DNA of 64,000 nt from NCBI GenBank assembly GCA_951406725.2, contig OX597834.1, forward strand, positions 14,694,001 to 14,758,000, written 5' to 3'. The notes under the pieces are model-generated. The model worked only from the letters and a program-made list of their open reading frames with translations. It had not been told where the DNA came from and did not search any database. Position 1 is the first letter of the stretch; the number at the start of each line of letters is the position of its first letter. The position numbers were made by a program, and so were the translations under genes. Of this stretch, positions 1-64,000 are shown piece after piece. The stretch comes from Octopus vulgaris. Its lineage: Eukaryota.

Positions 1-13
1 CACACACACATAT

Positions 14-67
<54 letters not shown>

Positions 68-227
68 GACGGGCTTCTTTCAGTTTCCGTCTACCAAATC
101 CACTCACAAGGCTTTGGTCGGCCCGAGGCTATAGCAGAAGACACTTGCCCAAGACGCCACGCAGTGGGACTGAACCCGGAACCATGTGGTTGGTAAACAA
201 GCTACTTACCACGCAGCCACTCCTACG

Positions 228-231
<4 letters not shown>
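1..231 (-). mobile_element. SINE family A, 5' half (runs off the window edge inside its internal CA/TA microsatellite)
   Basis: Near-identical to other family A copies in the window. Minus-strand head has pol III A-box-like GTGGCTGCGTGGTA and B-box-like GGTTCAGTCC. Confidence 0.85.
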
Positions 232-308
<77 letters not shown>

Positions 309-1056
309 CTATTTCTTGCAAGTCTAGCAACTACATACAGATTCCCTATAGGGCGCAAGAAAGATGTACAACTTGCAGATAACAATCACCAATTAGACTT
401 CTCCATCACTTTGTGAAGATTGAATGTTATTCGCTTAAATGAAGAAATATACATAGCTTGCAATAAGGGAACTCATTGACTATACATTTGATTGGTTTAG
501 CTTGGCTGATTAATTAGTCGCGCAGGAAGATTTATTTTAATAAGTTGTATCCTAATGAAGATTTGTGTCTCAGCGTCGTCCAGCAGACTTCGAGACGTCT
601 AGAAACTGGGGCAATGTGTCACGTGACACGCTCACTCACTCACTCACTCACTCACTCACCCACCTACTCATTAACTCACTGTCTCCCATTATCTAGATAT
701 CTACCTCCCCACATACACACACACACACACATATATATGAATATATGTGTGTCTGTGTGTACATATATTCATAAATAGACGACGGGGTGCTGAAAAGGTC
801 TTGTCTTTAACGGTGTCGGGAAAAGCCTGCTTGAAAAGCCAAATCTCCGTATTATTACCTTTCTTTACAGGGCTCGTGAGTAGGACCGTCGCAAAATGCT
901 AAATAAAATATGTTAAATAAAATCCTAATTAACTGATCCTCCTGTATTTATGCACATTTAAGTTTTGCAATGTAAATGTGATAGAAACCACAGCAGAGAA
1001 TATTAGTATATGTAAGCTTTATACTAATAATCAATAGACATTACAGAATAGATAGA

Positions 1057-1500
<444 letters not shown>

Positions 1501-2286
1501 TATTTGTACGTATCTACATACAAACACACACACATATGACGTGATCGGGATAGAAATGGAAATGAATGTGTGCGTATATGTATAATGGCTGACATATTTT
1601 GCATAAATATTTGTGTATAAGCACACATACACACATAGACACATGCTGACACAAATTTGTGGTACAACATAGGTCTGTGCGTTAATCCATACATAGTTTT
1701 ACATATTTACCAAACCATACGCATTATACCAATCTGCAATCTGTAGAAATCTCTTATCTGAATGTCTGTTATTGTTCTGATTACTGTCTTAGAAATCATT
1801 AAATTAGAGTCAATTAGTTTAATACGTTAGTGCTGCAATATGACCACAATCAACAAAATCAACAAAATCATTAAGCGTTCTAGTCAAATCCTGACTATTA
1901 GAATTTATTATAATTCTTCATAATTGACCGAGATTGGTCTTCGTTTGATTTTGAGTATTACATAATTAGGCCATTGACTATGGGCTTCTGCGCATATTAT
2001 TAATCAATGAACATTTAAGTTATTAAAATGATGAAATCTCATTACTTTAAGCACCGTACTTTGATGAAAGTCACACAAATCGAAGGGTCTCGAATTATCT
2101 ATAATATGATTTTCTCGTCTGAAGCATCGTTGTCGAGTATACGTTTTCTAATATAATTGAGGTGCTGCACTGGAAATGGAATGCTTTCTAAGAAAGTATA
2201 GCGTCTATGGAAGATGTCGGGCCCCTTGATGCTGTCTGATAATGAACTTGTGTAAAATTACGTGGAATTTATGCATGTTCTTATTT

Positions 2287-2579
2287 CTATCTATCTATCC
2301 GCTCAGTCGAAGTCGACTCTCGGTTATTCGATGGATCAGTGTCCTCCAGTCAATTCTATCCTGGGCCGCTTCTTTCAGATTGGCTATGTCCATTCCGGTA
2401 TCACTCTTGATGGTGTCAAGCCAGCGGGTTCTTGGTCGGCCTCTTCCTCTCTTGCCACTGACCATTCCGAGCATGATGTCCTTCTCCAGGTATTTTCTCC
2501 GCATAATATGACCAAAATATGCCAATCTATGCTTGGTGATGCTAGCTTCTAGCGACATTTTCGGCCTGATCTGCTTAAG
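2287..2579 (-). mobile_element. 5'-truncated RTE-clade LINE 3' end with (ATAG)n tail
   Basis: ORF 2295-2558 reads RLAYFGHIMRR..LEKDIMLGMVSGKRGRGRPRTRWLDTIK, typical of the RTE/BovB C-terminus. The stop runs straight into TAGA repeats. Imperfect flanking repeat ttcttattt/ttcctattt. Confidence 0.85.
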
Positions 2580-3329
2580 AACTTCCTATTTAAACGATGA
2601 TAAAATTATTTCCTTTGAATGAATGAGACTGTTATATACGTGGCCGTTGATACACAGAAGATAATACAAACTCGTTACCTATTCAAATATACTTCAGACA
2701 CAATTTCCTCTCCTTTATCATGGAAAAATTCCCGTTATTGACAAATAGTTGTAGAAACTTCCAGTCAGTTCGAAACGTCATTTAAGCAGATTGATGGCTA
2801 CACGCATTTCGGAATTGTTACCTTCTTTTGTATTCCCAGTTCTAACTCAGAAATCCCCATCTATACTGTTAGGCACAAAATACATTCTGCCGGCATTCTG
2901 GATATCGTCTACTTAAGGATATAAACAAGGATATAGATGTTATATTTCGCTCGCAAATATCTCTCAAAGAAATTTTGTTACTAATGCAGTGAGTTTTACA
3001 GAGGACAACATAGTCGGTAGATGCCCCGATAAAGTAAGTTGATATTTGAAGGTTATAAATTCTGCATTCTGTATTTAATTTGCATTGCATGAGAACAGAA
3101 CTACTCATCCGTGTATAACATGGATTAATGCACGTTTAAATGGAATTTGGCTTTCAGGTCAATTCTTTTTAATTCTACTTAAATTTCTAAGAATGTCAAA
3201 TATATTTTTCACCTTCATGGATTGCTAGTTAGCGTTAAGTTAGACGCATTCTATTAAAATTCCATTTGCATTTCCAAAGCTTTATAGCAGCTTAAACCGA
3301 GCGAAGTAACTGCATTCTCGTATACATGC

Positions 3330-3377
<48 letters not shown>

Positions 3378-3452
3378 GTGTGCATGTCTTTGCGAATTTC
3401 TGATTACGGGTACATATGTCTGTACATAAAAATACAATCTCACACACACATA

Positions 3453-3489
<37 letters not shown>

Positions 3490-3510
3490 GTGTGTAGGTA
3501 TGCATGTATG

Positions 3511-3548
<38 letters not shown>

Positions 3549-3696
3549 AACACACACACACACACACATACACACATATATATATATATATATATATACG
3601 TAAGCATATTCCCCACTTTTAGGAGAGGAAGCCACAGAAAGACACGCACCACGCTTACCGTTTATTCCTTAGATAACTTAGAAATGTCTGAAACAC

Positions 3697-3727
<31 letters not shown>

Positions 3728-3733
3728 TGTATG

Positions 3734-3767
<34 letters not shown>

Positions 3768-4278
3768 CATGCAGGTATGTATGCGTGCAGGTATGTATGC
3801 ATGCATGTACGTATTTATGTACGTATGTATGTTCGTATATATATATATATATATATGAAGGGGTTCTGAAAAGATCCTGGCTCTGTTAAAAGAAAATACT
3901 GGAGGTTCTGTTAATTATGATTTTATTGAATATATTCCAGCGGTCCTTATTTTTCCTAGGCCTTGTGAAAGGACTCGGAGGATCGTGTCCCGAAACAAGT
4001 CTTTCGCAATACCTATTATATAACAACCTTGTCGTGTGCCCTGCCAGAGTTTCTAGCAATTGTTCAGCCACGATTAATATACATAGGATTACTGGATGGA
4101 CTCAGGTCTAATAAATGAGTATTACTTGTTAAATATTGCAACTGGCAAGTTTTGAACTATGCAAACAGTAGCCATGGAGATGAAACTTTTTTGTCTGTAT
4201 CTTCGAAAGAATTTAGCGTCTTTAATAAAAAAAAAATTGCCGAAGAGAAACAAAAGGAAGTTTACTTTTCAATCTGTG

Positions 4279-4664
4279 TAATAAGTAGCTCGCTTACGAA
4301 CAACGTGGTTCCGGTTTCAGTCCCACTGCGTGGCAGCTTGGTCAAGTGTCTTCTCGAGTCGACCAACACTTGTGAGTGGATTTGGTAGAGGGAAACTGAA
4401 AGAAGCCTGTCGTACATATGTATATATGTGTATACATGTATGTGTGTGCATATGTTTGTCTGTGTTTGTCCCCCCAACATCGCTTGACCACCGATGCTGG
4501 TGTGTTTACGTCCCCGTAACTTAGTAGTTTGGCAAAAGAGATCAATAGAATAAGTACTAGGCTTACATAGAATAAATCCTGGGGTCGACTTGCTCGACTA
4601 AATGCGGTGCTGCTCCAGCATTGCCACAGTCGAATGACTGCAACAAGAAAAGAGTAAAAGAGTA
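4279..4664 (+). mobile_element. SINE family A, diverged near-full copy
   Basis: Colinear with other A copies; internal TA/TG tract; (GAGTAAAA)n tail. Confidence 0.85.
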
Positions 4665-4908
4665 ATTTGGAAAGTATTTGATAAAAGTCTGCTTTGTGAA
4701 ATATTTTTAGCAATTCGAATTAAAGTGTTCTCTGGTTATACAAGAACGTAAGAAAATTTTTTTAAAAATGAAAGCACAATTAAATGATATCGTATACTGA
4801 AACTAACATTTACAATTTATTACACAATTACTTTCCAAAAGTTAATATTGCGGAATAGCTGAAGCCATTGGCTACAGTTTTGGAGAACAGGTTCTATCAC
4901 GTAACGAT

Positions 4909-5293
4909 GGAAGCACTCCGTCGGTTACGACGACGAGGGTTCCGGTTGATCCGAATCAACGGAACAGCCTGCTCGTGAAATTAACGTGCAAGTGGCTGAG
5001 CACTCCACAGACACGTGTACCCTTAACGTAGTTCTCGGGGATATTCAGCGTGACACAGAGAGTGACAAGGCCGGCCCTTTGAAATACAGGTACAACAGAA
5101 ACAGGAAGTAAGAGTGAGAGAAAGTTGTGGTGAAAGAGTACAGCAGGGATCACCACCATCCCCTGCCGGAACGTCGTGGAGCTTTTAGGTGTTTTCGCTC
5201 AATAAACACTCACAACGCCCGGTCTGGGAATCGAAACCGCGATCCTATAACCGCGAGTCCGCTGCCCTAACCACTGGGCCTTTGCGCCTCCAC
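4909..5293 (-). mobile_element. SINE family C (tRNA-derived head, Arg-like)
   Basis: Near-identical to 26892-27270 and 28915-29287. Head has GGCCCAGTGGTTAGGGC (A box) and GGTTTCGATTCC (B box). Confidence 0.88.
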
Positions 5294-6357
5294 GCGCAAC
5301 ACTCTAACCAACAGGCCATGAGCCTACATAACTATATCTCAGACTTCATTATGCAACCCTGCCATTTGAATATAAGAGTGTGAAATTAAACCTAAGATTC
5401 CTAAAGTTCACAGATCATGTGGCTGAGAAGCTAAAATACAACAAAACGTCGGTAATGTTATTCAAAAGAAGATAACAGTTAAAGTAGAATGCCCGACGCC
5501 CATTGAAATTAATATTAGCAGTTCATGGGGCTGATAACACCGTATGTTGGGAAACAGTAAATTCAATGTCGGTTTGATTGCAATTTCAAACAACCGGAGC
5601 GATTACGTACCGGTTGAGTCATTGTCTCCTAAAAATTAATTATTTAAAATCGAACACGATAGAGTTTTGTTTGATCACGGAAGAAACGCCGTTAAAAAAT
5701 TTCCATAGATAACCATGAGTTTATGACATCCTACACCTTATAAAATGGAGATAATTATACAAAATAGGATATTAATGATTTAATTTTTCCAGAACCTTTT
5801 ATGCAAAACCAAAGCGGGAAAATGATAATAGGTATTGACGACGGTAGGATTTGATATCAGAAATTGAGGAATCTAAATTAGACGAAGCATCTTGAAAACA
5901 GCTAATATCTACTATTGGAGAAAGAGCCATTTATATAACCCTAAAACCTTTAAATATAGATAAAACAATTTAATCTAATGGAAACGGGTTTAAATTGAGT
6001 TAGAATAATTGCTTTAAAATTTAATATAAACTATATGCGCGATGGGGTGAAAAGGATAAATACATTTACATATATATTTGTATGTCTATAGAATATTTAT
6101 GCAAAAAGCATCCATTAGAGAAAGTATACACAGAGAAAATTGATATATATAGGCAAGTCTATATAAATCTCCATATATTAATGAAATTTATTAATATGCA
6201 TGATTTAATATAATTATCATAGTGATACCTTACAACAGGCGAAAATTTATACACGTATGATAAATACATACTACATTACATACATATACATATATATATA
6301 TATATATATGTATTTATATATATATACATATATATATATTTATATATATATATATAT

Positions 6358-6418
<61 letters not shown>

Positions 6419-6769
6419 CGTATATATGTATATATATATATATATATACATACACAAACAAGAATACGCACATATATATATATATATATATACATATGAA
6501 GAATATATATACACATATATACATGCATATATATGTATATACGTAATTGTGCGGGTGTGGATGTGGATCTGTATGTGTGTGTGAGAGAGAGAGAGTGTAT
6601 ATATGTTGGAGTGTGCCTGCTCAGGAGTGATATTCAATACCTTGCACATTCAATTGAACACACCTCATATAATTGCAAACACAAGCGTGTATGCGGCTCA
6701 GTCCACAGAGATATTACATTAAACGTATGTTTATATATGTGTATGGCTGCTTTAGCATATATATATATA

Positions 6770-6800
<31 letters not shown>

Positions 6801-7175
6801 ATATTAGGATTGATATGCAAATTTATATAGGTATACGAATAGAAAATTTTCAAAAAATTATGAACAAATATCATCATAGTTGTTTGCTTTAGACAAACTA
6901 TTCAAGTGTACCGAGAAGCGAAATCATTTACCGTAGCGTGTGACGTAAACTGCAGTTTACTGTGCACGCTCGCGCAGATATTCAAATACATTTACTCACA
7001 CGCACACTGAGACATGTGTTTGTATATGCATGAATACGTATATACATATACATATATATGGGTAAATAGACATTACATACATAGATAATTAGATAGACAG
7101 ATAGATAGATAGATAGATGCTAAAAATGTAAGCACGTTATATCATACATGGGTGTGTGTAAAGGTGTATATATCT

Positions 7176-7279
<104 letters not shown>

Positions 7280-7302
7280 GTTTATATATATATATATATA
7301 TA

Positions 7303-7515
7303 GTTAATCCAAACAAGAAAGCACAAAAAAAACACCACAACGCGAGGACGTGGAACAAATATAGTATTATTGGACGCTCAGGAAAGAAGGAAAGAAGGAG
7401 GGTTTAACGTTTCCAGCGGAGCTCTTCGTCGGAAACATAGGAGAAGGAAAGATCCAGAGAATGGAAGACAGAGGAAAACAAAATCGCCAACGGTACACAC
7501 GCGGTCACAGATTCA

Positions 7516-7518
<3 letters not shown>
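7303..7518 (-). mobile_element. Short TA-embedded element carrying a hammerhead-like motif (related to family E)
   Basis: Flanked by (TA)n on both sides; shares TTCCTGAGCG and the HHR-like block with 11028-11156 and 53881-54052. Confidence 0.6.
7402..7436 (-). ncRNA. Minimal hammerhead-like motif, U4C core
   Basis: Minus strand: gttt-CCGACGA-a-gagc tcc gctg-GAAA-CG-TT-aaac. Stem I gttt/aaac; stem II has one mismatch. Confidence 0.55.
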
Positions 7519-7568
<50 letters not shown>

Positions 7569-8026
7569 ATGCAAACACACACAGACACACACACATTAGA
7601 TAGTGCACGTGAGTGTGTGAACCAGTACTTCGGCTGGAATATGAGAAAGGTGGTATAAATTGATTCCGGTACTTATCAAGATATACTCGAATAGTTTTAG
7701 ATATGTAGCAAATTCCTCAATATACGAGTAAATTCCTTCCTGGAGAATACTCGTAAAGCGGGTAATCGTAAAGTAAGGTATATGTATATACACCCGCACA
7801 GATGCTCGCGCATATATACCTTCGTATTTGGCTAAATTTGATTCTTCTAAATTATTCTAACGCCTCAGGCTTGAATACGTGGAGCACTTCAAACTGAAGA
7901 CTATGCATTGGAGAAAACCCTTTTCCTTATAATCATATATATATATGTATATGTGTCTATATACATATATACGTAATCTGATCAATAAGTATCCGGACTG
8001 TTGCTATAGCAACGAAGCTAAAGCAC

Positions 8027-8369
8027 TCGTCTCCTTATGAGAGCTCAAAATCTCTCGTGGAAACGCCATCCAACCAAAATGCAAATACATGGGAAACTAC
8101 CACCTGTGTCATCTCTTGTGAACGGTAGGAGAGTCCAGTTTGCTGGACATTGTTGTAGAGCTGAAAAAGAAGTAATTTCTACTCTTCTCCTCTCTGGATA
8201 CCACAATACTCACAATACCAGAGGGCGCACACTCTCCTACCCTGATGTAATCTCCAGGGATACAGGCATCCAGCAACAGGACCTCCGTAACGCCATGATG
8301 AACCGTGAAGTCTGGCGTAGCATGGTAAATTCCATTGTCTCGACCACGGTCGAACAATGATGATGATTG
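8027..8369 (+). mobile_element. 5'-truncated LINE 3' end (RTE/RTE-X-like) with (TGA)n tail
   Basis: ORF 8037-8360 reads LSWKRHPT..RRVQFAGHCCR..YPDVISRDTG..AMMNREVWRSMV, matching the RTE-type C-terminal pattern; ends tgatgatgat. Confidence 0.78.
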
Positions 8370-8707
8370 CTATACACGCGCACAGATGCTCGCGCATATA
8401 TACCTTCGTATTTGGCTAAATTTGATTCTTCTAAATTATTCTAGCGCCTCAGGCTTGAATACCTGGAGCACTTCAAACTCAAGACTATGCATTGGTGAAA
8501 ATCCTTTTCCTTATAATCATATACCTATGTACGTTTAAATATTTGTTGTGCAAGATTTTTTATGTGAAGTCGTTTGTTGAAACAGATATTGTTGTATTTA
8601 GGAATGGTCATTTTGTCAGTTTAGCCAATAAAAACACACGCACTATATATTTGGTGTTACTTTGCTTCAGTGTTATTTATTTTTTACATTAATCTTAATC
8701 TTATTTC

Positions 8708-8752
8708 GGCCAGAGTTCTTTCGTCACACTCCTGTGACCGCATCAGTGGTCC
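8708..8752 (-). ncRNA. Hammerhead-like motif inside the 8531-8796 insertion
   Basis: Minus strand: ggacca-CTGATGC-g-gtcaca ggag tgtgac-GAAA-gaac-TC-tggcc. A9C deviation; perfect 6-bp stem II. Confidence 0.6.
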
Positions 8753-8823
8753 TTTGTTTTCTTCTTACTTATTTGTGTCTCTCCTTACTAACTGGCATAT
8801 GTATACGTGTCTATATACATATA

Positions 8824-9449
8824 TACGTAATCTGATCAATAAGTATCCGGACTGTTGCTATAGTAACGAAGCTAAAGCACGGAGGGTAAAGCCGCTCGGC
8901 ACAGATTGACCTTGGACGAACCTGAGCATTCGCATTAAAATTTAACGTTCTAGCTCCTTCCGCTGTTTAGAGCAATACTTGGAAGCATAGAGTATGGCGT
9001 GTGATCGTAGCATTGACCATGACAGAATATTGAGCAGAGAATTTGCACCAAATTTTGTCAAAAGCTTGGTGATATCTGCTCACAGGCCTACGCAAACTTT
9101 ACAAAAAAGCTTTCATCCTTCTTGACGCAATCCAGGACAATTTGTGCATCGTAAACCCGTGTTTCGTTTTGGTCAGCTGAAAGCAGTTTTGGTACAAATT
9201 AGGCAGACACGCGTCTCATACCCTCTTTTACTCTTTTACTCTTTTACTTGTTTCAGTCATTTGACTGCGGCCATGCTGGAGCACCGCCTTTAGTCGAGCA
9301 AATCGAACACGGGACTTATTCTTTGTAAGCCCAGTACTTATTCTATCGGTCTCTTTTGCCGAACCACTAAGTAACGGGGACGTAAACACACCAGCATCGG
9401 TTGTCAAGCAATGCTAGGGAGAGAAACACAGACACACAAACATATACAG

Positions 9450-9482
<33 letters not shown>

Positions 9483-9830
9483 CGACTGGCTTCTTTCAGT
9501 TTCCGTCTACCAAATCCACTCACAAGGCATTGGTCGGCCCGGGGCTATTAGCAGAAGACACTTGCCCAAGATGCTACGCAGTGGGGCTGAACCCGGAACC
9601 ATGTGGTTGGTTAGCAAGCTACTTACCACACAGCCACTCCTGCGCCTATACCCAAATCTTCAGTAATAATGGACTGCACAGAATGGTAACTAATCTGCAC
9701 AACCTCTGATAACTCACGGATGGTGACTCAACGATTTCCCTCACAACTCCATGCACAGCTACGATGTTTTTTCTTAGCTCTGCTGGTTGTAGGTCTCCCA
9801 CATCGTTCGTCACTATCGACTTTTCCAGCT
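8824..9830. mobile_element. Rearranged mariner remnant interrupted by a family A SINE
   Basis: TIR-like tacgtaatctgatcaataagtatccggac. Plus-strand EQRICTKFCQKLG resembles a mariner N-terminus. Minus-strand IITEDLGMRRVSA*FVPKLL resembles the WVPxxL region and is split by the SINE with ATACCC duplicated. Confidence 0.72.
9223..9648 (-). mobile_element. SINE family A, full length
   Basis: Head, internal microsatellite and (GAGTAAAA)n tail all present; ATACCC on both sides. Confidence 0.9.
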
Positions 9831-10029
9831 TTCATTTTTACCACTTTTGGTAATCAGTTTGAGTTCTACAGTTTTCTTATAAGCTGACTTGGTGAATACA
9901 GTTTAACCCTAAGCGCAGGAAGAGCCACCGATGAGAATTAAGCTAATCTAGCATCATAATTCGAAATCACCGGTAATCTGATATGTCCGCTAGGTAACCC
10001 ACTCATATTATTTGTAGTATATATTTATA

Positions 10030-10610
10030 CATTTATAACAATAAGGGTTTAGCAACAGGTTGCTTGACCACATACCGAAAATTTGAGAAATAGCAGACAA
10101 AAGACTACTATTTCAAGTCAACAGTCAACAATATTTGTTGATAGATAAACATATTTCTTTACCTCCACCCGTTTAATACAATAAATGATTTAATTACATT
10201 GCAATTAAAAACAGTTATGTATTAAGAATGTGGGTACTTCACCAAAAGTATATTGGATAAATACTATTCCTTAGTGGGTTACACACATAACGCCTAACTT
10301 ACTTTGTGTATGTATATATATATATACAGAAATATTAAAATTACTAAGTTTCTCTAAAAGAAATATCGGCAGTGTTACTCGAAATTAATAGTTATCGCCA
10401 TACTAAAATGGCAATCTTATAAATATAAGACTAAAGCTGTCGATGATTAGCTCCAAGAGGCCACCGCCTCAAGCTAGCTATTTGACACACAATCTGCGTC
10501 CATTATAGACTTTCGAACAGGGGAGGTCAGCCGCTTCATCCTGCTAGTCAGACAGCTGCAGACGCGTTTCAGGGTAGTTGCCCTTTATCAATGCATCGTA
10601 GTCAGACCCA

Positions 10611-10612
<2 letters not shown>
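10030..10612 (-). mobile_element. Non-coding HHR-bearing element (Penelope pLTR-like), related to 48107-48535
   Basis: Shares taagggtt.agcaac..accacataccgaa..gaaatagcag with 48217-48270; abuts (TA)n; contains an HHR fold. Confidence 0.55.
10557..10595 (-). ncRNA. Minimal type-I hammerhead, U3:A8 variant
   Basis: Minus strand: tgca-TTGATAA-aggg caacta ccct-GAAA-CGCG-TC-tgca. Stems I and II pair perfectly; the stem III region is palindromic. Confidence 0.75.
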
Positions 10613-10641
<29 letters not shown>

Positions 10642-10644
10642 CGG

Positions 10645-10698
<54 letters not shown>

Positions 10699-10988
10699 GG
10701 ATACGAAATCAATGAAATTTTTGGGTTGCAAAGTGCTTACCAAGCATCCACAAGTGCGTCTATAGAGTGGTAACGTAAGAATAAAGACAATAACTACGAA
10801 AAGAGCAGCACATACTGCAATAACATGGACGACAGCAGCAAGAACAGCTACAGAAATTACAAGCTTGACTTGTACAGTGGTTGTACGATATCGGTCATGT
10901 CACTTCAAATATGTCGGTGACATCGTGATAATAATGATTTAAATAACATCTTGAGCGTTTGTCTCCATTTTCCGTTATTCTTCTCTCT

Positions 10989-11027
<39 letters not shown>

Positions 11028-11031
<4 letters not shown>

Positions 11032-11154
11032 GAAGAGCGTAGGCTCGAAACGTAAAAGACTATTTCTGTTCCTGAGCGTTATATTAATACATCTGTTTGT
11101 TTTGTACACCACCTGTCTTCGTCTTTTGCTTTTTCTTTTCGTAGACTCTCCCCC

Positions 11155-11156
<2 letters not shown>
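11028..11156 (+). mobile_element. Family E short element with 5'-damaged hammerhead-like motif
   Basis: tgtaga-a-gagc gtag gctc-GAAA-CG-TA-aaaga; homologous to 53881-54052; (TA)n on both sides. Confidence 0.65.
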
Positions 11157-11250
<94 letters not shown>

Positions 11251-11834
11251 TATATTAGAAGTAGGTAATAATGGCGTCAAAATTCTATCTATTTCCTGAT
11301 GTAGGCTCGCAAACGATAACTTCGAAATGACTATGCGCGTTTTACCCGAAAAGGTTTACCAAACATGTACAATATCTACCGTTATTGAATACCTATTCAG
11401 TTAAATGTAAATTATTTTTATGCATAACTTTACATAAAGACCATTCACACCCAGCCACACAGACACACCCTAACACATTTATATATAGAGAGAGTCTGAG
11501 TTAGAAGGACAGTGAATGAGAGGCAGAATGAAGGAAAGAGAAAGAGAGAGAAGGAACGTAAAGGTAGACAAAGCAAATCGCAGCGGGTTAATCCTAGCAT
11601 ATTTCAACAGAATAGAACTGCAAGTAGGGACATCATTGTGAATATACGTTGGCGGTATATTAGCTAATATTCCTGCACATCTCCCCTGTTTTACTTGCGG
11701 AAATTTTTCTCGTTCTACAAGGGGTTAAGAAATTAATTTTCTCTTTGCTCCTCTTTGTCGACATATTGAAAACGTTATTTAATATTTTATTTAAAAGATA
11801 TTTCAGCAAAAAAGCATGTGTTATACAGAAAGAT

Positions 11835-11948
<114 letters not shown>

Positions 11949-12403
11949 GTATATATATGTATATATATCTATGTATATATATACATACATACATACATAC
12001 ATACATACACACACACACATATATATATGTATATATATACATATACATACACATGCGCACGTATGTATATATACATATATATATATATGAGTGTGAGTGT
12101 GCTTGTGTGTGTATCTATATATATATATAGATGGATAGATAGATAGATATATAGATAGATACGTTTATATAATTTGATATATATGAAGAAATATATAATA
12201 TAAATTACCAACAAACAAAATGATATATATATATATGTATATTTATATATATTTGCATACACACACGTGCACACGCACACACATACACACACAAACACCC
12301 ACACGGATATATCTCTCATGTATACACACATGCATAGAAATATACAATATATATGTGTGTGTATATGTATACATAAACGTAGTATACATACAAATATAAA
12401 TAT

Positions 12404-12492
<89 letters not shown>

Positions 12493-12833
12493 AATGTGTG
12501 TGTGAGTTCGTGTGTATGTAATGTGTTATATATGGATAAAAATAAAAAACACACATTTTCAACTTGCAAAATTCTATATTTAATACAAGTGTGCCCGTTT
12601 TACGTTTAAAAAAATGTCCCTTTTTACGTTATAACTGGGAGAATATTAAAGTTGGAGATATATTAAAATATATAGAGATCAAAGTGAATGTATGAATATA
12701 AGAGTATGAAAAAACACGACAAAATATTTACGAGGAAAGGCTTGGATATGCCTGACAGTAGGGACAATCAAATATTGCATTTCAAATCTATTACTTATGA
12801 AATATTAAACATATATATACACATGTACATATG

Positions 12834-12871
<38 letters not shown>

Positions 12872-13132
12872 TTTTTTCATTGATAGCACTGATATATGAG
12901 TGTGAGTACGAACGTGTGTGAGTGTGTGTTAGCTTGGAATATAGTGTGTTATTCTCATATGGGTTTGTACAGAAAACTATGATGTAAATCCATGTATACA
13001 TAGGCAAACTGTATGAGCGGAATCTCATACAGAGGCAGGCCCCTTATGTACGTATGTGTTCGTTACTCTGTATCTCTCACAAGTTTCCTTTTTCTCTCTC
13101 ACTGTATCTCTCTCTATATATATAGATATATT

Positions 13133-13167
<35 letters not shown>

Positions 13168-13168
13168 T

Positions 13169-13203
<35 letters not shown>

Positions 13204-13263
13204 TTATATATCTATATATATATATATATATATCGTTATATATATATATATATATATATATCG

Positions 13264-13321
<58 letters not shown>

Positions 13322-13846
13322 TTATATATATATATATATCTTTATATATATATATATGTATATATATAAACACATATATATAAGTATATACCAATATTTT
13401 TTTATGTATGCAAATATATATGTGTGAGTGAATCGATGCATGTATATATATATAGACAGACAGACACACATGCATATATGAATAAATACGTACCTGAATA
13501 CATATAGATGCGTATGTACCTGTGTGGCGATCGATTCTATTTCATCAACATGCTGAAAGTATCGTTTAATAAGCGTCCCTAAATGTGACTATTAACATTG
13601 GCCGTATGAACTTGAAAAAAATTATGACGTCATATTAAAAGTACAATTTTTTATAATGCTTTTTAGATGTTTGACAAAGGCTAGGATTGTAATTTCGGAA
13701 TCCTACCGCATTTGGCTTTTCAAACGCTGTTTTGCAAAGCTATCAAACATAGAATTAACACTCGTTTGCTGCATTCAGCGGGTATACATGTGCGCGTGCT
13801 TATGTATGTATGTATGTATGTATGTATGTATGTATGTATATATATA

Positions 13847-14079
13847 TATTTCTTTACTACCCACAAGGAGCTAAACACAGAGGGGACAAACAAGGACATA
13901 CAAAGCGATTAAGTCGATTCCATCGACCCCAGTGCGTAACTGGTACTTAATTTATCGACCCCGAAAGATTGAAAGGCAAAGTCAACCTCGGCGGAATTTG
14001 AACTCAGAACGTAGCGGCAGACGAAATACGGCTACGCATTTCGCCCGGCGTGCTACCGTTTCTGCCAGCTCGCCGCCTT
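13847..14079 (-). mobile_element. SINE family B (young subfamily) inserted in (TATG)n
   Basis: Matches 61064-61296. B box GAGTTCAAATTCC; central GCCTTTCA-TCTTTCGGGGTCGATAAATTAAGTACC resembles the Deu/Nin SINE domain as recalled. Confidence 0.9.
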
Positions 14080-14088
14080 GTATGTATG

Positions 14089-14122
<34 letters not shown>

Positions 14123-14886
14123 TGTATGTATATATGTATGTATGTATGTGTGTATGTATGTATGTATGTATGTATGTATGTATGTATGTATGTATGTATG
14201 TATGTATGTATGTATGTATGTATGTATGTATGTATGTGTGTATGTATGTATGTATGTATGTATGTATGTACGTTCATACGTTCAATCAGCGCCTGAAGTA
14301 CGTGAAACTATTCATAGTGCATACTTTTAAGAACATCCTATTTTAACAGACGCGTCTGTGACCATGAAACACTTGATTCATTAGTGTAAGGCGATTTTCG
14401 ATCACCCAGTGTTTTGACATAGTTGTATCTCCTCAGACAAAGTATCCAGGACTCATGAATCTAATATGTGTTTGTGGCAATTGTTAATTACTTCAGGAAA
14501 TTAAGTATTTGACTATCCACGATGAACCTTTGCCAACTGTGTATGAAAAGGGTGCCTTATATTTTCAATCTTCGTATGTTTCGGGAGATTCGATCACGTG
14601 TATAATAAACGACATGTTATATCGTCATTGGAAGCCAAATTCGCCTTTTACGCAAAATATGTGTTGAGATTATTTTTGCCTATCGTATGTAAATTGAAAT
14701 CAAACAAGTAAAGGCAGTAATCTCTCTACGATATAAGTGTGTGGATGTATGAATACATACATATGCACAAATATACATATATATATATAAATGCATATGT
14801 GTGTATATATATATATATTTATATATATATATATATATATGTATGTATATATATATATGTATGTATATATATATATATACATATAC

Positions 14887-14973
<87 letters not shown>

Positions 14974-15350
14974 CATGCAGACATTTATCGCGAAACACTT
15001 GTTATTGTTTTTACATACGCTGCTGTTTCGTATAGCAAGTTATAATATTTTCATAAACATCCATTATAAAGTCTTGCCTAAGGCAAATTTAAAGTGGAGC
15101 CGAGGTGAGATGATATTTTTTTTCATCAATTTTCTAAGGAACTTATGTTTCCAAATAACAAATTTCTTGGAAACTTTTCAAAAATTCCAATTATTGCTTT
15201 CCATATATTTCTTTTTTTTGTTTTTTTCTTTGACTTCAGTTTTGTGTCCGTAAGTGATGAAACTAAAGAACAGATTAAGAAGAGAAAATGGCAGAATTTC
15301 ATAACTTAGTGGAAAATTAATCTCTAAATCTGGATAAAGAATCACTCAAA

Positions 15351-16520
15351 GTACACATGTAGACATACAAACTCGTATCCACATATATACATGTATAAAC
15401 ACAAGAACACAAGAACACTCACACATACACACAAAGATACACATATATACATACATATATATATATATATGTACACATGTAGATATACACACTCGTATCC
15501 ACATATATACATGTATACACACAAGAACACAAGAACACTCACACATACACACAAAGATACACATATATACATACATATATATATATATGTACACATGTAG
15601 ATATACACACTCGTATCCACATATATACATGTATACACACAAGAACACAAGAACACTCACACATACACACAAAGATACACATATATACATACATATATAT
15701 ATATGTACACATGTAGATATACACACTCGTATCCACATATATACATGTATACACACAAGAACACAAGAACACTCACACATACACACAAAGATAGACATAT
15801 ATACATACATATATATATATATATATACACATGTAGATATACACACTCGTATCCACATATATACATGTATACACACAAGAACACAAGAACACTCACACAT
15901 ACACACAAAGATACACATATATACATACATATATATATATGTACACATGTAGACATACACACTCGTATCCACATATATACATGTATACACACAAGAACAC
16001 AAGAACACTCACACATACACACAAAGATACACATATATACATACATATATATATATGTACACATGTAGATATACACACTCGTATCCACATATATACATGT
16101 ATACACACAAGAACACAAGAACACTCACACATACACACAAAGATACACATATATACATACATATATATATATGTACACATGTAGATATACACACTCGTAT
16201 CCACATATATACATGTATACACACAAGAACACAAGAACACTCACACATACACACAAAGATACACATATATACATACATATATATATATGTACACATGTAG
16301 ATATACACACTCGTATCCACATATATACATGTATACACACAAGAACACAAGAACACTCACACATACACACAAAGATACACATATATACATACATATATAT
16401 ATATGTACACATGTAGATATACACACTCGTATCCACATATATACATGTATACACACAAGAACACAAGAACACTCACACATACACACAAAGATACACATAT
16501 ATACATACATATATATATAT
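15351..16520. repeat. Minisatellite, 10 units of 116-120 bp
   Basis: Units start at about 15351, 15471, 15589, 15705, 15825, 15941, 16057, 16173, 16289 and 16405; they differ mainly in (TA) count. Confidence 0.95.
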
Positions 16521-17347
16521 GTATACATATGTTTATAAAGTATGTATGCATGTATTATTTAAATATTATAAATTATATAAATATATATTACACACACGCA
16601 TATATATACTAATATTTATATAGCATGTATGTATTTAAATAAGTAAATTATATACATATATATTAAACACAACGACATACACACGCACACATTCACGTGA
16701 ATATAAGCGTATGCACAAATGTCCGCCTCTGTGTATTTTTATGGCTTCTTAGTGTCTGTGTGCACATCTATGTGTTTGTGTGTGTTTTCACGTGTATGTA
16801 TGCGTGTGTATGTGCGTGTACTTTGATGTGGGTGCGCATGAGTTGCTCTGATTTAACTTAATTCTACCTGCAGTATAGTTTTTAACTTATCCTAACTTAT
16901 TCTTTAGATTTGTCTGACTTATCAAATTTATTTAGATTTAGTTTTAGTTTTGGCTTAAGTCTCTAGTGAAAGCGCTCTAAGCAATTTCTGAGAGAAACGC
17001 TGACTAAAAGAAAGAAAGAAAAACAAGAAAGCAAGAAAAAATCGGAACACCACAGAACATCCGAAAGACTTTTAAAACTTAATATTCTATTAAAACGTTT
17101 AATTATTTATACTTAGGTACAAATAATACATATTCAAGAATTTTTTTACTCTTCATGTAGAAATAAATTTGTATATATTTGTTTTTCATAGATTTACGTA
17201 ATCGCATGTTTTACAGAATATATTGTGCAATGGATTAAATTGGGTTTTCAACATAGATTCATCTGTCCCTCCTCTGAGATCAAGTCCCATCTTCTATAAC
17301 TTGTTTCGTTCATATTCAAAATGTTTATAAGGCAATTATTACAAAAT

Positions 17348-17728
17348 CTCTTTACTCCTTTTCTTATTTCAGTCATTTGACAGCGGCCATGCTGGAGCAA
17401 CGCCTTGAGTCGAGCAAATCGACCCCAGAGCTTATTCTTTGTAAGCCTAGTACTTATTATATCGGTCACGTTAACCCGAACCGCTCAGTTACGGAGACAT
17501 AAACACACTACCATCGGTTGTCAAGCGATGTTGGGGGGACAAACACAGGCACACAAATATATACACACATACGCACACACATATATATATACACATATAC
17601 GACAGGCTTCTTCCAGTTTCCGTCTACCAAATCAACTCACAAGGCTTTGGTAGGCCTGAGGCTAGAGTAGAAGACACTTGCCCAAGGTGGTACGCAGTGG
17701 GACTGAACCCAGAACCATGGGCTGGTAG
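17348..17728 (-). mobile_element. SINE family A, diverged, head truncated
   Basis: Colinear with 9223-9648. Confidence 0.85.
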
Positions 17729-18177
17729 TGAAATTTCAGCGGTCCGTACTAAATTTTTATAGTGACCTTTGGAGATTGCATGAGGCCAAGGATTTCACAA
17801 ATCAATTTTTCACAATATTAAGTAAAATACTAATTAGTTAAAAATGGAAGTGGCAGAAATATATAATATTGAAATTTTATTGTGGGCGCTGAATTGGCAG
17901 AATGTTAGGTGTTAACGAATTAAGCTTTATAGAATATATTTCGGCAGTTTATGTCCAGAGTTGAAATCCCGAGACCAAGTATGTCATTCATCTCTCTGAC
18001 CATCCTTGAAAATTGCTGGTTTTTTGCCTAAACCAGAAAGAATAATTATACCTTTCGAGTACCATATTATGTGCACAGTCAAAATGTATTTACAAGTTGC
18101 TTAATGTCCCTATCCGTCTAGACGACAAAACGTGGAATTATTTACGCTAAAAGTTACTTTTTAAATACATTATTGAG

Positions 18178-18410
18178 GTGTGTGTATGTGTTTGTGTGTC
18201 TGTGTTTGTCCCCCTAGCATTGCTTGACAACCGATGCTGGTGTGTTTACGTCCCCGTCACTTAGCGGTTCGGCAAAAGAGACCGATAGAATAAGTACTGG
18301 GCTTACAAAGAATTAGTCCCGGGGTCGATTTGATCGACTAAAATGCGGTGCTCCAGCAAGGCCGCAGTCAAATGACTGAAACAAGTAAAAGAGTAAAGAG
18401 TAAAGAGAGA
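18178..18410 (+). mobile_element. SINE family A, 3' half only
   Basis: Starts in the internal TG tract and ends in the GAGTAAA(A) tail. Confidence 0.85.
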
Positions 18411-19401
18411 GTACCATGTCATCTGCTCGTCTAACACGCCTGACCGAGAAGGTGAGTTTAAGCATATTTCGCTCATGGCCAATATTAAGTCTTATTTTAT
18501 ATCGATATCGTTCAACCGCTGCTGATTCTTTACCACCAGTTGTGGTGTCAAGGAAATAATCTAGTTTGCTCATTTCCAAACCAGGAGAGGTGAAAACGGT
18601 GTTTAGCCACTCTTTCTGGTTTATGATCATAGATCCATTTTCTTGGAAGAATAGCCTTAAATTGCAATGTACTGGGGTTGTTTTTGTTTTTTAACAAATT
18701 CAAAGAAAGCTTTAGGATAAGCTTAATATTTTCCATAACCCTGGTCTTTTCCTGTTTCTTTTTCGTAAAACAATTTCACATTTTTCTCGATCTCCAACAA
18801 TTGCCCTTCCAGAACGTTTGATGCTGACTTATTCCTCTTTATTTACGTGGTTTGGAATTTGTGTTCTCATAGGAGAATTTTTCCCCTAGGGAAGTTTATC
18901 TTTTCTGATTTTCATTTTACTTATTTATTAATATTATTATTTGGGGAGCAGGTTGCATTTTATCTTTCAGACAAATTTCATGCGTATGGCTTATATTACT
19001 GGCATGAAGTATTCAAGATACTTGCAATGTCACGTGCAGAAAGACATTTACGTCCATTCTTTCCGAAGAACTCGCTTTGTATTAACTTTCACTTTGATTT
19101 GTGAAAGCTCGCAATCGATACAGACTGCGTTCGTTTTATTGGCTCATACATCATCATCCCTACTATATTACGGTCAGAGAGTAACGACACTTTCTCATTA
19201 TGGGAAACTTCAATATTATTTGTGAGGGAAATACCCTGAATTTTATTGGCACCGATTGGCTCATGTGCTACTTACTGATGTACTAGATAGATATATATAT
19301 AGATAGAGAGAGAGATAGAGAGATAGATAGAGAGATAGAGAGATAGATACATAGGTAGAGGGATGGATGGATGGATGAATGGATAGATAGATAGAGAGAG
19401 G

Positions 19402-19477
<76 letters not shown>

Positions 19478-19478
<1 letters not shown>

Positions 19479-19836
19479 GTTTCTTTATTGGCCACAAAGG
19501 GCTTCACACAGATGGGACACATTACAAGGTAGAGCTTTTCTTTTTGGGGACGAAAAAACAACCAAAAAACAAAAGAAATAAAAGTGGCGTAGGTTTTCAA
19601 TCAAAAGGGATCGTAAAAGTGAAAAAAGAAAAAGAAAAAAAGGAAGAAAAAAGGAAAAGAAAAAGGAAAAAAGAAGAAAAAAGAGGAAAAGGGGAAGAGG
19701 AAAAGAAAACGATCAATAGGGATCGTGTATCACAGTGTCATGATGTACGGTGTAAAGGGGGAAGCAGATAAGGTTTATCCGTGGGAAGAAAAGCCTACGA
19801 AAAAGACCACGGTAACCTCGGTCAATATTGTTATAT
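19478..19836 (-). mobile_element. Putative LINE 3'UTR fragment inserted in (GATA)n, with a tail like SINE B
   Basis: Minus strand ends tgtcccatctgtgtgaagccctttgtggccaataaagaaac, compared with SINE B tgtcccctctgtgtttagccccttgtgggtagtaaagaaat. The upstream part is unrelated to SINE B. Confidence 0.5.
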
Positions 19837-19879
<43 letters not shown>

Positions 19880-20069
19880 AAGGTTAGTAAAGTTAGAGAT
19901 TAGAATAACCGTCTACGGAATAAAGATATCCGCTATACTACCGGTATAATTACATGTTTTAACCCTGGACTAACATATGCAAGCATATTATGCTCATAGC
20001 TTACACATAATGGCAAAGATCAACATGAGTTTATCAGGAATCAAACTTAAAGTAAACAGAAAATGTATA

Positions 20070-20122
<53 letters not shown>

Positions 20123-20201
20123 ATTGCAGCGTGGAAGGTGTTTATAAGCCATTTAAGAAACACACAAAAGCTGTTCGATTCACTTCAACATTTAAGTTTA
20201 A

Positions 20202-20251
20202 TTTGTCAAAATATTTTCGTCGCTAAAATCCGCGACCTGTTCACTGACAAA
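20202..20251 (-). ncRNA. Hammerhead fold, G3:C8 variant (minus-strand copy)
   Basis: Exact reverse complement of 20267-20316. Confidence 0.68.
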
Positions 20252-20266
20252 AATGCAGCACGGGTT

Positions 20267-20316
20267 TTTGTCAGTGAACAGGTCGCGGATTTTAGCGACG
20301 AAAATATTTTGACAAA
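20267..20316 (+). ncRNA. Hammerhead fold, G3:C8 variant (plus-strand copy)
   Basis: tttgtca-GTGAACA-g-gtcgc ggatttta gcgac-GAAA-ATAT-TT-tgacaaa: 7-bp stem I, 5-bp stem II, palindromic stem III region. Confidence 0.68.
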
Positions 20317-20479
20317 TTAAACTTAAATGTTGAAGTGAATCGAACGGCTTTTGTGTGTTTCTTAAATGGCTAATAAACACCTTCCACGCTGCAATTGTTT
20401 TCGTTTCACACACGATCTCAGATCAAATTACTTGCTTTACATCTCCCTATATATATATATATATATATTATTAAACGAG

Positions 20480-20584
20480 ATGGATTTTATATTAAGAAGG
20501 ATGTATTAAACAATATGGATTTTATATTAAGAAGGATGTATTAAACAATATGGATTTTATATTAAGAAGGTTGTATTAAACAAT
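20480..20584. repeat. 35-bp tandem repeat x3
   Basis: atggattttatattaagaaggatgtattaaacaat at 20480, 20515 and 20550. Confidence 0.95.
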
Positions 20585-20849
20585 ATAGATCTATATACAC
20601 AGTGTTTGAATGAAAAGGTGAACGACCGAAGCTACAAGACATCTCTTCTGACAAGGGTCTGAATTGATGTTAATAACAACAACAGCAGCAAGAGAAACAT
20701 CATCAGTCGCAGTAACAGCAATTAACTGAAGCCACATCAGCAATAATAGAAAGCTTAACAGCAAAGATGTCATTAACACTGTTAATTTTTTTTGTTTTTT
20801 TTAGATTATAAAAGAGGTGATGAGAAGAAGACAATAATTGCTACAATAA

Positions 20850-21068
20850 AATTAATAATAATAATGATAATGATAACAATGATTATGATGATGATGATGA
20901 TGATGATGATGATGGTGATCATGATGATGATGATGATGATGATGATGGGGATGATGATGATAAAAATAAGGAGAATAATATTGACGAAAATAAAACAAGA
21001 CAAGCATGTAACAACGGGATGCGATAATAATAATATTAGTAATAATAATAATAATCATAATAATAATA

Positions 21069-21101
<33 letters not shown>

Positions 21102-21340
21102 GTTATTATTTTTTTTATTTCTATTATTACTATTATTGTTGTTGTTGTTGTTGTTGTTATAATAAACGGATTTCAACAACAACAACAATAATAGTAATAA
21201 TAGAAATAATAAAAATAATAATAACAATAATAATAATAATAATTATCATTATTATTATTATTATTGTAAATTATCATTTTTATTATTTCTATTATTACTA
21301 TTATTGTTGTTGTTGTTGTTGTTATAATAAACGGATTTCA
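20850..21340. repeat. Compound trinucleotide array (ATG/AAT/ATT/GTT) with an internal ~60-bp duplication
   Basis: Directly visible; the block ending ataataaacggatttca occurs at ~21175 and ~21340. Confidence 0.9.
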
Positions 21341-21981
21341 TATATAACAATAAAATACCGTAAAGTTACGAGCAGAAAAGCGAATAAAGAAGTAAAAAAA
21401 AAACAAAATCTGCAATAATCGGATGTTTGCTGAGATAAACGGATGTTGAGTAAAGAATTGTACACGATATTGACAGCTTCACATAGCTGAGAGAAAAAAA
21501 ATATATGATACAAAAAAAAAAAAAAAGAATGAGTAAAAATATGAAACATATAAAATCGAAGTGACGGTGGAAAATTAGAAGAAAACATTAGACGAGAATT
21601 CCGTAGACAATAACAATATAGATGAAAAAAATAAGAGGAAAACGTCGTTAAATTGAATACACACATGCGCGGGCGTTCAAAGAAATCTTTAACTGAATAC
21701 AACACCTTGTTGATCGCTAGGAAAATATTTATTTGTTGCACAATTAGTATATCGCATTATTGTTTCTCCGGGAGTAGAATTGCCGATAAATTGGCAAAGT
21801 TAATGAAGCACCAGCCGGATTGAGAGAACATCAGATAGAATATTTAGCAGTATTTGTACGTACGTTGTGTGCGCTGAGTTCGAACCCAGCGGAGGTCAGC
21901 TTTGCATTTTATTTTTTATGGTTTGGATAAAATAATGCCATTTTACGGACTGTGATCGATATAATCGATATAATCTCTCCC

Positions 21982-22215
21982 AAGGCGGCGAGCTGGCAGA
22001 AACGTTAGCACGCCGGGCAAAATGCTTAGGGGTATTTCGTCTGTCGTTACGTTCTGAGTTCAAATTCCGCCGAGGTCGACTTTGCCTTTCATCCTTTCGG
22101 GGTGGATAAATAAAGTACCAGTTTCGCACTGGGGTCGATGTAATCGACTTAATCAGTTTGTCTGTCCTTGTTTGTCTCCTCTATGTTTAGCCCCTTGTGG
22201 ACAATAAAAAAGAAA
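21982..22215 (+). mobile_element. SINE family B (young) with 15-bp TSD, inserted in or next to an old B-like copy (21785-21981)
   Basis: GATATAATCTCTCCC at 21967-21981 and 22216-22230. Confidence 0.92.
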
Positions 22216-22387
22216 GATATAATCTCTCCCATTGATGGCACGTGGTTCAGTTGTTCGGCTGTTTGCTCACAATCGTCTGGTCTTGAGTTCGATTCCTGCC
22301 GGTGCTTTGTGTCCATGTGCAGGACATTTTATGTTGCTCTTGTTCCCTCAGATGTTAAAAATGAGTGGTAAATGTACTTCAAGGGGG

Positions 22388-22525
22388 CAGCGTTGTTACA
22401 CTCCGAGTCACGCTGAATCTCCCTTTGAACTAGGTTAAGAGTATAAGCATGTACTCAACTACTTGCTCCTCGTTAATTTCACTAGCATTCCCGAACTCCA
22501 CTCGTCGTAACCGCTGGAATGCCAG
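22388..22525 (+). mobile_element. Degraded family C 3' part
   Basis: gtcacgctgaatctccc..gttaag..gttaatttcac..tcgtcgtaaccg matches the C tail. Confidence 0.6.
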
Positions 22526-22631
22526 TTTTTAACCTCTCTCCTAACAATGCTGACCTTTTGTCAAAATGTGATTTAAAATGCAGCGAGCTAGAAGAAGGGT
22601 TAACGCATCGGACAGAATGATTAGCGGTATT

Positions 22632-22862
22632 AGCGGCGAGCTGGCAGAAACGTTAGCACGTCGGGCGAAATGCTTAGCAGTATTTCGTCTGCCGTTACGT
22701 TCTGAGTTCAAATTCCGCCGAGGTCGACTTTGCCTTTCATCCTTTCGGGGTCGATAAATTAAGTACCAGTTACGCACTGGGGTCGATGTAATCGACTTAA
22801 TACCTATGTCTGTCCTTGTTTGTCCCCTCTGTGTTTAGCCCCTTGTGCGTAATAAAGAAATA
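22632..22862 (+). mobile_element. SINE family B (young) nested in an old B copy (22581-22945)
   Basis: GGTATT duplicated at 22626-22631 and 22863-22868; the flanks are the 5' and 3' parts of a degraded B element. Confidence 0.9.
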
Positions 22863-23314
22863 GGTATTTTCTCCCGTCTTTTAAGTGTAAAACTCAAATC
22901 TCAGCGAAGTCCACTTAGCCTTTCACAGCTTCAGGATCAATATAATTCAAGAAGCAATTACATACTAAAATTTGCTAGTATCCTTCTCTCGACATTATTG
23001 GACGTCTGATATGACATCCACATTTGAATGTAATCCTGTAGGTGAAGTTATCATGTAATGTATATATTATGTCAAATATTTCAAACCATTATTTGTTTTA
23101 ACAGAAAACAGACTTGGTCTCGGAATGAATGACTCACTTTATCGGTTCTGTTCGAATCAAGTACAGATCAACTTTGTACTTCATCCTTTCGAGGCTAATA
23201 GAAATACCATTTTAATGTATTGGATTAGCGGCACTATAAGTACGCCGGTCCGAATTGATGCTCTTCGTTAATTATTTTGGTTCTTTGCATGTTGAGATCA
23301 AAATAATTATTTGA

Positions 23315-23640
23315 AGGAATATTAATCCTAACTTACAGGGAAAAATTCAATTGAGAAATACCAAATCAAATTTCACACAATATAATATATATATATATAA
23401 AAATTAGAAAAAAACCCACTTTTTATTAATTCAAAATGAACAATTAAATTACACCATCAAAAAAATTACGTATAATAGAAATATTAAAATTAAAATAGCA
23501 ATAATATGCCGATGATTAAGTAAATTGCAAAGAAATAATAAAAACGTATATAATTGGTAGAATAAAAATATATATAAATATATATGCTTACGGTCAGGTC
23601 TGTTTCTGCATACCTGCATCAGAAACTAATCTTAACATGT
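23315..23640 (-). mobile_element. Degraded AT-rich family F element
   Basis: aatcctaacttacagggaaaaat matches 59913-59940 and the reverse complement of 33760-33800. Confidence 0.5.
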
Positions 23641-24287
23641 TTGTACGAAATCTTGAGGTGGAAACGTCGAGAAATGTCTTTCTATGGCAGTTTACACAGT
23701 AAAATAAAATCACGGCCTACCGAAACTTCTGTACAATTTACGTTGTGTTTCTTATTTGCCTAAAGAATAAACAATACATTTCTTAATCGTCTTTCTCTTG
23801 GAAAATATCTGCATGAATGAAAATAGCACGTTCTGTGAGAATAACAATAAATCCTTCGGAATCCAAATCCCATAGAAAGAAAGAAAGAAATCTATGAACA
23901 AAACTTTTAGCAATGATACCATACCAAGCCACAGAGAAATCCAATAATTCATGCTTCAGAAATACGTGTGTAAGTGATTAGTGAGGACACATGCGGTGCA
24001 TGCTGATGGAAGCTTCTAATGTGATATCCTCTCTACTCTTTGTAACAAAGCTTTTCAATATGTGTCTCTTTGCTGTATTATTTATATATTAAATATATTA
24101 CTATGATTTACATGCTAATGTCTAATGACTAGATCCAGTGCATTCGCTCGACTTCCACGGAAGAACAACCCAATTTCTCTATAATCACAATATACTACCT
24201 TTGGAAATACCCAAGTGTATACAAAGCAATGTAAATCCTGAAGGCATATTGCGTTTCAAAAACTTATAGTCACTGTTTATATATAAA

Positions 24288-24682
24288 CTAGCAGTATCGC
24301 CCGGCGTTGCTCGGGTTTGTAAGGGAAATAACTACATAAGCATTTTTAGAGATGTAAAGTAGAGTAGCCATCGCAATATGGCTAACCACAAAGGGGGGTG
24401 TTACTGTAGCTTTTTACGTTCTGAGATTTAATAATACATTTCTAGAGAGTTACTTCCCTTATATAATAGCAAAAAAATGCATTAAAAATGGGAAAAAATG
24501 ATGGTAATTTTTTTTTTTAATCGTAGACTCATCGTAGACGCGTGCTAATACCCAGAAGGGCTCGATATGAATCACGACTATAAGATACCCGGTTTTGGTT
24601 AACCTGCACCGCAAAATGTGGGAGTAGTTAGGAATCTAAATTGTAGGAGACAGACACACAACTTCACTTTTATATATAAAGA
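24288..24682 (-). mobile_element. Complete non-autonomous Helitron (395 bp)
   Basis: Minus strand begins TCtttatatataaaa and ends CTAG, inserted between A and T with no TSD. Subterminal GC hairpin gcccggcgttgctcgggt (24299-24316) lies about 11 nt from the 3' end. Confidence 0.85.
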
Positions 24683-25533
24683 TTTGAGCGTTCATGAGTT
24701 TAATTATGTCTGGCCAAAAAAAAAGCAATACGATAATCAGCAACAGTTTTGCAATATATATAGCTTCACAATTTTCATATCGCATGTCCTTATTTTAATT
24801 TATAATAGCAGTGAGTTCTATATTTACTTACCGTTACGTTGTGATCAAATTTATAAATCTACAGTAGTCATAAATTAATGGTGATTATTATAGAGGTGTA
24901 ATTGAAATGGTGGAAATGCATGGGACCATAATCAGTGAAAGTGCGAGAATGCACACGAAGTGCGAGAATGCACACGATTTCCCCTACAGGATTATATTAA
25001 AATGTAGATTAAACGAAATGATTTTGTAAGAGAAATAACAAGGTATATTACATCTGAATATAGTCTGTTGCATTCGACAGGCCTAAAATCACATGTAACA
25101 TACATATCCGTATACAATGTTGTACTTACTGGTCGAACGGAAAACATATCAGAATAGGAAACGATATCAGTGTCATTTGAATATATTCTTTCCTTTCCTA
25201 CATCTGTTTCAGTATTCCTTACAGCGGGCAATTTTTTCCGTACTTCAAAAGAATACTTCCTCAGTTAATTCTTGTGTGATGATAAATACACCTTGTGTAT
25301 TTATAAATTATGTAATAAATGTGTTATGTAGGATCCATTGAAAGATGCATGAAGTTAAACTGGTCTGGGAGTTTTATGTTTTAATGAGTGTCGGACAACA
25401 TCCTAGCCACTATTGTTCCGGGAGCTACTGTGACCCGGAGTAGTTACACCTATCATAGTCCTAGCTATAAGTTAAATAGTATGTAACCACCAGAGCCAGT
25501 TTATCATGAACTTATAGGAATTAGCGTGATATA

Positions 25534-25938
25534 TACTCTTTACTCTTTACTCTTTTACTTGTTTCAGTCATTTGACTGCGGCCATGCTGGAGCACCGCCT
25601 TTAATCGAGCAACTCGACCCCAGGACTTATTCTTTTGTAAGCCCAGTACTTATACTATCGGTGTCTTTTGCCGAACCGCTAAGTAACTGGGACATAAACA
25701 CACCAGCATCGGTTGTCAAGCAATGCTAGGAGGACAAACACAGACACACAAACACACACACGCACATATATATATATACATATATACGACAGGCTTCTTT
25801 CAGTTTCTGTCTACCAAATCCACTCACAAGGATTTTGTCGGCCCGAGGCTATAGTAGAAGATACTTGCCCAAGTGCCACGCAGTGGGACTGAACCCGGAA
25901 CCATGTGGTTGGTAAACAAGCTACTTACCACACAGCCA
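25534..25938 (-). mobile_element. SINE family A
   Basis: Colinear with 9223-9648. Confidence 0.9.
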
Positions 25939-26891
25939 TTCGACAGATAAGCTAATTGAGTTAGAAAATATAACTGCACAATGAATGGATGAACACACAA
26001 CAAACTCTCAATAACCGGGACCAACCAGTATTAGTGAGCCAATGCTAGCATTTGTAGTCGTGGAAAGCAATCATGACATTTCAGCAAGCAAAAGATCAGT
26101 GCAGCCCAAGTCAGACATTCGTGTTTCATTGCTCGATTGGCACGTCTCGTATGATGGAGATAAATTGGCTCGGGCAGGTCGCCCAACTTTGATAGGAGAT
26201 GACTGACAGAACAATCTAAGTAAATCCTAATTGATCTCAAGTGCAACACTCCCAAAGCATATTTTGGTCATGTGACAGGAGAGAGAAATATATGCGGAAT
26301 CAGTATGGAAGAATTATAGTAAAAATTTCTGCGCAAAATTGTATATCACTAACACAAGCAAGTGTACTCTTAGCGAATAGTCTGTAATTAAAAATAATAT
26401 TTGTGTTGTGATTAAATTTTGTGCTCATATATGTGCTTTTCCATTACAAGAACATATTTTATTTTGATTTAATTTACGTGGAACATTTGGGAGATCTTGT
26501 CATTTGTTTAAAATTTCATTATTTTAAATATATTGTCTTCATTTGTTTGAAATTATTATACATAAATCATTATTCATATTGATACTATTTATTAATTGAA
26601 TAATTCTAATCTTGCGTTACTTTGGCATCGGTTTTCAGACTACGCTTTATCTGTCAGAATCTGCAGGTAAATCTCTTTATAAACACAGCCAACTAACATA
26701 AATAGTAATTATGTACTTTAACAGCAAGAACAATAACAGAAATACTAAATAATTGGATAGCATCCCATATGTCTGTCATAAAAAAAACAACACAAAATAT
26801 GGGAAAAATTCAAAAAAAATATTCAAACAACCAGGAACATTGAGAACAACAACGTACAAATAGAGTCTGCGACAAACATACTACGACACAG

Positions 26892-27270
26892 GGAAGCACT
26901 CCGTCGGTTACGACGACGAGGGTTCCGGTTGATACGAATCAACGGAACAGCCTGCTCGTGAAATAAACGTGTAAGTGGCTGAGCACTCCACAGACACGTG
27001 CACCCTTAACGTAGTTCTCGGGGATATTCAGCGTGACACAGAGAGTGACAAGGCCGGCCCTTTGAAATACAGGTACAACAGAGACATGAAGTAAGAGAAA
27101 GTTGTGGTGAAAGAGTACAGCAGGGATCACCACCATCCCCTGCCGGAGCCTCGTGGAGCTTTAGGTGTTTTTCGCTCAATAAACACTCACAACGCCCGAT
27201 CTGGGAATCGAAACCGCGATTCTACGACCGCGAGTCCGCTGCCCTAACCACTGGGCCATTGCGCCTCCAC
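26892..27270 (-). mobile_element. SINE family C, full length
   Basis: Near-identical to 4909-5293; ACGACACA on both flanks. Confidence 0.9.
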
Positions 27271-27349
27271 ACAACGACACAATAAGGAATGTGAAACAAA
27301 TGACCGACACAGTATAATTCAAACATGAAAACAACACTCAAACAGTAAT

Positions 27350-28046
27350 ATTGATTTCAGGTTTTGGCGCAAGGCCAACATATTTGAAGCCAAGAAGATT
27401 AAATTGACCCTAGTACTCAACCGGTGCTTATTTTATGAACGGATGAAAGGCAAAGTCGACCACGGTAGGATTAGAGCTTAGAATGTAAAAAAAAACTGAG
27501 GGATTGCCGGCAATCATTTTGCCCGGGTTGCTAACAACTCTGTCAATCTGTCGCCTTACGAGTAACGCTAATATTGATTTCTAATGTGGCACAAGGTCAG
27601 GAGATTCAGAGAGAGATCAGCCAATTAAATCGACCTCACTGCTTAACTAGTGTGGAGTTGCGTAGCTTAGTGGTTAGGGTGTCGGCACCTTGATCGTAAG
27701 ATTGTGGTTTCAATTCCTGGACCGGGCCACGCGTTGTGTTCTTAAGCAAAACACTTCATTTCACGTTGCCCCAGTCCACTCAGCTGGCAAAAATGAGTAA
27801 CGCTGCGATGGACTGACGTCCCGTCCAGCTGGGGAACACATACGCCATTAAAACCGGGAAACTGGGCCTATGAGCCTGGCTAGGCTTTAGAAAGAAAGGG
27901 TTTAACTAGCACTTATTCTATCGACTCCGAAATGATAAAAGTCAAATTTGATCTCGGTGCAATTTGAACTCAGAGCACAAAGATGGGCGGAATGTCGCAA
28001 AACATTTCTTCCGGGGTCCTAACGATTTTGTCAGTTCGCTGCGTTA
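27350..28046 (-). mobile_element. Two tandem old family B-like SINEs, the second interrupted by SINE D
   Basis: ggatgaaaggcaaagtcgac and aatttgaactcaga motifs; old-type tail (ggcacaagg on the plus strand). Confidence 0.65.
27652..27900 (+). mobile_element. SINE family D (tRNA head, MetaSINE-like core)
   Basis: Matches 62812-63066; TTAACTAG duplicated on the flanks. Core gtgttctt.agcaaaacactt..ccactcagctg..aatgagta..gcgatggactg resembles the Meta domain as recalled. Confidence 0.82.
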
Positions 28047-28411
28047 CGTGTAGCATTAATACTAATAAAAGAAAACGTTTTTTTTACCGGACCCGATCAA
28101 TTAAAGCGTAAGCTTCATATTACATTATTATTGCATATTAAAATATTTTTTGAGATCGTTAGTATAGTTAACGAGCGTTATTACTAATTATAAACAATTA
28201 CTCAATGAACAAACACCTAAATTTCAATTAAAATTGGGCGGGGCACTTCTCTAAAATTATTTGCTGCAAATCATGCAAAATTTGGTTTGGTTTAGCTCGC
28301 AGATGAAACTATTCATGCACGGACCTGTCATTCGAGAGTTCAGTGCAAAAAACCGTGATTAAATTTGAAGTATGTTTTGATAATATCATGTTGAATATTA
28401 GTGACGTAATT

Positions 28412-28625
28412 CAGGCGATGTTCTGGCAACATCGTTACCGTGCCGGACAAAATGATTAGCCACATTTCTTCCGACTTTACCTCCGAGTTTAAATGCTGCC
28501 GGAGTCAACTTTAACTCTCCTCCTTTCATGTTCGATAAAATAAGTACAAAATTTAAGCGCTGGAGTCAATGTAATCGACTCGACCCCATCTCATGAAATT
28601 GGCCGTGTGCCAAAATTTAAAACCA
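28412..28625 (+). mobile_element. Old family B-like SINE
   Basis: ctggcaacatcgtta..tcctttcatgttcgataaaataagtac..gtaatcgact..gccgtgtgccaaaattt. Confidence 0.65.
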
Positions 28626-28914
28626 AAATTAGATACATGGTTTGTAACATAAATTTCGCCTCTTCACAATCTGTGTTCAAATCCCGCTCCTGTTAACTTT
28701 TCCTTTCATCCTTTCCTTGTCGATAAAATAAACATCCTCGACTAAAATTCTTCAAGGCGAACATCCATGTTTAAATGTAGATAAATATTACCTTCCGGTA
28801 TCAATACGGCCTCTGTCGTTAATATATAGTTTTTAACATCTGTGCTTAAGGATGTGAAGATTGCAGGCTATTTATTTGTTTTCAATCTTGGGCATTTTAT
28901 AATATATTATTTAT

Positions 28915-29287
28915 GTGGAGGCGTAATGGCACAGTGGTTAGGGCAGCGGACTCATGGTCGGAGGATCGCGGTTTCGATTCCCACACCGGGCGTTGTGAGT
29001 GTTTATTGAGCGAAAACACCTAGAGCTCCACGAGGCTCCGGCAGGGGATGGTGGTGATCCCTGCTGTACTCTTTCACCACAACTTTCTCTTACTCTTACT
29101 TCCTGTTTCTGTTGTACCTGTATTTCAAAGGGCCGGCCTTGTCACTCTCTGTCTCACGCTGAATATCCCTGAGAACTACGTTAAGGGTGCACGTGTCTGT
29201 TATTTCACGAGTTAATTTCACGAGCAGGCTGTTCCGTTGATTCGGATCAACCGGAACCCTCATCGTCGTAACCGACGGAGTGCTTCC
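28915..29287 (+). mobile_element. SINE family C
   Basis: Reverse complement of 4909-5293; ATTTATGTG at both junctions. Confidence 0.9.
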
Positions 29288-30535
29288 AAAAAAATTTATG
29301 TGTGTATGTTATTGTACTTGTGTTTGTCCCATTGATGTGTTAGTTCTACAAATGGTACTGGCAAAATAATTATTATTGTTGTTTGTCTCCTCATTAGCTG
29401 TTTCGCTCATAAACATACACATACATATCGTACTCTAACCACTAGGCCATGTGCCTCGACGGCAAAATAATTACCAGACGTAAACGGATTGAGTCCTAGG
29501 GTTAATTTGTTCGAGTAAACACTTCAATGTGGTGTCTCTTGTCGGCCGCATTTCAATAGATGAACAAAAAAATACGAACAAGTAGAATTTGATAGACAAA
29601 ATTCATTACCATTCATTGAGCGTCGGAAAAAAAATTCCTTGAATAATTTCTTTCATAATTTGGTACAAAGTATTCAAGTGTAGATGAATTCTGTTTTGTC
29701 TCTCTTCCCATCGAGCGAGCCAAATCAACAAACACAAGGGCATAAATACATCAACATGCCATTTTAGGGAAAGCAATTAACAAAGGATCCTGGTTATGAA
29801 GCTACGATACGAAGGAGTATTAAAACAATTTTTCAATAGGCTTACATGCAGTATATTTAAAACGCAGTATAGCCAACACTTGAATTCGATCCGATGTAGA
29901 GACCGATATAAATTCGACAACATTTGTTGATTTGTGTTTTTACGTCACTTCTCTATATTCTGCAGTATCAGCAATAGTTATTTATTGCGGCGTTATGTCT
30001 ATATAATAAATAGATTCTATTTCTTATCATCTTACTCTAAGGAAAAGAATGAAAAAAAGCATACAAACCAGCGAGACATACATTTCCTTAGAAATTGTAA
30101 GCGATTAGGTTGACCACGTCGTTTGGCTAGTGTTTATTGTATGAATTTAAGCAAGAACTATGACAAAAGATCTATGGCATAGATTTCAAAGAGAATAAAA
30201 TGTTCTACTCTTGAATTATTTACGGGATGATGCATCGTGTTCTACGAGTACCGCGGATTGTATTACGTCAACTGTGTTATGGATAAATGTCACGTGTACT
30301 ATGCTGGTACTCTCTTTTACTCTTTTACTCTTTTACTTGTTTCAGTCATTTGACTGTGGCCATGCTGGAGCACCGCCTTTTGTCGAGAAAATCGACCACA
30401 GGACTTATTCTTTGGAAGCCTAGTACTTAGTCGATCAGTCTCTTTTGCCGAACCGCTAAGTTACGGGGACGTAAACACACCAGCATCGGTTGTCAAGGGG
30501 GATGTTGTGAGGACAAACGCAGGCACACAAACCCA

Positions 30536-30592
<57 letters not shown>

Positions 30593-30596
<4 letters not shown>

Positions 30597-31632
30597 TCGC
30601 TCCTTCCAAGTTCAAGTTAATGGTTCGCGGTCCGACGTCTCTAGTGCGAGCAGTGGCGTGCCTCAAGGTTCAGTGCTTGGGCCCTTGTTGTTCTTAGTCT
30701 TCATAAATGACTTGCCCGACGACCTCACGCAACACACCCTTCTATTTGCCGACGATATCAAACTGGTCGCTCCTCGCGGTAGTTTAGAGGATCTTCGTCG
30801 ATGCCTCCACCAAATTTGGAAGTGGTCTAACGATTGGGACCTGTGTCTGAACGTGTCAAAGTGCTGTCATCTGCTTGTCGGCTCTACTCCTGCAACTCAA
30901 CTTGATTTCGAGCCGGGTCGTCTGCTGCTGGAGAGGACCGATCAGGTAAAGGACCTGGGTATCTTGGTGGATTCCTCCTTTTCGCCTTCGGCCCAGTGCG
31001 TCCATGCTGCCAAAAAAGCGCGCGGAATTCTGTTTTTGATTCGACGGTCATTCGGAATGCTCACAGCAGCCATATTCCTGCCACTCTATGTCACGCTGGT
31101 GAGACCCATATTGGAGTATGGGATTCAAGCCTCTTCTCCTTATCTCCTCAAAGACATACAGCACCTCGAAAGAGTCCAGAGGCTGGCTACCCGCATGGTT
31201 CATGGTCTCAAAAATTTGTCCTACGAAGAAAGGCTGAAGACGCTCGACCTTTGTTCTCTTGAAAAACGCCGCCGCCGTGGTGATCTCATTCTCACACACA
31301 ACATCATAAGCGGGAAGTGTAACCTCTCGAAAGAGCTGTTCTTCACTCTTGCTCCGGAGCGTCGGCTGCGGGGTCATTCCGAAAAGCTCTACCTGCGACG
31401 ATTTCATCTCAATCGAAGGAGAGGAGCTTTCTCCGTCCGGATTGCGGATCCGTGGAACAAGCTGCCAGACGAGATGGTGAAGATGCCGACGACCGCTTTG
31501 TTCAAAGCCTCCCTGGACCTCAAGTGGCCTGAACTCTTTACATGAACACCACCCTGTACTTAACTCCATGTCCCCCTACATGGCCTTGCTATTTGCTTTT
31601 GAGCCAAATAACTAACTAACTAACTAACTAAC
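30593..31632 (+). mobile_element. 5'-truncated CR1-group LINE with 3' hairpin and (TAAC)n tail
   Basis: RT C-terminal half; 3'UTR stem CCATGT/ACATGG (31566-31583); (TAAC)6 at 31609-31632. Confidence 0.92.
30595..31545 (+). pseudogene. Non-LTR reverse transcriptase fragment (CR1-like ORF2 C-terminal half), uninterrupted frame, no genuine start
   Basis: GVPQGSVLGPLLFLVFINDL, LFADDIKL, KDLGILVD, LVRPILEY, LERVQRLATR, RRRRGDLI, FSVRIADPWNKLP. Confidence 0.92.
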
Positions 31633-31943
31633 ATATACATATATATATATATACTTATATTCGACGGGCTTCTTTCAGTTTCCGTCTACAAAATCCACTC
31701 ACAAGGCTTTGGTCAGCCCGAGGCTATAGCAGAAGACACTTGCCCAAGGTGCCACGCAGTGAGACTGAACCCGGGACCATGTGTTTGGTAAGCAAGCTAC
31801 TTACCACACAGCCACTCCTACGCTTGTTTGGAATTAATATGAAAATAAATACAACAAAATTCGTCGATTACCGGTTGCTTGCATCAGAATCCAGTACTTA
31901 TTTTTAAATATCTCAGCCCATCGATGCATCCACCTACCACCCT

Positions 31944-32015
<72 letters not shown>

Positions 32016-32494
32016 TATTTTCTCCTTATTTTTTCTCTCTCTCTCTACATACCTACCTACCGACCTATGTATCTACCCATCTATCGATCTATATATCCAT
32101 CTGCCTAAACACCTATCCCTATATCTATATTTTCATACATATATCTTGCTCTCTATCTATCAGACTATATATCTAACCATATATGTCGATTCTTCGGTCT
32201 ATACGGTAAAACATTAAAATCTAATCGACAACCGAAGCATCTATCATCTTATATATTATGTCCGTGTCTTGTTATTTTTATATATTACGCTTCACATTGA
32301 CGTCAGTCTCACATAAATAATTCCAAAGATATGAACAACGGCCATGCACTTTTAAACATTGATGGTAAGGATTCCTAATATAAGTACAAGTCTACATACT
32401 TTGAGGAATGGAGTAATATATCAATCTGACTTAAAGCCTAAAGTTTCGAAAGTAAATGCCATAACGCATTATTGTTTCACATCACAGCGTTCCT

Positions 32495-32588
32495 GCTTAC
32501 GGCCACATCATGCTGAATGCACTGATTCTCGCCTGGTTACCGAAGTTAAGCTAAGTTGAACTTACTTACTATTTAGATGGGTGATCAC
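32495..32588 (+). pseudogene. 5S rRNA-derived fragment (about the first 90 nt, diverged)
   Basis: gcttacggccacatcatgctgaatgcactgattctcg..accgaagttaagc..tttagatgggtgatc is colinear with metazoan 5S rRNA, including box A- and box C-like segments. Confidence 0.75.
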
Positions 32589-32606
32589 TGTTAGCGTCTC
32601 ACTTTC

Positions 32607-32800
32607 AAGGTGGTGAGATGGTAGAATGGTAAGCAGCATTTCTTTGTCTTTAGTTCGTTGGTTCCAATGCTACCTGGGTTGATTTTGCCTTTCATACCTT
32701 CGGGATCGATAAAATAAGTGCCACTGGAGCACTGAGGTCGATGTAATCGGCTTAGCAACTCATTCGAAATATGATGGTCTTGTGCCGACATTTGAAACCG
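32607..32800 (+). mobile_element. Old family B-like SINE
   Basis: ttttgcctttcataccttcgggatcgataaaataagtgcc core; old-type tail cttgtgccgacatttgaaacc. Confidence 0.7.
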
Positions 32801-33568
32801 ATATAATGTTCCTATTAGCACGCCGGGAAAAATGCTCACACACCTGCAGTCACGCAAACACAGACGTACACGCTCGTACACACGTTCCCCACGCCCATAC
32901 ACTCATGGACACATTCGCACGCATACCCATACTCATAGTCATGCACTGATAGATATAAGTTTACTCAACATTTATAAAAGAAGGGAGACGATTGGACTGT
33001 CTTTGAAAGAAATATCATATGGATGAACGTGTGCGTTTACGAAGAGAACAGACAGTCAACCAAAACCGTTATATTATGTATATGAAAAGTGATATGAGTC
33101 AGTATTTAGAAAAACACATACATACACACATACTGACGGTCACACTTACGTATGAGCACACACATTCACATACTCATCTCGGACAGATCTCGGACAAATC
33201 CCAAAGCTGGAACATAAGTTCAAAGGAAATGGAAGTGGAGAGACGTGTCATTGAAGAGATTGCAAAGATGCGACTAAGTAATTATTTGACAAAAAACAAA
33301 ATGGCAGCATGAACAATGGCGCACATTTGAACTATCGATTAACTGACCAAAATGTTTAACATACAACCTGGGAAAACTAGTAAAAGAAAAACGGCTGATC
33401 GATAAAGTTCTCAGCGGAGTAGCTGAGCCATTAACTAACAGTAACAATAAAGGACCGAACCAGTGGATGTTTATTATTACCAGCATAATACTCCCCCCCA
33501 CCCAAGTTTCAATAGTATTTCTTTCAACACTCGAATCGAGAATCGTGCAAACCAAATACAAATACGAA

Positions 33569-33614
<46 letters not shown>

Positions 33615-33621
<7 letters not shown>

Positions 33622-33810
33622 TATTAGAGACTATTTTTTTGACTATTTATTAAAATTTTATGTATTGATTAAGTCTTTCCTTGTTTGTTTTGCAAAATAG
33701 TGGTTTTGTCTCTAATAATATTTTATAATATTTTACTATAAAATTGGATTTAATCCTAAATCTGATTTTTTCCCTGTAAATTTGGATTTATTCCCTAATA
33801 TTTATTATTT
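33615..33810 (+). mobile_element. Family F 3' portion in (TA)n, with a short inverted end
   Basis: Homologous to 60363-60430 and to the reverse complement of 59900-59980. aaaatattattagagac/gtctctaataatatttt form an inverted pair. Confidence 0.65.
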
Positions 33811-33978
33811 ATATATATATATATATATGTATACATGTATGTATGTAAGTATGTATGTATGTATGTATGTATATGTATATGTATGTATATATATGTATAT
33901 ATATATGTTTATATATATGTTTATATATATGTATGTATATGTATATATATATGTGTGTATGTATGTATGTATATATAC

Positions 33979-34050
<72 letters not shown>

Positions 34051-36327
34051 TATATATATATATATGATTACGGGAGTTTGGCAGTGGCATTGTTTAAGCA
34101 ATGTTTTAATAAGTCTTTATGACATTGTTATCGATATAGCAGTATGTGTTTTTGTCGTTGTATATCGTTGAACTGTTCAGTTATGGGGTATACAAAAATA
34201 TAAAAAAGAACCTTGAATAACGAAATTGTATTTAAACCAGTATAAAATATTTGCAAACACTCGTAATAATTCAAAAACACGTATATACATAGAAAAACTA
34301 TGCATGAGCGGGCGTGTCCGTCTACCAAACCCCATTCAAAGTGATATTAGTCAAACTAAGCTTACACAATATAATACTAGGCCAATGGTGCTGCCTTGTT
34401 TGACTGCCATTAGAGTCACTTAACTACGTGGTGAATTCCTTAACCAGACCACTAATCCCCACATGGATATATTGTATCAAGGCGAGCTTAACTCCCTGTA
34501 TATTTTCGTCATCGAAGGTAGCAGACTCAACTAGACAATCTCTTCAAAATATTGTGTATTTCCCAACACTCTGGTTTTATACATTTGTCTCTCATATTTC
34601 TTCTGTACCGTACGTTGATTTACCTTTGTTGGTGACCATGATTATCACTTCTTAGTCTAATACTACTGATTAACTGTAATTTATACACATGTTATTTTTC
34701 TTAAGTATTGTTAATATTAACCAAAGCCGCAGGATTCTTAATGGCTAACTTCTAAAGCTTGTTTTATGGCGTATAATGTTGCCTGGATAAGTCTTAACTC
34801 CTTCTCCTGTATACATGATCTGTCTGCGTTGTGTTATATTTCGGTGTGCTACGAATACTTTTACAAATTAGAATACTACCCATGCAAAAATACACGCTAT
34901 CTTAATATCGTTTTACATAAGCAAATGCACGTAGACACACAGATACATACGTGCACACATAAATATAATGAGACACATAGACAGAGACGTAGACTGAATC
35001 TGGGCGAGATTATAAGATTTAAATTCAAGATTTACATGACAGAATTTAAATTAAGAATTCACCTTGGTCATTTAGGTTCACTTACATCTCCAGTGTAATA
35101 AACAGAATCAAGTAATATCGCTCAGAAAGCAGCTGGGATTTAGGAATATATAAGAAATCTATTTGTGTTTTAGCTTTATTGCTAATTGCGAGTGTAAATT
35201 TCCAACCATCTTGTTAAACAAAGTATTCATACGTCGAGTTAAATGAAGGTATATAACCGTGACTTCGCTCCGAACCTATAGGTCACAACAAGAATTATTT
35301 GTAGTTATTATTCTCTGATTTGAGGTTTTAAATCTTTTACAAGTCCGCGAAACATTAATGTTTACAAATTTACAAATTTACAAATTGCAGTAGGAAAAAG
35401 GAGTTTATTTGAAATAACACTTGCGTGGGAAAATGTCTGAAAAATTGTTATTTTTATCTAAATATTTTAAAGAGACTTGTTGTGTAAGCTGGAACAATGC
35501 GAGACGATAGAATGTATAGTATTGGGAGAAAAAGAAAACAAAACAAAAGAGAACAAAGAAGCAGTTGTAACCTCTTCTTCAGGACATTTGGGAAAAAAAG
35601 TGAGTGATGGAAAAGTCGTTTAGATGTGTGGGGAAGAAAGTGTCGGTCACGAACGCTTATTTGCATCGTGGAAATCTATCACTTTGCTAAAATTTGGGGA
35701 ACCATTGACAGCTGACAGACACTATTCAACTAATTTGATTGGAGACATGGGATATAGTTGATTAGATTTTCAGCATTATCTGGCTGTTGTTACTTTCTCA
35801 ATCTGGAAACAATAAAACAATTTGTGAAGCTCATTGTGATTCGATGTCAAATCGAAAGAATTCATATCAAAATGCTTTGAGTTATTTTCTTCAATGATCT
35901 ACTCTCTCAACAGTTCGCCACTATCCCTATGACTGTTTATTTGCGATTTTATTATTATTTCTTGGAGACCGTATCAACAATTTTATTTTTGTGTGTGTGT
36001 GTGTTATCACGATAACTGAATATGTTTAATTGAACAGGACAGACAGGCTGATTTCAGAAGTACATGACAGATATTGCAGTTTTTTTTTATATGTTTTCTT
36101 CTTAGTGTTAATTCTAAACATATTGAAATTGATATCATTTCTGCTATAAGCACATGGCCCGGAATTCTGGAGGAGGGGTGAGTCAATTACACTGACCAAA
36201 ATGCTCGACAAGTATCTAATTTATCGACTCCCGAAATGATGAAAGTCAGTGCCAGTCGAATACGAAATCAGAACGGAAAGCAAGAAGAAATGCCGCTAGG
36301 CAGTTTGTCTGGTGCGCTAACGATTCT

Positions 36328-37109
36328 TATTTCTTTCTTGCACACAAGAGGCTAAACACAGACGGAACAAACAAGGACAGACAAAGGGATTAAGTTGATT
36401 ATATCGACCTCAGTGCGTAACTGGTACTTATTTAATCGACCCCGAAAGGATGAAAGGCAAAGTCGACCTCGGCAGAATATGAACTCAGAACGTAGCTGCA
36501 GACGAAATACCTATTTCTTTACTACCCACAAGGGGTTAAACACAGAGGGGACAAAGAAGGACAGACACACGGATTAAGTCGATTATATCGACCTCAGTGC
36601 GTAACTGGTACTTATTCAATCGACCCCGAAAGGATGAAAGGCAAAGTCGACCTCGGCAGAATTTGAACTCAGAACGTAAAGACAGATGAATACCTATTTC
36701 TTTACTACCCACAAGGGCCTAAACACAGAGGGGACAAACAAGGACGGACACACGGATTAAGTCGATTATATCGACCTCAGTGCGTAACTGGTACTTATTC
36801 AATCGACCCCGAAAGGATGAAAGGCAAAGTCGAGCTCGGCGGAATTTGAACTCAGAACGTAAAGACAGATGAAATACCTATTTCTTTACTACCCACAAGG
36901 GCTAAACACAGAGGGGACAAACAAGGACAGACACACGGATTAAGTCGATTATATCGACCTCAGTGCGTAACTGGTACTTAATTCATCGACCCCGAAAGGA
37001 TGAAAGGCAAAGTCGACCTCGGCGGAATTTGAACTCAGAACGTAACGCAGACGAAATACCGCTCGGCATTTCGCCCGCCGTGCTAACGTTTCTGCCACCT
37101 CACCACCTT
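36328..37109 (-). mobile_element. Head-to-tail tetramer of SINE B (one head, four ~183-bp body+tail units) adjoining an old B copy (36135-36327)
   Basis: Unit boundaries at 36328, 36512, 36695 and 36879. Each internal junction reads GAAATA|GGTATT(T)C on the minus strand. Confidence 0.92.
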
Positions 37110-37364
37110 TATATTGACACTAATATGTAAATCTAAAACAGCTAAATAATCCACGAGTGTTGTGCGTGCAAGGAACCGTGTCAATAGGCTATAAAAGAAG
37201 AACAAAAAAAGGGTACCAGCGATAGATCGGGTTTGTGGGGTCGGAGCTTGGCCTGATCATCGCTACATTTGTGTTGTCTGTATTGTTAATTACATTCGAT
37301 TTTTTAAAATATTGTATATGATTTTTATATTCAAATTTTATGTAAATTCATAACGTATTACTAA

Positions 37365-37590
37365 TCCCAATCCGTTGTTTTGTCCATATCTGTGTTTGGC
37401 CCCCTGTGGAAATAAAGAAATTGGTAATTCCTCTGTTTTACGTTCTGAGTTCAAATTTCACCAAGGTCAACTTTGCCTTTCTTCCTTTCGGGGTCGATAA
37501 ATTAAGTACCAGTTGCGTACTGAGGCCGGTCTAATCGACTGGATCCCTCCCCAAAAATTTCGTGCCTTGTGCACAGCGTGGAAAAAAAAA
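37365..37590 (+). mobile_element. SINE B young-type tail fused to a B body with old-type tail
   Basis: ..ccccctgtggaaataaagaaatt|ggtaattcctctgttttacgttctgagttc..gccttgtgc. Confidence 0.75.
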
Positions 37591-38370
37591 AATTTTCCTT
37601 CTAATTATTTGCATAAATCCAAGAATTTTTAAGAACTGTGCTCAGTAGATTTTATCAAAATATTACGTGAATAGTACTTTATTTTATCGACACCAAAAAC
37701 TAAATTCGACCTCAGCAGAAATTCTGCATCAAATTTCATACTATCAGATATTTCACTCGATAGATCTGTACACATTCTGAATAGAAAGCAAGACCAGAGA
37801 CTATGCGATAACTATGTCACTCACATAATGTCTGCCCGAAGCATTGTTACTTGAGTGTGATGGGTTATTGTTCTATTGGAATATTCTGTGATCGAAGGCT
37901 TCATTTGTTATTGATGAGGTATTCGTATGTGAACTTCCTTATATGTCATATTAACTATTCTCTTGTTATTCACAATTTTTTTAAAACAAAAATGTCACTA
38001 CTTAAGTTCCGCTTGTTTTATCTTTTGTTTTTTTTTCTATTAAAAATTTATGCATGTCATTATAGAATTTTTAATATCAGTACCGTATAAACGAGACGAA
38101 TCTCTCCTGCATGCAAAATATCTGACGATGTTGTTGTCATTCAGAAACGTACTTTCATATTTCCTGGAATAATGGTTCTTCTATTGTGGTGACTTTTTCT
38201 CAATATGGATAGAATGGATGCTCTGAATAACAAAATATGTGGATTATTAAACAGTGCCACGTTACAAATGTCATTTTACTGTTTATTATTCATATACAAA
38301 ATGAGGCGGAGAGCTGGCAGAATCGTTAGCGGCATTTCGTCCGTCTTTCGCCGAGCTCAAATTTGTTTTG

Positions 38371-38603
38371 AGGGCGACGAGCTGGCAGAAACGTTAGCAC
38401 GTCGTGCGCAATGCTTAGCGGTATTTCGTCTGCCGTTACGTTCTGAGTTCAAATTCCGCCTAGGTCGACTTTGCCTTTCATCCTTTCGGGGTCGATTAAA
38501 TAAGTACCAGTTACGCACTGGGGTCGATATAATCGATTTAATCCGTTTGTCTGTCCTTGTTTGTCCTCTCTGTGTTTAGCCCCTTGTGGGCAGTAAAGAA
38601 ATA
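38371..38603 (+). mobile_element. SINE family B (young), preceded by a partial B head (38303-38370)
   Basis: Matches 61064-61296. Confidence 0.9.
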
Positions 38604-39183
38604 GGTATTTTTTTATGTTCAGGTGAGTAATTGGTTTTGTGACGGTGGTTGTGTTAAGTAAAGTAAACTCTACCAAATATTTGAAGTGCTGAATGCTTTA
38701 ATTTTACTTGAGAGCAGTGGTAACCGAAACCCTGAGAAACTTAGAACAAATCATTTGTTCTGCCTGTTTCAAATGACAGTTTTAATAAACTATCAATATG
38801 TTTCTGATAGTTTCGATGGAATGGGTAACTTGCTTGTCACAACGAGTTACCCCAAAGCTACTGCAGCTCCAAACAGTCGGCTTGCTTAACAGACATAGAG
38901 CAGGGAATTGTGAAGCATGGAGTACGATATGGATATGTGTTGAGCGATTGTGATGAAGGAACAGCTGTACGAACTGGCAGGCTGAAGACGGTTTCGATTC
39001 GGTGGATGGAATTTTAATAATGTCAAATGATTAAGGGTGAGTAGATTAACTCAATGCTGGTCAAAGTTTCATGTAGGATATGAAAATATCCCTGCATATC
39101 TCACATCTAGTTTCTTTCCTCCACCTCACTCTTTATTTTGTATAATATCTAAATTAACTATTACTTAACCATTCTCTCACAGC

Positions 39184-39235
39184 GTCTCCGATGAAGGGAT
39201 ATAATTAATGAATATCCCTGAAACAGCTGTAAGAC
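39184..39235 (+). ncRNA. Minimal type-I hammerhead, U4C core
   Basis: gtct-CCGATGA-agggatat aattaatga atatccct-GAAAC-AGCT-GTA-agac: 4-bp stem I, 8-bp stem II, palindromic loop 3, GUA triplet. Confidence 0.78.
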
Positions 39236-39334
39236 CTATCTATAAATGTTCTAATATGTACACAACCTCGGATTTTTATCTCATTACTCAAACAAATCTT
39301 ATATACACACGCTGACTCCTTATTCGCAAAATCT

Positions 39335-39393
39335 TTTCTTCTTCTTCTACTACTACTACTACTACTAAGAAGAAGAATACGAAATAGTAGTAC

Positions 39394-39488
<95 letters not shown>

Positions 39489-39900
39489 CGAAGAAGAAGA
39501 AGAAGAAGAAGAAGAAGAAGAAGAAGAAGAAGAAGAAGAAGAAGAAGAAGAAGAAGAAGAAGGGAAGATGAAAAACATCCTGAAGATGAAGAAGAACAAG
39601 AGCAATAGCTTGAGAATGAGAAGGATGATGAGGCTAACGATGAAGACGCTGATGATGACGAACGATGAAGATGATGAGGACGGCGATGATGAGAGATAAC
39701 GAAGAGGTGAAATATAAGAAATAAGAGAGAATAAGAGCAAGAATAATAATAATAATAATAATGATAATAATAATAATAATGATGATAATAATAATAATAG
39801 TAATAATAATGATGAGAAGAACAACAAGATCATCATCAACAACAACAACAACAACAACAACAATAATAATAATAATAATAATATGTACATATTATTATTA
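39335..39900. repeat. Compound trinucleotide array (TAG/GAA/GAT/AAT/AAC)
   Basis: Directly visible. Confidence 0.95.
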
Positions 39901-40271
39901 CAAAAAAGACAATAACAGAGGGAAATTGTCAGAGCTGCGACGGCAAGAAAAATGATACACAAAAACATTAAAAATATAATATAAAAAAAATGTTGTTTAA
40001 ATCCCCAAAATTGCAGAAAAATCGTGGATATTGAATAGACATTGCGAGTATGTCACAATTCTGGAAAATTCGTCGTAATTTTTTTGCATTTATTATTAGA
40101 AATGTGGAATTGAATATTTGCAATAAGAATAAGGAAATAGCAGAATATATAAAAGCTGAAACATGAATATTAAGAAGCAGCGTTCCCATTTATTTAAATT
40201 TCATTATCGTTTTATGTTCCTGTATATACACACGCAAACAGACACACGAACACACGCACATATGTATATAC

Positions 40272-40383
<112 letters not shown>

Positions 40384-40546
40384 ATACATAGATAGGTAGC
40401 TAGCTAGCTAGGTGCATAGTTAGATAGATAGATAGATAGATACACATACATACAGACAGATAGGACAGATATGACAGATAGATATATAGATAGATAGATC
40501 GATAGATATGATAGACAGATAAGATAGAGAGATGGGGAGAGGAAAG

Positions 40547-40579
<33 letters not shown>

Positions 40580-40882
40580 TAGACAGACAGACAGACAGAT
40601 AGATAGATATATAGATAGATATAAATAAATACGATTGATAGATATAGCTATATACGTACATACAAGCATACACACTCATACATATATATGTATGTGTGTG
40701 TGTGTGTGCTTTTATGTGCGATTTATGTTTTTATATTGAGAGAGTAACAGGAGATTATCGGATTAGAGCTGCCTTGTAGCTTCCAGGATATTTGCCGTTG
40801 ATTCAGGTGGATTAAACGTGATGGCTAAGCATAAGAAAATTGCATATAATGAATTTGTTTGTATACACAATGGAAATTTGCG

Positions 40883-40921
<39 letters not shown>

Positions 40922-40949
40922 ATATATATATACAGATTTATATACGTAT

Positions 40950-41003
<54 letters not shown>

Positions 41004-41091
41004 CATATACATATGTGTATGTGTATTATATATGCATACATATATAATGTTTGTGTGTGTGTGTGTGTGTGCGTGTTTTATGGAACGCAGT

Positions 41092-41156
<65 letters not shown>

Positions 41157-41631
41157 CAAACACACACGTAAATATCGAACGATGTAAATGTGTACTCAAT
41201 ACAGCATTGTTGTACAATTTCGTTATTTGTGAGGTAAGGCTACGAACGGTAGAAAGATACACTAGTGTCGTAACAATTTCTCAAGTCAATCATAAGGAGT
41301 AATGTGTTCGCCTCCATTTTGAAAAAAAACAGTTTCGTTTAGTTCGCCGAGGGTCTCGTAAATTTACGTGAATAAAACTATGAATCAATGAATCAAAATT
41401 TGTAACATTTGGGTGGCATCCTTTGCATCTTTGTCTCCCTTGGATTTGCGATTCCGGAAGATTGTTGTCTGGACAATTTGATTGCATCATTCTCTTTTTT
41501 GTTCTCGGCACATTGTTCTTATATTTGTGCGCACCGGTCGTTCGTTTTGGGAGAATATTTTATTCTGTCTGTGGAGTGTGTGTGATATGTGTGTTTAGAT
41601 TGTAATCATACATATATAGATAGATAGATAG

Positions 41632-41682
<51 letters not shown>

Positions 41683-41959
41683 GAGATAGATAGATAAATA
41701 GATAGATAGATAGATAGATACAAATACGTGGGATGACCACTACGTGGACATCCATCATGCTAGAAGTAGATCCGCTATGGTCTTACCACTAAGAAAGGAA
41801 TGTTCTAATGAAAATTTTGTTTGCAAACGCTATACCTCTTATATGTATACAATATATTTTTTCTGCATCTTCAGATTTTAGTATGCTAGACAACTGGTTT
41901 TAAATTTATATTAATCAAATTGATATTCAATTTTCCCCCTTATTATTTTAAATTTATAC

Positions 41960-42026
<67 letters not shown>

Positions 42027-42144
42027 AGAGAGACACACACATACATACAGATGTGTTAGCGTGTTGCGTATTCGTTTATATACACACACAAATGAATAGA
42101 TAATACTTAAACAATTATCCGTACGTACATAAATATATATATAA

Positions 42145-42191
<47 letters not shown>

Positions 42192-42243
42192 CATACAAAT
42201 ATATATACATGCATACATATATATGTATATATATATATATATG

Positions 42244-42296
<53 letters not shown>

Positions 42297-42621
42297 GTGC
42301 AGCACGTGCTCCCGGTTGTTCCAATTATGAAATTAATAATTTCCAAATTGAAATAAAATACCGCACCATTTACCGTTTCGTGGCTCGTTGTTGGCCTTTA
42401 TCCTTAAATCCATAAATCCCGGAACATATGGAATAATTGTGACTATTTAACTAGTATTCTTTTAATCTTTTCTCGCTCAACCAATATGAATTTTCGAAAC
42501 ATGTACAACTACGTTACAAATATTGAAAGGAAATGTTTTTCAGTCCCATATTTTCTTACCATCAGGTAAGAAAAATAATATACATATATATAAGAAAAAT
42601 ATATATATATATAAGAAAAAA

Positions 42622-42676
<55 letters not shown>

Positions 42677-43050
42677 GATTATAATTAAGGATATGTACGA
42701 GATAGTCATGCTGAAAATAGCAGCCAAAACCTGACTGTAAAACCAATTAAATGTTCATATAGCACAAGGAGAAAAAACAAAAAGACAAAAAAAAACTAGC
42801 AAAAAAATAATACTCGATAATTCCAGATCCCGGATTCCTGAGTGCAGTAAGCGGTTCATCTATTCATATGCGTATATGTGTGCATATTCATATACTATTC
42901 TTCTATGTGCATCAATCAATGTATACCATTAAGCGTGTATAAATATTCACATGTGTAATGATAAATATAAATTTAACAGAAGTATCATTTAAATTATGCT
43001 TGAAAAATTTGATAAATACAGATCTCAACGATCATACATGCTCTTATGAA

Positions 43051-43102
<52 letters not shown>

Positions 43103-43172
43103 TATATATGTGTGTGTGAGTGTGTGTGTGTATGTATATATGTATATATATATATGTATATATATGTATATA

Positions 43173-43225
<53 letters not shown>

Positions 43226-43573
43226 CATAATGATTATATATTGAAAGATGTATACGCATGTGGATCAATATTTTTTTGTGTGTTTTAGTGTGTGTCCCTA
43301 TTCACATGCGTGTATGGGGATCTAATTTTCTATATCTCCAACGGGTTATTTTCCTGAAGTAACCAATAATACAGAAAGCAAAGAAGGTAAATAAAAAGAA
43401 ACAGTGTTGCTTTGCACCTGTGCTCACACAGACATGTACATATAAGCATATGCATTAACGTATGCACAAACAGAACTAGACTCACACATACCATCACGCA
43501 AAGCCAGGTTCTTACGTTCACTGAAACCACTACATCAACAGTAATATTTATGTTATGGAAATGTGTTAGTATA

Positions 43574-43654
<81 letters not shown>

Positions 43655-44261
43655 GTATGTGTGTGTGTATGTATATATATATATATATATATGTGCATAT
43701 ATATAATATATATTTATATGTATATAATATATATATATATGTATATATTATATATAATATATATATATATACATGCATATATATATAATATGCATACATG
43801 TATATGTATATGTATATATATTATATACATACACATATATAAAATGTACATAGATATAGATATATAATATATATAAACATAGATATAGAAATATGATATA
43901 TATATATATAAATTTATATATTTAATATATATCTACAATGGTATGAACATATATAACTATATGTATATATATACATATAACTATATACATAGAAATATAT
44001 ATATATATATATATCTAAACATACATATTTACATATACACCAGTCTTCGTCTTCTATGTTTCTGTAAATGTGCGTGTGTGTGTATTGGTGTGTGTGCGTG
44101 TGTGTACACTGGGAGAGAGAAAATAGAGGAAAAGTGAAAAGAAAGACGAGGACAAGAAGAACATATATAGGATTGAATATACTCATGTAAATGATTAACT
44201 CAAAACGAAGGATTGCATTTTAGAAAAGAAAAAAATCTGTAAAATATGCCATTATTGCTAT

Positions 44262-44280
44262 AAGTATTATTATCATTATC

Positions 44281-44349
<69 letters not shown>

Positions 44350-44399
44350 GTTGTTGTTGTTGTTGATGATCCTGTTGTTCTTCTTATCATTATTATTAC

Positions 44400-44435
<36 letters not shown>

Positions 44436-44464
44436 CATTATTGTTATTATTATTACCATTATCC

Positions 44465-44510
<46 letters not shown>

Positions 44511-44524
44511 CATTATTATTATTA

Positions 44525-44555
<31 letters not shown>

Positions 44556-44672
44556 CATTATTATCATTATTATTATTATTATTATTACTATTATTATTAT
44601 CGTTATCATTATTATTACTATTATTATTAATATCATTATTATTATTATCATTATTATTTTCATTATTATTAA

Positions 44673-44735
<63 letters not shown>

Positions 44736-44750
44736 CATTGTTATTGCTAT
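44262..44750. repeat. Long (ATT)n array with ATC/GTT variants
   Basis: Directly visible; source of the poly-N/I/L ORFs. Confidence 0.95.
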
Positions 44751-44930
44751 CGATCCTGTTCTTCTTTTCATTTTTCTTTCTCTTCCTGTCGTTACAAAAG
44801 CGAAAGACATGTTGATTTTGCACGTGTAAATGTAATTATATGCATATACAATTATGAATAACATATGAATTTCTTACATCTACGCATAGATCTACATACA
44901 AATGTATGTGTACACATATTACATCCATCC

Positions 44931-44967
<37 letters not shown>

Positions 44968-46975
44968 TGTGTGTGTGTGTGACTTTCTGCATATATATAT
45001 ATATATATTTATGAACGTATGTATTATGCATGTGCGTGTGTATATATTTATGTATTATATAATTCATAAATATGCAAGCGCGTGTCCTTATTTAAGTTAA
45101 AAAATATATATGTATTCATATAACTGTTATATGTGACAGAAATAGAACCATACCCATTGTTTATACACTTTGGTTTGTCTTTTTTTTCTTCCATATACCC
45201 TCCCTTATTAACCCTTTGCATGTTCACATAACTCGATAATAACCACCACGTCTCATTTTTTTTTATTTTCTTGTGTTTTTTTTTTCTTTTTTCAACACGA
45301 CTATATTTTATTCTTCAACTTTGTGTAATCATGTTTGTAATATTCCACTGTGATATATTTTTCGTTCTCTTGCAAAACGAAAACACACGAAAATTTTTAT
45401 GAGTCTCTTCGGTAGTTTTCGCTGCAAAAGATTTCACTTTTGTTTCAGATTTTTGTTTATACTACTGACGATATCTACCTCCATAATTGGTCATGAAATA
45501 GCTTGGCCATTGTCTTTCATGTCTGTTTTTGTATATTTTTACGACTCCAAATATGTATGTTTTATTTTCAGTATTAATATGCGAATGTCCTCGTATTTTT
45601 AAAAGAAATTCTTCACAATATATTTTGCAGTATGAACTTACGTTTAGTAATCTAATTTGTTCATTTTTTTCTGTGTTATGTTCATAACAAATCACAAGCC
45701 TCAGTATTCTAGAAGGAACATCATATATATATATATTATGTAAACTTTATAATTCTACATTTTGTATCCGGAATAAAAAAAACACACTCCTATCGACACA
45801 GAGAATTTCTGCATCTAAAACAACACCTCATTGCAATACGTTATATTACTCTACATAAAACGAAAGTAGACATACAAATTTTTTGTTGATAAAAGAAATA
45901 TTTTATATAAAATTTTCCCCTAAAATAATATAAACGATAGCCATAGAAGCAATATATATTAATGTCAACATGGAATACAAAATAAACGTACAAACCATTA
46001 ACTCCAGGAGCTGAGACCAACGTTAGCGCCAATGCGTCAGCGACCAACTAGATATAGAAACAACAGCCAGATTTCCATCAGATTGTATTAAACTGCTTAG
46101 AAAAGGAAGAAGCACAATGCACAATGCAGGCACATATGTGGTGCATGATATTATGGACGGTCGCGTAATAATTGTTGTTTGTCCTTATGTCTGCTTAAAA
46201 TGGAGGTCTCAGCTGCAAATCAACATCAATCCTAATTATCATGGACAAACATTCTTTTAATTGCAGAAACAAAGTTCTGGTGCTGATGATGAAAAGCAGA
46301 TAAAGCATTATATGATGTTTTCTCACCTGCGGTAGAACAGCAATTTATTCAACGACAAACTTAACTTATTTTACAGTAGTTCTACATAGAGATGCAATAA
46401 TTAGGGTCGTAAGCAAGCTTGTGTCTTGTCTTGGTGTCAGTACAAGCTCGATTCTATAAATACACACTCTCATCCAGGAACTCCTGTGGTAGATAATCAT
46501 GGGACTTTCTTTAATTGCCTATGTACTGAACCTCATCGAAATGCTTAGTCAAAGTATTCGGGAAGCTTTATTCCCAAATTTCACCTTGGGAGTGCTCCCC
46601 TTCTTCTCAATCCTCTAATAATCCCTAGTGGTCCTCAGGCCTATGTTGGGTTCGCCTGTATATCAGTTTCTTTGTGTTTTAATACTGGGCTCCTCACCAC
46701 GGGCTTTTATTATTTGGTTTATATATGACATTATTTAAGTGTTTACTGATCGGCCATAGCCAATTCGAATCTTCCATTTTATGCATACTTACAACTGTTG
46801 TACGCTTTCATTTTCCACGAGACAATCTAGCTCAGCTCTCTCTTGATGATGAACTTCTGGTTCGATTTCTAGTCGCACAGTATACAGTTTTATTTTATTT
46901 TATTTATTTATTTATTTGGATTAGGACGAGAAAATGTCCTTAAAATAGATTTTACGGCAATATTGTAAAGTAAAT

Positions 46976-47192
46976 TCAGGTGGTGAGCTGACAGAATCAT
47001 TAGCCCGCTGATCAAAATGCTTAGCGGTATTTCCTCTCTCTATATGTTCTGGATTTGAATTCCGCCAGGGTCTATTTTGTCTTTCATCATTTTGGAGGTC
47101 GATGAATTCTCCACCAGCTGAACACTGGGGTCGATGTAATCGATTAGCACCCTCACTCCAAATTCCTGGCGTTGAACCAAAACTTGAAAATA
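46976..47192 (+). mobile_element. Old family B-like SINE
   Basis: ggtggtgagctgacagaatcattagc..aaatgcttagcggtatttc..tttcatcattttggaggtcgat..ctggggtcgatgtaatcga. Confidence 0.75.
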
Positions 47193-48071
47193 ATATTGTA
47201 AGGTAGGATGTTATACCAAATACCATTTCTTTTCTCTCATTCAGGAGCTCCTAGGACAGATAATCATGGGGCTTTCTTTAATTGTCTATGTATTGACCCT
47301 CATCGAAATGTTTCGTCATCTATTCTTTGCATTCACTTCATGTTTTGGTTAACTGTAGTGATTCTGCAATCAACATAAAATTTGTTTCAACAGAAAATTA
47401 TGAAGCAGTTTCACATGGGACATTAACCAGTATAAGATTAGAGACATTTGAAGAGAGGCTACAATTGATCACAGGCATTCAAATATTTCTCTAATATTCC
47501 TGCGCAATCTTCGTTACAAGTTATCTAGTTCTGTTCAATCCGATATTTTTGAGGAATGATTCCAAAATGCTATACAGCTTCTTCATAATACTTTCGTGGG
47601 GCCATATGTAAGATATCACAAGACTGGGCAGCAGATTTCTGTTTTCCATAGTTGTCTACCATTATGTGTAATGTCTAAACTTCACACCAAGCGAGCCTAC
47701 TCTGTTAATGTTTATTTCTGCTCTTATATATTCAAGAACTAGTTAAACGTTGCAGTCATTTACAAGTACCAGTTGTGTTACTGCTAGCGAGGTTTGAAAT
47801 TATATGCAAAATCTCACGTCGTTACCATTAAACTAGCTCCCTAATTAATTAAATAGTATTATTCTTGTAATGTAAGTGGTTCATTTCCGTAACTTCACTC
47901 TTAGTGAAACGTGAATCGTCACCCACACTTTCTTAAAACAGCATCATTCAAACCAAATTAACAATTCAACCTCATTTTGAGGAATGTGCATATATATGTA
48001 TATATCTATTATCTATCTATCTATCTATATATCTATCTATCTATCTCTCTATCTATCTATCTATCTATCTA

Positions 48072-48106
<35 letters not shown>

Positions 48107-48109
<3 letters not shown>

Positions 48110-48535
48110 TAATATAGTGTGAAATTAATTAATTTAGAAATAATCATTAATTTCACCAAGTAGAGTTCGGCATGTAAAAGACCCATTCAAGGAAGGTTTA
48201 AGTAATACTAATTAATTAAGGGTTCAGCAACGATTTGCCTCACCACATACCGAATTTAGAAATAGCAGTCAAACAGTTTTGGCTATTCTTTCTAATTAAA
48301 AGGGCGATCCCAGTAAAACCAAAGCACTTAAAAAACAAACGACGCAGGCAAAAGAGAAAGAAATGACGGAAATCATTCTATATTAAATTACCTACGGACG
48401 TACGTTTCGGAATCAAGTCAAGTCAATTCAGAGCATAAAAATTGAATAATTATGCCTTACCTGACTATTAATGCACAATTATTAATAATTGAGTCGCAAT
48501 TATTTATAATTGAAGAGTCCTACGCTGAGGGGAAA
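48107..48535 (-). mobile_element. pLTR-like element with split hammerhead halves
   Basis: Homologous to 10040-10100. Minus strand GAAAC-GTAC-GTC-cgtag at 48392-48408; plus strand ctacg-CTGAGG at ~48520. Confidence 0.5.
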
Positions 48536-48566
48536 AATATGTGTGTGTATGTATGTATGTGTGTGT

Positions 48567-48621
<55 letters not shown>

Positions 48622-49231
48622 TGTGTGTCTGTGTATACAAGACGCACAGAAGCATATCTAAGGGATTTCAGTTTAGAAAGTATTTAATAAAATGATATAA
48701 AAATATATAAAGGAAGTATAGAATATTACCGGTTTCAACTATAATAAATCATCCTATCAAATATTAATTAAAATTTATAAAAATAAGGTTGAATAAAACC
48801 ACAGCTTATCTTCTGTTTGGGGGCCAAAAGTAGGTCCAGCATTTTTCGTTGAAGTCTTCTTTACATATAGCTTTGTAATCGGAATGATCCTACAGAACGA
48901 AACCTTGGTTTAGACATCTACTCACGCTAAAACTTAATAAAACTATACAATGCAACATATAATTACATAGCAAATGCGTATTTTATTATATTCCGCATTC
49001 ATTTGTTGATCATTAATTCCTATTTCAATGTTATATATCTATTTATTCATTTCCTTGAAACTCAGGAAATTAACTTCAATCTTTTATTTTTTTTTAATCT
49101 TTATATCTTTAAAAATATTTTTTCCCCGTTAGCATTTTTAAAAATCTCGTGTTTATTTTGACGCTTTAAATTTATGTTGGAATTTCAGAAAGTCAAAAGC
49201 ATCTGCTTATGTGTGTGTGCATGTATGTATG

Positions 49232-49303
<72 letters not shown>

Positions 49304-49473
49304 TGTGTATGTATACATATATATATCTATGTATATATATATATATATAAATATATATTTGTATATGTACATATATATATACATATTTGTATATGTACAT
49401 ATATATATATACATATTTGCATATGCACATATCTATCTATATATATATATATATATTTATATATTTTTGTATA

Positions 49474-49526
<53 letters not shown>

Positions 49527-50537
49527 CCGAATATATTTCCCATATTTTGAAATTATCATTTATTTTAACATCTGTTTTATTTTCAGACAATTTTATTTTT
49601 CCTTCTCACATTCCCAAATTTGCAGCGAATATATATGAATTATTGTGTTTCCTTTACTTTCCTTCTATTATTTCACATTCTAATAATATTATTTGTCTAT
49701 ATTTACAAAGTTTCAATAGATTCATTTAACGGTTCTTTACGTGTATTCATTTTCTTTGCTCGAAATTTTCTTGCCTTTTGTTTCAACGATTCATCTGTAT
49801 TTCATTATCTAACATTTTTAATATTCTATGCAGTCACATGCTATCAATTCCTAAATTCTTATTTCGACTCGATGGTACACAAAAAGAAGCATGTGCTATA
49901 AGTAATACATACATACATAAATATATCGTACATACATACATTTATATGGAAGTGAATACGTGTTTAAGTGTGGTGGGAGGTTGGATGCATTCATTTATTT
50001 ATTTGAATGGTGTTATTGTTCTCAGCTACTGCAATGAGTACCGCCATAGTAACGACCTGAAAAGTCAGGTCACCAGTGAAGTAAGCACACTCTACCCGCA
50101 GATACCGGAGGAGTGAAAGAGGATAACAGTGCCAACACTGCCATGAACAATAGTATTTCTGTACTGAGCGATGTTTCTCATACGTTTATATACAAACAAC
50201 ATACATATGTGCGTAGATATATACATAAACTAAACAAGGCTGTTTTCAGAATGGAGGCGAACACCTATCTCCATATTGTCGGCTTGAAAATTGCTGAGAC
50301 ACTAGGATACTTTTCCACTTTCTTAACATGAAACCAGTGGTAGCTTTATGTGTGTGTGAGTGTGTGTGTATAAGTCTGTGTGTGTGTGTGTGCTTGTGTG
50401 TGTCTGTGTGAGTGTGCGTATGTGTGTGTGTATGCGTAAATGGCCTCAGCATTAATGGATATAATTTCTTTATTTGTGAATTAAAGCTTCCATTGGTTCC
50501 ATGTTAAGAAAATTCAGAAAATATCCTAGTGTCTTAT

Positions 50538-50890
50538 AAAACGGAAATAAGTGGTTCCATACCTAGTTTTGTTTTCTGTGTAAAAAATAATAATGTTTTA
50601 ATTTGTCAATGGACTGTTAAGTCCAAATATTGTAAAAACGGAAATGAGAGGTTCAAAACCTTGTTTTGTTTTGTGTGTAAAAAATAATAATGTTTTAATT
50701 TGTGAATGGTCTATTAAGTCCAAAAATTGTAAAAACGGAAATAAGAGGTTCAATACCTCGTTTTGTTTTCTGTGTAGAAAATAATGTTTTAATTTGTCAA
50801 TGGACTATTAAATCCAGTAATTGTAAAACAGAAGTAAGAGGTTCAATACCTCGGCTTGTTTGTTTTTTTTTGTGTGTAAAAATAATGTTT
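50538..50890. repeat. ~95-bp tandem repeat, about 3.6 diverged units
   Basis: aaaacggaaataagaggttcaatacct..aataatgttttaatttgtcaatggacta..tgt recurs at about 50538, 50635, 50732 and 50826. Confidence 0.9.
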
Positions 50891-51019
50891 TTCAGAAGCA
50901 AAAATCGACGGGCGTTTTTTGTCTTCTCCCATTAATATTATTTTATTTTATCATTCATCTCATCAATGACCTGTCCAGCCCGCAAGCTACTCTGTATGGC
51001 AAACTTTTTTTAAAATAAA

Positions 51020-51161
51020 GTAGCTTGCTTACCAACCAAACGTTTCTGTGTTCAGTCCCACTGCGTGACACCTTTGGCAAGTGCCTTCTACTATAGCATC
51101 GAGCCAACCAAAGCTTTGCGAGAGAATTTGTCAGGCAGAAACTGAAAGAAGCCTGTTTTAC

Positions 51162-51213
<52 letters not shown>

Positions 51214-51272
51214 CTGTTTGTCCCCATACCTTCGCTGGACAAACGATATTGGTGTGTTTACGTATCCCTAAC
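51020..51272 (+). mobile_element. Diverged SINE family A fragment
   Basis: gtagcttgcttaccaacc..gttcagtcccactgcgtg..gaaactgaaagaagcc. Confidence 0.8.
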
Positions 51273-51380
51273 AACATTTATAGAAATATATATTTGTGTG
51301 TGTATGTCTATGTATGTATGAATATATATACGAAAATTTTTATATTCCTGAATATATACATATAGGTATACATACATACA

Positions 51381-51418
<38 letters not shown>

Positions 51419-52066
51419 CACATATACATATACATACATGCAACACACATAAACACACACTCGCGCACACATACATACAGACAAATATATATTTCCCTCA
51501 CGTACGGACTGTATCCTCTATTTGTTTTCATTTTAAACTCAATTTTTGCAGATGTGTTTCTTTATTTAAATCATTGTTCGAATCTTTCCGTTATTTCTTT
51601 TGATTACGTATAGACAATAAATATTAAAGATATGAAACCTAATCACAGAGACAAAAAAAATTCATTTCTTGGAGGAAATAATGCTGTAATTCAAGTTGCT
51701 ATTCATTTCTTGTTTATCTTGGCATCCATTGTGAATCGTACGTCGTTTCCTCTTTGTCGTCCTTTTTCTTACAGATCCATCCTGTCGTGTCTACCTCTCG
51801 TCTGCATTAACTCTCCTACCATATTTTATCTCATAATACGATGTGCAATACACGATTCGTAATATTTTGTAATATACGTTGATTTTGTTGGTGTTTTCAC
51901 AATCTTATTTTTCAACTTAATATATGCAGGCGAGTTTTGGACAACCAAATGGCGTCTTAAATATTTGAAAATGAACACAAGAAGATTATATTGAAACGAT
52001 ATATCCTATCGTAGCCTAAACATCTGGGACAAAAAAAGGCATTCAAGCTGGATTGGAGTAAAGAAA

Positions 52067-52122
<56 letters not shown>

Positions 52123-52127
52123 CGTTC

Positions 52128-52587
52128 TTTTATTCTTCTCTTGGTTTCAGTATTTTGACTGTGGCCACGCCGGAGCAAATCGTCCCCAGGACTTATTTTT
52201 TGTAACCCCTTACTCTATTCTATACTTAAGCCCTTATATTTTTTCTATTGGCATCTTTTTCCGAACCGCCAGATCACGAGGACGTACAATACCAACATCG
52301 TTTTTCAAGTGATATTGGGGGGACACAGACACACAGACACACGCACACACACATACACACACACATACCCCCCACACACACATACCCTCCCACACACGCA
52401 TACACACCCATATCTATATATACCACGCACTTCTTTCAGTTTCCGACTACCAAATCCACTCACAAGGCTTTGGTCGGTCTGAGGTTGTAGTAGAAGACAC
52501 TTGCCCAAGGTGTCACCCAGTGGGACTGAACCCAGGACCATGTGGCTGGTAAGCAAGCTCCATACCAAACAGCCACACCTGAGCCTA
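52128..52587 (-). mobile_element. Diverged SINE family A
   Basis: Colinear with other A copies. Confidence 0.8.
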
Positions 52588-52829
52588 TATGCATTACCGA
52601 AAGAGATATTATTATTACCGAGTAATCCTGAGAAGTAATATATATTCTCACTAAACGCGGTGGTCGTGTTAGATTAATGTATACTCGACCGCTAGAGAGA
52701 ACAGCGACTCATCTCACCGCCAGCAATATGTAGAATATTAAGTAGGCATTAATAATTGGTAATCAAATCTATTTTCCTTTAACAAATTTATTGAAACAAA
52801 TGACTCATGTTATTTATTACATGGGGAAA

Positions 52830-53601
52830 TTAAAGTAAATCTTCATATTTCAACGTAAGCCCCAGTGGTGCCAACCATTTTCCTGAAACGGCCAAGGTTG
52901 GAATAAACAAATTCCTGAAGGACGTCGACTGGGATATCATTGAGAACCTCCTCAATCCGTGTCTCCAGGTACTTCCTTATCCGTGGATTTGTCTTGTACG
53001 CCGCCTCACTTGTGTAGCCCACAAGTAAAAATCATTAGGAGTGATATATGGACTCCTTGGAGTTCTGAATCTCTGAACATCTGTGGTCAGAGTCTTCAGA
53101 TTTTAGCCCCTACTCGTAATAGGTTTTTCACGGGCGAAATTTCAATTCTTTATAAAACACCGTACGCATTGGGTGTCTTGTTCGTCCGCATTCACAAACT
53201 GCTTGGCGTGTTGATTTTTGCGGGGATCGATTAAGCATTTCCTGTTCTGTTGTTACGTTCTCTGCTAATCGGGATGTGCTTGGACGGCCACTTCTTCTTC
53301 TATCGTTCACAGAGACCGTGGTCATCAGCTTTGCATGACTTTTTATTGTCTCCGGACGTAGTGTTGCGTGCCACCATCTCTGAACCGAAACAATGGAATA
53401 CTACACTTCATAGCGTGCTGCTATCATAGCTCACTCCTGAACAGTCAAGAGACCGGCCATCTGGAAAATAGGAAATAAGAAATAAGAAAATAGGAAAAAC
53501 ACGAAATGCCCACAAGTGTTGTCTGTTTAATAAAATAACTTCAGTGATACTAAACATTCTATAAGCAATTTCTAATGCCCAGTTACTTTCCACCCACCTT
53601 G

Positions 53602-53603
<2 letters not shown>
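52830..53603 (-). mobile_element. Internally deleted Tc1/mariner-superfamily transposon remnant
   Basis: Minus-strand peptide SVNDRRRSGRPSTSR..NRSPQKSTRQ (Tc1-like HTH/GRPR region), a degenerate DFYLWG-like segment and C-terminal RFRKMVGTTGAYVEI*. TA-adjacent terminus caaggtgggtggaaagtaactg. The other TIR was not found. Confidence 0.72.
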
Positions 53604-53637
<34 letters not shown>

Positions 53638-53639
53638 AA

Positions 53640-53692
53640 AGGACAGACCACTAAAAGTGGACGGTGACCGTCCACTTTTAGTGGTCAGTCCT
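53640..53692. repeat. Palindrome, 26-bp arms, 1-nt spacer
   Basis: aggacagaccactaaaagtggacggt-g-accgtccacttttagtggtcagtcct, one mismatch. Confidence 0.92.
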
Positions 53693-53788
53693 CTACATTT
53701 TGTATGTAAACATATTTTAATCTTCGAAGTTTTTTAATATGCCAGGCCACTGGTTTTAATTGATTAATATCAATTTCTACCCTTATTA

Positions 53789-53880
<92 letters not shown>

Positions 53881-53882
<2 letters not shown>

Positions 53883-54052
53883 TCTCCTTGTTTCTCTCCG
53901 TGTTTCTTTTCTGTGTATCTTTCTGTTGAAGGGTGTAGGCTCGAAACGTAAAAGACTTGTTTTATTTATATTCCTGAGCGCCATACTAATACAATTGTTT
54001 GTTTGTATTCCACCTGCCTTCGTCTTTTGTTTATTTTCATAAAGCTTCTCGT
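53881..54052 (+). mobile_element. Family E short element in (TA)n with hammerhead-like motif at 53918-53955
   Basis: tcttt-CTGTTGA-a-gggt gtag gctc-GAAA-CG-TA-aaaga; homologous to 11028-11156. Confidence 0.68.
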
Positions 54053-54102
<50 letters not shown>

Positions 54103-54153
54103 TATGTATGCATGTATATATGTAATTATGTATGTATGTATGTATGTATGTAT

Positions 54154-54186
<33 letters not shown>

Positions 54187-54273
54187 CATACATACAGAGT
54201 GAGATAGATAAATAGATAGATAGGCAACTAGATAGATAGATAGATATATAGATAGATAGACAAACAGACAGAC

Positions 54274-54415
<142 letters not shown>

Positions 54416-55084
54416 CCGTAGGTTATATCTTATATCTTTTCCATGCATTATGAGAAGTGGGTGTTTATCATTCTGTAAGTTTCACTGATTACAAATGGGA
54501 TAATGTATACGTTTCTTCTAGGTCATAATTCAATAACTAAGATTGTCTAATTCCCGAGTAAACTACTTCAGCTCACCTCTGCACGCCATTACAGTAGCTG
54601 CGATTTGTTGTGTCGCTTATGAATGGATTATTGTTCTTTATGTCACGGGAAACGATGTCAAGCTTTTAATGTGCTACCTATTGTTCCGTTCGCATGATCA
54701 AATTTCATACGATATATTGTTCGTCTTTATTCATAGACAGGTAAATATTCGCAAGAATTACCGCGTAACTTTTATATCGAAAGTCTGAACTCGTTGACCT
54801 CAGAATTATATGTCATAATTCTGATTCTTTACATAATTTCGTTTGCGATAATGTCGGACATGTTAGTACAATGGGTGTAAATAACATTAGGCAACGAAAC
54901 GAAGAAGTGTTATGACAACCTCTACAATATATTATTACAGTATAGACGTTATTCTAGTTGTGTCTTCGTACTGATTACTGCTTGTGTATCTATCAGACAG
55001 ACTGCTTTAATTAGTCGTTTAAGTAATGGTCATTTATTGGCATATCATAATGGCATTAGCTGCTTGATTCCATTTTTGTTATTT

Positions 55085-55345
55085 CTACCAGTTCAGTACA
55101 CGATGCCGTGACTTGCTGGCGAGTCTGATTGTGTAATATGAACCATGATTTTGCTGATTGTTATAGGAACGTCTGTAGTAGCGAACAGTCATAGAGAACG
55201 GCGCGTTTCCTTTACCTTGGGGAACATCTAACATGTAGCAGACAAAGAGAGTGAGAACAGCACTAATAACCGGAGGAAACATCTCACCAAGCCTGCGTGG
55301 AATCGAGCCTAGAATCTTATGATCATTAGTAGAACACACCTAAAC
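55085..55345 (-). mobile_element. Highly diverged family C-like SINE
   Basis: tRNA-like head on the minus strand (ggaatcgagcc..atcttatgatc on plus) and weak tail similarity. Confidence 0.45.
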
Positions 55346-57222
55346 GATATCCATTACCTTTTACGTCTTTACTACTTTACTGCTAGTCTACATTAAAATT
55401 TTACTTGTTTAAATTATAATGCAGTATCTTAAGAAAACTAAGTTAAGTGTCTTACTATTTCATTGATCAAATGCTTTTAAAGAGTTTGAGAGGCGGCATT
55501 AATGGCTGCCATATAATTTTGTAATCTACGGTAGCCATTTCCAAATATAATATCCAGTGTATAAATAGGTTAAGTTCTTGTGTATCACTGCAATTTCGTT
55601 TGCCGTAGCTGCTTCGCAAAATATGTTAATATTATTGATGACACTCATCAAACGCCAAGGAATGGTTAATTTATTATTTCTCTCTTTTGATTGTGTCTTA
55701 TTATTCATTGTTTATTCTTCCTCGTTTCACTTTGCTCGGCATTAGTCTTATCTATGCCATATTATATTTAATATGCAGATATAACTAGCGTATATATTAT
55801 CTCAATAAAATTGTATATCGTGTGTCCGACTTATCCGTCTCATCCATTGTATTACGAATTTTCTCCTCTTCATTCTGTCTCCAAGTATATCTTAATGTTA
55901 CTAATATACTTCATCAGAAACAAATAAAAAAAAAACATATAAAATAAATTCAAAATAGCGAAGAATTTTGTGGATAGAATTTTGGGTCTTATGCGAAATT
56001 AAAGAGGCTTGTTATCTTTCAATTTCTTTGGGTTTTTTTTTAGTGATTTTCTTAAATCAAAAGTTTACACAAAGCAAATCTACTATCACCTTCAGATAGT
56101 TATTTGTTTGAAAGCGCGTAAAGTTAGAGACTGTAAACACTAAGAACTATAATAAATTGTTTCTAGAAAGCCTCTCTTTCAGTTTTAAACCGGACCTAGG
56201 ATTTTTCTTTTATCTTCCACTTCTGAAAAGTTTTATAATAACCAGATTTTACTAATTAATTATTGACGTCAACAAAAATCTGGCCAATAGGGTTATATGT
56301 AATCATCTGCCGAATGTACAAGTACTACGACGAAGATGAGAACCTCGACGCGGAGGCCATGTACTTGTGCAACTAACTTTCTTCACTTTTGATCTTGTAC
56401 ACTTGCAATTGCACTTCCGTGTGGGAAATTTCATACGACGAAACTTATTTATAATTTAATTAAATTTAGTTGTTTACAGTTTATTTTAGTGTATTTCTTC
56501 ATTCATATTTTTCTAAATAGATTTTCCTGAAACCCAGTAAAGTATAGCAATCCGCTGATGCACAGCAAGTCTGGCTAGCTAACATGTACCATGGTTTTGC
56601 TCAGGATTTTTAGGTGAGCCGCTAATTACAAGGACGCTAAAAGCAGAACAACCCAGAGGCAACAGCTGGAGTAAAGGACGGGTACACCCTCGACCTTATG
56701 AGGTAATTTATAGCTGGGTGGTATGGAGCAACAACGAAACGAACTACATTGTTGAATGGTACCACTTTGTCCAAGAATTCAACTGGAGACGTTATGGTTA
56801 TAAAGCAAATATGTACAACAATTAGGTTATAAGCCAGTGTGCCATGCTTTTTTTACATATCAGCAAAAATGACGTAAATCGTTACTATTATCCGGGAAGC
56901 AACGCAAAAATAAGGCCACTTAGATGGCCAGAAATTGAAAATTGCTCACACCAAGCAGCTGGGATGTAACAGTGATTAGAAATGAGTAATTAATATGCAG
57001 AAAACATTCGACAAATCTGCAACTGTCTTCAAGAATTCCAAGCCTATATAGTCTAATTTTTCAATCCACTAAAGTATCAAATTCCATCTATCAAAATGTA
57101 TATTCGAATGTAAGGACAAAAAAGCATGCAAGTTTAGGAGTTACAAATATATAGATCGCCAGCTAGCTAGCTAAGTGGATAGATAGTTAGATAGATAGAT
57201 AGATTGATAGATAGATAGATAT

Positions 57223-57277
<55 letters not shown>

Positions 57278-57300
57278 CATATATACATAGAAAAAAAGAA

Positions 57301-57337
<37 letters not shown>

Positions 57338-57568
57338 TAAACAGACAGACAGATAGACAGATAGACAGACAGACGGACGGTCATATAGATAGAGAGAAAG
57401 AGAGATACAGACAGAGACAGAATACATTTTCACATGGTGACTATAAAGAATCTACCATTTCGAATGCGTTTTTACGCATTTTCGTGAATTCGTTTTTGTG
57501 TTTTTTTTATTACTGTTGTCTTTCATACCTTCGGTATTGCTGTCAGTAAAACTGATGCTTTACTTATC

Positions 57569-57636
<68 letters not shown>

Positions 57637-58235
57637 CATCATTATTATTATTGTTTATGCTGTTATCGTAATCGTCGAGTATTGTCATCGCTGTCTTTAT
57701 TTGTTGTCTTATTCACACATTTCCTTCTATTTCCACATGTCTGCGTTTCCCTATCAGCTACTGCCAGATCAATTGTATCTTTCAATCTATTTCAGATCTT
57801 CATTTCTTACCAACACAACGAACGCAAAACAGATTTTATACACAAATAAAACCACAGCCGAAAATTCCACTTATTCAGATTGCTTTCTTACATTCTGTTT
57901 TCCCCTTTTTCTTATGTTTACCACACATTCTCTTCTATTATTTTCCCCTACTTTTTTCTTCTATTTTCATCATGCATATTTGTCTCTCCATCTATCCATC
58001 CGTTTAGCTATCATTCCTACATCTATCTATATACGCGTGTTGTTTTAAGAGTATTTCTGCATACATGTTTGTATTTATATATAAGCTTTTATATGTGCGC
58101 GTCATAATTTCACGTATATTTTCCTTTATTTTATTTCTGACACGTTATTTTTAGTTCTAAGCTAAATTTCCGAGGAAGATTTAGGTTGATATAAACAAGT
58201 CTGAATGGAGATGTGTTATTTGTTTTATGTTCACG

Positions 58236-58273
<38 letters not shown>

Positions 58274-58569
58274 GTTTTAATTTTCTGTGTGTATTTAGAT
58301 GTTTTCATTTTGCTTAATGTGCTTTTCTTTTTTTGCTTTTCTTTACTATTTTTGTTATTGTTGTGTTTCTGAAAACGTTTTATAAATAAGGAATTTGGCA
58401 CGTACAGATCTGCTAATTATGGACAAACTAGCAGGAAATCTGCAACAAGAAGAATGTCGATCATATATATTTTTGTGGAATTTATCTATACACGAAGGCA
58501 ACACAAACAGAAGTGCAAAACAAAGAATATAGAAAATAGTGTATTATATATGGAAATGATCGAAAGACG

Positions 58570-59190
58570 ATGAGCGAACAAAATACAGAGACAGACCGAG
58601 ATATTCAGAGTGAGAGAGAGTAAGAAAGTAAAAGGAAGGAGACATAGAGCGAGACACAAAGAGGCAGAGAGAATGAGACAGAGAGAATGAGACAGAGAAG
58701 GAGAGTTCGAGACAGAGACACACACATTTAATGCGAGAGACACACAACGAGAATCAGAGATACAGAGGTAGAGGCGGAGAATCACAAAACTAAAGAGTTA
58801 GTGAGTCACAGAGTGAGAGAAATAGAGAAAGCGAGAGCGAGAGAGACAGAGACTCAGAACGAGAGAGGAGAGACGTAGGGACACAGAGTGAGCGACGGAG
58901 AAACAGTGAGATGGTGACACAAACGGCGACAGAAACAAAGAGGGAGAGAGACTAAGAACGAGAGACGAAGAGATATAGAAAGAGAGAGAGAGAGAGAGAG
59001 AGTCGAAGTGACAGTAAGATGGTGAAACAAAGGGCGAAAGAAGCAAAGAGGGAGAGAAAAACGAAGAACGAGAGACGAAGAGACACAGAGCGAGAGACGA
59101 AGAGACACAGAGCGAGAGACGAAGAGACACTGAGATGGTGACACAAAGGGCGAAAGAAGCAAAGAGGAAGAGAGTGACTAAGAAAGAAAG
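58570..59190. repeat. GA-rich low-complexity region with 22-bp internal repeats
   Basis: cgagagacgaagagacacagag about x3, and a repeated gatggtga.acaaa.ggcga block. Confidence 0.8.
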
Positions 59191-59549
59191 CAAAAATAGC
59201 ATTGAAATGGTTATGTGTATGAGTATTTATACTTACGTTTGTCATTAGAGGAATCTTTGAGGATGGACAATTTTCTAAAAGAAGCCATTTAGAATTATCC
59301 ATCGTTTATATATATTATGGATGAATCTTTGGTCTTTATCACCTGGACCATGGTTTCAGATTTCACCTAGCCAATTATTACATTTCCTAAAAAAAATTCT
59401 GAAACCATTGGTCCAGGAGTTAGATGGTAAATGTATTTTTACTTTCCATTCCCTTCGAAGTTTATCCCTAATAGTGGTTTCTATGTTAGCTGTTCCTTCT
59501 AGCGTGCAAGAAATCCTATGACGGATAACTCGAATGTGTTTAAATGTAC

Positions 59550-59613
<64 letters not shown>

Positions 59614-59851
59614 TAAAAGGAATTCCAACCTTGTCTGATTTTCACGTTTTATTTACAATCTTATAATGATATAATATAATATAATATAATATAATATAAT
59701 ATAATAAATAAAATAATAAAATAATAGCATGTTAAATGTCCATTCTGATTGAACTAGTACTTTCATGCATTAAATTCTGCAATCTTCATGTAGTAGTGGT
59801 GACAATCATGCTTCACAATTTTTGACTGTGAGGTATATATACAGGCACCCG

Positions 59852-59900
<49 letters not shown>

Positions 59901-60119
59901 AAATATTAGGGAATAAATCCAAACTTACAGGGAAAAATCAGATTTAGGATTGAATCAACTTTTATAGTAAAATATTATATTATATTAAATTAGAGATAAA
60001 ACCACTATTAGGCAAATCATACAATGAAAACCTTAAGCCAATACATAAGATTATTTAATTTATATTATTTAAATATATATCAAAATTATTAAAAAAGATA
60101 ATTAATATAATTAATATAA

Positions 60120-60183
60120 CACTACGATCGTTTCATGGCTGTTCAATTCTTAAAATTTTCGAGTTACAGTCATTCTTCAGGTG
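60120..60183 (-). ncRNA. Minimal type-I hammerhead ribozyme, canonical core CUGAAGA
   Basis: Minus strand: cac-CTGAAGA-atgactgt..acagccat-GAAAC-GATC-GTA-gtg. Confidence 0.8.
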
Positions 60184-60239
60184 GTTTAAATATTTAAATA
60201 TTTAACTTGATTAAACCTCGCCAAGTTAAATATTTAAAC

Positions 60240-60303
60240 CACCTGATGAATGACTGTAACTCAAAAATTTTAAGAATTGAACAGCCATGAAACGATCGTA
60301 GTG
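60240..60303 (+). ncRNA. Minimal type-I hammerhead ribozyme, canonical core CUGAUGA
   Basis: cac-CTGATGA-atgactgt..acagccat-GAAAC-GATC-GTA-gtg. Predicted cleavage after 60300. Confidence 0.8.
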
Positions 60304-60422
60304 TTATATTAATTAACTTTTTTAATAATTTTGATATATATTTAAATAATATAAATTAATTAATCTTACGTATTGGGTTAAGTTTTTCATTGTATGATTT
60401 GCCTAATTGGTTTTATCTCTAA

Positions 60423-60563
<141 letters not shown>

Positions 60564-61063
60564 TATATACATATATGTTAAATAAAATGAGGCAAAATAC
60601 TAGTGGGTGTGTGGAATTTTCGTCTCATTTTATTTAACATACATGGTCATACAAGACCCGCATTAGACTTTTCACTCGTATCATTATGGAACCAAGAGTT
60701 TAACTGCGGTACTTCCATTTCACTCAAATAGCGGTGCCTGCCACCCTGGGTCTTCTGGATGCCTATACCTCACATGTCTTTACATATATATATGTGTGTG
60801 TGCGTGTGTGTGTGTGTGTGTTTGTGCGTGTAATGACTAAATACAAAAATTTTTTTACATACATCTACCGAGGGTTTCCTGGTCGAAATCATTTATTTCG
60901 TCATTTTTCAAGCTGACAAAAAAGACCGTTTGTCGGTAAACTTTTGGGTTGATAACGATTAAAGAAAAGATGCTGGTAAAGAGGAAAACAGGAAGAAAAA
61001 TACAAGGGAGATAACCAACTTTACAATAATACGCAGCTGTTAATGGTTTATTTAATGTTTACT

Positions 61064-61296
61064 AAGGCGGCGAGCTGGCAGAAACGTTAGCACGCCGGGC
61101 GAAATGCGTAGCCGTATTTTGTCTGCCGTTACGTTTTGAGTTCAAATTCCGCCGAGGTAGACTTTGCCTTTCATACTTTCGGGGTCGATAAATTAAGTAC
61201 CAGTTACGCACTGGGGTCGATATAATCGACTTAATCCGTTTGTCTGCCCTTGTTTGTCCCCTCTGTGTTTAGCCCCTTGTGGGTAGTAACGAAATA
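61064..61296 (+). mobile_element. SINE family B (young), full length, 19-bp TSD
   Basis: GGTTTATTTAATGTTTACT at 61045-61063 and 61297-61315. Confidence 0.93.
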
Positions 61297-62009
61297 GGTT
61301 TATTTAATGTTTACTTTTAAATTACAAGATGTATTTCTTGAAATGCGAACAGATATTCGTTAGAGGTTCTAATTGATGAAATATATAGATCAATATATAA
61401 AACCCAAATTGTTTTTATTATTTGTTTTATTCTAATGGAATGTATATTTTATGTTTTTTTCTTATTATCGGTATATTACGTTTTAATTGATTTTAATTTT
61501 AATTATATTTTATCAATCTTTTTTCTTTTATTCTGGTATACTTCATTTCATTATTTATACGAGAAACATTCTTTTATTCTATCTCAGTTCAGTAATGGCG
61601 ACAGAATGCTTCGATTACTAAAATGCATTGTTATAGAAATAAGCAAACTTGCAAGTAAAAAAAACTGGGTACTTATTAGAAACACCACCCGAGGAGACGT
61701 ATCATCTGCACCTATGATGAATGAGAATTGATAGTATGGCATCTCACCTGCAGGGTAAGGGCTGATTGATGAATTGGAACGATGGAAACGGTCTTGTGTA
61801 AAGAGTCTCATGAATTCCATTTTCTGTTTTTCATATGTTTGAAAATATACTGAACATATGAATGTTCAGTATGGTCTCTTCAAAAACTTGCGATCCTTCA
61901 ACGGATGCATAAAATTCGAGGAACGAGACTTGTTCTCTGTGTCTCCCTCATCGGGATTGAAACGGAAACCACGTGGCTGCAAAGGGGATTTCTTTAACCA
62001 CAGAGTCAT

Positions 62010-62431
62010 ACTCTCTTTACTCTTTTACTCTTTTACTTGTTTCAGTCATTTGACTGCGGCCATGCTGGAGCACCGCATTTGATCGAGCAAATCGACCACG
62101 GGATTTATTCTTTTGTAAGCCCAGTACTTACTCTATCGGTCTTTTTTGCCGAACCGCTAAGTAACGGGGACATAAAGACACCAGCATCGGTTGTCAAGCA
62201 ATGCTAGGGGGACAAACACAGCTACACCAACACACACATGCATATATATATATATATATATATACATATATACGACGGGCTTCTTTTCAGTTTCCGTAAA
62301 CCAAATCCACTCACAAGGCTCTGGTCGGCCCGAGGCTATAGTAGAAGACACTTGCCCAAGGTGCCACGCAGTGGGACTGAACCCGGAACCATGTGGTTGG
62401 TAAACAAGCTACTTACCACACAGCCACTCCT
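62010..62431 (-). mobile_element. SINE family A, near full length
   Basis: Colinear with 9223-9648. Confidence 0.9.
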
Positions 62432-62811
62432 CAATATTACAAGCATGATATTACAAAATATCATGCTCGTAATATTTTTCAATTTGAAACAGCCGGTCTG
62501 ACTTGAAGAAGATTAATCATCATGTATGCACCAACACCCAAGACAACGTCAGACATCTCTAAATTGATACGAAATTTTATCGTTATACATAACTAAGCAA
62601 CTACTTTTACAGTAAGTTCAATAGGCATTTCATAAAAAAGCCTTCCAGTCATGAACATCGCGTTTATCTTAAATGAGATATACTTTTGACTTCTCTCCGA
62701 GTATGATGAGTGTTGAGAACTTATTTAATAATCTGTACAGATAACCTTAACAAGTAATCTAGAGACTCCTGCGATACCTCCTCAAAATATTACTGATACT
62801 TCTCTGAGGTT

Positions 62812-63217
62812 GTGGATGCGCGTAGCTTAGTGGTTAGGGTGTCAGCATCATGATCGCAAGATTGTGGTTTTGATTCCTGGACCGGGCGACGCATTGTGTT
62901 CTTGAGCAAAACACTTCATTTCACGTTGCTCCAGTCCACTCAGCTGGCAAAAATGAGTTACGCTGCGATGGACTGGCGTCCCGTCCAGCTGGGGAGCACA
63001 TGCGCTATAGAAACCGGGAAACCGGGCCTATGAGCCTGACTAGGCTTTAAAAGGGCGCATTTATTTAGTGGAGGTGCGTGACTTAGTGGTTAGGGAGTCA
63101 CTATCATGATCGCAAGATTGTGTTTTCGATTCCTGGGCCAGCTGGAGAACACATACGCCTTTGAAACCGGGAAACCGGGTCCATGAGCCTGGCTAGGCTT
63201 TAAAAGGACGCATTTAT
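62812..63217 (+). mobile_element. SINE family D dimer: full copy (62812-63066) plus an internally deleted copy (63068-63217)
   Basis: Both match 27652-27900; the second jumps from ttcctgggc to cagctggagaac. Confidence 0.85.
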
Positions 63218-63774
63218 TTTATTGTCTGACGTTAGCCATATCTGTGTTCCATATTAAAAAATATATATATATTAATATCTTTTCGTAGCGCTATCAATCA
63301 GATTTCATAAAATATACGTAGATAACATTAAGCCGCACAGCAGATAACTAATTAATTAAAACTCTTTCATGTATCTGTAGCTCTGATTTACGTCTTTCGT
63401 AATGGGCTTATTTCATAATATAGTTGCTTAGAGATCTACTGTATTTCAATTAACTTTATCGCCCTCGTACCAAATTAAAATAGATGTGATTGAATTAAAT
63501 CGACTATGTAGCAATTAACGTTATAAATTTACAGAATATATGTGAATTATTTACAGTATAATGTATATACATACAGTAAAACAACTCGCAAACACACACA
63601 CATATAAACACACACGTGTGTGTGTGTGTGTGAGAGAGTGTGTGTATGAACGCAGAAATTCCTACATTTATATATATTCAGATTTACTAATTATGTATAT
63701 GTGTGTATTCTTATGTCTCTGTCAAGCTCTCTTTTTCTGTATCTCTGTATACATATACAAATATGTACACACAC

Positions 63775-63807
<33 letters not shown>

Positions 63808-63845
63808 TGTATGTATGTATGTATGTATGTATGTATGTATGTATG

Positions 63846-63876
<31 letters not shown>

Positions 63877-64000
63877 GAATGTGCATGCACATATATACAT
63901 ATACATATATGTGCCGTTCGGAGTGAGCGAGATGAAACCTTTAGATTCATCGACTGACAGATAAAGTTTCAGACAGTAGAAATGACTAATATAAAGACAT

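Follow-up and report, generated by a model that had tools for sequence, protein, structure and literature searches.

The inverted repeat at 20122–20396 of the 64-kb window (the whole stretch of octopus DNA analysed here, to which all coordinates refer) is likely to represent a single insertion of a Penelope-like element (PLE), in which a tailed forward stub of its pLTR adjoins a partial copy in inverted orientation. The motif carried by both arms would then be the minimal hammerhead of this element, in which the 3:8 core pair has been flipped to G3:C8, probably cleaving weakly in the element RNA and predicted to be trapped at this locus. On sequence grounds, it is an unusual natural core variant within an ordinary PLE insertion geometry, for which the comparative support is good and the support for activity indirect.

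The two arms of the inverted repeat span 20122–20253 and 20265–20396, each comprising 132 bp, and are separated by an 11-nt spacer with two mismatches between them (20172/20346 and 20146/20372). These recomputed values agree with the preliminary description, which had reported a 132-bp hairpin with two divergent hammerhead folds and a G3:C8 pair in each arm, whereas the extent given there was too small for the element itself. The forward pLTR stub (20253–20447, + strand) includes the loop and runs 51 nt past the mirror point, exhibiting 93–96% identity to the pLTRs of a partial tandem copy (L171). With this forward copy starting at 20253, the 11 nt that look like a loop constitute its 5′ extension, and the 5′-end analysis places this start 2 nt downstream of the inferred capped transcription start. 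The beginning of the element ORF is found at 20366–20447 (+), where the window translation indicates first codons frame-shifted by small deletions; the same ATG opens a long ORF in L171 and L133. The last 51 nt (20397–20447, +) form a one-sided tail, about 57 nt long in other copies, of a type described in the available text of two reports (PMC8557442, PMC11167929). The left arm (20122–20253, − strand) is a tail-less inverted partial pLTR copy with its outer end at the inner of the two fixed 3′ ends of the family. As read from the sequence, (TA)n target microsatellite borders the insertion on the left (20072–20121) and on the right (20448–20468). Directly right of the element we also observed a 35-nt unit repeated about 3.5 times in tandem (20469–20590), and further along the window a LINE-type reverse transcriptase fragment (30511–31542, +; Pfam RVT_1, E 1.5e-14).

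The minimal type I hammerhead motif of the right arm (20267–20316, +) is built from a 7-bp stem I (20267–20273 with 20310–20316), the core GUGAACA (20274–20280) with G3 at 20274 and C8 at 20279, an extra G at 20281, stem II (20282–20286 with 20295–20299), the residues G12–A14 (20300–20302), a palindromic 6-nt helix III (20303–20308) and U17 at 20309. This re-derived layout puts the predicted cut after 20309 (+), the position proposed before. In the left arm, folding and descriptor search identified the mirror motif (20202–20251, −), with its core at 20244–20238 and the predicted cut between 20209 and 20208. Read literally, the core of the arms is GUGAACA and not CUGANGA with C3 and G8. The residues U4, G5, A6, A9, G12, A13 and A14, the A15.1–U16.1 pair and H17 are all present, each site being retained in 204–217 of 217 aligned copies. 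Likewise, stems I and II, G10.1–C11.1, the extra base after position 9, the palindromic helix III and a Watson-Crick 3:8 pair (G3:C8) are in place, and the motif sits in the pLTR of a PLE; the extra base is G, whereas the published consensus has H.

A hammerhead descriptor admitting any Watson-Crick 3:8 pair and requiring at least 5 bp in stems I and II yielded two matches in the window, one per arm, compared with none in 60 Markov-resampled 64-kb windows, with both strands considered. The Rfam scan gave no match at the gathering score. When a single arm was folded, 11 of 12 stem pairs reached pairing probabilities of 0.93–1.0, with the outer pair at 0.5. The predicted dimer fold amounted to −27.2 kcal/mol versus −31.3 kcal/mol for the most stable co-fold.

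Searching the octopus's own genome (2.8 Gb) at the DNA level returned 289 candidates, and the 40 that were scored showed identities of 93–100%. A 22-letter pattern leaving positions 3 and 8 free matched the genome 6,024 times with no match for the control. C8 was present in 5,686 of these matches (94%), leaving 338 without it, and inspection by eye found G3/C8 in 95 of the first 100 matches listed. The 217 aligned copies, pooled from differently biased searches, comprised 202 with G3/C8, 9 with G3/G8, 2 with C3/C8, 4 others and none with C3/G8. The genome search proposed earlier to establish whether GTGAACA is the family consensus has thus been answered affirmatively.

The form of the insertions varied in a characteristic manner. 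A close inverted partial arm was detected in 14 of the 29 other top copies and was missing from the remaining 15; its outer end lay as in the present hairpin (arm position 130–136) in 13 of the 14, with varying inner breakpoints. By eye, target duplications of 11–13 bp surrounded whole hairpins at 6 of 30 loci, indicating that each hairpin corresponds to one insertion event. Where the preliminary description had seen a hairpin carrying two hammerheads, the frequent close inverted arms with variable inner breakpoints point to a by-product of Penelope-type insertion and not to a two-ribozyme unit; the recent origin it suggested is upheld, the insertion being young. At another locus (L047), a 26-nt piece with the 5′ half of the hammerhead was amplified in tandem to at least six units.

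Short, palindromic, TA-flanked and present in thousands of copies, the repeat shares several traits with a MITE or foldback DNA transposon, in which case the hammerhead-like stretch would be due to chance. Instead of symmetric and fixed terminal inverted repeats we found asymmetric ends with a one-sided tail, variable inner breakpoints and variable 5′ truncation, and the descriptor was silent in the resampled windows. The contiguity with an RT/GIY-YIG ORF, together with the canonical hammerhead that a sister family has at the corresponding position, refutes this origin for all practical purposes. Non-LTR retrozymes, characterized by head-to-tail hammerhead units devoid of an ORF, do not match the family either, as its copies are scattered through the genome as single or inverted stubs, in contiguity with an element that encodes protein.

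Judged from its sequence, the hairpin derives from the 3′ end (pLTR) of an EN+ Penelope-like element of putative Neptune type, a label drawn from the linker. One locus (L032) contains the C-terminal end of the ORF with a C-x3-C-x2-C linker and GIY-YIG, followed by a 3′ UTR of about 1 kb, the motif and the tail. Of the 30 best GIY-YIG/linker loci, 29 had the motif at a downstream distance of about 1 kb and in the same orientation, invariably with GUGAACA. GIY-YIG was recognized by Pfam (E 2e-5), and the linker, which conforms to CX2-5CxxC, was found in P0001. L097 contains YVDD within a frame of 1,025 aa, and the partial tandem L171 has 92 nt between the core and the downstream ATG that opens into the long ORF. 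Searches of the element ORF against Pfam RVT_1 and the PDB gave no match, so that the RT assignment is a putative one based on motifs of PLE RTs, namely YVDD and its neighbours. With the RT assigned in this way, the element has one ORF in which the RT is joined to GIY-YIG at the C-terminus, and its copies exhibit partial tandem pLTRs, an inverted 5′-truncated copy, a one-sided tail and microsatellite targets. For EN+ PLEs this domain order, the linker, partial tandems, an inverted 5′-truncated copy, a one-sided tail and (TA)n targets have been described, with a CxxC-type linker common to Neptune and Nematis (PMC8557442).

In the predicted fold of the full 329-nt hairpin, the hammerhead stems had a probability of 0.0, the transcript folding into the long duplex. 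Ribozyme and hairpin are therefore mutually exclusive in a read-through transcript, and the earlier notion of a ribozyme plus dsRNA in one transcript breaks down once both arms are read. Whichever strand is read, transcription reaches the antisense arm before the sense arm and yields a single sense motif, so that the two motifs would be unable to pair into a dimer. We predict this genomic copy to be inert, its hairpin being of little importance by itself. A function of the hairpin at the locus, either as a two-ribozyme foldback element or as a source of long dsRNA and siRNA, is very improbable: the 132-bp near-perfect duplex, at −232 kcal/mol, would suit such a role, and some of the other copies with a close inverted arm could supply small RNAs that silence the family, yet the inner breakpoints are unique to each copy, about as many copies lack a close inverted arm, the hammerhead stems are lost within the hairpin, and PLE insertions usually take this form (PMC8557442). 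The repeat is also present in sequencing runs labelled organisms A–D, all eight runs covered being assembled contigs without readable starts, ends or strand; among the matches listed, G3/C8 letters occurred in loose-end strings of A, C and D.

For the 134 distinct copies with an anchorable 5′ region, 26 of the 5′ ends fell at −59 relative to the cut. A non-templated G preceded this start in 23 of the 26 (P 2e-11 at 25%; e.g. L002, L006, L015, L024), presumably the result of the RT copying the cap at the transcription start. The −59 position is the probable capped transcription start of the PLE; a literature search on cap-derived extra G residues found no paper, and the Penelope promoter has been located inside the pLTR (PMC2377424). 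As far more copies begin at this probable cap site than at the predicted cut, most stubs would derive from uncut RNA. A splice acceptor had also been considered for the 5′ boundary and was dropped, as copies begin before the AG and have only one extra G in common.

We mapped 5′ truncation ends around the predicted cut using 217 matches, 100 of them listed, alongside a downstream control of 146 matches, of which 61 were listed in the same genome range. The analysis covered 60 loci from searches and 52 fetched regions, clear small indels being removed by eye; an upstream truncation control was excluded from the breakpoints, as loop variants of old subfamilies dominate there. Truncations accounted for 97 of 119 rows, 90 of which lay within −9 to +19. 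At −1 to +2 of the cut we counted 21 of these 90 ends (19 loci) versus 8.3 expected, with a scan-corrected P of ~0.0008 under a null of uniform breakpoints with the observed flanks that ignores microhomology-guided joining. A second peak was observed at +14 to +16 (17 versus 9.3 expected), and the 3′ base of stem I (+7/+8) accounted for 4 of the 90. In three copies (L198, L286, L289) the ends of both arms lay within 1 nt of the cut. For a sister family with C3:G8, ends were obtained from 278 matches, 100 of them listed, using 30 loci and 40 fetched regions from entries 31–83; here 30 of 55 ends fell at −2 to +2 versus 15.2 expected, with six of the +2 ends deriving from three palindromic junctions. 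The end peak fits low-level cleavage, which by extrapolation would affect about 1 in 100 copies, and RT stalling at a three-way junction would give a similar peak.

The sister family shows 55% identity over RT-EN with alignable N-termini, and carries C3:G8 at the homologous place, together with A-U for G-C in stem II, U17 or C17 and a 6-nt helix III. Its core deviates from the consensus family-wide by a C at position 9. The window itself contains a stub of this sister PLE (8519–8792, −) with C3:G8, C3 at 8746, the C at position 9 and the predicted cut after 8713; another sister-family match, at 44429–44663, was weak and was rejected as an (AAT)n repeat. In a third PLE family (L108–L127), U3:A8 occurs at 13 of 30 GIY-YIG loci, where helix III is palindromic and stem I is weak and of A-U type. 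From the metagenome scan, which yielded two loci from 78 candidates, one of them of informative length, an element on a metagenome contig (L416) is 41% identical and has C3:G8 150 nt behind EN. Further minimal hammerhead candidates with C3:G8 or U3:A8 were noted at L165:5320 and 5628, L166:3025 and 5748, and L119:27. Together with the prevalence of C8 across the genome, C3:G8 at the homologous place in the sister supports the natural G3:C8 hammerhead-type family that the preliminary description had put forward.

Within the family, frequent subfamily-level changes affected 4 of 8 sites in loop II, about 6 of 60 in the flanks and 0 of 42 in core and stems, with sites counted by eye (Fisher P 0.0003 and 0.04). 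For the 338 copies lacking C8, the first 100 entries listed were counted by eye: position 8 was G in 44, T in 40 and A in 16, and none of the 100 was C3/G8. G3/G8 was found in 4 of 24 old copies, chosen independently of that site, compared with 1 of 54 middle and 1 of 132 young copies (P 0.002). Unlinked variation at positions 3 and 8 had been named beforehand as an observation that would contradict the family; it occurs in part, in that position 8 alone varies in the old lineage. Divergence was 4.6% for old G8 and 4.8% for old C8 copies with no other distinguishing site, indicating mobility of an old source element whose core was mismatched; the tree was uninformative on polarity. The G3/G8 copies of the old subfamily (L396–L415, L172, L318, L322) are more numerous than neutral decay gives. 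Across these comparisons, G3:C8 looks like a true covariant.

We tentatively entertain the further possibility that a natural, catalytically active G3:C8 hammerhead became fixed in a young PLE family, whose copies would record both cleavage in vivo and a path from C3:G8, as in the sister, via a mobile G3/G8 to G3:C8. Rather doubtful in our assessment is a catalytically dead hammerhead descendant in the same element, kept as a fold for RT or protein binding, or as a 5′ UTR or promoter element, in which drift via G3/G8 would have fixed G3:C8 and RT stalling would account for the end peak. Such a descendant would be compatible with the mobile old G3/G8 lineage, with uncut RNA as the source of most copies, with the Anolis PLE, for which RNA-seq gave no read ending at the cleavage site and hammerhead-killing mutants still inserted (PMC11167929), and with the poor cutting of min-HHRs in vitro (PMC4209133). 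It accounts less well for a Watson-Crick pair kept or restored in all younger subfamilies (G3/C8 in 181 of 186 younger copies), for the unchanged remaining core bases and for the location of the peak, which coincides with the cut instead of the 3′ base of stem I.

Returning to the single PLE insertion with a weakly cleaving minimal hammerhead, we propose that the element RNA would start with a cap 59 nt upstream of the cut and that the RT would initiate at two fixed sites within the first ORF codons, copying toward the cap, and thus giving rise to stubs of about 200 bp. The inverted arm and the one-sided tail may result from priming on both nicked target strands or from a template switch. The hammerhead would require a second copy, dimerizing via the palindromic helix III, or the protein of the element; it might cut a small share of the RNAs and be dispensable for individual jumps. 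Should G3:C8 cut, nature would be using a core pair familiar from rescue mutants made in the laboratory, and searches by descriptor or Rfam in which C3 and G8 are fixed would be overlooking entire families with thousands of copies. With C3:G8, U3:A8, G3:C8 and G3/G8 lineages in one genome, each offering copy ends that can be counted at both the cap site and the cut, in vivo cutting by PLE hammerheads and its purpose become testable; if the motif is active, compensatory evolution of a ribozyme active site would be legible within a single genome.

Our literature search, with partial coverage and hence room for an earlier record, found no natural G3:C8 hammerhead, and it found no cephalopod PLE hammerheads. 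The insertions closely resemble those of Neptune- and Nematis-type EN+ PLEs (Craig et al. 2021, PMC8557442) in GIY-YIG, linker, tandems, inverted copy, tail and targets, with a tail of about 57 nt in the octopus family versus 30–40 nt in the elements described there. Min-HHRs in PLE pLTRs occur as opposite-strand pairs 100–700 bp apart and have low activity, with a U3-A8 variant in Schistosoma mansoni (Cervera and de la Pena 2014, PMC4209133). As far as the available text of that study extends, the octopus motif shares with them type I, the extra base between 9 and 10.1, G10.1-C11.1, the palindromic helix III, the common U17 and the pLTR location, and differs by G3:C8 in place of C3:G8 or U3:A8, by an extra G where H is given and by a 7-bp stem I. 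U3-A8 is a natural 3:8 covariant named by Perreault et al. 2011 (PMC3088659), where a Watson-Crick 3:8 pair is likewise kept by a double change and, in the available part of the paper, U3-A8 is the only one named. The earlier statement that engineered G3:C8 double mutants regain activity is borne out as to rescue, which was partial only (PMC11167929, PMC3884650); such C3G/G8C rescue has been reported in hammerheads including one from a PLE (PMC11167929, PMC8495972, PMC3884650). A close counterpart is the Poseidon element PAc of Anolis (Frangieh et al. 2024, PMC11167929), in which a hammerhead at the ORF start and a tail are described, the tail being explained by internal RT initiation at two positions within the first codons, in line with the two fixed 3′ ends of the octopus family. 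The same two core changes were introduced into PAc by engineering (C3G/G8C), whereas in the octopus family the swap arose naturally and is shared, as a fixed state, by thousands of copies, with its activity predicted.
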